From Pseudobdellovibrionaceae bacterium (GTDB lineage Bacteria > Bdellovibrionota > Bdellovibrionia > Bdellovibrionales > Bdellovibrionaceae), in contig JBGGMM010000004.1 of NCBI GenBank assembly GCA_041288045.1, forward strand, positions 1-45,995: 45,995 nucleotides of DNA, read 5' to 3'. Both the position numbers and the translations under genes were made by a program. Within the stretch, counting starts at the first letter, position 1. Every line of letters starts with the position of its first letter. The notes under the pieces are model-generated. The model was not told the origin of the DNA. It made no database searches and worked only from the letters and a program-made list of their open reading frames with translations. This document shows, piece by piece, positions 1-45,995 of the stretch.

Positions 1-279
1 ACCACCAACGAAGCCAGTCACTTTTGAAGATTGCTTTACCAATTGCCAAGTTTCGTCATTCAAATTCATGTTTACAAAAATATAGCCGGGAAAGAACTTG
101 CGAGACTTGGTTTGTTTTTGCCCTTTCACAAGTTGAACGACGTTTTCAGCGGGAATCAGAATATCACCGAAAAATTGCTCCATTTTCTTTGAACGAATCC
201 GTTCGACAATGGCCGATTTGGCTGTTGCTTCACAGCCCGTTTGAACATTGACGATGTACCATTTTTTATCCGCGTTCAT
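1..279 (-). CDS. nusG: Transcription termination/antitermination factor NusG (N-terminal part; runs off the window)
   Basis: Manual translation: MNADKKWYIVNVQTGCE...ILIPAE...KFFPGYIFVNMNLNDETWQLVKQSSKVTGFVGG, the NusG NGN motifs; directly downstream of secE; not in the ORF track. Confidence 0.96.
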   Translation of the reverse strand, partial: MNADKKWYIVNVQTGCEATAKSAIVERIRSKKMEQFFGDILIPAENVVQLVKGQKQTKSRKFFPGYIFVNMNLNDETWQLVKQSSKVTGFVGG

Positions 280-291
280 GCTTTCCCCTTC

Positions 292-675
292 TCAGTGACT
301 GCCCATGATCCATTTCAGGACCACGCCAGAAGCCAAATCAAAGCCTGTAATCAACAAACTTGAAATCGCCACCATGATCAGAACCACGATGGTCATTGCT
401 GTTGTGTCCTTGCGTGAAGGCCAAACAACCTTGCGAATTTCAACAGCAACCTCGTCTCCCCAAGTTAGAACCCGAGGATTGAATTGAAGAACTGCAAACA
501 AAACAATCCCAACCCCTACTGGCAAACCGTGACGAACAAGATCTGAGTCGGCGGCTCTGGCAATCACTCCAAATGCACCCGATAAAGATTTGATCAAAAG
601 ATGCAAAGTCACCCCTGCAATCGCCCCAGCCAAAGCAAAACTCAATGTCAGTACTTTCGAATTTGTTTTATCCAT
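292..675 (-). CDS. secE: Preprotein translocase subunit SecE
   Basis: EIRKVVWPSRKD motif plus TM helices; position between tRNA-Trp and nusG. Confidence 0.95.
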   Translation of the reverse strand: MDKTNSKVLTLSFALAGAIAGVTLHLLIKSLSGAFGVIARAADSDLVRHGLPVGVGIVLFAVLQFNPRVLTWGDEVAVEIRKVVWPSRKDTTAMTIVVLIMVAISSLLITGFDLASGVVLKWIMGSH

Positions 676-727
676 GTTGTTCTTTCGCTCAATTCAATTC
701 TGTCTTTGTCACTAAATTTCAAAAAAT

Positions 728-804
728 TGGCAGGGCAGGAGGGGCTCGAACCCACAACCTAAGGATTTGGAGTCCTTCGCTCTACCAATTAGAGCTACTG
801 CCCT
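728..804 (-). tRNA. tRNA-Trp (CCA)
   Basis: Cloverleaf AGGGCAG...CTGCCCT-G-CCA, anticodon loop CT-CCA-AA, GGTTCGAG T-arm. Confidence 0.96.
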
Positions 805-909
805 GCACTCAAACCCTAAAAAATCTCAAAAAACACGGCCTTCTTAAAAGCCGAAGGGGACTCCCTTTCGAGATGTCCCCAAATGCTGTTTTAACCGCTT
901 TAAAACTGA

Positions 910-2100
910 TTATTCAGTAATTGCAGTTACAACGCCGGCGCCAACAGTTCTGCCACCTTCACGGATCGCAAAACGCAGCTCTTTTTCCATAGCGATTGGA
1001 GCGATCAACTCAACATCAAGTTCAACGCGGTCGCCAGGCATAACCATCTCAGTTCCAGCCTTCAGAGTCACAACGCCAGTAACGTCAGTTGTTCTGAAGT
1101 AGAATTGAGGACGGTAGCCGTTGAAGAATGGAGTATGACGTCCACCTTCTTCTTTTGTCAGGATGTAGGCTTCAGCTTTGAATTTCTTGTGTGGTTTTAC
1201 AGAGCCTGGCTTCGCCAAAACCTGTCCACGCTCAACTTCTTCTTTCTTTGTCCCACGAAGAAGAACACCGCAGTTGTCTCCAGCTTGACCTTCATCCAAC
1301 AACTTACGGAACATTTCGATTCCAGTGACAGTTGTTTTTTGAGTTGGGCGGATCCCGATGATTTCAACTTCTTCACCCACTTTAACGATTCCACGCTCAA
1401 CACGGCCAGTAACAACTGTTCCACGACCAGAGATTGAGAAGACGTCTTCGACAGGCATCAAGAAAGTTTTGTCAGTCGCACGAACCGGCTCAGGGATGTA
1501 AGCATCGCAAGCTTCCATCAATTTCATCACAGAAGGACGACCGAGTTCAGAAGTGTCACCTTCCAAAGCCAATTTGGCAGAACCTTTCACGATTGGAATT
1601 TTGTCTCCAGGAAATTCGTATTTAGAAAGCAGTTCGCGGATTTCAAGCTCAACAAGCTCAAGAAGTTCTTTGTCATCAACCATGTCCACTTTGTTCATGA
1701 ACACGACGAGAGCAGGAACACCAACCTGACGAGCCAGGAGGATGTGCTCACGAGTTTGTGGCATTGGACCGTCAGCTGCGGAAACAACCAAGATCGCGCC
1801 GTCCATTTGAGCAGCACCTGTGATCATGTTTTTGACGTAGTCAGCATGTCCGGGGCAGTCAACGTGTGCATAGTGACGTTTTTCTGTCTCATATTCAACG
1901 TGAGTTGTAGAGATTGTGATCCCACGTTCTTTTTCTTCAGGAGACTTATCGATTTGGTCATAGCTCATTGCTTGAGCCTTACCCAAGGTTGCCAAAGTTG
2001 TTGTGATCGCCGCAGTCAAAGTCGTCTTACCATGGTCAACGTGACCAATAGTGCCGATGTTAACGTGAGGCTTCGAGCGGTTAAATTTCTCTTTTGACAT
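910..2100 (-). CDS. tuf: Elongation factor Tu
   Basis: [22 protein letters not shown] motifs; 396 aa. Confidence 0.99.
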
Positions 2101-2221
2101 TTTTTTTCCTCCTGAATGGAACTTAATTAAATTTCTTTTTTAAACCTGACTCAAATTCTTTTTTTAAAAACCAATTCAAAATCTCAATTCGCCCTTCGAT
2201 TCGCTTTTGGCTCATCTTAGT

Positions 2222-2296
2222 TGGAGCCCGTGATCGGAGCCGAACCGACGACCTCACCCTTACCAAGGGTGCGCTCTACCACTGAGCTACACGGGC
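2222..2296 (-). tRNA. tRNA-Thr (GGT)
   Basis: GCCCGTG...CACGGGC-T-CCA; anticodon loop TT-GGT-AA. Confidence 0.96.
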
Positions 2297-2304
2297 GCGC
2301 TGCC

Positions 2305-2346
2305 CTGAATACAGAATTCTGAATACGGAATTCAGAGTTCGGTATT
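2305..2346. repeat. Six degenerate tandem heptamers (CTGAATA CAGAATT CTGAATA CGGAATT CAGAGTT CGGTATT) in the tRNA spacer
   Basis: Directly visible 7-nt periodicity. Confidence 0.75.
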
Positions 2347-2423
2347 TGGAGCGGGAGACGGGTCTCGAACCCGCAACCCTCAGCTTGGAAGGCTGATACT
2401 CTAGCCAATTGAGCTACTCCCGC
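2347..2423 (-). tRNA. tRNA-Gly (TCC)
   Basis: GCGGGAG...CTCCCGC-T-CCA; anticodon loop CT-TCC-AA. Confidence 0.96.
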
Positions 2424-2478
2424 CCTTGTCTTCTGCTGTTTCAACCAATCAAAATCTAACTCTCGAAAGAGCAGAAAT

Positions 2479-2564
2479 TGGTGGAGGAGGAAGGATTCGA
2501 ACCTTCGTAGGCGTAAGCCAACGGATTTACAGTCCGTCCCCTTTAGCCACTCGGGCACCCCTCC
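2479..2564 (-). tRNA. tRNA-Tyr (GTA)
   Basis: GGAGGGG...CTCCTCC-A-CCA; anticodon loop CT-GTA-AA; long variable arm. Confidence 0.96.
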
Positions 2565-2600
2565 GAGTTGATTCAACAAAAGACTGTGATCTCATAGATT

Positions 2601-2676
2601 TGGAGCTGGTTATGGGACTCGAACCCGCAACCTGCTGATTACAAATCAGCTGCTCTACCAATTGAGCTAAACCAGC
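2601..2676 (-). tRNA. tRNA-Thr (TGT)
   Basis: GCTGGTT...AACCAGC-T-CCA; anticodon loop TT-TGT-AA; canonical Thr-Tyr-Gly-Thr-tuf cluster. Confidence 0.96.
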
Positions 2677-2698
2677 CCTGATGAGACACGACCGAAAG

Positions 2699-2727
2699 GT
2701 TCTATGAAGAAAAGCACCTCTAGTCAA
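2699..2727 (-). promoter_or_regulatory. Candidate sigma70 promoter of the tRNA-tuf operon
   Basis: TTGACT-N17-TAGAAC about 20 nt upstream of tRNA-Thr. Confidence 0.5.
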
Positions 2728-2730
2728 AGC

Positions 2731-3588
2731 CTAATTTGAAAGTTTTTTCTGGGATTGCTGACGGTAGGTTTCGGTCAGAGCAATGGCTGTCGCCACTGAA
2801 GCATTGTAGCTAGCTGCAGCACTTAGTTGTGGAATACGGACCAATTCATCACAAAGACGTTCTGTGGTGGAACGCAGACCTTTCTCTTCGGAACCAATAC
2901 ACCAGACGACTTTTTCTGGGATTTGCAAATCGAATAGAGAGCGCTCTCCTTCGTGCGAAAGACCAAATACCCAGTATCCACTTTTCTTTAAAGATTCTAA
3001 TGGGTTAGAGAAGTTCGAAGTGCGTTCAAGTGGCACATGTTCCACTCCGCCGCAGGCGACTTTATGAACAGTTGATGTGAGGCCGACGGAGCGATCTTCA
3101 GGGGTCATGACACCGGCGACTCCCATCAGCCAAGCCGTGCGCAGAATAGCCCCTAAATTTTGTGGATCCTCAATCCCATCCAAGACAAGAAAAAGTCCCT
3201 TTTCTTGAGATTTTAAGGCTTCCCAATTGAGTTCTGGCGTCTGATCGGAAAATACGGCAGCTCCCTGATGGGAAGGAGAAACTTTGTCTAAGAATGCAGC
3301 AGGAACAGCTTCGATTTTGAGGCCTCGGCTTTTGAATTCTTGGCCGAGCTCTTTGAGTTCCTGGGAGGACTCCCAACCCTGTTTAAGCCAAACTTGCTTG
3401 ATGCTTTTTGGGCGAACTTTGAAAACTTCAAGAATGGCGTGCTGGCCGATAATGGCTCTCCAATCCCGAGGCCAATTCGGACCTTTGGCTTCAGGCGCTG
3501 AACGAGCTGAAGGACGACCGGCAGATCGCGCAGGAGATCGGGGCGAATTTGTTGGACGAGAAGAGGGAGAACGAAAATTTTTTTTCAT
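2731..3588 (-). CDS. rlmB: TrmH/SpoU-family RNA 2'-O-methyltransferase (RlmB-like)
   Basis: HQG, LDGIEDPQNLGAILRTA, GSEEKGL, SYNASVA SPOUT motifs. Confidence 0.85.
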   Translation of the reverse strand: MKKNFRSPSSRPTNSPRSPARSAGRPSARSAPEAKGPNWPRDWRAIIGQHAILEVFKVRPKSIKQVWLKQGWESSQELKELGQEFKSRGLKIEAVPAAFLDKVSPSHQGAAVFSDQTPELNWEALKSQEKGLFLVLDGIEDPQNLGAILRTAWLMGVAGVMTPEDRSVGLTSTVHKVACGGVEHVPLERTSNFSNPLESLKKSGYWVFGLSHEGERSLFDLQIPEKVVWCIGSEEKGLRSTTERLCDELVRIPQLSAAASYNASVATAIALTETYRQQSQKKLSN

Positions 3589-3825
3589 CGGATGAGAGTT
3601 TTAGCTGATTTTACTCCTAAGGGAAAGCTTTCAGCGGGAATCAGTATTTTTTATCCAGCCACTCAGATTTGGCTGGCGATTTGACTTCTCGGTGAAAATT
3701 TTCTGAACACTTCGTCGTGGAACGCCTTAGCTCCCCTGCCATTGCCTTTCAGGACTTCGCATCGCTTCCGAGATTTACAAGTTTTTCTTTTCGGACCAGT
3801 CTAAGGGTCTTCAAGGAGAATCAGT

Positions 3826-4563
3826 GTGAGAATTCGGGCTTTCGTTGTCCTTTGTCTGACCTTTTTGCTTTCGTCATGCGCTTCTTATTTCACTCGAAAA
3901 GATTGCGAAAAAATGAACTGGTATCAGATCGGATATGATGCCGCCCTTCGCGGTGATCGAATTTCTAACGACGAGACCGTGAACAAGTGCCGAAAAGTGG
4001 AAGCTGAGATTTCCGAGTCCCAATTGGATGTGGGATTCAAAGCTGGAATGAGTCGTTATTGCCAAGCCGATGGCGTTTTTCAGACAGGAAAGAACGGCGA
4101 TCTTTTCAATACTGATTTCTGCGAGCCGGGTCAGCTTTCCTTTCTGAGAAAGCGCCATCAGGACGGACTGAATTCATTTTGCACAGATGGAATGACCGCC
4201 GGGCTGAGCGGCAAAAAGTATAAAAATGTCTGCTCGCCAGGACAGGAAAAAGCATTTCTTCCTGAGTATCGAAAAGGGCGAAAAAAATATTTGCAGGGAA
4301 TGATCGGAAATACGGAATCTAAAGTTCGAGAGGCCAATCTGGAGCTGGATAAACTGTCCTATGAAAAGCGCATCACAGATGGCCGACTGGCGGTACTGCC
4401 TGTAGTAAAAACTGGAGATCAAGACCCTTATGCCAATGAGCGCTCGCGATTGAGCAGTTCTTCCAGCAGTCTTTCCTCTTCGATTTATTACAAAAATCAA
4501 GAAAAGCAAAAGTGGGAGAAAGATCTCGACACTTTTAAGCAGGAGTTAGTCACTCTTGATTAA
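3826..4563 (+). CDS. Cys-rich lipoprotein, DUF2799-like, with coiled-coil C-terminus
   Basis: Lipobox LSSC; C..NWYQIGYDA and GF..G...YC repeats; RBS AAGGAG. Confidence 0.7.
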   Translation: MRIRAFVVLCLTFLLSSCASYFTRKDCEKMNWYQIGYDAALRGDRISNDETVNKCRKVEAEISESQLDVGFKAGMSRYCQADGVFQTGKNGDLFNTDFCEPGQLSFLRKRHQDGLNSFCTDGMTAGLSGKKYKNVCSPGQEKAFLPEYRKGRKKYLQGMIGNTESKVREANLELDKLSYEKRITDGRLAVLPVVKTGDQDPYANERSRLSSSSSSLSSSIYYKNQEKQKWEKDLDTFKQELVTLD

Positions 4564-4565
4564 AC

Positions 4566-4597
4566 AAAAAAGCCGGCTCAGAGTCCGGCTTTTTTTT
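4566..4597. terminator. Bidirectional intrinsic terminator
   Basis: AAAAAAGCCGG-ctcagagt-CCGGCTTTTTTT between convergent genes. Confidence 0.85.
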
Positions 4598-4688
4598 ATT
4601 TTCTCTTTTTCACATTCAGCATTCGCTTTTTCTTAGCGATTCTCTTTTTGTGAAAACGAACACTTTTGTTTCGGACTTTTTTTGCCAT
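4596..4688 (-). CDS. Unannotated 30-aa Lys/Arg-rich protein MAKKVRNKSVRFHKKRIAKKKRMLNVKKRK
   Basis: ATG preceded by AGGAG, candidate promoter TTGATG-N17-TTCAAT (4714-4742), stop abutting the terminator. Confidence 0.75.
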   Translation of the reverse strand: MAKKVRNKSVRFHKKRIAKKKRMLNVKKRK

Positions 4689-4754
4689 TGGTGATCTCCT
4701 TGTTCGAATTCAAATTGAAACACTGACTTGAAAAAACATCAAGACTGAGATTTC

Positions 4755-5462
4755 TCAGTGAGCGGATTCAATGGCTTTTAAATACTCTTGTGCTTTTTTC
4801 AGCGGATCTTGAGATTCAAAGATGGGACGACCCACCACAAGCACTGAGGAGCCTAGAGAAATGGCCTCTTGAGGTCCCATCACCCGCTTTTGATCCCCTT
4901 TTTCTTCGTGCGGAAAACGAATGCCGGGAGTGACGAGATAGAGATCCAAATCCTTAAGAATTTCAATTTCTTCAGCTGAACAGACGACGGATCGAAGTCC
5001 GGACCTTTTCACCAGCTCAGCCAGCTCACGAACATGCTCACGAATGGGTTGCTGACGAAAAATAGAGGGCATGGAGCTTTCTTTCCAACTGGTGAGGATT
5101 GTCACAGCCAAAATTCGAAAAGGTCGCTTTTTGGACAACTCGGCTTCAAGATCGGCCATCAGTCGGAGCGCCTCTTCACCGGCCATCGCATGAACTGTCA
5201 CCAGACTTGCGCCAGCTTCAAAACTGGTGCGAACGGCAGCTTCCATGGTTGAGGGAATATCAAAAAATTTGCAGTCGACAAAAACCGGAGCCACTTTGGC
5301 GATTTTTTGAACGAGCTCCCTTCCACCTTGATAAATCAAGCGTGGCCCGAGCTTGAAGCCTCCGACAACTCCACCCAATTGCTCAACCAGTTTCAATGCT
5401 TTCTCTTCGTGATCGACATCAAGAGGAAGACACAGGGGATTACGTAAAGGCTGGGAAGTCAT
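4755..5462 (-). CDS. pyrF: Orotidine-5'-phosphate decarboxylase
   Basis: DCKFFDIPST, TPGIR, VVGRPI motifs. Confidence 0.96.
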   Translation of the reverse strand: MTSQPLRNPLCLPLDVDHEEKALKLVEQLGGVVGGFKLGPRLIYQGGRELVQKIAKVAPVFVDCKFFDIPSTMEAAVRTSFEAGASLVTVHAMAGEEALRLMADLEAELSKKRPFRILAVTILTSWKESSMPSIFRQQPIREHVRELAELVKRSGLRSVVCSAEEIEILKDLDLYLVTPGIRFPHEEKGDQKRVMGPQEAISLGSSVLVVGRPIFESQDPLKKAQEYLKAIESAH

Positions 5463-6835
5463 TCTTCGGATCCCTTTTGCACTTCAATTCCAAAAGCTTT
5501 GATTTTTCGGTGCAAATAACTGCGCTCAAGGCCGATGATTTCAGCTGTGCGCGAAATATTGCCATTGTTCTCGCTGATTTTCTTTAACAAGTATTCTTTC
5601 TCAAATTTGGCTCGAGCTTCCCGGAAGGTTGGAAGATCTGTGTGACCTTTCCCAGCTTCTCCACCTGATAGACCAGCAAATCTAAGATCGTGAACGTCCA
5701 CTGTCTCATCCGGAGTGAGAATATAAACTCGTTCTATGAAATTTCTCAGTTCACGGACGTTTCCCGGCCAGGCATGTGAACACATTAGCTCTTTAGCCTG
5801 AAGTGAGAAAATCTTTTTCACAAATCCGCCCTCTTTGGCCACTTGATCGCTGAAATGTTCAATCAACACGGGAATGTCTTCGCCGTGCTCGCGCAGAGAG
5901 GGAACTTTGAATGTGACGACATTGATTCGATGAAAAAGATTTTCATTGAATGTTCCGGCCTGAATTTCTTTTTCCAAATCCTTCTTAGTCGCGGCAATCA
6001 GTCGAATATCGATTTCAACAAATTGGCTTCCGCCGACTCTTTGAAATTTTCTTTCCTGCAAAATGCGCAGAAGTTTTTCTTGGGCCTTTGAGCTGAGGTC
6101 ACCAATGTCATCCAGAAAAACAGTTCCGCCCTGGGCCAATTCCAATTTCCCTTTTTGAGTTCTTTCAGCACCGGCGAAAGCTCCTCTTTCATAGCCAAAA
6201 AGCTCAGTGTCAATCAGGTCTTCAGGAATCGAGGAGCAGTTGATTTCAATAAACGGCCGGCTGGCTCGTGGGCTCATGTAGTGAATGTTTTGAGCAACCA
6301 GTTCTTTTCCAGAACCGTGCTCCCCTTCCAGAAGAATCCAAGACTGCTGTGGAGCCGCCCGCACAATCATTTGCTTGAGAGCCACCATTTTGGGCGCCTC
6401 TCCCAAAAGTGCGATGCTTTTACGAAGCTTGTTGAGGAGTGCGGTTTTTTCTTCACGCTCTTGCTGGTAATGAACGATATTGGAAATAACGATGGATATT
6501 TTATCCATGGAAAGAGGCTTTTCGATAAAATCCCAAGCGCCGAGCTTGGTGGCTCGCACTGCCGTTTCGATTGTTCCGTGTCCCGAAATCATGACGAATT
6601 CAATATTGGGAAATTGCTTTCTGGCAGTGGTGAGAACTTCGATTCCGTCGAGGCTTCCGGGCATCCAAATATCGAGGAACACAATGTCTGGCTGATGCTC
6701 GCGCATAGCTTTCATGCCCGATTCGCCGTCAGAGGCCGTAAAGACAGTGTGATGCTCATCCCGAAGCGATGCCGAGAGAACTTCGCGGATGGGTGATTCG
6801 TCGTCTACTATCAGAATTTTTGCGGTCTTGTTCAT
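5459..6835 (-). CDS. ntrX: NtrX-type response regulator (REC-AAA+-HTH)
   Basis: Receiver (IVDDE, LDIWMP), AAA+ domain, C-terminal ERSYLHRKIK HTH; paired with ntrY. Confidence 0.85.
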   Translation of the reverse strand: MNKTAKILIVDDESPIREVLSASLRDEHHTVFTASDGESGMKAMREHQPDIVFLDIWMPGSLDGIEVLTTARKQFPNIEFVMISGHGTIETAVRATKLGAWDFIEKPLSMDKISIVISNIVHYQQEREEKTALLNKLRKSIALLGEAPKMVALKQMIVRAAPQQSWILLEGEHGSGKELVAQNIHYMSPRASRPFIEINCSSIPEDLIDTELFGYERGAFAGAERTQKGKLELAQGGTVFLDDIGDLSSKAQEKLLRILQERKFQRVGGSQFVEIDIRLIAATKKDLEKEIQAGTFNENLFHRINVVTFKVPSLREHGEDIPVLIEHFSDQVAKEGGFVKKIFSLQAKELMCSHAWPGNVRELRNFIERVYILTPDETVDVHDLRFAGLSGGEAGKGHTDLPTFREARAKFEKEYLLKKISENNGNISRTAEIIGLERSYLHRKIKAFGIEVQKGSEE

Positions 6836-6875
6836 AGAAGTGTCCTTCAGGTCAATGAGGGACTATATCCTGTCT

Positions 6876-9161
6876 CTAAGAAGGTCTCCAAGCCCCGACT
6901 TCATTGACGGGGAGTTCTATGAGCATCTTCGCCCCTTGAGGTTCATTCGGAAGAGCCCGGATGAATCCGCTATGATCTTCAACGATTCTTTTCACAATGG
7001 CTAAGCCCAGGCCGGTTCCACCCTCTTTGGTGCTGTAATAGGGCTCAAAAACCCGGGATCTCAAAGCAGGAGCGATTCCTGAGCCAGTATCTGTCACGGT
7101 GAGTCTCAAAATTTTCAGATCTTGATCATAGCGTGTCTGAACCGCCACAGACTTTTGAGGCTCCTGAGCAACAGCTGCAATTGCATTGTCGATCAAGTTC
7201 ACAAGCACCCGCTTGATTTGATCGGGGTCAAATTTGAAATCTGGAAGCTGGGGATCGGAATCAAAATTGAGCAGGACCTGCGGATGACTTTGGCGGAAAA
7301 TCATGAGGGCTTCTTCAACTGTTTTGTTCAAGTTGCCGATCACAGGTCGCGCCTGAGGCAGACGAGCGAAATGACTGAATTCGTTGACCAGATTTTTCAA
7401 ATCCTCTGTCTGCTTGATAATCATGGTCGTGCACTCTTCAAATGCCGGATCTGAAATTGTCGTAGAGAATTTTCTCTGCAAGCGTTCCGCTGAGAGCTTG
7501 ATGGGAGTCAGCGGATTTTTAATTTCGTGAGCGATTCTTCGGGCCACTTCTGTCCAAGCCGCCGCTCTTTGCGCATTCACAATCGGAGTCATATCATCGA
7601 ACACCAGAATTTTGCCGACTTCATTGTTGAATTCGTCTTTGAGAATCGACAAAGTCATTTGCAAAGGCACAGATTCACCCTCGACATTGATTTTCAATTC
7701 TTTTTGAATGCTTTCAATTCTGTGATCACCCATGGTTTTGAGGAGCTCAGAGAAAGTGCGGAAATATTCAAGAGTCAGAAGTTCTCGAACATGCCGACCC
7801 AAGAAATGATCGGTATCGATCCGCAAAAGGTCGCCAGCCCTGCGATTGATCGTCGTGACAATTCCATTTTGATCCACGGAAATCACTCCGGCACTGACAT
7901 TTCCTAAGACCACTTCGATGTATCGAGAGTGCTTATCGAGATTGGCCAGAGTTTCTTTCAAACTTTCGTTGGCCGATTTCACTTCTCGCTCGGAATTGGC
8001 CAGATTGACGGTCATCAGGTTGAAACTTTCAACCAGACTTGCAATCTCTTCAGAGCCGGACTTAACGGACACTGGGGTGTAGTCTCCGCCAGCAATTCGC
8101 TTTGTGGCTCGGCCCAACTGCACAAGTGGAATGGCCAGCTGCTTAGCCAAGTGAAATCCAAACCAAGTGGCGGCTAAGAGAATCACGAAGGTCATCAAGA
8201 AGAGAATGATCATGTAGATCGATTTCAGCGGGTATTCGAGAGGATTGACATCCCGGAATTCGTCATAGGCCGACGAAATATCATTCATTTTTGAAATCAA
8301 GGACAGAGGAACAAAACTTGAGACAACAATCGCGCCTCTTTCAGCACCTTCCTTGAGAGGCACGATCACTCGGACCAAATTGCCTTCACCAAACTGGTGA
8401 ATCGTGCTGGAGTCGACCTGCGAGCGAATCCCTTTCTGCAGAAATTCCAGCGACACTGGCGGAATCAAAGGAATCGTTTCGTCATCCGAAAGATAGACCT
8501 GCCTCTTACCGAAAAGACTGGGGTAGTATTCCAACGCATCCAAAGCGTAAATATGACGAAGCACTTTGAGCTTGGCTTTGACCTGGTTGGGATTTTTGAA
8601 ATTGCGAACTTCTTGTGCCACTTGGTGAGCAAAATGGTAGTTCCGTTTTTTCGCATTGAAATAGTAGGCATTGGTGACTTCGAGGGAACTTTTGAGAACT
8701 CCTGCCATTTTGACAGAAAACCATTTTTCAAAACTAGAGTTGATGTAAAAAACGGAAGTGAGAAAAATCAAAAGCGTTGGAACCGTCGAGAAAGTGACAA
8801 AAGCCGCAATCAATTTGGCTTTCAGACTGCTGCCAAAAACTTTTCCTTTTCGCTCAACGAAGACTTTCACGACATTGCGGAAAATCAGAAAAAGCAGCAA
8901 AAGCAGCAGGATAATGTTGAAATTGACCAATCCGAAAAAGAAGATCGAATGGACAAAAGGCAATTGCTGGCTGATCGAAAAAAGCCGGACTTCAAACCAT
9001 GTGAGAAGCAAAAAAAGCAGAGCGACGACAAAAACGATCACCAGCTCGCGGCGTCGCTTTTTGGATTCATGGGAAAGCGGCAAGGAAACAGGAATTCCGC
9101 TGTCTTCGAAAAATTCCTGATCGTCCGTTTGCGACGCGGGCTCGTGCTCTGGTGTTGACAT
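6876..9161 (-). CDS. ntrY: NtrY-type sensor histidine kinase (TM-HAMP-PAS-HisKA-HATPase)
   Basis: AAWTEVARRIAHEIKNPLTPIKLSAERL H-box typical of NtrY; GTGLGL G2 box. Confidence 0.88.
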   Translation of the reverse strand: MSTPEHEPASQTDDQEFFEDSGIPVSLPLSHESKKRRRELVIVFVVALLFLLLTWFEVRLFSISQQLPFVHSIFFFGLVNFNIILLLLLLFLIFRNVVKVFVERKGKVFGSSLKAKLIAAFVTFSTVPTLLIFLTSVFYINSSFEKWFSVKMAGVLKSSLEVTNAYYFNAKKRNYHFAHQVAQEVRNFKNPNQVKAKLKVLRHIYALDALEYYPSLFGKRQVYLSDDETIPLIPPVSLEFLQKGIRSQVDSSTIHQFGEGNLVRVIVPLKEGAERGAIVVSSFVPLSLISKMNDISSAYDEFRDVNPLEYPLKSIYMIILFLMTFVILLAATWFGFHLAKQLAIPLVQLGRATKRIAGGDYTPVSVKSGSEEIASLVESFNLMTVNLANSEREVKSANESLKETLANLDKHSRYIEVVLGNVSAGVISVDQNGIVTTINRRAGDLLRIDTDHFLGRHVRELLTLEYFRTFSELLKTMGDHRIESIQKELKINVEGESVPLQMTLSILKDEFNNEVGKILVFDDMTPIVNAQRAAAWTEVARRIAHEIKNPLTPIKLSAERLQRKFSTTISDPAFEECTTMIIKQTEDLKNLVNEFSHFARLPQARPVIGNLNKTVEEALMIFRQSHPQVLLNFDSDPQLPDFKFDPDQIKRVLVNLIDNAIAAVAQEPQKSVAVQTRYDQDLKILRLTVTDTGSGIAPALRSRVFEPYYSTKEGGTGLGLAIVKRIVEDHSGFIRALPNEPQGAKMLIELPVNEVGAWRPS

Positions 9162-9204
9162 GGTGACAACCAGTCTACCGAGAGCCCAAGCCCCGAGGCA
9201 ATGA

Positions 9205-9444
9205 TTACATCAAATATTCTTTGTAAATGGATTGGCCGACTTGAAAAGAAGGTCCGCCTTGCTTGATCATGCAAAGGCACAAGGTTTTGGCTTGCTCTGC
9301 TTCCAATTGAACTGTGTCTTCGACTTGCAAACCGGCTTGGATCTTTGCAGTTTCAAACAAAAGCTTTGCATTGGTTTTACTGACTCGTTGTTGCAAACGA
9401 GACAGGATCAGGCTGGTAGTGAGAATATTTTCAGATGGCATCAT
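9205..9444 (-). CDS. Small hypothetical protein
   Basis: 79-aa ORF with AAGGAG RBS, fills the gap between ribH and ntrY. Confidence 0.65.
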   Translation of the reverse strand: MMPSENILTTSLILSRLQQRVSKTNAKLLFETAKIQAGLQVEDTVQLEAEQAKTLCLCMIKQGGPSFQVGQSIYKEYLM

Positions 9445-9472
9445 AGGAACTCCTTAAGGTTGAAATGGCTGG

Positions 9473-9961
9473 TTATTTTGAATTGGAACTCTTTAAATTT
9501 TTTAAAAGACCGATCATTTCCATGACCACTTCGGCAGCTTCCGCACCTTTGTTGCCGTGTTTTCCCCCCGCTCGCGCTTCAGCTTGTTCGTCGTTCTCGG
9601 TTGTCAGAACTCCAAAGCCGATGGGTTTTTTATACTGAAGCATGAGCTCGGTGACCCCGCGCTCAACGCTGTTACAGACGTAATCGTAATGACTGGTTTC
9701 ACCCCGAATCACACATCCAAGGGCCACCACTCCGTCACATCCCAAATCCAAAAGGGCCTGCGTAGCCAAGGGGATCTCGACAGCTCCTGGCACTCTGAGT
9801 GCCATCACTTCAAGATCGCTGAGCTCCAGAGATTCGAGATAGTTCAAAGCTCCGGATTCAAGTTTTTCAGTGATTTCGCTATTGAAGCGTGAGGTGACCA
9901 CTCCGATTCGCAGTCGATTGGCTTTCTTTACTGGTGTCTTCTTTGCTGTTTTCTTTGCCAT
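9473..9961 (-). CDS. ribH: 6,7-dimethyl-8-ribityllumazine synthase
   Basis: SRFN, VPGAVEIP, GCVIRGETSHYDYV, GNKG motifs; start placed after AGAGGA. Confidence 0.96.
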   Translation of the reverse strand: MAKKTAKKTPVKKANRLRIGVVTSRFNSEITEKLESGALNYLESLELSDLEVMALRVPGAVEIPLATQALLDLGCDGVVALGCVIRGETSHYDYVCNSVERGVTELMLQYKKPIGFGVLTTENDEQAEARAGGKHGNKGAEAAEVVMEMIGLLKNLKSSNSK

Positions 9962-11078
9962 GATCATCCTCTTTCAGTGAAACCCATTCGACAATTTCCA
10001 AATCAAAAGCCTTCAGTCCGACCCGCTTTTCAACTCGATTGCTCAAAAGTCGGATTTGATGAGCTCCGACCGCCCTGAGAATCTGAGCGCCGATTCCATA
10101 GTCTCGGGAATCCATTTCGGGAGTGTGTTTTTCTCCGCAAATGGCTTTGATTTCTCCGACCAGCCCTCGCGGCTGATTCAAACCACGCAAAAGGACAAGA
10201 AGCCCTTCTCCCTCATTTTGAATTTGCACAAGAGCTTGTTGCAAAGACGATTCGCCATTTTGGAGCTGGCAGAATAGATCACGAGATCCGCCATCGACAT
10301 GCACACGCACTAGAGTGGGGCGATCTTTGCTGACTTCGCCTTTTTGCAGAACCAAATGCTCGGCACCATCAATTTTACTTTTGAAAACACGCGCTTTGAA
10401 GCCATGAAACTGGGCCGGAAGCTCGACGTGGAGAAGTTCTTCGACGAGCACTTCACGCGAAAGGCGGTATTCGATCAGATCGACGATGGTGCCGATTTTG
10501 ATCCCATGTTTTTGAGCGAATTTTTTAAGGTCCGGAACTCGGGCCATGCTTCCGTCTGAATTCATCACTTCGCAAATGACTGCAGCCGGCTGAAGACCCG
10601 CAAGCTTCGCCAGATCCACACTGCCTTCAGTGTGTCCAGCACGTTTCAGAACTCCGCCCTGTTGAGCTCGAATCGGGAAAATATGTCCAGGCATGTGAAC
10701 ATCGCTGGGCTTTGCTTCTGGATTGCTTGCCACTTTGATTGTGTGAGCGCGATCGGCAGCAGAAATTCCAGTGCTAACGCCCCATGAAGCTTCAATTGAA
10801 ACAGTAAAAGCTGTTTTGTTCGGAGAAAAATTTTGATCATCACGAACCATTTGTGGAAGCTGCAGACGATCAATTTGTTGAGAAGAAAGAGCAAGACAGA
10901 TCAAACCCCGAGCTTCCAACGCCATGAAATTAATCAGAGTTGGAGTGACATGGTCGGCTGCCAGAACAAGATCACCTTCATTTTCACGATCTTCGTCATC
11001 AACTAGCAAAACCATTTTGCCCTGACGAATGTCTTCAATGAGATCTTCGATGGGGTCAAATCCTTCGGGTTTTTTCAT
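9879..11078 (-). CDS. ribB: DHBP synthase fused to a degenerate GTP cyclohydrolase II-like domain (RibBX-type)
   Basis: [29 protein letters not shown]; the C-domain lacks the Zn-binding Cys cluster. Confidence 0.9.
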
Positions 11079-11695
11079 AAATGAAGTTCTTTCTGGGTTT
11101 GAAGCATTCTCTGCAGAGCTTTGGCCATGTAATCAGGCTCGACATTCACGAAATCATTTTTTTTAAGGGAACCTAAATTGGTTCTTTTCAGGGTTTCGGG
11201 AATCAAGCCGACACTGACCACAGAGTTCTGCAGTTCATTCACTGTCAGGCTGACGCCGTTTAAAGTGATGCTGCCTTTTTTCCAAAGAAAGGGCAGAACA
11301 TTTTCAGACACTTGAATGTCCAGGGCCCAGTTTTCGCTGGAACCTTCTGAGCGAAGAACCTTTCCTAAACTATCGACATGGCCCGTGACCAAATGTCCAT
11401 GAATTCGATCGCCGAATCGAAGTGATCTTTCCAGGTTCACTTGGCGCTGCAGAAGTCGCTCTGGATTTTCAGGTGACCATTGCAAAACTCGCAAAGTTTC
11501 AGCTGCCAATGCAAAAGTGATTTGGTCTTGGTTGAAAGCTTCAACAGTCAGACATACGCCGTCAGCTGCCAGACTGTCGCCTATCTTTAAATCATTGAAT
11601 TCACTGGGTTTTCGAATGCCAATGCGGATAAGAGAACCCTCTCCTTTTTGCACTGAAACGATAGGCTGAACGGATTCGACAATTCCTGAAAACAT
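11075..11695 (-). CDS. ribE: Riboflavin synthase (alpha chain)
   Basis: MFSGIVE N-terminus, GVCLTV, VNLERS, GHLVTGHVD. Confidence 0.95.
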   Translation of the reverse strand: MFSGIVESVQPIVSVQKGEGSLIRIGIRKPSEFNDLKIGDSLAADGVCLTVEAFNQDQITFALAAETLRVLQWSPENPERLLQRQVNLERSLRFGDRIHGHLVTGHVDSLGKVLRSEGSSENWALDIQVSENVLPFLWKKGSITLNGVSLTVNELQNSVVSVGLIPETLKRTNLGSLKKNDFVNVEPDYMAKALQRMLQTQKELHL

Positions 11696-11787
11696 AGGGA
11701 TGCGCACTTGTATCACTGGCAGTCGGCGAACACAAGAGCATGGCAATTTGTACAGGTGCTACAAGCCCAGATGGTCCTTAAATGGTT

Positions 11788-12126
11788 CTAGCGATGCCTG
11801 AGCAAAGCCTCTAAAAAAGGCTCCCAACCTGGAAAGGATGTCACTCGTCCCAGAAGCTTTTGGCCCTTGAAGAAAAGGAAAGTAGGGATTCCATGAAGGC
11901 CGAAACGAATACCGAGATCGGAGTGGACATACGTATTGACATGAAACCAATCGATTTGAGGATCGAGGACCTCTTCATAATGATCTTCTAAATGCAGTTT
12001 GGCGACTTCGCAATTGGGACACTGACGTCCCCAGAAAAAAACGATTTTAAGACGGCTGTCAGCCTGAAGGATTGAAGTGTCAAAAGTCTCAGGAGTTAAT
12101 TCAGGAATGCGATCGAGAAATCCCAT
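11788..12126 (-). CDS. Thioredoxin-family protein
   Basis: W..QCPNC CxxC motif and GIPT cis-Pro. Confidence 0.85.
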   Translation of the reverse strand: MGFLDRIPELTPETFDTSILQADSRLKIVFFWGRQCPNCEVAKLHLEDHYEEVLDPQIDWFHVNTYVHSDLGIRFGLHGIPTFLFFKGQKLLGRVTSFPGWEPFLEALLRHR

Positions 12127-12147
12127 TCCTGAATTAAATTGGAGTTT

Positions 12148-13212
12148 TTAGGAACCGGCAAGTTTTTGTTGGCTTGTGTTTTTACTGTCTTTGGGCGGAA
12201 CCATTTTTTTCAAATAAACACGAGAGCCTGGCTGGATTTTTGTGCCATTGCTGTCCTGCTGAATGATCTCGGCGCGAGAGACCGTATCGCCGACCCGACG
12301 AACCACAGCCACAGCGATCGGCTTTCCAGGATCTGTGTCCGGAATGCTATTCTGCAATTGAGATTCGCAAATCTTGCCTTTCCATTCGTATTGGACATTG
12401 TAGACTTCGAGCACATCGCCTTCTTTAAGACCCGCATCTGCTGCGCCACCTGCATTGATCAGAATGTGAGTGTCGCAATTTCGCAAAATGGTCGCAAACC
12501 AAGGTGAATTTTGATCCATTTGCTTTTTGAGATCCAAGATCCCGCTGGTCATGGCTTTGTGAACCACTCCAGCCAAGTCGGATTTGAAATAGCCATTGAA
12601 GCCCAAAAACCCGTAACCGAAATTGACACTGAATTCGCGGCGATTGGCTTTTGGAGTGGATGAAGCCAAATGATGACCATCAATAAATGGATCATCGGCG
12701 TCGAAGGCCATTGTCAAAACGGCTTTCTTGGCCTGAAAGCCAGCACTAATCGGAGTGGAGCCGATAAGATTCACAGTCAAACCGACAGAATTGGTCAATT
12801 CAAATCCTGTGACTGCTCCATTGATAGAAGCTTGAGGAGCATTGATCATGCAGGTCGCAACAATTGAATGCTCACCTCGAGCTTTGGCTTGAAGCGAATT
12901 TTCAGAGGTCAAAACATCATCATCACATCTGTTGAATTCTTCACGATCCGACATCGTCATTTGTTCCAATTCGAATGTTCCGTCCATTGTGGAAGTCGAA
13001 AAGGATTGCGTCTTTCTGAGAACATCTTGAAGCTGAGCATTGGCAGCGAATTGAAAATCAAATTTGCCACCTTCGGGCAGCTGAATTTGAGGGGCTGTGA
13101 TCATTCCAAGCTCAACCCGTCTTCGAAGTTCTCGGGACTGAGGTTTGTCTTCGCACTTTTGATTGGCCATGCTAAGTAAAGCGATCGGTAAAAGAATCAA
13201 AATTTTTTTCAT
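12148..13212 (-). CDS. Secreted/lipoprotein hypothetical protein with FlgT-C-like beta C-terminus
   Basis: Signal peptide; INAG...GLKEGDVLEVY pattern near the C-terminus. Confidence 0.55.
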   Translation of the reverse strand: MKKILILLPIALLSMANQKCEDKPQSRELRRRVELGMITAPQIQLPEGGKFDFQFAANAQLQDVLRKTQSFSTSTMDGTFELEQMTMSDREEFNRCDDDVLTSENSLQAKARGEHSIVATCMINAPQASINGAVTGFELTNSVGLTVNLIGSTPISAGFQAKKAVLTMAFDADDPFIDGHHLASSTPKANRREFSVNFGYGFLGFNGYFKSDLAGVVHKAMTSGILDLKKQMDQNSPWFATILRNCDTHILINAGGAADAGLKEGDVLEVYNVQYEWKGKICESQLQNSIPDTDPGKPIAVAVVRRVGDTVSRAEIIQQDSNGTKIQPGSRVYLKKMVPPKDSKNTSQQKLAGS

Positions 13213-13241
13213 GCGCTTCTCCTCTCGACTGGACAGGACTT

Positions 13242-13268
13242 TTATCGGTGGCTCAGAACTTCAGTGTA
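13242..13268 (-). promoter_or_regulatory. Candidate sigma28 (FliA) promoter
   Basis: TACA-N15-ACCGATAA vs consensus TAAA-N15-GCCGATAA, 30 nt upstream of the ATG. Confidence 0.6.
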
Positions 13269-13515
13269 GTCGAGTTGTGAAAATCTCGCCCTCAGTCCAG
13301 CAAACCCTTGAGTTGAATGGAAAATTGAGATTATTGCTTCAGGCTGAGACGGACTAAGTGTTGAGAATGATTAAGTGTCAGGCGACAAAGAAGAATTTTT
13401 TAACTCTCCGAGCGAAAACGAGATCAACAAGTTCATTGGATTGCTCGACCTCGAGGACCAAGGTCGAGAGTCATTTTGCAAAAAGCGAATAGTGATTGAT
13501 CAGTCGAGCCTCTTT

Positions 13516-16107
13516 TTAGAGTTTGGCCTTTTCCAATTCAAGTTGCGAACCTTTGACCTTCACACTCACCCGATCACCGGATTTTAAGTGACCCGAAATC
13601 AATTCTTTTGAGAGCGGATTGAGCAATTCGCTTTGAATCACTCTTTTCAAGGGCCTTGCTCCATAAATGGGGTCGTAACCTTTTGCCGCGAGCCATTCGA
13701 TGGACTGATCGGTGAAATCGATTGTGATTTTTTTGCTTTTGAGCCGCTCTTCAACTGCTTTCAATTGCACTCGCACAATTCCGGCGATCTGTGCTTCGCC
13801 GAGAGAATTGTAAATGACAACCTCATCAACGCGATTGAGGAACTCGGGGCGAAATTGCGCTTTAAGTGCTTCTCGAACGGCCTCTTCGCGATCCTCGGCT
13901 GACATTTTGGGGTCAAGAATCGATTGCGATCCCACATTGGAAGTCATGATGAGAACTGTGTTCTTAAAGTCCACAGTTCTTCCTTGGCCATCTGTTAATC
14001 GCCCCTCATCCAAAACCTGCAAGAGAATGTTAAAGACATCAGGATGTGCTTTTTCGATTTCATCCAAAAGCACGACGCTGTAGGGACGTCGCCGGATGGC
14101 TTCGGTCAGCTGCCCACCCTCTTCATAGCCAACATATCCGGGAGGAGCACCCACAAGACGAGAGACCGAATGTTTTTCCATGTATTCGCTCATATCAATG
14201 CGAATGACCGCTTGTTCGTCGTCAAAAAGAAATTCGGCCAGGGCTTTCACAGTTTCGGTTTTTCCAACCCCGGTGGGTCCCAGGAACATAAAGGTCCCGA
14301 TGGGACGATTGGGATCTGAAATTTCAGCTCGCGCTCTGCGAATGGCGTCGGCGACAATTCTTAGGGCATGATCTTGACCGACGACTCGGGCTGCCAGCAT
14401 TTCTTCCATTTTCAAAAGCTTGATGGTTTCGCTTTCCAGCATTTTCTGAACTGGAACTCCAGTCCATTTGGCAACGACTTCGGCGACTTCTTCGGTGCTG
14501 ACTTCTTCTTTGAGCATTCGCTCGCCAGAGGCCGCCTTCTCCGCTTTGTCCGTGTAGGTTTTTAATTTTTTCTCAAGCTCGGGAAGCTTGCCGTATTTCA
14601 ATTCGGCGGCTTTGCCCAGATCTCCGACTCTTTCCGCTTTGGCAATTTCATTGCGAACACTTTCGATGGCTTCTTTGGTCTTTTTGATTTCTTCGATACC
14701 GCCTTTTTCGAAGGACCACTGCTCGCGAAGCACTTGATTTTTGGCCTGCAATTCATGAATTTCTTTGTCGAGAAGCCCCAGGCGCTCTTTGGCTGAAGCG
14801 TCTTTTTCTTTTTTCAGGGCTTCCTTTTCCACTCGAAGCTGCATCAGCTTTCTTTCGATTTCATCGACTTCTTCAGGCACACTGCCGATTTCAATGCTCA
14901 GCTTGCTTGCTGCTTCATCAATCAAATCGATGGCTTTGTCCGGCAGGAACCTCGAAGTGATATAACGATGCGAAAGCTTCACTGCGGCCACCAAGGCCGA
15001 ATCGGTGATGCGCACGCCGTGATGGACTTCGTATTTTTCTTTCAGGCCGCGAAGAATTGTGATTGCGTCTTCGACCGAAGGCTCCTGGACCAGCACTTGT
15101 TGAAAGCGTCTTTCTAAGGCCGCGTCCTTTTCTATATATTTGCGGTACTCATCCAAAGTGGTGGCACCAATACAGCGAAGTTCCCCACGCGCTAGAGCGG
15201 GCTTTAAGAGTTGACCTGCGTCCATGGCTCCTTCGGCTTTTCCAGCCCCGACCAAAGTGTGTAGCTCATCAATAAAGAGAACGATTTGCCCATCGCTTGA
15301 AGTGACCTCTTTAATGACGGCTTTCAAACGATCTTCGAATTCGCCTCGGTATTTGGCGCCCGCCACCAATGAACCCATGTCGAGTGCCATCAATTTTTTA
15401 CCAACGAGATTTTCAGGCACGTCGTGTTTCAATATGCGAACAGCCAGACCTTCAGCGATTGCAGTTTTGCCAACTCCGGGCTCACCAATCAGAACTGGAT
15501 TGTTTTTCGTCCGACGAGAGAGAACCTGAATGACTCTGCGGATTTCCTCGTCCCGACCCACGACCGGGTCCAATTTTCCTTCGGCTGCCAATGCCGTTAG
15601 ATCGCGAGCATATTTATTGAGGACTTCGTATTTATTTTCGGGGTCTTCATCAGTGACCTTTTGATTTCCACGCATATCTTGCAAAGCCTTTTCAATATTT
15701 TTTAAATTCACATCATTTTTTTTGAGGAGATTTGAAATTTCACCATCTCCACCACGAAGCATGGCTAAAAGAAAGTGTTCAGTGGAAATGTAAGTATCAT
15801 CCATTTTACGAGTTTCTTGGTCGGCCGCAGAGAAAAGCCGAATCAACCTTTGTCCGGCAGCGACTTTAGCACCACTGCCGCTGACCCGCGGGAGTTTCTC
15901 GAGCTTGGTGTCTAAATCCACCATCAAGGCTTTGGCCGAGACTTGAGCTTTTTCCAGCAGTCGGGGCACAATCCCTTCGGATTGTTGAATCAATGCGAGA
16001 AGCAGGTGCTCAGGTTCCACCGAGGGATTGCCCCTGCGCTCTGCCATCGAGGCAGCTGCTTGCATGGCTTCTTGGCTTTTTCTGGTCATCTTTTCAATTT
16101 CATTCAT
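13516..16107 (-). CDS. clpB: ATP-dependent chaperone ClpB
   Basis: Two AAA+ modules ([16 protein letters not shown]), long M-domain, 863 aa. Confidence 0.98.
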
Positions 16108-16139
16108 TGCGTGCTTCCCACTGATCTTTTCTTTATGTT

Positions 16140-16168
16140 AATCATGGGCTCTCAAGAAGGAATGTCAA
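16140..16168 (-). promoter_or_regulatory. Candidate heat-shock (sigma32) or sigma70 promoter of clpB
   Basis: TTGACA-ttccttcttgagag-CCCATGAT upstream of clpB. Confidence 0.4.
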
Positions 16169-16440
16169 TGTCCACGCCGAACGTCAAAGGACCTGTCCAA
16201 AAGTTGCACAGGCGCACACCCAAAAGATTGAGCACCAGCATTCGTTTTGATAGCGTCAATCCCACTGATTACTTGAAATATGATTTTCGTTTCGCCTGCG
16301 AGGACTGCAGTCACTTTAATTCGGAAGGCGGAAACTGCACCCTTGGTTACAACTCTGCTTGGCACCGACGAGAATTTCAAAAGAAATCCTATGAGCTGAG
16401 CGGCAAAATGGCGCTCTGTCGATTTTTAGAAATTGATTGA
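16162..16440 (+). CDS. Small Cys-rich hypothetical protein (CEDCSHF...C...C), possibly metal-binding
   Basis: 3' part of ORF 15943..16440; ATG at 16162 or 16168 after GAAGGA; divergent from clpB. Confidence 0.65.
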   Translation: MSMSTPNVKGPVQKLHRRTPKRLSTSIRFDSVNPTDYLKYDFRFACEDCSHFNSEGGNCTLGYNSAWHRREFQKKSYELSGKMALCRFLEID

Positions 16441-16448
16441 GCAACAAT

Positions 16449-16675
16449 TTGCACTCTAACTAGCGTACACCTATAGGTTGACGATAGATAACACCACCCC
16501 TCAAATGGCCTGTCCAAAAAAACTTGCCAGACGGCCCGGATGGCTGTCTGGGAGCCTTCGCATGGATGGATGCAGTTGCGTTTATCCTCGGCACCGCTGT
16601 GCTTGAGACTCCCCATCCATGATGTTGACCGTCGGTACACCATACCAAGGGTCAACATCATGGATGAGAGCTCCC
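16449..16675 (+). repeat. Dispersed structured element, copy 1 (promoter/palindrome + 85-nt core + 17-bp inverted repeat)
   Basis: Core 16525-16609 matches 29410-29494 at 76/85 nt; the upstream GCACTCT...CCTATA...GACGATA block is also shared. Confidence 0.85.
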
Positions 16676-16934
16676 GAAACTTACGTCTTCGACTGAACGT
16701 AAAGACAAAAGAAAAAATTTTATTCCGCGAGACTTTGACATTCTTTTTGTGACTTTTCGACTGCTCGACTTGCCTCGATGTCGGTCTATTGACTCAAGAG
16801 AAGGCAAAAAATTCCTTCATTTTCTCGCGTTTGGTCTGGGAAAATTCTGTTTTTCCGTCTGAAAGTCTTGGTTTTCTGGATCTGCCCTTGGTCCAATTTG
16901 CATCTAGAAACTCCATTTCAGGACTCATGTCCTG

Positions 16935-17018
16935 TCAATTTCACAGCTCAACTGTCGATCAGTCTCGTGTCAGGGCAATGACAGTTTGAATTCAAACTAC
17001 TGTAGGAAGCTCTGAAGA
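16935..17018 (+). promoter_or_regulatory. Candidate sigma28 promoter(s) of the flagellin gene
   Basis: TCAA-N15-GTCGATCA (16935-16961) and TCAA-N15-TCTGAAGA (16992-17018); perfect palindrome AGTTTGAATTCAAACT at 16983-16998. Confidence 0.45.
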
Positions 17019-17023
17019 TACCA

Positions 17024-17268
17024 ACAAGGTTGAAGGATCAACCGGAGAGTCTGAAGGTCACACTCTCCAATTACTCAGAAAGGAGGCTTTCAAGGATGAA
17101 CTAAATATTGCAAATATTTAAGGCCAAGTATCTTGAGTCAAAAGGCCATGACTCACATTAAGTGCGAAAGCACTAGGCTCGGAAGCCGCTCACGAAGAGA
17201 ACGAAACACGGAGGGATTGAAATGAAAAACAAAATTAAAGATTAAATTTTTTAACGGAGGATAGAACA
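17024..17268 (+). promoter_or_regulatory. Structured flagellin 5' leader with GGA-loop hairpins (candidate CsrA sites)
   Basis: Hairpins GGTTGA-AGGA-TCAACC, TTCA-AGGA-TGAA, GGCT-CGGA-AGCC and four further stems. Confidence 0.65.
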
Positions 17269-18102
17269 ATGGGAATGAGAGTAACAACGAATATCGCGGC
17301 CATCAACGCTCAGAGAAATCTGGTTGGCAGTCAGCGATCGATCAATAAATCAATGGCTCAATTGTCTTCAGGTTCGCGAATTAACATTGCAGCTGATGAT
17401 GCTGCCGGTTTGGCGATTTCTGAAAGATTGAAAGCTGGAATCCGATCGGCTCGTCAAGCGAACCGAAATGCGAATGACGGTATCTCAATGGTTCAAACTG
17501 CAGAAGGTGGATTGAACGAAATCAGCAACATCGTGACTCGTCTTCGTGAATTGGGAATCCAAGCAGCATCTGACACTGTCGGATCCATTGAGCGCGGTTT
17601 CCTCGATAAAGAGGTTCAACAGTTGAAATCAGAAATTCAACGTATCTCTTTGTCAACGAAGTGGGGAACAACAAATCTGTTGGATGGATCAACTCCACAG
17701 TTTGATTTCCAAGTTGGTATCTACAACAACGCTGAAGAAGATCGCATCTCTTTCAACGCTGCTGAGAATAATGCTCAGTTGGATTCATTGGGACTTGTTG
17801 GTCTTGATTACACTTCGAAAGAAGGAGCTCAAGAAGCTCTGGGTGCTCTGGATCAAGCGCAAAATTCTGTCAACGGAATGCGCGCCAACCTTGGAGCTCT
17901 TCAGAACCGATTGACTTCAACAACTGATAACTTGGGTGTTTTGGAAGAGAATATGTCAGCTGCGAACTCACGAATCCGTGACACTGACGTGGCGATGGCT
18001 TCTTCTGAAATGGTTCGAAATAACATCTTGTTGCAAGCTGGTACTTCGACTTTGGCTCAAGCCAACTCAGTCAACCAATTGGCTCTCAAGCTGATCGGTT
18101 AA
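17269..18102 (+). CDS. fliC: Flagellin (short, 277 aa)
   Basis: LSSGSRINIAADDAAGLAIS, NANDGISMVQTAEG, RIRDTDVA conserved D0/D1 termini. Confidence 0.98.
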   Translation: MGMRVTTNIAAINAQRNLVGSQRSINKSMAQLSSGSRINIAADDAAGLAISERLKAGIRSARQANRNANDGISMVQTAEGGLNEISNIVTRLRELGIQAASDTVGSIERGFLDKEVQQLKSEIQRISLSTKWGTTNLLDGSTPQFDFQVGIYNNAEEDRISFNAAENNAQLDSLGLVGLDYTSKEGAQEALGALDQAQNSVNGMRANLGALQNRLTSTTDNLGVLEENMSAANSRIRDTDVAMASSEMVRNNILLQAGTSTLAQANSVNQLALKLIG

Positions 18103-18122
18103 TCAAAATCATCAAACAGTTG

Positions 18123-18155
18123 AAAAACCCCGGGACTCAATCTCGGGGTTTTTTT
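18123..18155 (+). terminator. Intrinsic terminator after flagellin
   Basis: AAAAACCCCGGGA-ctcaa-TCTCGGGGTTTTTTT. Confidence 0.88.
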
Positions 18156-18312
18156 ATTTCTGCCGAAAGTGCCGAAATTTCAGCGAGTTTGTCTGCGGTC
18201 TCTAAAGTCCTGTCGAAGAGTTCTTCATTTTTATTCCAATTTTTTCAATAAAATCAAATACTTGTGTGTAGATCCAAAGAGAATTTTCCGATACCCTAAG
18301 AGCGAGGTGCTT

Positions 18313-19035
18313 ATGAAAAAAATAATTTCAACTCTGTTTTTGGCATCGCTTCTGATGGCCTGTGGAAAAACAGGCTTCAATACTCTCGAGGCAACTGCTC
18401 TGCCCGGCACCAATGATGGCCAAGGTGGTGGCGGTTCGGGAGACAGCCCACTCCCCTCTTGGGACAAAGTGGACATGGATGGTTTTCCGTCCAGTGGCGC
18501 CCATAAAGGGAAGTTGGTGGTTTTCGTCGATAAAATCAATCAGTCGCTTTTATTGGTTCTGCCGATTCCAGTGATTATTCCCAATATCAGCCAAATCACA
18601 TTTCCAAATTTGGATGGAGCTTACCTGACGACTTATAAGGCTGACGATGGAAGTGAGTCCTTGGCAATCAACGTTCCGCTTCGCCATGTGATTAAAGGTG
18701 GGGCATTTGCTGGCAATGAGCGTCTTCCGAATGGTGACCCCCTGCCTTTTGTCCCTTCAGGAGAACTCCCCGGTTTTGCTATCGACCTTCCTCAAATGAA
18801 GAACTATCGGGTCCATGTGTATGTGGGAACCAACGTTGCCGCGGCGTTCGTAGAGCTGCCGGATCTGCATCTTCCGATTGGTGGGACATTGCCAGTCAGA
18901 AACTCAACAAAAACAAAGATTATTGGCGCAATCGGCTATGTCTTACCGAAGGCCGCTTACAATGGCGGACTCTATCTGGCTGCTCAAATTCCAGACGAAA
19001 TGGCAGCTGTGATCGATGACCTGATCCGCTGGTAA
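18313..19035 (+). CDS. Hypothetical lipoprotein
   Basis: GAGGTG RBS, MKKIISTLFLASLLMAC lipobox; true start downstream of the ORF-track start. Confidence 0.75.
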   Translation: MKKIISTLFLASLLMACGKTGFNTLEATALPGTNDGQGGGGSGDSPLPSWDKVDMDGFPSSGAHKGKLVVFVDKINQSLLLVLPIPVIIPNISQITFPNLDGAYLTTYKADDGSESLAINVPLRHVIKGGAFAGNERLPNGDPLPFVPSGELPGFAIDLPQMKNYRVHVYVGTNVAAAFVELPDLHLPIGGTLPVRNSTKTKIIGAIGYVLPKAAYNGGLYLAAQIPDEMAAVIDDLIRW

Positions 19036-19139
19036 TCCTTTCTCAAAATTGAGAAAGAATCTGTTTACAGACTCCCTCACTTGTCGTTACCCTGGATGAG
19101 TTTTCAATTAGGGTCTAACGAATATTGAGGGAGTTTTTT

Positions 19140-19589
19140 ATGGCGAAGAAAAAAAAGAAAGCAGCAACAAAAAAAGCTGCGAAGAAATCCACAGCAAAAA
19201 AAGCCACGAAAAAAGCTGGCAAAAAAGCTAAGCCTAAAAAGGCCACAGCGAAAAAAGCAGCGACAAAAAAAGCGACTGCCAAAAAGGCTGCACCTAAAAA
19301 AGCCACTGCTAAGAAAGCGTCCCCCAAACCAGCAAAAGCAAAAAAAGCCGCAGCTGGTGGAGCCGCCGAAGCCTACAAGCATGAACCATTAATGGAAGAG
19401 CTGGATGAATTCGGTGATGACATGGCTGGAGTGGAAGACATGGAAGCCGAAGAAGGAGCTGAAGGCGCTTCTGAGGACAATTGGGAAGACCAAGAAGAAA
19501 AAGAAGACGATCCATTTGAAAAAATGGATGATGACGACGAAGACTCAGAAGATGAGGAAGCGGGCAGCGACGACGAAGGTTACTTCTAG
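19140..19589 (+). CDS. Histone H1-like Lys/Ala-repeat protein with an acidic C-terminal half
   Basis: KKATA/KKAAT pentamer repeats, then a D/E-rich tail; GAGGGAG RBS; own terminator. Confidence 0.8.
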   Translation: MAKKKKKAATKKAAKKSTAKKATKKAGKKAKPKKATAKKAATKKATAKKAAPKKATAKKASPKPAKAKKAAAGGAAEAYKHEPLMEELDEFGDDMAGVEDMEAEEGAEGASEDNWEDQEEKEDDPFEKMDDDDEDSEDEEAGSDDEGYF

Positions 19590-19615
19590 TTTCTGTTTTT
19601 AAATTTGAAAAAAGC

Positions 19616-19649
19616 AAAACCCAGCTTTGAAAAAAGCTGGGTTTTTTTT
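19616..19649. terminator. Bidirectional intrinsic terminator
   Basis: AAAACCCAGCTTT-gaaa-AAAGCTGGGTTTTTTTT. Confidence 0.88.
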
Positions 19650-19652
19650 AGC

Positions 19653-20012
19653 TTAATAACGACAGGTAGAAAGAAATTCCTCTCCGTCCACCAAAAGGCG
19701 AGAGGATGCGAGAGGTCCGCCAAAAACCAATTTCATGGCGGCTTCATTGGATCCCATATAAACCACTTGGCCTAGACTTTCAGTCTTTCCTTTAACACTG
19801 ACAAAAGAACTTGAAATCACTTCATCAGAAATTTTGATGCCGACGATTGTTAAGTAGCCCTTCACTCTTCCCGCCTCGTCCGCCTCAAGGATCCCTTGGG
19901 CGGCAAAGCGGTTGGATTCGATGGGTTGGTTACTGTAATCGCAGATGACATCTAAGCTTTTCGCTTGAGCTTGAATCGTGGATAGAATCAAACTTAGAAC
20001 CATCGTTTTCAT
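19653..20012 (-). CDS. Small secreted hypothetical protein
   Basis: Signal peptide ending AQA; two Cys; 9 bp downstream of the sigma54 activator. Confidence 0.65.
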   Translation of the reverse strand: MKTMVLSLILSTIQAQAKSLDVICDYSNQPIESNRFAAQGILEADEAGRVKGYLTIVGIKISDEVISSSFVSVKGKTESLGQVVYMGSNEAAMKLVFGGPLASSRLLVDGEEFLSTCRY

Positions 20013-20021
20013 TGAATGACC

Positions 20022-21092
20022 TTAGTCTTTCATTGGCTTTTGATGAACGGCGAATTTTTCGAATTCACCGTACTCATGAAGCTTGTTGTACAAAGTCTTG
20101 ATTGTAATGCCAAGAGCATTTGCAGCCTGAGTCTTATTGCCGTCAAAGTGAACCAAAGCCTTTAGGATGTAACGCTTTTCAAGCTCACCCAAAGTGATTG
20201 TTGGATCGTACTCTGCTGTTTCATCCTTGGTCTCAGGGTTGCGGATGTTTTCTGGAATATCATTGATCATGATGGTGTGACCTTCACAGAGGATCTGCAA
20301 ACGCTCGCAGACGTTCTGAAGCTCACGGATATTTCCTGGCCAGTCATAGTTGCACATGAATTTCATCGCTTCTTCATCCATCTGACGGCCACGATTTAAG
20401 TAAGCGTGTTCGTTCGAAGACAAGAAATGATTGATCAAAGAAGGAATGTCCTCTTTTCGACGTCGCAGTGGAGGAACCGAAGCAACGATGGTGTTGATAC
20501 GGTAAAAGAGGTCCTCACGGAAATTTCCGACTTGAACTTCTTTTTCCAGATCGCGGTTGGTGGCACAGATCAGACGAATGTCGACTTTGATTGGATCTTT
20601 TCCGCCGACTCGATAAATTTCACCTTCTTGGATGAAACGCAAAAGCTTCGCCTGGATTGCCTGTGAAAGCTCACCGATTTCATCAAGGAACAATGTCCCG
20701 CCGGTGGCAGCTTCAGCAAGTCCCATTTTTTTCTGGTAAGCACCAGTGAAAGATCCTTTTTCATGACCGAAAAGTTCGCTCTCAAGCAAAGTCTCTCGAA
20801 GAGCTCCGCAGTTGATGGCAATGAAAGGCTTGTTTTTACGGCCAGATTTTTCATGAATGGCGCGGGCAATGAGTTCTTTGCCTGTGCCGGATTCGCCCAA
20901 AACCAGGATGTTGGCATTTGAAGCGGCCACTCGCTCGACCATCTTGATCAGCTGGACCATGATCTCAGACTTGAAGATGATGCTTTTTTGCTCGACAATT
21001 TTATGTGTCGGAGTCTGCCACATCACTTGGCGTGCATTCTGGGATGCAGGCAATAGAGGAGAGTTCACATTTTCGTTCGACATACGTTCCAC
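20022..21092 (-). CDS. Sigma54-dependent enhancer-binding protein lacking a sensory domain
   Basis: [38 protein letters not shown], Fis-type HTH; very short N-terminus. Confidence 0.92.
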
Positions 21093-21158
21093 CTTTCAAC
21101 ATTTGTTAAAGCTCTTCACGTACGTCTCTTAGCGTGCCCCCACGCCCGTCTTATTGCT

Positions 21159-21174
21159 TGCAAAGCAGTTCCCA
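21159..21174 (-). promoter_or_regulatory. Candidate sigma54 (-24/-12) promoter
   Basis: TGGGAACTGCTTTGCA: GG-N10-GC. Confidence 0.55.
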
Positions 21175-21289
21175 CCCGCGTTCACATTCAAAGACGCTTG
21201 TTACGCAGTGAGTTATATGTCATTCCTACAATTTCCACAAGAAAAATTTTGCAAAGCGTTGTCTTTTTTACAGGGTTTTGGGGGCTCTC

Positions 21290-22216
21290 ATGGCAGCAGC
21301 CAGCAGGCCTCTAAGGCCCCTAATACTTAGCGAAGAGCTTGATAAGTTCCTGAATTATTTAGGAAATGTTGAAAATTGCTCGGCTCTAACCTTGAAAGCC
21401 TATCAGCTGGATTTGAGCCAGGCTTTCCTGGGCTGGAAGGACCCAAAGAAAAAAAGAAAGACTTATACGGAAACCGAGCTGCTTCAAGAAGCTCGCGGGG
21501 CCCTTCAAGCTTGGGGAAGCTTAAGCTTAGCTTCCCGCAATCGGAAGTCGGCCACTTTGAAATCCTTTTTCGGCCATCTCCATCGAGAAGGTCTGATCGA
21601 AAGAGATTTGGCTTCGCAAATTCACAGCCCCAAAGTGCCGAAGAAAATCCCGCATTTTCTCTCTGTGGACGAAGTGATTTCAGTCTTGAAGTCCTATGAA
21701 TCTGATCCACAACCTCAGCCCCTGGAGCATTTATTGTTTCTGCTGCTCTATGGAGCCGGACTTCGAGTGAGCGAAGCTTGCCAACTGCAGTGGCGAAATG
21801 TCGACCTTCAAGGTCGAGTTCTTCGCATCAAAGGAAAAGGTGGAAAAGAAAGACTAGTGGCCCTTCCGCGAAACGTGATCGCAGTGCTCAAGCGCCATGC
21901 GAAGGCCGCTTCAGAAGATTGGATTTGGGGAGAGGATGCGCTCTCGACTCGGAAAGCTTATGAGTGGGTTCGAACTCGAGGGGTGAAGGCTGGGCTTTTG
22001 CGACCCATTCATCCGCATGCTCTGAGGCACAGCTTTGCCACTCATCTTCTGGCCAGTGGTGCGAACCTTCGCACTTTGCAAGAACTGCTGGGACATGAAA
22101 GCTTGCAAGCGACAGAGAAGTACACTCATCTCGGTGTCGACCAGTTGGCCAGAACTTTGGAAATTCATCATCCCTTTGGCTCGTCTTTAGGTAGCAAAAA
22201 ACCAGTCTCAAAATGA
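21290..22216 (+). CDS. XerC/XerD-family tyrosine recombinase
   Basis: GLRVSE, GKGGKER, HALRHSFATHLL, LLGH, TEKYTH catalytic residues; no mobile-element context. Confidence 0.92.
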   Translation: MAAASRPLRPLILSEELDKFLNYLGNVENCSALTLKAYQLDLSQAFLGWKDPKKKRKTYTETELLQEARGALQAWGSLSLASRNRKSATLKSFFGHLHREGLIERDLASQIHSPKVPKKIPHFLSVDEVISVLKSYESDPQPQPLEHLLFLLLYGAGLRVSEACQLQWRNVDLQGRVLRIKGKGGKERLVALPRNVIAVLKRHAKAASEDWIWGEDALSTRKAYEWVRTRGVKAGLLRPIHPHALRHSFATHLLASGANLRTLQELLGHESLQATEKYTHLGVDQLARTLEIHHPFGSSLGSKKPVSK

Positions 22217-22258
22217 AGCTTCAGATTGGACCGGACTCTCTCTCGAATTGAGATTTAA

Positions 22259-22286
22259 TCAAGTTTCACCCTCTAGAAACCGATCC
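22259..22286 (+). promoter_or_regulatory. Candidate sigma28 promoter
   Basis: TCAAGTTT-N12-ACCGATCC, ~30 nt before the FecR ATG. Confidence 0.5.
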
Positions 22287-22317
22287 GTAACATGTTGAAA
22301 GAACAGAAGGAGTTCCT

Positions 22318-23307
22318 ATGAACTCAATCAAATGGATCATTGGATTTGGTCTGGCGATGCTGATCACTCTCTCTGCTCATGCGCAAAGCGTGAGTGGTGT
22401 GATGATGGTCGTGAAGGGTGACATCAAAGTCACTAGCAAAGACGGAAAAACCGAAGTGGCCAAAGTCGGCAAGAAAGTATCTGCTGGAGACACTGTCATC
22501 TCTGGCCCTGATTCGCGTGCGAAAATCGTGATGTCAGATAAAAACGTCATCAACGTTTCACCCGATTCAAAAATCGTCATCGAAAAATACGAAAACGACG
22601 GCAAAGACAAAAAGAATGTTGAACTGAACGTGGTGTACGGAAAAGTCCGAGCCAGCGTCGAGCAAAAATACGATGGTGAAAAAAGCAAATTCAACGTTAA
22701 AACCCCATCAGCAGTCGCCGGAGTCCGAGGAACCGATTTCTTAGCAGGCTACAGCCCCACAACAAAAACAGCCTCAGTCACCACCTTCTCCGGAACAGTC
22801 GCCGTCGGTTCCCCAGGTCCAGGTGGCAGCATCCAAAACCCAGTCTTCGTTCAACCCGGTCAAATGACATCAGTCGGAGCTGGAAAACCCCCGGAGACTC
22901 CTCGTACTGTACCTAAAGATGAACTTAACAAAATGAATAACGAGACGAAGGGCGAGGGCTCTTCGAAATCAGATTCAAAGCAAGAACAGAAAGAAGCTGG
23001 CTCCAGTGATAAAGACAAGGGCGACAAAGAGAAAGACAAAGAAAAAAAGGACAAGGGAGATAAAGGCGCTGGTGGAGAAAAGAACGCTAGTACGGATAAG
23101 GGTGCAACAGGCGACAAAGACACTAGCGGTGGGCGTGAACCTTCTTCGACGGGATCTGCGGCGACACCAACTCCAATAGCTGATAGTCCGCCACCTCCTC
23201 CGCCGCCACCTCCTCCGCCGCCAACTCAAACTTATCTGCCTCCACCGCCACCTCCGGCACCGACCAGTACTAAGTCGGCCACGACAATTATTTTGGCTCC
23301 TCAGTAA
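22318..23307 (+). CDS. Secreted FecR-domain protein with a charged linker and poly-Pro tail
   Basis: Signal peptide (AHA), TPSAVAGVRGTDF FecR motif, KDK repeats, poly-Pro runs. Confidence 0.85.
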   Translation: MNSIKWIIGFGLAMLITLSAHAQSVSGVMMVVKGDIKVTSKDGKTEVAKVGKKVSAGDTVISGPDSRAKIVMSDKNVINVSPDSKIVIEKYENDGKDKKNVELNVVYGKVRASVEQKYDGEKSKFNVKTPSAVAGVRGTDFLAGYSPTTKTASVTTFSGTVAVGSPGPGGSIQNPVFVQPGQMTSVGAGKPPETPRTVPKDELNKMNNETKGEGSSKSDSKQEQKEAGSSDKDKGDKEKDKEKKDKGDKGAGGEKNASTDKGATGDKDTSGGREPSSTGSAATPTPIADSPPPPPPPPPPPPTQTYLPPPPPPAPTSTKSATTIILAPQ

Positions 23308-23351
23308 GCCTCTGGATATAATCGAAGCACAGCTATCATAGGAGATCACCT

Positions 23352-25418
23352 GTGCTTCGATTTTTCATTCTTGCTTTTGCAGCATGCACGTCTTCATTTG
23401 CTTTTGCTGAAGTCAAACTGAACGTCAGCAGACCCATTCGAATTGAGTATTCCTCGAAGGCTTGGAATAAGAGTTCTTCGGAGGAAAACACCGGCACGAT
23501 TTTAATGCGCGATTCACGCACGAACCGGTTTGCGCAGATTCAGTTAGTCGAAACAGGACCCGACACTGCAATCTTTATTGGTAGCTATTCAGTGAGTTGG
23601 GGCGAGAGTGAAATCATTCCCGAAGTTTATTTACCACCCCAAGATATGGCCAAATCCGCTGACAGTCTTCAAAAAATGGAGAACATGATCAAAGAAGGCA
23701 CTTTGTTGAGAAAACCTTACTTTGCAAAGAGTGATTCCAAAGGAAACAACACTCTGATGGTTTTTGATACCAAAGAGCAAACTCTCAAAGCTTTCGAAGA
23801 TTACAGACGCGTTCGTCAACAAATTAAAACTTTGGTTACTGAATCAACTTTTGAAGCTCAAGCGAATGCAGCTCTAGAAAATGAAATGAAAGTTCAAGAA
23901 CTCAAATCCAAGGCACTAGAAAATGATCGAAAACGTCTAGCAGCTGAAGAGAGAAAGAAAATTCAAAATCTCAGGCAAGAATTTGATTCGCGACCACTGG
24001 CTGAGCAAGAACGAAGAAAGGCCTTGGCGGAACAGTCCGCAGGCGAAGGAGCTAAGCTCTTTCAACAAGGGAAATTTTCTGAAGCCGAGAAAAGTTATTT
24101 TAAAGCCATTGAACAGGATCCCAACAACTCAAAGTATCTTTTGAGATATGGCGTGACTCTGCATCGAAGTGAAAAGCTGATGCGCTCTTTGGTTTACTTG
24201 GACCTGGTCCCATCCACCGAAAAGGACACCACTGAAAAGGATTTTTACACAAATCTGAATCTCATGAAGCTGAAAGAAAATGACCTAGCTTTGAAAGGTT
24301 TTGAAAATTTAGAAGCCAAAAGTGATAAGGCCTGGAGCCCCCAAGCTGGTCTGTACGCAGGGATTATTGAGTTTCAGAATGAACATTTCGATAATTCAAA
24401 AAAGCATTTTGAATTTGTCTTGGACAACTCTGAAGATCCGGCAATTGATAAATTAGCTGAGGCTTATATTGAACAGATCGCCAATGCTCAGGCCTTCAAA
24501 AAAGAACAAGCCAGGAGATGGGTGATTTCACTGACCGGTGGATTGATGTATGACTCGAATATTTTGTCCACAGCCAATTCATTGATCGATCAACAGCCGA
24601 CTGACTTGGCTGGGTACCGTTGGACCTACAGCGGATCGATTGAATATCGTTTCTTGTATTTTAAAGAAAAAGAACTATCACTTGTTCTTTCTGGAAATGA
24701 TATTTACTCCACAGATTCAAGTTTTCGTCCCCAGCAGAATTTTCAGAATACAGACACCCTTGTGTATAGCGCTTATCTGCCTTACAAGCACAAAGGAATG
24801 GCTTTAGGAAAGTCTTATCAAATGACTTTGTCTCCGGGTTATGAGCAAACTCGGCAGAATGCCGATGCCCTTGGGGATCGAGAGCTTATTTTGAATTCTG
24901 GGGTTCTGAAAAATGATCATACATTTGGGATGCGAGACGATTGGTATGCCACCTATGCAATCGAACTTCGCAGCGATCATTCACTGATCGACAATTCGAC
25001 AACACCTAATGATGATATAACAGCGACAAAAATCACGCTTGGAACCACTCAAACCTTTTTTCAAAATCAAAAAAGAACAGAGGCTTGGATAGGTGAATTC
25101 GGTCTCAGTCAAAATCGTGCCTCAGGTGACAATGCCTCTTATGCACGAGTGGACTTTGCTGCCACTTATATGATGCCTTGGGTTTACGACACGATTTTCA
25201 CAAGTCGCCTCGGCTACTACAATGCCAATTACCCTTTTCATTTGATTGGCCGAACAGATACGAACACAACTCTCACGTTAGGTCTTTTGAAGCCAATTGC
25301 GCAGAAACTCTCTGTCTCTTTGGCTGGCACCTACACCAACAACCAATCCACGCTTGAGACGTCGGATTATCGCAAGTATGTGATCATGACTGTGTTCAGC
25401 TGGTCAGCATCCCTGTAG
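23352..25418 (+). CDS. TPR-repeat protein with a C-terminal outer-membrane beta-barrel
   Basis: Signal peptide, coiled coil, TPR (GKFSEAEKSYFKAIEQDPNN), YDSN strand motif and alternating aromatic strands. Confidence 0.7.
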   Translation: MLRFFILAFAACTSSFAFAEVKLNVSRPIRIEYSSKAWNKSSSEENTGTILMRDSRTNRFAQIQLVETGPDTAIFIGSYSVSWGESEIIPEVYLPPQDMAKSADSLQKMENMIKEGTLLRKPYFAKSDSKGNNTLMVFDTKEQTLKAFEDYRRVRQQIKTLVTESTFEAQANAALENEMKVQELKSKALENDRKRLAAEERKKIQNLRQEFDSRPLAEQERRKALAEQSAGEGAKLFQQGKFSEAEKSYFKAIEQDPNNSKYLLRYGVTLHRSEKLMRSLVYLDLVPSTEKDTTEKDFYTNLNLMKLKENDLALKGFENLEAKSDKAWSPQAGLYAGIIEFQNEHFDNSKKHFEFVLDNSEDPAIDKLAEAYIEQIANAQAFKKEQARRWVISLTGGLMYDSNILSTANSLIDQQPTDLAGYRWTYSGSIEYRFLYFKEKELSLVLSGNDIYSTDSSFRPQQNFQNTDTLVYSAYLPYKHKGMALGKSYQMTLSPGYEQTRQNADALGDRELILNSGVLKNDHTFGMRDDWYATYAIELRSDHSLIDNSTTPNDDITATKITLGTTQTFFQNQKRTEAWIGEFGLSQNRASGDNASYARVDFAATYMMPWVYDTIFTSRLGYYNANYPFHLIGRTDTNTTLTLGLLKPIAQKLSVSLAGTYTNNQSTLETSDYRKYVIMTVFSWSASL

Positions 25419-26007
25419 AGAGATATTCGCGGAGTTTGTTTTCTGCCCATGAGAGGTGCAGGTCTTTTTGAGGGTCTTCGAGACCCTCGATTTTTTCATG
25501 GTCGGCCATCGAAGTTCCCAGGTAGGGATTCATCCAAGATTCAGGTTCTAGCACTCCTTGTTGAAAGAGAAGCTTCAAACAGAAATGCAGCCGAAAGGTC
25601 TTGAGGCTTTTTGCTTTTTCAAGAGTTCGGAGGGAATGACCGCCAAGATTGAAAAGTCCTTCGGAATGGACGTCGCCTTCTTGTGAAGCTTTCGAGAGAG
25701 TCTCGATCACAAAAAAAGCGGCCTCCACTCTGTCATAGTCATTTCGGATTTTATCAAAACCGTTCACGAGATGGGCGCCTTCAAGAGTCGCAATTTTGTT
25801 CTCTTGCAAGGGCCGTTTGAACTGAAGCTCGACAAAGTGGGTGGGCTCCAGCACCCCGCCAGAAAATCGGCGCTTGGATTTCAGAGCTCCCCGCGCCAGC
25901 AAAGAAATCTTCTCCCCGCCAACAGTCAGCGCCTGCAGAATCAAATCCGCTTCACCGTATTTGGTGGATCGTAAAATCAAAGCTCGGGTTTTAACTGAGG
26001 TCGGCAA
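25396..26007 (-). CDS. recO: DNA repair protein RecO
   Basis: ALILRSTKYGEADLIL...ARGALKSKRRF..LEP N-terminal OB-fold motif. Confidence 0.88.
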   Translation of the reverse strand: MPTSVKTRALILRSTKYGEADLILQALTVGGEKISLLARGALKSKRRFSGGVLEPTHFVELQFKRPLQENKIATLEGAHLVNGFDKIRNDYDRVEAAFFVIETLSKASQEGDVHSEGLFNLGGHSLRTLEKAKSLKTFRLHFCLKLLFQQGVLEPESWMNPYLGTSMADHEKIEGLEDPQKDLHLSWAENKLREYLSTGMLTS

Positions 26008-26965
26008 TTTGGCACTCCCGGAGAGCTTTGTCCAATGTAGCTCTCAAATCGGGATGTTCCAAGACTTCAATGCCTAAAATCAAGAGTCCACGCAAAATTG
26101 ATTCTGCCGGTCGTGGCTTCCACCATTCATCATAATTGCGAACTCCGCCCCAACGGCAAAGATGCGTGGTTTCCAACCGAGTTTCCCAGCCAGGAGCCCG
26201 CAAATTGAGCTTCAAAGAGGATGCAAGAAACTGCTGAAGCGCCTCGCCAGCAAGGCTTTCCGAATAAATCAGAGCTCGATCAAAACAGCGCTGTGAAGTC
26301 TGCAAAAAAGCAGAAAATCCGGCTGGCAAATTCTTTTCAAAATTGAGAACAAGCTCTTTTTTTTCCACACTTTCAGCTTTCGCCTTCTGAAGTGAAGCCA
26401 AAAATTGCGGAGCCTCCCATTCCAGAAAAGGTGCAATCAAAGCCGGAGCTCGCATTTTAGATCCGATCAAGGCCACAGCCGTTTTGGGATCAAAAGAACA
26501 CAGGCGAACAGAGTAAGGAAGCAATTCGGTCTGGCGAAAAAGATGATTGTGATGAGAGACTTTCAGACAAAAAATCCGCTTTTCATTGAGCAGCTTCTCA
26601 ATCTCTTCGGTCTCATACAATTCACCACTAACAGCATGGTCTTCACAAAGAATCGCAAAGCAAGTGTCTTTCGCTAAACTTTCCACCCACTCTTTGGCAG
26701 CAAAGGTCTCTGGAGCAATCTGCACTTGATAGCCCTCTTTGTAGAGATAAGGCAATATCGGATGCAAATGCGGACTGTGACCCGTGACCAGAGCCACGCT
26801 GCGTTTGTGACTGTAAAATTGCGCAATTCCCAAGGCAATTTCAAACACCCCGCTGGCCAATCCCAGATAGCAACGGATCTGCAATTCCGAGCTCGCCTTC
26901 AGCTCATCGGACACAGACTGATTGAGATTTTCCCAAGTTTCAAAAGACGAGAGATCCACTTTCAT
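25991..26965 (-). CDS. Hypothetical protein with a degenerate IscS/class-V aminotransferase-like pattern
   Basis: EGYQVQI...KDTCFAIL...SGEL pattern recalls IscS; no SxHK PLP-lysine motif. Confidence 0.5.
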   Translation of the reverse strand: MKVDLSSFETWENLNQSVSDELKASSELQIRCYLGLASGVFEIALGIAQFYSHKRSVALVTGHSPHLHPILPYLYKEGYQVQIAPETFAAKEWVESLAKDTCFAILCEDHAVSGELYETEEIEKLLNEKRIFCLKVSHHNHLFRQTELLPYSVRLCSFDPKTAVALIGSKMRAPALIAPFLEWEAPQFLASLQKAKAESVEKKELVLNFEKNLPAGFSAFLQTSQRCFDRALIYSESLAGEALQQFLASSLKLNLRAPGWETRLETTHLCRWGGVRNYDEWWKPRPAESILRGLLILGIEVLEHPDLRATLDKALRECQIADLS

Positions 26966-27156
26966 CCCGTTCAGTGTAGCAAAGCTGACTTCGAGCGAAG
27001 TACGGACCTAAGTCCAATTTACAATCTCAAAATGAGACAGTCCCAAATGCTGTCTAAAACCGAGACAGTTGATGGGCCCTTTTTGTTTCCCAAATTGAAT
27101 AGCCCGGAATACAAAACCTAAATACTTGATATCAGAAGTGAATCAGAATCCAAAAT

Positions 27157-27173
27157 CTGGCCGTTGGCTTGCT
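27157..27173 (+). promoter_or_regulatory. Candidate sigma54 promoter
   Basis: CTGGCCGTTGGCTTGCT: GG-N10-GC, 26 nt before the ATG and its AGGAGG RBS. Confidence 0.65.
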
Positions 27174-27199
27174 CTTCACAAGAGTCATCAGGAGGCCCC

Positions 27200-28840
27200 A
27201 TGCACGTGGCTGGAGTCAAAAAAACCATGAAACAACTGGGTTGGATCCTAATGGCCTTCCACCTTTTGGCTTTTACTTCGCCTCAGCGAGATGACCTGAT
27301 TGAAATTAAAGGTTTTCTAAACGGCCGGAGTGAGGGCTCTTTCACAGCCCAGAATCAAAATCGGCTCTATGTCCTAAAATCTGGAACTCGTGCCGTCGTC
27401 CGCGAAGTGAAACATTTTAATTCTGGAAATTACGGACTTTGCCTCAGCTTGCTCAATGCCACGGATATTCCTTCAAACTCTGATTGCGTCTGGGCGTACT
27501 TTGACGTGAAAAATCCCGCACTGAATTTATATTCAGTGTCTGGCAATCCATCCGTCCGAAAGCAAACGATTGAAACTTGGGCCAAAGATGGGAAAACAGT
27601 GCGCTTAAAGAAAGCAACCACTCCGTCCCAAGGCCAAGCGGCGCAGACCACGAGACAGACGACTGCCGTGGTTGAAAATAAAAATCCTTCCCGAACAGAC
27701 TCAAAAGCAGTTGCTCAATCCGTCGTGCAGGGCATTCATCAAACCAACAAATCCGTCAGCACAGCAATGGGAGCATCTCATTCGGAAGTCTGCATGGACT
27801 GCTCGAAGCCATCACTGGTCTCTTATGAAACGGCCTGCAAAAATGATCCAAAACAAAATTATTTAGAAAACACTCTCTCTGGAATCCTGAACCAATCGTC
27901 GGATTCCGCATTTTACCAATCTCCACAGAAAGAAGTGATTCGAACGGCCTGCATTCAAAGAAATATGCAGACTTTTGTTTCAAGCCGCGAATTTTATCGA
28001 ACCTGCTCACCTCAGCAGCTTTCAGGTGGGACAAAAGCCGCGAAGGCCTGCCTCAGCGAAAACTATGTCAATATCACTTCGAAAGCTTTCAATTTGGCTG
28101 CTGATTGCCTTGGTGATTATGTGGCAGGTAGCGAATCTGGCAAGGGCCAAGCCGCTCTGAGTATTTTTTCTTTTATGGCCCAAGAATCTGGAATGCATGT
28201 GAACGCCAGAAGCTCGACAGGCGCTGGCGGTCCAGGGCAAATGACTGGCGGAGCAATCAATGCCGTCAATCAGGACATGCGAAACATCAAACGACATTTG
28301 GAAAACTCCAAAAATCCAAACTGCTCACAAACTCTTGCTCGTGCTTTGAAAAATCCATTGAGCACTCGCGGAGCTTCTTGTGATCGGATCCGTCTCGATG
28401 ATGGCAATCCAATGAAGAGCATGGCCTACGCTTTCGCCTACCAGGCCATCAATCGCCGCGTCCTTGATAACGTGGTTTTTGACGAAGCTCTGTTTGGTAA
28501 AGTGATCTCTGATGAGTTGCCAAAAACGCAAAAGGACCGATTGATGATGGAGCTTTCTGCTTGGTCTCACAACACAGGGCCCGCCGGAATGACTGGCACT
28601 CGCTCACGTCCAGGCCCGCTGATTGCGCAATTGAGATCCTACGCTTCTCGCCGGGCCCAGCTGAAAACAAAATCTGACGTGGATCAATTTATGACCGGAT
28701 TGAAAGATTACATGCGAAGATACGCTCATCCCGCGAACAGTTCAGCGTCAAGAGTCAGAGAAACTTCAAATTACTATGAGAATATTCAGAAAAAGATGAA
28801 AATGATCACACAGGAGGCTCAATCATGTCTCGCCAATTAA
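27200..28840 (+). CDS. Secreted Cys-rich lytic transglycosylase (SLT/lysozyme-like)
   Basis: QESG...NARSSTGAGGPGQMT (motifs I/II, catalytic Glu) and SHNTGP (motif III-like). Confidence 0.75.
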   Translation: MHVAGVKKTMKQLGWILMAFHLLAFTSPQRDDLIEIKGFLNGRSEGSFTAQNQNRLYVLKSGTRAVVREVKHFNSGNYGLCLSLLNATDIPSNSDCVWAYFDVKNPALNLYSVSGNPSVRKQTIETWAKDGKTVRLKKATTPSQGQAAQTTRQTTAVVENKNPSRTDSKAVAQSVVQGIHQTNKSVSTAMGASHSEVCMDCSKPSLVSYETACKNDPKQNYLENTLSGILNQSSDSAFYQSPQKEVIRTACIQRNMQTFVSSREFYRTCSPQQLSGGTKAAKACLSENYVNITSKAFNLAADCLGDYVAGSESGKGQAALSIFSFMAQESGMHVNARSSTGAGGPGQMTGGAINAVNQDMRNIKRHLENSKNPNCSQTLARALKNPLSTRGASCDRIRLDDGNPMKSMAYAFAYQAINRRVLDNVVFDEALFGKVISDELPKTQKDRLMMELSAWSHNTGPAGMTGTRSRPGPLIAQLRSYASRRAQLKTKSDVDQFMTGLKDYMRRYAHPANSSASRVRETSNYYENIQKKMKMITQEAQSCLAN

Positions 28841-29286
28841 TCCGGCTCCTGATAGCCCTCACAATCATCAGCCTCAATGCTGCAACTTCAGCTTTCGCTC
28901 AGTCCAATGATTTGAATTGGTCGGATGTCTCCCGAGAAATCGAAGTCACTTTAAAGGATTTGAAAAATCCAGCTCTGACGACCAAAGTGAGATTGCTGCG
29001 AATTCAATCCCAAAAAGAAGCTTCAGGGGCCCTGTTTCAAGAACTCTTAATAACAAAAAAATATGAAAGTCCCGGCGAGGAAGCACAATTCGCAAACGCC
29101 TACCAAAACATTGCGGCTCTGACGACTCTTTCCAAAATCCAATTAGGCAAAGACGGCAAAGCCACAGCCAACAGCTGCGCCGGCGTCCGCTCAATGTTAA
29201 CAGCCTCGCAACAAACCGCAAATGACGAACAGACAGTAGAGATTGAGAAAGACTTCAACGAAGTCTGGGCCTTGATCTGCCAATAA
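28825..29286 (+). CDS. Secreted helical hypothetical protein overlapping the transglycosylase stop
   Basis: AGGAGG RBS, signal peptide ending AFA, two Cys. Confidence 0.75.
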   Translation: MSRQLIRLLIALTIISLNAATSAFAQSNDLNWSDVSREIEVTLKDLKNPALTTKVRLLRIQSQKEASGALFQELLITKKYESPGEEAQFANAYQNIAALTTLSKIQLGKDGKATANSCAGVRSMLTASQQTANDEQTVEIEKDFNEVWALICQ

Positions 29287-29308
29287 GATTTTCAACGGGA
29301 TCCCAGGA

Positions 29309-29540
29309 CTGCACTCTGATTATCGTCTGCCTATAATCAGACGATAATCTGTGGACAGACTCGCATTATAAACCAAACCAAAAACCTCAACCCAGCTGTC
29401 CTAATTTACTGCCAGACGGCCCGGATGGCCGTCTGGGAGCCTTCGCACGGACGGACACACTCGCGTTTACCCTCAGCACCGCTGTGCTTGAGACCCTCCA
29501 AGGCCTCACCCCTTCGGGGCTCGCCTGCGGCGAGTTTCCA
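29309..29540 (+). repeat. Dispersed structured element, copy 2
   Basis: 12-bp perfect inverted repeat around TATAAT, 85-nt core shared with 16525-16609, terminal GC-rich hairpins. Confidence 0.85.
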
Positions 29541-29600
29541 GAAAAACCAAATGATTAGGAAGGGAAAATACTGTTCGTAGGATTTGTTGGCGGGCGGAAA

Positions 29601-30128
29601 TTAAATCCCCGCCTTGTTTCTTTCTTCATCGTCGACGACAGAAAGGATTCCGCCTTTGAGTTGGGGGCGGTAGGCCAGTTGTTCGATTCCGTAATGGAAA
29701 TTGGAACCGTTCACTCCTGGTGTCTGCCACTCGGGACCCATGCGGATGGCATCCACTGGACAAGCCTCTTCGCAGAAACCGCAGAAAATGCATCTCAAGA
29801 CATCGATCTCGTATTTGATTGGGTATTTTTCAACAGATGGGTCTTCGTGTTCGCTGGCGACGATCGAAATACAGTCGGCAGGACAGTTGGTCGCACACAA
29901 CATGCAAGCCGTACAGCGCAGAGATCCGTCTTTTTTCACCGTCAGAACATGGTTGCCCTTGAACCGCGGAGAGTATTCGAATTTCTCTTCCGGATAGTTC
30001 AAGGTCAGCATGGTTTTCTTTTGAAAAAGATTTTTCAAAAGATGGCGAAGAGTGATTCCCATTCCTGTCAGAATCCCTGGCAGGTACCACTTGCTCATTT
30101 CAGATGTGTTTTTTTGAACGACGCTCAT
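29601..30128 (-). CDS. nuoI: NADH-quinone oxidoreductase subunit I
   Basis: Two CxxCxxCxxxCP motifs (CTACMLCATNCP, CIFCGFCEEACP). Confidence 0.96.
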   Translation of the reverse strand: MSVVQKNTSEMSKWYLPGILTGMGITLRHLLKNLFQKKTMLTLNYPEEKFEYSPRFKGNHVLTVKKDGSLRCTACMLCATNCPADCISIVASEHEDPSVEKYPIKYEIDVLRCIFCGFCEEACPVDAIRMGPEWQTPGVNGSNFHYGIEQLAYRPQLKGGILSVVDDEERNKAGI

Positions 30129-31717
30129 AAACTTCCTCGGCGGAAAATGAATTCGTTTTTCTTACGGTGTTCCAACATCACACGGTCCGACTGTCGGTCC
30201 GCTTCAACGAAAGGACTGGTGGCTGGACGGATAGAAATCGCTTTCCCCATCATCAGCTCGCTCGCTTCCAACAAAGTCAAAGCTTCAGAGACGACCGTGG
30301 TGACTTTCTTGAATTTTTGCGCAAGTCCCGCATGATTCACGAAAGTTCCGTCTTTCTCTGTGTAGGATTTCATCGGGATGAGCCAGACATTGCCAGTCAA
30401 AGCATCCAGGTCTGCATTCTTACAAGACTGAAACCAGATCAAATTCTTGGCTTTGGAAAGCTCACGAACTTTGTCTTTCATATCTGGGAACTGGGCTTGA
30501 ACTTCAGGTCCTGCCACAACCACAGTCTCAATGGATCCATTCGCAAGAGCCGCTGTCAGATCCGACCACTTGGTGTTGATTCCATGGTTTTGCAGAACAG
30601 AGAGCAACCCCTTGGTATTGGGATTCTTATCCCCGCGCAAAAGGATGCCATCAAAGTCATTGGCTTTTTCCGGCATATTCATCCAATGGAAAATATTTTT
30701 GGATTTCAGCTCATTGACGAAATTGGAAATAATATTTTCATACTCTTCGACAGAGTACTGACCCGTCAGCACCAATGCAGTCTTGGTACCTGAAGCCTTC
30801 ACAACAGATGAAAGCTCTTTCGCAGCTGCACCAGGAAGCATTTCTTCCCAACCCGAAGCAAGACGTCGCTTGGCTCGAAGCCAACGATTCTCGCGGTTGA
30901 TGAATTTGTAGACATCACGACCTTCATCGCACATCCAATCGCCATTCACCTGCGCATTGTAAACTGGCTTCACGCGAAAGAAACCCTCGCGGTTGTAATA
31001 CATTTTCACATTGCAACCGGTGCTGCAGCCATTGCAGATGGTGTCGCTCTCTTTGAGATACCAAACCCGCTGACGGAATCGGAAATCTTTTGAAGTCAGA
31101 GCTCCCACCGGACAGATGTCGACAGTATTGAGAGAGTATTTATTATCCAATGGCTTATCGTCAAAAGTGCCAATCTCTGAGCGATCTCCACGATTGAAAA
31201 TCCCCAGCTCATTGGTCTTAGAAACTTCTTCGGTAAAGCGAACACAACGAGAGCAAAGAATGCATCTTTCAGTATCCAGAACCACTGTCGGTCCCAAATC
31301 CACCACTTTGTGCTTCTTCACTTTTTTCTCTGCCATTTCAGGATTGTATTTGCCGAATTCCATGTACTGATCCTGCAGACCACATTCCCCCGCCTGATCG
31401 CAAATCGGACAGTCCAGAGGATGGTTGATCAAATGGAAATCAAGACCCCATTTGGCCGCGTCTTGAACTTTTTCAGACTGGTTGGTGACTTTCATTCCCT
31501 CGGTGACCACTGTGTTGCAAGCAATCTGCAAACGAGGATTACCTTCGATCTCAACCATGCAAAGGCGGCAGACCCCGGCAATGGAAAGACTGGGGTGCCA
31601 GCAGTAATGAGCGACTTTGCCATTGGGCCAATCGCGCTTTTCACCATACATCGCTTCGATGATGGTGGTGCCTTCTTTCACTTCAACTTCTTTGCCATTA
31701 ATGGTGCATTTCGGCAT
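30125..31717 (-). CDS. nuoG: NADH-quinone oxidoreductase subunit G (short form)
   Basis: CRLCMVE, NHPLDCPICDQAGEC, CILCSRC, CNGCSTGC. Confidence 0.95.
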   Translation of the reverse strand: MPKCTINGKEVEVKEGTTIIEAMYGEKRDWPNGKVAHYCWHPSLSIAGVCRLCMVEIEGNPRLQIACNTVVTEGMKVTNQSEKVQDAAKWGLDFHLINHPLDCPICDQAGECGLQDQYMEFGKYNPEMAEKKVKKHKVVDLGPTVVLDTERCILCSRCVRFTEEVSKTNELGIFNRGDRSEIGTFDDKPLDNKYSLNTVDICPVGALTSKDFRFRQRVWYLKESDTICNGCSTGCNVKMYYNREGFFRVKPVYNAQVNGDWMCDEGRDVYKFINRENRWLRAKRRLASGWEEMLPGAAAKELSSVVKASGTKTALVLTGQYSVEEYENIISNFVNELKSKNIFHWMNMPEKANDFDGILLRGDKNPNTKGLLSVLQNHGINTKWSDLTAALANGSIETVVVAGPEVQAQFPDMKDKVRELSKAKNLIWFQSCKNADLDALTGNVWLIPMKSYTEKDGTFVNHAGLAQKFKKVTTVVSEALTLLEASELMMGKAISIRPATSPFVEADRQSDRVMLEHRKKNEFIFRRGSL

Positions 31718-32987
31718 GTCGCACACCTCTTACTTTCGAGTGTCCCTCGCGAACAAAGTATTCAAACTCATCACGGAATTTCGTTACAAAACTGAGAACC
31801 GGCAATGCCGCTGCATCAGAAAGAGCACAGATCGTGCGACCTTTCATATTGTCAGCAACTTTGATCAAAAGCTCGATGTCCTGCAATCGGCCTCGACCCT
31901 CCAGGATCGAGTGCACAATTTTATTCAGCCAGCCAGTGCCTTCACGGCAAGGAGTGCACTGACCGCAAGATTCATGATGATAGAAGTGAGTGAGAACCCC
32001 CAACATATCCACCATGCACTGAGAGTCATCGATCACAATCACAGCTCCTGAACCCAACATAGATCCCAAAGCCGCAATCGATTCATAATCCAGATTGGCC
32101 TTTTCAACTTCTTCAGCTGTCAAAACAGGAGCCGACGAACCACCAGGAATCACAGCTTTCAGTTTGCGGCCGGGCTTCATCCCACCACCCAATTTGAAAA
32201 TCAAATCTTTCAATGGCAGCCCTAAATTTACTTCGTAATTTCCAGGACGAACCACATTTCCGCTTAATGAGAAAAGTTTCGTGCCCGCCGATTTTTCAGT
32301 TCCAAATTTTCTGTAAGCTTGTGCCCCATCTTTAATGATCGGAACAACAGCAGCCAAAGTCTCGACATTGTTCACAATGGTGGGCTTGCGCAAATATCCT
32401 TGAACGGCAGGAAAGGGCGGCTTCAGCTTCGGCTGACCTTTTAATCCCTCAAGCGAAGAAATCATCCCGGTCTCTTCACCGCAGATATAAGCACCAGCAC
32501 CGGAGTAGACATCCAAATCAAAATCAACACCACTGCCCTGGATATTTTTTCCCAGAAGGCCAGCATCGTAGGCTTCTTTTAAGGCCTTATTGAGAACAGA
32601 AATCGGATAGTGATATTCACCGCGAACATAGATGTAGCCTTTTTTCGAACCAACCGCATAACCAGAAATGATCATGCCTTCGATCAATTGGTGAGGAGCT
32701 CGTTCCATCATCAAGCGATCTTTAAAAGTTCCGGGCTCTCCCTCATCGGCATTGCAAAGCAGATATCGAGGCTCGTTGTTCTTCGGCAAAAATCCCCATT
32801 TCATCCCAGTCGGAAAGCCAGCCCCGCCACGACCGCGAAGGCCCGAAGCTTTGACTTCGTCGATGATTTGCTGAGGCTGCATGGAAAATGCTTTTTTCAA
32901 AACAGCATAACCACCGTTTTTCTTATAGCCATCAAGCGTGCGAAATTCATCCAAGTGATAAAATTCGGTGAGAAGTTTGGATTCCAT
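31698..32987 (-). CDS. nuoF: NADH-quinone oxidoreductase subunit F
   Basis: GRGGAGFPTG, NADEGEPGT, GAGAYICGEET, SCGQCTPCREG. Confidence 0.97.
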   Translation of the reverse strand: MESKLLTEFYHLDEFRTLDGYKKNGGYAVLKKAFSMQPQQIIDEVKASGLRGRGGAGFPTGMKWGFLPKNNEPRYLLCNADEGEPGTFKDRLMMERAPHQLIEGMIISGYAVGSKKGYIYVRGEYHYPISVLNKALKEAYDAGLLGKNIQGSGVDFDLDVYSGAGAYICGEETGMISSLEGLKGQPKLKPPFPAVQGYLRKPTIVNNVETLAAVVPIIKDGAQAYRKFGTEKSAGTKLFSLSGNVVRPGNYEVNLGLPLKDLIFKLGGGMKPGRKLKAVIPGGSSAPVLTAEEVEKANLDYESIAALGSMLGSGAVIVIDDSQCMVDMLGVLTHFYHHESCGQCTPCREGTGWLNKIVHSILEGRGRLQDIELLIKVADNMKGRTICALSDAAALPVLSFVTKFRDEFEYFVREGHSKVRGVRHAEMHH

Positions 32988-33460
32988 TATTTCATCCCTC
33001 GCAAAATATTCATCGCTGATTCCGGCGTGAGGTTTTCATAGTAAGCATCATTCACTTGCATCATTGGCGCTGTTCCGCAAGAGCCCAGACACTCCACTTT
33101 GGAAATCGTGAAGCGCCCATCTTCGGTGATTTGATCGTAACCGGTCTTGAGCTCTTTGCAGAGATGACCTGCCAATTCACGAGAGTTGTTCAAAGCGCAG
33201 GAAATATTGGTGCAGACTTGCACGTGGTATTTACCCACTGGCTTCTGGTTGAACATCGTATAAAATTTAAAAACTTCGTTGATTCGCGCTTCAGGGATTT
33301 CCATCACTTGGGACAAATGATGAATCACTTCGTCGTTGATCCATCCTTTGTTCTCTTTCTGAGCAACATAAAGAGCCGGAATGATGGCCGATTCTTTGGC
33401 TTCATACCTTTTCAGCTCTTTTTTTACTTCTGCCAGACCTTCAGCACTCAATTGAAACAT
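32987..33460 (-). CDS. nuoE: NADH-quinone oxidoreductase subunit E
   Basis: CTNISC and CLGSC 2Fe-2S ligands; start re-placed after AGGAG. Confidence 0.95.
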   Translation of the reverse strand: MFQLSAEGLAEVKKELKRYEAKESAIIPALYVAQKENKGWINDEVIHHLSQVMEIPEARINEVFKFYTMFNQKPVGKYHVQVCTNISCALNNSRELAGHLCKELKTGYDQITEDGRFTISKVECLGSCGTAPMMQVNDAYYENLTPESAMNILRGMK

Positions 33461-33471
33461 ACTCATATCTC

Positions 33472-35154
33472 CTAGCGATCCAGCTCGCCAGCGATCAGGT
33501 TCATACTTGCCACTGTGGCAATGGCATCGGCAATCATCCAGCCCTTCACCACTGTGGGGAAGGATTGATAAATCGCAAAGCAAGGCGGACGGCATTTCAA
33601 TCGGTAAGGATTGGCGCTGCCATCGCTGACCAAGTAAAACCCAAGCTCTCCATTGGCAACTTCAGTCGCATCATAGACATCCCCTGGAGGAGGTCTAAGA
33701 CCCTTGATCACCAGCATGAAGTGATTCATCAGACCTTCGATATTTCCGTAAACATCTTTTTTATCCGGAAGAACGATGCCTTTGTCGCGAATGGTGAAAT
33801 CCCCATCCGGCATATTTCGGCAAACCTGTTCGACAATGCGAATCGATTGACGCATTTCTTCAATGCGCACCAAGTAGCGATCATAAATATCGCCACTGGT
33901 TCCAACTGGCACTTCAAACTCGAGCCCGTCATAGCCGTAGTAAGGAGTCGCTTTGCGCAGATCCAAGCCCACACCGCAAGCCCGAAGCATCGGACCCGTG
34001 TAGCCCCAAGCAATCGCATCAGCCGCTTTCACAGGCGCAATGCCCTGAGTTCGCTTGATAAAAATCTTATTGTCCAAAAGCATTTTGGAAATTTCATCCA
34101 CACCGGCGCGCATTTCTTTACAGAATGCCAGCACGTCTTCAATCCACCCATCCGGCAGATCCTGAGCCATGCCTCCAACGCGAGTCATAGAGACAGTCAG
34201 ACGAGCGCCAATGTATTTTTCAAACAGAGTGTAAACTTTCTCGCGGTAAGTGAAGAGGTGAAAGAAAGCTGTGAGCGCTCCCAAATCCACTCCCCCGGTC
34301 CCAACTGCAATGATGTGATCAATAACTCGAGAAAGCTCGGCCAAAATCACTCGCATCGCTTGCGCTTTTGGAGGAATTTTCACATCCAAAAGTCTTTCAA
34401 CAGCTTTGCAATATCCAATGTTGTTCATCGGCGCTGAACAGTAATTCAAACGATCGGTGTAAGGGATCACTTGATTGTAAGGATGAGTCTCAGCCATTTT
34501 TTCAAAACAGCGGTGCAAGTATCCGATTTCAGGCATGGCGCGAACAATGGTTTCACCATCGAGCTCGGCCATCACTCGCAGCGTTCCGTGCATTGCCGGA
34601 TGCGAAGGCCCGATATTCAAAGGCACATAGCGCTCATCCAGAACGTCCCCTGGCTGTCCAGGTTCATTGTCAAAGTGAATCGGCAGTGAACCTGTGCAGT
34701 GCTGTTGGCGATCCGCTTCGTAGTCCTTGCGCAATGGATGACCGACAAACTGATGATGAGTCAAAATTTTTCGCAAATTTGGATGGCCACGAAAAATGAT
34801 TCCGAACATGTCATAAGTTTCACGTTCAAACCAGTCAGCACCTTTCCAGACAGTGACGGCAGTATCGATCTGTTCATTTTCTGCCAGCGGAACTTTGATG
34901 CGCAAACGGCTGCCGTCTTTGGAAGAGAAAAGGTGATAAACAACGTCGAATTGTTTTTCTCGATGCGGATAGTGAGCGCCACAGACATCCATCAGGAAAT
35001 CAAAGCGATCGTTTTGCTTTAAAAACGACAGCACCGGAATGATATCGTCTTTTTGCACGACCATCGCATCATCGCCAAAAGCATGCGCGAATTCAAAACG
35101 GTTCAATTGAAAACGGGACGAGAGATCGGATTTGAGAGATTCCAAATTACTCAT
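33472..35154 (-). CDS. nuoCD: Fused NADH-quinone oxidoreductase subunit C/D
   Basis: [17 protein letters not shown] (NuoC); [19 protein letters not shown] (NuoD). Confidence 0.95.
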
Positions 35155-35716
35155 AGCTCGGAGCCTTCCAGTTATCTTTCCAAGGACGCGGTTGTTTTGT
35201 CGCAATCATTCGCTGCAAAGCCATCACTCCATCCAAAACAGCTTCTGGAGTGGGAGGACAGCCAGGAACATAAACATCCACAGGGATGACTTGATCACAG
35301 CCCTGTAGAACATGGTACGCACGATAAAATCCGCCAGAACTGGCGCAAGCTCCCATCGAGAGCACGAATTTGGGTTCGAGCATTTGCCGGTAAATTCTCA
35401 CCAGCACGGGCGCCATTTTTTCAGTGATTGTTCCAGCCACCAAAAGCAAATCCGATTGACGAGGAGAGAAGCGCACGACTTCGGCACCGAAGCGAGCCAG
35501 ATCATATTTGGGGCCCATCACCGACATCAATTCGATCCCGCAACAAGCAGTTCCGTAAGGCATTGGCCAAAGAGCATTTTTTTGTCCCCATGCGATGATT
35601 GAATCAAATCGCGTTGTCATCGCAAAAGAGCGCGACATATCATCAACGGCTTGAGTTCCAGACGCAGGATGAATCAGTGACTGCTGTCGGGAATTAGAAT
35701 TTGTCATGTCCGCCAT
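35147..35716 (-). CDS. nuoB: NADH-quinone oxidoreductase subunit B
   Basis: [25 protein letters not shown]. Confidence 0.97.
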
Positions 35717-36019
35717 AAAATTGTCCCCACATGTCTAAAATATCTCATGTCTCATTTCTTCTGTTGCCTTCAGTTTTCATTTGATTCTCAACTTGTCGCA
35801 AATTTTTTTCAGCAAGTAAACAATCAAAAACAGAGAAAACTAAATCTCTTCCAATGCTTAGGATTGTAGCATTTGAAGTTTCACTGACAATATGTCCTTT
35901 TCCCAACGCGTCCGCTCAGAAAGCACAAAAAAAGAAAGCTTTTCGAGGATTTTAGAATTGCCTCCCCCTCAAAAGCCTTCCTAAAATCATGGCAAATCAT
36001 CTTTCAAGGGGGGAAACAA

Positions 36020-37477
36020 ATGAAAGATCTAAAACCACTCACAGGAATGCTCTTCGCCCTGCTATTGGCGACAGCATCCAATTCACTAGCAGCGACCAAA
36101 GGTCAGGATCTATTAGTGAAATTTGCTCCTGGTCACAAAGCTCAAATGCGAATGATGCTGACAAGCTTTGCCAAACAGGGAGAATCCGCTGAAGCTTTGA
36201 CCGACAGCTGGGTGCGAGTCCAAGTTTCAAACCTCAGAGCAAAATCCACCCTTCTCAGCCTGCAAAATAACCCGGCCATCGAGTACGTTCAGCCAAATTA
36301 TAAAATCAAACTTTTGGAAAACTATCAGATCCAAGATGCATTGCGCCGCGCAGCTTTTGCTCGGGGCTTGGCAGCTGATCTTCAAGTTCAAGCAAAGCCT
36401 GACAATCCAGAAATTCCAGGCGCCCCTCAACAAGGCTTAGGAGCCGATCCAGATTTCAGCAAGCAATGGGGAATGAATGATATCGGCGCGAAGGAAGCTT
36501 GGAATCAAACAATGGGAAGCCCCGATATGATTGTGGCCGTCATTGACACAGGTGTAGATTACACTCACGAAGACCTGCTTCCAAATCTTTGGAGAAACAG
36601 CAAAGAAATCGCCGGAAACGGAAAAGACGACGACGGCAATGGATATGTTGACGACATGATTGGTTGGGACTTTGTGACCAACGACAACAAGCCATTTGAT
36701 TTGGCTGTCGACCCTGCTCAGCTTTTAACCAGTGGTGGAAATCCTGGGCACGGAACTCATTGTGCTGGGAATGTTGCTGCGAAAGGTGGCAATGCATTGG
36801 GAATCGCCGGTGTGGCACCCAATGTGAAAATCATGAGTCTTCGCTTCATCTCTGATAAAGGCGAAGGCACTTCTGCAGATGCCATCAAAGCGATTAAGTA
36901 CGCAGTTGATAATGGAGCGAAAGTTCTTTCCAACTCTTGGGGTTCAGAAGGTGAAGATCCAAAAGAAGATGCCGAAAACAAAGCACTTCGTGAAATCATC
37001 ACTTACGCTCAAACCAAAGGCGCTTTGTTTATTGCAGCAGCTGGTAATGGACATCAAGGCGTGGGCTATGACAACGACACCGACAAAGCCCCCGGCTACC
37101 CTGCCAGTTATGATCATGAAAACATCATCAGCGTGGCTGCAATTGATGTGAAAAACGAATTGGGTTCTTTTTCCAACTGGGGAATCAAAAGCGTCGATAT
37201 CGGCGCTCCTGGTGTGGATGTTTACTCGACAGTGGTTGGTGGAAGTTACAACAACTACGTGATCGACATCGGACCTTTCCAAGTGACTTGGGATGGAACT
37301 TCGATGGCAGCTCCGCATGTGGCGGGAGCAGCTGCCCTTTACTGGTCCGCTCATCCAGAAAAAGACTGGAAAGCTGTGAAAGCAGCTGTGCTTGACAGTG
37401 CCAAAGCCATTCCGGCTTTGCAGGGCAAAGTGGTCAGCGAAGGAAAATTGGATGTTCGGGCTTTGATGAGCCACTAA
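36020..37477 (+). CDS. Secreted subtilisin-like (S8) serine protease
   Basis: Catalytic triad VIDTG / GHGTH / GTSMAAP; signal peptide and pro-domain. Confidence 0.95.
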   Translation: MKDLKPLTGMLFALLLATASNSLAATKGQDLLVKFAPGHKAQMRMMLTSFAKQGESAEALTDSWVRVQVSNLRAKSTLLSLQNNPAIEYVQPNYKIKLLENYQIQDALRRAAFARGLAADLQVQAKPDNPEIPGAPQQGLGADPDFSKQWGMNDIGAKEAWNQTMGSPDMIVAVIDTGVDYTHEDLLPNLWRNSKEIAGNGKDDDGNGYVDDMIGWDFVTNDNKPFDLAVDPAQLLTSGGNPGHGTHCAGNVAAKGGNALGIAGVAPNVKIMSLRFISDKGEGTSADAIKAIKYAVDNGAKVLSNSWGSEGEDPKEDAENKALREIITYAQTKGALFIAAAGNGHQGVGYDNDTDKAPGYPASYDHENIISVAAIDVKNELGSFSNWGIKSVDIGAPGVDVYSTVVGGSYNNYVIDIGPFQVTWDGTSMAAPHVAGAAALYWSAHPEKDWKAVKAAVLDSAKAIPALQGKVVSEGKLDVRALMSH

Positions 37478-37502
37478 GAAAATCCTGTGAGTTGAAATCT
37501 TT

Positions 37503-37536
37503 AAGACCGAAGTCGATGACTTCGGTCTTTTTTTTT
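37503..37536 (+). terminator. Intrinsic terminator
   Basis: AAGACCGAAGTC-gat-GACTTCGGTCTTTTTTTTT. Confidence 0.88.
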
Positions 37537-37550
37537 GCGATCTTGAACCA

Positions 37551-39593
37551 ATGCTAAAAAAATTGGATTTGACCACTCGAGCGCTACTTTTGGCCCTCAT
37601 GTACTCGTTGCTTTGGCTGATTGTCCATTGGAGCTTTGTGCAGCCCGAACTTCCCTGGGTTTGGGTTTTTCCTCAGCTGTTTTCTTCTTTGCTGATCTTT
37701 CTTTGCCTGAATGGGCTGTTTATTTCCTTTGGCTTTTACCGCTGGGGCCGTTTTGTGCAGCCCCTGATCACACTGGCTTACATTCAACCGATTTTCCAAA
37801 TTTCTTATTTCAAAGCCTATAAAAGTTTTTTGGAGCAACAGAACATCTCGTTGCTTTTGCGTGAGCCGATGTTCGTTTTCAATGTCTTTGCCAAAGAAGT
37901 TTCCCTGCTTCAGGGACTTTTGCTGTTTGGGCTTTGGATTGGCTTTCATTTTCTCAACCATTTCTTTTTGCAAAATCGCGGGCCTCAAAATCAAAAACCC
38001 AAACCTTACTTTCTTTTTTCGTCGAAAATTTCCTGGCTTTTTTTGATCCTGGCCATCGGCTCGCAGGTGAAATGGTGCTTGAAGCATGACACTTCTCAAT
38101 TGATCATGCGGCCGCTGTACCCCGTGGTCCTTTTTGCTTTGCTTTCAATTTTTCTTTTTTTCTATCGCTCACAATTTGCCATTTGGAAAAAAGCTTTTTT
38201 CGTTTTGGCGCTTTTTCTGAATGTTTCTCAGCTCTACGCTCTGAATCTCGGCTTTCCGGAATTTCGTGACAAAATGACTTTGGATTCGCGGTTTTACCGG
38301 GCCTTTTTTGGAGCTTATTTTGTCAATACGGCTTTGGGGACTTTGGATCAATCTGATCAGGCCCTGCAGAAATTTGAAGAACTTCCTTTAGCCAAAATGG
38401 ATTACAATATTTTGGTGATTTTGGATGATTCTCAGCGCTGGGATCATTCCAATCGGCATGGTTTTTCAGAACCCACCGATGATTCGCTCAATTGGTTTTA
38501 TGATCAAGCTCTTGATTTTCAATTTCCAATTTCACCAGCCAATTTCACCGACACTTCTGTCCCGGCCTTTCTGACCGGCCTTGGATCCAATCGGGATGTT
38601 TTGCAAATCAAAGGCAGCCTAACGCTATGGGATTATTACGCCAAAGGAGCTGAGACTTTTTTTCTTTCCTCACAGCCTCTGGATTGGTCGCATTTGGATT
38701 TATTTTATAAATCAGTAGGTCAGAAAAATTTGTGGAGCGCCATCGGCTCCGGCGCTTTCAAAGGCAATCAAGAATTGGTCGATGACAGCTTTTTAGTCGC
38801 TGAGTTTAAAAAATTTCTTTCGCTGAACCAAGGTCCTTGGGTGGGTGTCTTGCAGACTTTCTCAAGTCATTATCCATACAATAAATACCCGGGAGCTCCA
38901 CAGCCCTATCAGCCTTGCGACCTGACTCGCGAATCAGGAGTCGAAAATTTCAAAAATTGCTATAAGAATGGCCAGGTTTCAGCCGCCTTTGCGAAAAATG
39001 ATATTTTGAAAGCTGTTGATTTGTCGAAAACAATTGTGATTCTGACTTCGGATCACGGTGAAGGCTTCAATGAGCATGGCATTTGGTTTCATGGCGTCGA
39101 CTATCACCAAGAGATGGTGAAAGTTCCTTTTTTCCTCTACCTACCGCCGGCGATCAAAGCCAAAATCCCCAAGCCACTTTTAGCCAATCTGGAAGCCAAC
39201 TCAAAACGGGTGATCAGCACCATGGATCTGTTGCCGACGCTTTTGGAAATTCATGAAATCCTCTCAGGGCAAAAGCTGGCCAACGCAAAAACAAAATTTT
39301 CCGGGCGCAGCCTTCTTCAGACTTGGAATGAGCGTCTGGTTTTTTCAAGCCACTGCTTTCCGCAGTATCGTTGCTACAGTCGCGAAATTGCTTTTGTGAA
39401 TGATGATTATTTTGTGCTTTTTCGGCCGTCAGAGGGATTTTACAAAATCTATCCGACTTTTCACGATCTCTCACAAACTCATCCGTTGGATCCAAAGGAA
39501 ATTCCTCGGCACAAATTGAAGCAAATTGTTGAAGAGGCGGCTGATCAGCACTCGATCGGCCAAAGCATGAAAGCTTATTTTGAATCTTTGTGA
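37551..39593 (+). CDS. Membrane-anchored sulfatase/alkaline-phosphatase-superfamily enzyme (EptA/LtaS-like)
   Basis: Multiple N-terminal TM helices; ILDDSQR, FTDTSVP, HYPY, SDHGE, HG motifs. Confidence 0.75.
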   Translation: MLKKLDLTTRALLLALMYSLLWLIVHWSFVQPELPWVWVFPQLFSSLLIFLCLNGLFISFGFYRWGRFVQPLITLAYIQPIFQISYFKAYKSFLEQQNISLLLREPMFVFNVFAKEVSLLQGLLLFGLWIGFHFLNHFFLQNRGPQNQKPKPYFLFSSKISWLFLILAIGSQVKWCLKHDTSQLIMRPLYPVVLFALLSIFLFFYRSQFAIWKKAFFVLALFLNVSQLYALNLGFPEFRDKMTLDSRFYRAFFGAYFVNTALGTLDQSDQALQKFEELPLAKMDYNILVILDDSQRWDHSNRHGFSEPTDDSLNWFYDQALDFQFPISPANFTDTSVPAFLTGLGSNRDVLQIKGSLTLWDYYAKGAETFFLSSQPLDWSHLDLFYKSVGQKNLWSAIGSGAFKGNQELVDDSFLVAEFKKFLSLNQGPWVGVLQTFSSHYPYNKYPGAPQPYQPCDLTRESGVENFKNCYKNGQVSAAFAKNDILKAVDLSKTIVILTSDHGEGFNEHGIWFHGVDYHQEMVKVPFFLYLPPAIKAKIPKPLLANLEANSKRVISTMDLLPTLLEIHEILSGQKLANAKTKFSGRSLLQTWNERLVFSSHCFPQYRCYSREIAFVNDDYFVLFRPSEGFYKIYPTFHDLSQTHPLDPKEIPRHKLKQIVEEAADQHSIGQSMKAYFESL

Positions 39594-39660
39594 TTCGCAC
39601 TGCCGCATGCATTGCGCTTCTCGCCAGCTCTTGTTTAGCTTGGAGATTCTAGGAGGTCTC

Positions 39661-40455
39661 ATGTGTCGTTTACTGACTCTGGTTTCATTTTTATTTTCTC
39701 TGTCTGCGATGGCCGCCATCAAATCTGAAACTGTTGAATACAAAGAAGGTCAAACCACGCTGGAAGGCTATATGGCCCACAACCCGGCCGTGCGGATGCG
39801 CCAACCTGCTGTCGTTATCGTTCACGCTTGGATGGGAGTTGATGATTTCGTCAAGAAAAAGACCGATGAAATGGCCCAAATGGGCTTTGTCGCATTGGCC
39901 GCCGATATTTACGGTAAAGGCGTTCGCCCCAAAGATGCCAAAGAAGCTGCTGAGCTGGCTGGAAAATACCGCAACAATGACCGAACTCTTTTGCGAGCAC
40001 GAGCACAGGCCGCCTTCGACCTTCTCAAGAAAAATCCGAAAGTGGACCCAAGTAAGATTGTCGCCATCGGTTATTGCTTTGGCGGCACCACCGTTCTTGA
40101 AATGGCAATGGCTGGACTGCCCTTGGCCGGAGTCGTTTCCTTTCATGGCGGATTGGAATTTCCAAAGCTAGCTGATACAAAGAATATCAAATCCAAGCTT
40201 TTGATTTTGCATGGAGCTGTGGATCCCTATGTTCCGCCAGCTCAGGTTCAGGCTTTGACGAAAGCACTGGATGAAGCAAAGACCGATTATCAATTCGTTG
40301 CTTACAGCGGTGCAGTTCATAGTTTCACCGATCCAAGTGCAGGAACAGATGCCAGCAAAGGCGCTGCTTACAATCCCGTGGCCGATCGCCGATCAACAGA
40401 AGCCATGAAGGATTTTTTCCGCGAAGTCGTCGGCGCTCCCTCTGTGCAGAATTAA
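39661..40455 (+). CDS. Dienelactone hydrolase family protein (exported)
   Basis: GYCFGG nucleophile elbow, SFHG, HSF; AGGAGG RBS. Confidence 0.92.
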   Translation: MCRLLTLVSFLFSLSAMAAIKSETVEYKEGQTTLEGYMAHNPAVRMRQPAVVIVHAWMGVDDFVKKKTDEMAQMGFVALAADIYGKGVRPKDAKEAAELAGKYRNNDRTLLRARAQAAFDLLKKNPKVDPSKIVAIGYCFGGTTVLEMAMAGLPLAGVVSFHGGLEFPKLADTKNIKSKLLILHGAVDPYVPPAQVQALTKALDEAKTDYQFVAYSGAVHSFTDPSAGTDASKGAAYNPVADRRSTEAMKDFFREVVGAPSVQN

Positions 40456-40498
40456 ATCTTTCCATCCCAAGAGCCTTCGACTATTGTAGGAGGCTCTT

Positions 40499-42229
40499 AT
40501 GCTCATCAAGGGACATCCCCTCTGGTTCTACATTAAAAAGCACAAAGCACATTTCCTTTTGGGAATGTTCTTTCTTTTGCTGACCAATCTGGTGGATGGC
40601 TTGTATCCGCTTGTCATCAAGCGTGGAATTGATCAAATTGTGGCCGGCCAGCCATTTTCTGAAATCGCTCAGACCGCCGTTCTTTTTTTTCTGACAATGA
40701 GCTTTCTGGCGGCAACTCGCTATTGCTGGCGAGTCTTTTTTGGGCGTTACCACACTCAGGCGGCAGAGGATTTGAGAAACCGGATTTTTCAACATCTCAC
40801 CACCATGGGTCCTCAGTTTTTCAAGAAAAATCAAATTGGCGAATTGATGAGCTTGATCACCAACGATGTGCAATCTTTTCGCCAGGCCATTGGCAGCGGA
40901 GTTCTTGTTCTGGTGGATGGCGTGACCATCATTTTTATCGTCCTGCCCTTGATGTTCTGGCTGCAACCGGATTGGACTTTGAAAACTTTGGTGTTTCTGC
41001 CATTGGTGCCCTTTTTGATCTGGAAACTCACGCAATTGATTTTTTCCCGCTTTAAAACCCAGCAAGATAAGCTGGCGGAGCTTTCGGGATTTTCACAGGA
41101 GACAGTGGCTGGCATTCGAGTGATCAAAAGTTTTGCTCAAGAAGAGAACCAATTGAAAGCCTACAATCGATTGAGCCTGGTTTTTGAAAAGATGTGCAAT
41201 CGTGTGGCCTCTGTGGATGCTCTGTTTGGGCCTGTCATGCAGTTTGGAATTGCCAGTGGAACTGTGATTCTTCTGTTTGTGGCGGCTGATGACATCGTCA
41301 GTGGCGTTGCTTCCATTGGGACCTTTGTCGCTTTTCAAAGATACATTCACAAAATGGTCTGGCCGATGACAGCATTGGGATTTGGCGTGAGTCAGTTTCA
41401 AAAAGGAATGGCCTCTTACTCTCGAATCAAGGACGTTTTGATTCAAGAGACAGATATTCCAGATAATGGACAAATTGAGATCAAAAATTTTGAATCCTTA
41501 GAAGTCCGCAATTTGAATTTTCAATTTCCAGAAAGCCAGACTCCAGCTTTGAAAAATATCCAGTTTGAAATCAAAGCTGGGCAAAAAGTCGGATTAGTAG
41601 GCCCTGTTGGCAGTGGCAAGACGACTCTTTTGCATCTTCTCACCCGGCTCTATCCAGCTCCTCGGGGAACTATCTGGGTGAATGGACATGAAATTCAGGA
41701 TATCACACAGAGATCCTTGCGGCTTCAAATGGCGATGGTTCCGCAAGAGCCTTTTCTTTTCAGTGATTCCATTTCCGAAAATATGATGCTGGGCCTTGAA
41801 GGCGAAGCCACAGCTGAAGATGTGATTCATTGGGCCCAGGTCGTGGATATTAAAAATGAAATTGATGATCTGCCTCATCAATTTCAATCTGAATTGGGCG
41901 AAAGAGGAGTCAACCTTTCCGGCGGGCAAAAACAGCGACTGACGATTGCGCGAGGATTGATGACCCGAGCGCCCTTGATTTTATTGGATGATTCTCTCAG
42001 TGCAGTTGATCACAAAACGGAAAAAACCATTCAGGCTCAGCTCAACCAACAAGTGGGAACAAAGAAAACTCAAGTCATTGTCAGTCACCGTCTATCAGCT
42101 GTTGAAAATGCCGATCAGATTCTGGTCCTCAATCAGGGTGAAATCGAGGCCATTGGAACTCACACAGAGTTGATCCAGAAAAGCCCGACCTACCGTCGCA
42201 TGGCTGAAATTCAGGGGTACCGAGCATGA
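40499..42229 (+). CDS. ABC exporter TMD-NBD subunit (MdlA-like)
   Basis: GPVGSGKT, LSGGQ, Walker B LDDS (degenerate). Confidence 0.92.
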   Translation: MLIKGHPLWFYIKKHKAHFLLGMFFLLLTNLVDGLYPLVIKRGIDQIVAGQPFSEIAQTAVLFFLTMSFLAATRYCWRVFFGRYHTQAAEDLRNRIFQHLTTMGPQFFKKNQIGELMSLITNDVQSFRQAIGSGVLVLVDGVTIIFIVLPLMFWLQPDWTLKTLVFLPLVPFLIWKLTQLIFSRFKTQQDKLAELSGFSQETVAGIRVIKSFAQEENQLKAYNRLSLVFEKMCNRVASVDALFGPVMQFGIASGTVILLFVAADDIVSGVASIGTFVAFQRYIHKMVWPMTALGFGVSQFQKGMASYSRIKDVLIQETDIPDNGQIEIKNFESLEVRNLNFQFPESQTPALKNIQFEIKAGQKVGLVGPVGSGKTTLLHLLTRLYPAPRGTIWVNGHEIQDITQRSLRLQMAMVPQEPFLFSDSISENMMLGLEGEATAEDVIHWAQVVDIKNEIDDLPHQFQSELGERGVNLSGGQKQRLTIARGLMTRAPLILLDDSLSAVDHKTEKTIQAQLNQQVGTKKTQVIVSHRLSAVENADQILVLNQGEIEAIGTHTELIQKSPTYRRMAEIQGYRA

Positions 42230-44010
42230 GCGGCACTCCATTTATGAGCGAAGATCAAGTCAAAGCCAATATCACTCTGCGTGAGCTTTTCTTGAGGCTT
42301 TGGCCCTACTGTCGAAAGCATTTGAAGCTTTGTCTGGCAGTGATTCTTTCTGTGGCCGGCCTTGCGATCACTTCCAGAATTTTGCCTTATTTGATTGGCT
42401 ATGCGATTGATCATGGCGTCCAAGAGAAAAATCTGCAGATTTTAAAATCTGTGGCTTGGATTTATTTGGCTGTTCAGATTCTTCAGACTCTTTTTCAATT
42501 CAGCTACAATTATATTTTTCAGCTGTTTGGAAATCGGGTTCTCTTTTATGTTCGCGAAGATCTCGTTCGACACATCCAGAGCCTTCCCATCCAGTATTTC
42601 AATAAAACTCCGGTCGGTCGCATTGTCACTCGGCTGACCAATGATGTGGCCAATTTGGCGGAACTTTTCACAGAAGGTGTGATTACGATCTTAGTCGAAT
42701 TCGTCATGCTCAGCTCGATTTTGGTGGCAATGAGTTTGATTTCTTGGAAGCTCACTTTGGCAAGCATGGGCCTTGCGCCTTTTTTCATTTGGGCTTCGCT
42801 GAAAATCAATCGCCGCTTACGGGAAGTTTTAAGAGAGGCAAAGAAAAAACTTTCTACTTTGAATTCATTTGTGGCTGAAAATTTGAATGGCATCAAAGTG
42901 ATTCAGCTCTACAATCGAGTTTCTAGAAATCGAAATCATTTTTTCGCGCTTTCCGACCAGTATAAAAATCTGACTTTGGGCTCGATCCGAGCCTATGCGC
43001 TGATGCAACCAGTGATGAATTTATTTTCAGCGGTGACGATTTCTTCGGCCCTTTATTTCGGTGGCTACTTTCATCAGGAAAGTGGTCTTGCCATTGGGGC
43101 ATTGGTCACTTTTATTTTGCATGTGCAGGACTTCATCCCGCCATTGCGTGAGATTTTGGATAAATACCAGCAATTTCAGAATTCTCTGACCAGTGGTGAG
43201 AGGGTCTTTCATGTTTTTGATGAAACGCCAGAGATTCAGAAAGAAACGATCACCCGGCCCTCGCAATGGAATGGCGAAATCGAGATTCGTTCTCTTTCAT
43301 TTCAATACGCATCGCATTTGCCGCCGGTTTTAAAAGATATCAATTTAAAAATTGCTGCCGGGCAATCCGTCGCATTGGTGGGTCGAACCGGGAGCGGCAA
43401 ATCGACTTTTATTTCATTGCTTCAGAGATTTTATGAACCCCCCGAGAATTCCATCTGGATCGATGGTCTTCCGATTGAAAGGATTCCCTTTTCACTTCTT
43501 CGCAAACATATTGGCGTGGTTCAACAGGATAACTTTGTCTTCCGTGGCACCATTGCCAGCAATATCACTCTCAATTCGGAAGGGATCAGTCTTGAGAAAG
43601 TCGAAAAAGCCTGCCGGCAGGTCGGATATTGGGATTTGCTTCAACAATCAGGACGGAATTTGCACTCACCTGTCGAAGAGCGGGGCGCTAATCTTTCGGT
43701 CGGTGAGAGACAGTTGATTGCTTTTGCGCGAATCCTGGCTTTTGAGCCGGATATTCTGATTTTGGATGAAGCCACGGCCAACATTGATTCTCAAAGTGAA
43801 AAAATCATTCAGCAGGCAACTGCCGAAGTTTCCAAAGGTCGAACCAGCTTGATCATTGCCCATCGCCTTTCAACAATTCAAAACTGTGATTTGATTGTGG
43901 TCTTAGATCAAGGGGAGATCAAAGAATTTGGCAATCATAGCGAGCTCATGGCCCGCCATGGGATGTATCATCAATTGGCTTCGGCCGGAGTGAAATCGAC
44001 CGAAATTTGA
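42226..44010 (+). CDS. ABC exporter TMD-NBD subunit (MdlB-like)
   Basis: GRTGSGKS, LSVGE (degenerate), LDEAT; ATGA overlap with the partner gene. Confidence 0.92.
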   Translation: MSGTPFMSEDQVKANITLRELFLRLWPYCRKHLKLCLAVILSVAGLAITSRILPYLIGYAIDHGVQEKNLQILKSVAWIYLAVQILQTLFQFSYNYIFQLFGNRVLFYVREDLVRHIQSLPIQYFNKTPVGRIVTRLTNDVANLAELFTEGVITILVEFVMLSSILVAMSLISWKLTLASMGLAPFFIWASLKINRRLREVLREAKKKLSTLNSFVAENLNGIKVIQLYNRVSRNRNHFFALSDQYKNLTLGSIRAYALMQPVMNLFSAVTISSALYFGGYFHQESGLAIGALVTFILHVQDFIPPLREILDKYQQFQNSLTSGERVFHVFDETPEIQKETITRPSQWNGEIEIRSLSFQYASHLPPVLKDINLKIAAGQSVALVGRTGSGKSTFISLLQRFYEPPENSIWIDGLPIERIPFSLLRKHIGVVQQDNFVFRGTIASNITLNSEGISLEKVEKACRQVGYWDLLQQSGRNLHSPVEERGANLSVGERQLIAFARILAFEPDILILDEATANIDSQSEKIIQQATAEVSKGRTSLIIAHRLSTIQNCDLIVVLDQGEIKEFGNHSELMARHGMYHQLASAGVKSTEI

Positions 44011-44927
44011 GCGCTCGGCCCAGGGATGGCAGTGCCATGAAAGCGAATGGCGTTTTTGCTGGGAATGTATTCCCAACCATTAGTGGTTGAGGATTCAATT
44101 TTAGCATCATTGACTTTCACAACCAATGTTTCGATTTTCGGTTTTTTCTCAAGCAGAAAGTCTGTGGCTGCTTCGAGGATTCGCTTTTCAATGTTGGCCA
44201 CTGTTTGAACCATGGTCTGTTCACAGATGGAAGATTTCGATCCACCTGAAGCATCTGCCAAAGCCATCCATTCCAACCCAGGCTCTTTCACTTGGCCATC
44301 CAAAGAGGTCGAGCAAGGCGAATTCAAATCCAAAAGACCAATGAAATTCACCACCCAGCCTTGAACATGGCCGTTCCATCCCTGCTGATGGGGCTTCAGA
44401 GTATCAAAAAAATTTTTATAATCGATTGCACTTCCGGGCGAGTGATCGTCTTCATTGGAAAGCGCCACCACTGCCAAAATCGCATCTTCGCGTAAAAATC
44501 CGGTTTCCATTGTTAATGCTTTTTGAATGGATTCTAGACCGCGTTCACTGTCTGACCCGAAATTTCCCTGTTTGATTCGGGAAACCAAAAGGCCTGAAAG
44601 ATTGGATGTATTTTTTGAGAGAATCTTAGGGTTTCCAACAAATTTGCCGCCACTGCCCCCCGATTGCATATTGGAAGTGACGACAACGATTCGATAGTCG
44701 AGACCTTTTCGATTGAGGGAATCAACCATTGCTGGCATTTGATCCGCCAGTTTATTTTGGTAAGTGCTCATACTGCTAGAGTCATCGACCATCAAAACCA
44801 TGTCGACTTTGCTATTGTATTTTACCTCTTGGTTGAAGCTTTGGCTTTCATCAGCCAAGGAATAAGTTTGTTTGTTACAGGCTATGAGCACCCAGGCCGA
44901 AATCAAAAGTGCGAACAGTGTTTTCAT
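43971..44927 (-). CDS. VWA-domain lipoprotein (CglB-like)
   Basis: Lipobox LIAC; DDSSSM MIDAS DxSxS; SNEDD. Confidence 0.75.
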   Translation of the reverse strand: MKTLFALLISAWVLIACNKQTYSLADESQSFNQEVKYNSKVDMVLMVDDSSSMSTYQNKLADQMPAMVDSLNRKGLDYRIVVVTSNMQSGGSGGKFVGNPKILSKNTSNLSGLLVSRIKQGNFGSDSERGLESIQKALTMETGFLREDAILAVVALSNEDDHSPGSAIDYKNFFDTLKPHQQGWNGHVQGWVVNFIGLLDLNSPCSTSLDGQVKEPGLEWMALADASGGSKSSICEQTMVQTVANIEKRILEAATDFLLEKKPKIETLVVKVNDAKIESSTTNGWEYIPSKNAIRFHGTAIPGPSAQISVDFTPAEAN

Positions 44928-44947
44928 TGGCCCTCCATGCCTTCGAT

Positions 44948-45706
44948 TTAGGCGGCGTTGTCCGTGTATTTCTTAATCGCTTGCTGGATCGTTTGACTGA
45001 TGCTGGTGAATTTGATTCCGTACCGATGCTCAAGTCCCTTGATCGGAGTCTTGCTGACAATCGTGCAAACGGCATTGAATGGCGGAACCCCGTCACCGGC
45101 TTTGAAATGCAGAAACAAACTTTGACCCACCTGAATTTCATCTGATTCGATGACAAGCCCTGCACCACCGGCGCTGACTTCAAGGGACATTCCCCGCCAT
45201 ACTTCTTTGTTGTTGTGAAGCAGGATCGAAGCCCCGTATCTGGCCCGTGCATGACGACGTCGATAAAAAACGTCGGTCATGTTTCCAGGGTCCTGGTCTT
45301 TAAGGGCTTTGATTTTTTCAGGTTGAAAATCATCAATCTCAGAAATGCGATACCAAGAATTCATTTTCGTCCGATTCCAGGCATAGTCGAATTCAAAAAG
45401 CTTTTTCTCTTGAAGCATTTTGACCATTTCAACAAAAGAGAAGGGGCCGTATTTGTTGTCATCACGAAGCACATACCACTCTGCCCCTTCATTGGGCCGA
45501 GGAGCCTGAGATTTTTGTGTGGGCTGTTTCCAACGACGAAAGTAGTCGTGAAAAGTCGGATGATCCAAAAGCAGGATCCAGTCCTTTTTGTTTTCGTCAT
45601 ACACGTAATCCGTCCATTCGACTTCTTTTTTCTCGATGCACTTGAGAACTTCATCGATTTCCAATGGACCTTTTTGTTGACCTCGGTGGTGAATGACGTA
45701 TTTCAC
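44948..45706 (-). CDS. Tandem GYF_2 (DUF4339)-like domains plus PilZ domain
   Basis: QKGPL..D..W and KYGPFS..YAW GYF_2 patterns; RRRHAR and EVSAGG PilZ motifs; GTG start after GGAGG. Confidence 0.8.
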   Translation of the reverse strand: MKYVIHHRGQQKGPLEIDEVLKCIEKKEVEWTDYVYDENKKDWILLLDHPTFHDYFRRWKQPTQKSQAPRPNEGAEWYVLRDDNKYGPFSFVEMVKMLQEKKLFEFDYAWNRTKMNSWYRISEIDDFQPEKIKALKDQDPGNMTDVFYRRRHARARYGASILLHNNKEVWRGMSLEVSAGGAGLVIESDEIQVGQSLFLHFKAGDGVPPFNAVCTIVSKTPIKGLEHRYGIKFTSISQTIQQAIKKYTDNAA

Positions 45707-45728
45707 GGCTCTGCCTCCTGACCAATTC

Positions 45729-45755
45729 TTCTCGGCAATCCGAGGACAGGACTTA
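45729..45755 (-). promoter_or_regulatory. Candidate sigma28 promoter
   Basis: TAAG-N15-GCCGAGAA. Confidence 0.6.
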
Positions 45756-45906
45756 ACCACTTGAAACTCTTGAAATAAACTGTCAAAAATCTACACAACA
45801 AAAGTCCTCTTTTCAGTCGAAATTTTGAACAGGACCAAAGCCACAATCCTGCCAAAAAGTTCAAAAAATCCCTCAGGATTTCCAGATTTTTCCGACAAGA
45901 ACTTTG

Positions 45907-45995
45907 ATGAAAACACCACTTTCTGCTTTTGTTGTTGTTGCGACGGTTTCATTTGCCCTTTCATCACAAGCAGGTCCTGCTGACTTTGAGGCCTT
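45907..45995 (+). CDS. Partial secreted protein (runs off the window)
   Basis: MKTPLSAFVVVATVSFALSSQA-GPADFEA signal peptide, frame open to the window end. Confidence 0.6.
   Translation, partial: MKTPLSAFVVVATVSFALSSQAGPADFEA

Follow-up and report, generated by a model that had tools for sequence, protein, structure and literature searches.

A 51-copy modular intergenic repeat with a predicted CsrA-type hairpin in a Pseudobdellovibrionaceae genome

The window, by which we mean the whole 45,995-nt stretch of DNA analysed, carries two copies of a non-coding element, and both are deletion derivatives of a modular, hairpin-rich intergenic repeat present in 51 copies in the source genome (G000; 2.89 Mb, 83% complete). 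We judge it somewhat probable that the element is a non-autonomous mobile intergenic repeat, with an AYGGAY hairpin that is predicted to be bound by CsrA in transcripts running on from neighbouring genes. The copy number, the module order A-B-C-D-E-G-F, deletion between short direct repeats, the empty orthologous sites and the enrichment between convergent genes are established, as are the patchy distribution in divergent doublets, a near-invariant CAnGGAnGG stretch with a covarying outer pair, and the presence of csrA.

Two window copies and their parent element

The 85-nt cores of the two copies lie at 16525-16609 and 29410-29494 and differ by 9/85 substitutions, 8 of them transitions, as the sequence-only reading had reported. 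The features of the copies and the adjacent ORF are as follows:

16168-16440, + strand: conserved 90-aa ORF with no Pfam match; copy 1 begins 9 nt past its stop, on the same strand
16450-16487, no strand assigned: copy 1 module A, a degenerate 50-nt palindrome truncated on the right, which is the claimed promoter
16527-16551, + strand: copy 1 module B, a 10-bp hairpin with pentaloop CGGAT (family loops ACGAY/AGGAH) and a stem that covaries family-wide
16558-16570, + strand: copy 1 module C, a TC(N)C-AYGGAY-GGA bulged mini-hairpin, predicted CsrA/Rsm-type site
16587-16607, + strand: copy 1 module D, a hairpin with a CGCT loop, the outer stem of which is not kept family-wide
16614-16666, no strand assigned: copy 1 module E, a long invertible hairpin
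16667-16703, + strand: degenerate remnant of copy 1 module G, the point of element truncation
29309-29358, no strand assigned: copy 2 module A palindrome, beginning about 22 nt past the stop of the ORF at 28825-29286
29412-29492, + strand: copy 2 core B-C-D, with the AYGGAY hairpin at 29443-29455
29494-29500, + strand: copy 2 CCCTCCA junction, where modules E-G were deleted between two such 7-mers of the master element
29502-29545, - strand: copy 2 module F, two short hairpins (minus-strand loops GAA and GCA) and half of a closing stem

Both hexamer pairs that had been read as promoters are present (TTGCAC-N17-TATAGG at 16449-16477 and CTGCAC-N17-TATAAT at 29309-29337), each with its -10 box central in a palindrome, and so is the 17-bp inverted repeat described in copy 1 (16614-16666). 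Copy 1 was spanned with 0 differences by the independent contig set X1, which is possibly the source sample itself. Compared with shuffled sequence, folding gave z = -5.4 for the copy 1 region and z = -2.3 for the copy 2 region. A flagellin gene lies ~570 nt downstream of copy 1; copy 2 is located between convergent genes, one of which encodes a 4Fe-4S (nuoI-like) protein and has its stop codon 55 nt from module F. The ORF at 16168-16440 is cysteine-rich, has counterparts of 72-79% identity in 5/5 congeners, and sits between clpB and flagellin.

What had been described as a two-copy element proved to be a large family: in profile searches, the C-D core was found at 51 loci of the 2.9-Mb genome, and 101 clusters of family modules totalled ~15 kb, or 0.63% of the genome. 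These clusters are assembled from ten modules (X, Z, Y, A, B, CD, E, G, F and I). Module A stood upstream at 21 of the 51 core loci, and B was found at 34, E at 24, G at 21 and F at 20. The identity between the two window cores (88%) was close to the family mean (87% pairwise among 28 cores), indicating no special closeness. A six-way alignment of the window copies with four longer copies gave one master element of ~410 nt, comprising A, an A-rich spacer, B, C, D, E, G and F. Since this alignment shows nested deletions of the one master, the different hairpin modules that had been noted after the two cores, while they do differ, are products of deletion: E-G has dropped out of copy 2 between two CCCTCCA repeats, and copy 1 ends within a decayed G. 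The proposed pairing of GCTCCC or GTTTCC back to GGGAGC in the core did not hold up across the family; the sequences are present in the window, but GGGAGC reads GGAAGC in 11/28 cores, and GCTCCC is absent after E in the four other aligned copies.

Insertion sites and distribution

The element is likely mobile, non-autonomous DNA, and the earlier suggestion of a non-autonomous REP/REPIN-like repeat was largely right in this respect, failing on the REP tag and on linkage to a RAYT gene. Both window sites were empty in the 5/5 congeners examined, and the gap before the flagellin gene, 829 nt here, measured 474-680 nt in the four measurable congeners. According to crude ORF calls made for this analysis, convergent gaps accounted for 24 of the 46 core loci with both neighbours called, against 105/758 in the background (p 9e-10), and divergent gaps were depleted (3/46 against 238/758). 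No target duplication was detectable at 48 loci with roughly defined ends, where the longest shared flank word was 5.1 nt compared to 5.4 nt for mismatched pairs; the combination of short terminal inverted repeats and target duplication that marks a MITE was not observed. Three contig sets contained neither an excision joint nor an empty allele, which speaks against ongoing movement; the two joints seen there between the window copies most likely derive from other repeat copies.

Beyond the source genome the distribution is patchy. BLAST detected parts of the element in 3/40 relatives, and a covariance model of the core (R1) gave matches in 27/150 genomes of the family, corresponding to 10/41 genera counting the source genome, with 10-58 core matches per genome in the 11 genomes examined closely. 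Among 245 listed matches there were 44 close core pairs (<500 nt), of which 42 were divergent; such doublets are rare in the source genome itself (contigs C187, C104 and C144). Stem sequences and flanking modules are lineage-specific across genomes. Several cores occupy similar coordinates in G097 and G133, with orthology sequence-checked for L266/L274 only, and these shared positions imply that movement may be slow. An exact core pattern, which is too strict a probe given the much wider reach of the covariance model, matched 35 loci in 185,579 species genomes, all in one assembly and kept out of the other counts, and 7 loci in metagenomes, of which one is real (L197) and six look like chance.

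Given the lack of target duplication and the Y1 genes that abut the core in two genomes, we infer that the repeat may move in trans as folded single-stranded DNA acted on by an HUH/Y1 enzyme, a route to which we give slightly less than an even chance. On our preferred reading of the family as a whole, the repeat would insert just past stop codons and would gain and shed hairpin modules.

A conserved AYGGAY hairpin

Module B is a covarying stem, with changes on both sides at 9/10 pairs among the 69 model matches. In the 65 full-length matches, 621 of 649 stem B cells were Watson-Crick, 7 were G-U and 6 were A-C, with no excess of G-U. Being almost purely Watson-Crick, with G-U about as frequent as A-C, stem B is therefore uninformative on strand, and the two stem changes in the window that keep G-U pairing, from which the + strand had been deduced, are unrepresentative of the family. 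Modules A and E favour the opposite strand, their + strand A-C versus G-T counts being 37 versus 20 (A) and 41 versus 21 (E) in copies that are not independent. In the D hairpin, 65% of cells were paired (two genomes). An enclosing AGC/GCT stem was not supported and showed no partner specificity (33/65). The B loops are most commonly ACGAY (45/69), without GGA.

The most conserved stretch of the core is CAnGGAnGG, of which positions 3 and 7 alone vary across the 69 model matches. It is enclosed by a bulged 3-bp stem, the outer pair of which is UA in 50 copies, GC in 7, AU in 6 and unpaired in 1, and ranks 7th by mutual information in the alignment; the GC and AU variants are mostly in one genus and may represent two events. 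In PMC4894983, the high-affinity CsrA/RsmE site is named as the CANGGANG hexaloop, and the free positions of CAnGGAnGG are exactly those of the site given there. By covariation, AYGGAY forms the terminal loop of a hairpin whose closing stem is conserved. Thermodynamic support for this stem was weak, with a mean closing-pair probability of 0.03, and values >0.3 in 3/57 cores, upon partition-function folding of the naked RNA.

The same loop is found on the opposite strand in modules X and G and in the first hairpin of F, and the G stem contains a G-U pair; modules C and G are complementary and therefore could mask each other. Overall, AYGGAY motifs of the source genome occur on both strands (49 sense, 39 antisense). 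The family makes up 0.63% of the genome but contributes 76/174 of its CAYGGAYG hairpins, and control motifs with changed letters were not enriched, except for complementary and CG variants contained in the elements. A reading of the second hairpin of module F as a UNCG loop was set aside, as the register does not fit the stem; the first hairpin may still be read in this way.

The source genome encodes csrA, next to an ORF read as fliW-like, and the conserved AYGGAY hairpin is predicted to bind CsrA. In PMC13443453, the CsrA of B. bacteriovorus is described as repressing a flagellin reporter and is implicated in predation. The flagellin leader in the window contains its own hairpin, TC-AnGGAn-GA at 17078-17100, which is kept in 6/6 genomes of the genus with the loop positions free and is likely a native CsrA site.

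These observations also bear on the fairly unlikely alternative that the element functions only as DNA, as a REP/REPIN/PATE-like repeat in which a single-strand DNA nuclease recognises the hairpins and CAYGGAYG, and their resemblance to CsrA sites is a coincidence. The nearly complete Watson-Crick pairing of stem B (621/649 cells) and the failure of naked-RNA folding to expose GGA would both be in line with this view, as would the presence of module E in both orientations (16 versus 5), the inverted doublets and the absence of target duplication. Stable DNA triloops resemble the minus-strand loops of the second hairpin of F (GCA 13, AAA 9, GAA 4, GTA 1 and ACA 1), which also argues for a DNA role. 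Incidental likeness would not readily explain the exact match between the free positions of the motif and those of the CANGGANG site, nor the bulged, covarying mini-stem that encloses the motif in a format shared with the flagellin leader of the host. In addition, the 5' GT[AG]G/CGTC foot, the tag of REP-type repeats, was found in only 1/69 cores (module B only).

We retain the reading of a mobile repeat with a CsrA-type hairpin. Copies would be transcribed passively in the 3' ends of neighbouring genes and not from a promoter of their own. Transcribed copies may then offer CsrA sites, and binding would turn them into either a scattered sink of low affinity or a tag on mRNA 3' ends. Of the earlier idea of an RNA element, the part that survives is this CsrA-type AYGGAY hairpin, which had gone unnoticed; the part that fails is the promoter.

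The proposed promoter and an independent sRNA

We consider it very unlikely that the copies form a family of independently transcribed, operator-controlled sRNAs with a promoter in palindrome A, for which a CsrB/RsmZ-like sponge would be the natural function. Copy 2 does carry a perfect TATAAT, the polarity of the core is fixed and its structure covaries, and, by eye, the AT-rich spacers of divergent doublets in other genomes could hold promoters. Nevertheless, the module A counts and a promoter scan do not support the self-transcribed sRNA that had been proposed from the sequence. Module A is a 50-nt palindrome in which TGCAC at the foot of the left arm pairs with GTGCA of the right arm in intact copies, and the claimed -35 element (TTGCAC) is this foot. 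The loops vary (CCATAA, CTATAG, CTATAA, TTATAG and others), and TAxxxT was counted by eye at the -10 position in only 3/29 module A copies. Moreover, 30/51 cores lack module A, which precedes only the remaining 21 and, in other genomes, does not belong to the family. No -35/-10 pair of a sigma-70 promoter in the palindrome was conserved across copies, a consensus promoter scan detected none at either claimed site, and a terminator scan detected none on the + strand after either window copy. The sites are also lineage-specific insertions.

In PMC4894983 and PMC4333381, CsrB/RsmY/RsmZ RNAs share with the repeat the CANGGANG hexaloop and a pentaloop of the CAGGA(U/A/C)G type. Unlike these RNAs, the repeat is scattered over dozens of loci, carries only one or two GGA sites on each strand, and has no conserved promoter, terminator or locus. 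No CsrB-type RNA was found described for Bdellovibrio-like predators in the literature searched.

Candidate partner genes

The source genome contains two multi-copy IS200-like Y1 families, one RAYT-like gene and a multi-copy DUF222-like/HNH family. The Y1 families (C242:9893-10423 and at least 13 further loci; C100:166-792 and ~11 others) are divergent and fall below NCBIfam cut-offs. Y1 family 1 is present in 26/41 genomes of the order, with up to 49 matches, and its upstream region is conserved. A search for a flanking RAYT/IS200-type transposase, as had been recommended, gave a mixed outcome, with Y1 adjacency in the source genome and in G072, and neither modules at RAYT loci nor Y1 adjacency in 11 other genomes. 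In the source genome, 6/9 Y1 family-1 loci with a visible upstream region abut a repeat module divergently. Three of these six loci share a loop insertion, which suggests that Y1 family 1 and the abutting repeat multiplied as one unit. In G072, a core lies within 700 nt of 8/12 Y1 matches.

A different gene neighbours the core in four related genomes of another genus, where an HNH gene lies <700 nt from a core at 4/10, 5/12, 5/13 and 6/9 loci, or 20/44 core loci in all, with none beside Y1; the rough expectation of 0.1-0.2 per genome assumes 1500 gaps, and the four genomes share loci and are not independent. Conversely, a core accompanies 19/45 of the HNH genes in these genomes, leaving more than half without one. 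Across 13 genomes, cores lie beside Y1 (HUH) genes in 2, beside HNH genes in 4 and beside neither in 7. In six further genomes, all fragmented assemblies, cores were within 700 nt of 0/60 Y1 loci and on 0/67 HNH-bearing contigs, and the 35 loci with the exact core pattern have no Y1 or HNH gene within 1.5 kb.

Two candidate partners found no general support. Y1 family 1 is unsupported as a universal partner: G001 has 49 Y1 matches and no core, other genomes lack adjacency, and no core was found beside sampled Y1 orthologues in G001, G002, G006 and G007. Nor was a fixed boundary of the core found. The RAYT-like gene has a 27-bp repeat of its own, and none of 20 RAYT-like loci showed a module of the B-CD-E type. 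That gene (C213:12977-13717) is single, lies among flagellin genes, has orthologues in 7/7 congeners and is bracketed by the 27-bp inverted repeat, which has ~50 matches genome-wide, mostly as inverted pairs. Together the gene and its repeat look like a RAYT/REPIN system separate from the core repeat. Three doublets of the source genome lie within this 27-bp repeat.

With partners that differ by lineage and many genomes that show none, the core appears to travel with a variety of mobile genes without being the fixed end of any. We consider it highly improbable that nuclease cassettes (DUF222-like plus HNH, or Y1) have the core as their end structure or RNA partner, with free copies as non-autonomous derivatives comparable to the PATEs and omega-RNAs of IS200/IS605. 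That view could draw on the HNH and Y1 adjacencies given above and on a core-HNH-core cassette in G133, missing from G097, with a degenerate ~18-nt direct repeat; it is opposed by the change of partners between lineages and their absence in 7/13 genomes, by the HNH genes without a core in four genomes of one genus with common loci, by the variable orientation of the core relative to the gene, and by an orthologous HNH gene that has a core behind it in G097 and none in G133 or G127.

That cassette (L273, G133:C1:615600-617282; related loci L287 and L290) is 1.7 kb long and sits just past a stop codon; G097 has no insert at this site, and G127 has another one there that also bears HNH. In G147 (L263, L264 and L261), HNH genes and cores are flanked by long tracts of simple 4-8-nt tandem repeats, reminiscent of the short repeats that have been reported upstream of TwoAYGGAY. 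The DUF222-like/HNH genes of the source genome (C65:1-1000, C151, C144, C133, C53, C83, C105 and C222:37573) have arrays of 2-3 module-Y hairpins upstream, and this hairpin also occurs inside the coding linker of some of them.

Module E of copy 1 is a collapsed pair of inverted repeats of the kind that bracket a 95-aa DUF222-like ORF at C68 in the source genome. The E arms bracket this ORF in the source genome (C68:25267-25682, L056) and in G002. The ~95-aa ORF resembles the N-terminal part of DUF222-like HNH proteins and is found in 42/384 genomes of the order, mostly in single copy. At its loci (L231-L260), 17/30 are bracketed by a lineage-specific inverted repeat, a count made without a shuffled control; in most cases the right arm overlaps the final codons. 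Among the genomes of the genus, only the three with the ORF (G000, G002 and G004) contain module E repeats, and the other five do not.

Likeness to known repeats

Comparison with Rfam bore out the earlier failure to assign a known family: no family exceeded its cut-off for the window, the copy-1 region or eight other loci, with five tRNAs elsewhere in the window as the only hits. The closest likeness in behaviour is to TwoAYGGAY (Rfam RF01731; PMC2864571), which a preprint describes as multi-copy, arranged in divergent doublets (68%), near REP arrays and with proposed Csr/Rsm binding (10.64898/2026.09.22.753630); CsrA binding is likewise proposed in PMC4333381. The same preprint presents the multiplication route and the CsrA binding of such repeats as an open question. 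As in TwoAYGGAY, the repeat described here is intergenic, varies widely in copy number between genomes, spreads in a mobile-like manner, forms divergent doublets (42/44 close pairs here versus 68% there) and has AYGGAY loops with proposed Csr/Rsm binding and lineage-specific extra hairpins. The architectures differ, as the core here has one AYGGAY hexaloop and one A[CG]GAH pentaloop and TwoAYGGAY has two AYGGAY hairpins on a basal stem. At ≥43 bits, RF01731 matched 0/5 genomes, with no match in G000, G006, G072 or G133 and one below the cut-off in G018. The main text of the preprint makes no mention of Bdellovibrio, HNH or RAYT (10.64898/2026.09.22.753630).

The likeness to REP/REPIN/BIME-RAYT systems (PMC3116915 and PMC6006769) extends to extragenic palindromes in high copy, inverted doublets, module mosaics, the lack of target duplication and genomic Y1-family genes. 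The unit here is longer, at 85-400 nt, the Y1 genes that abut the core are multi-copy and IS200-like, and the single-copy RAYT-like gene on C213 is flanked by a different repeat. With PATEs and IS200/IS605 elements the family shares transposase-free palindromic repeats, repeat-mediated internal deletions and a piling up of mobile elements (PMC3119063); unlike in PATEs, the core appears to be no constant end of Y1 genes, the palindromes lying beside Y1 in the source genome (6/9) and in G072 (8/12) and not in 11 other genomes. The repeat works like TwoAYGGAY-type repeats and REPINs and is formally a member of neither. We found no description of it for Bdellovibrio in the open-access literature.

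Implications

The family represents a second, Rfam-invisible lineage of the TwoAYGGAY type of repeat, with candidate partner genes alongside. A more complete picture, which we regard as unlikely, is a selfish repeat that also serves as a scattered sink for CsrA (holding 44% of the CAYGGAYG hairpins) and hitchhikes on IS200-like Y1 and DUF222-HNH genes, one of its modules having arisen by collapse of the two end repeats of a small DUF222-like gene. If this were true, it would describe a REPIN/RAYT-like architecture with a non-HUH partner, would tie the spread of AYGGAY repeats to named enzymes, and would link repeat load to the control of flagellin and predation. If the copies do not titrate CsrA, the element would be an unusually elaborate REP-like repeat, mainly of concern to mobile-element specialists. 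If they do, a selfish element would tune the motility of a bacterial predator.
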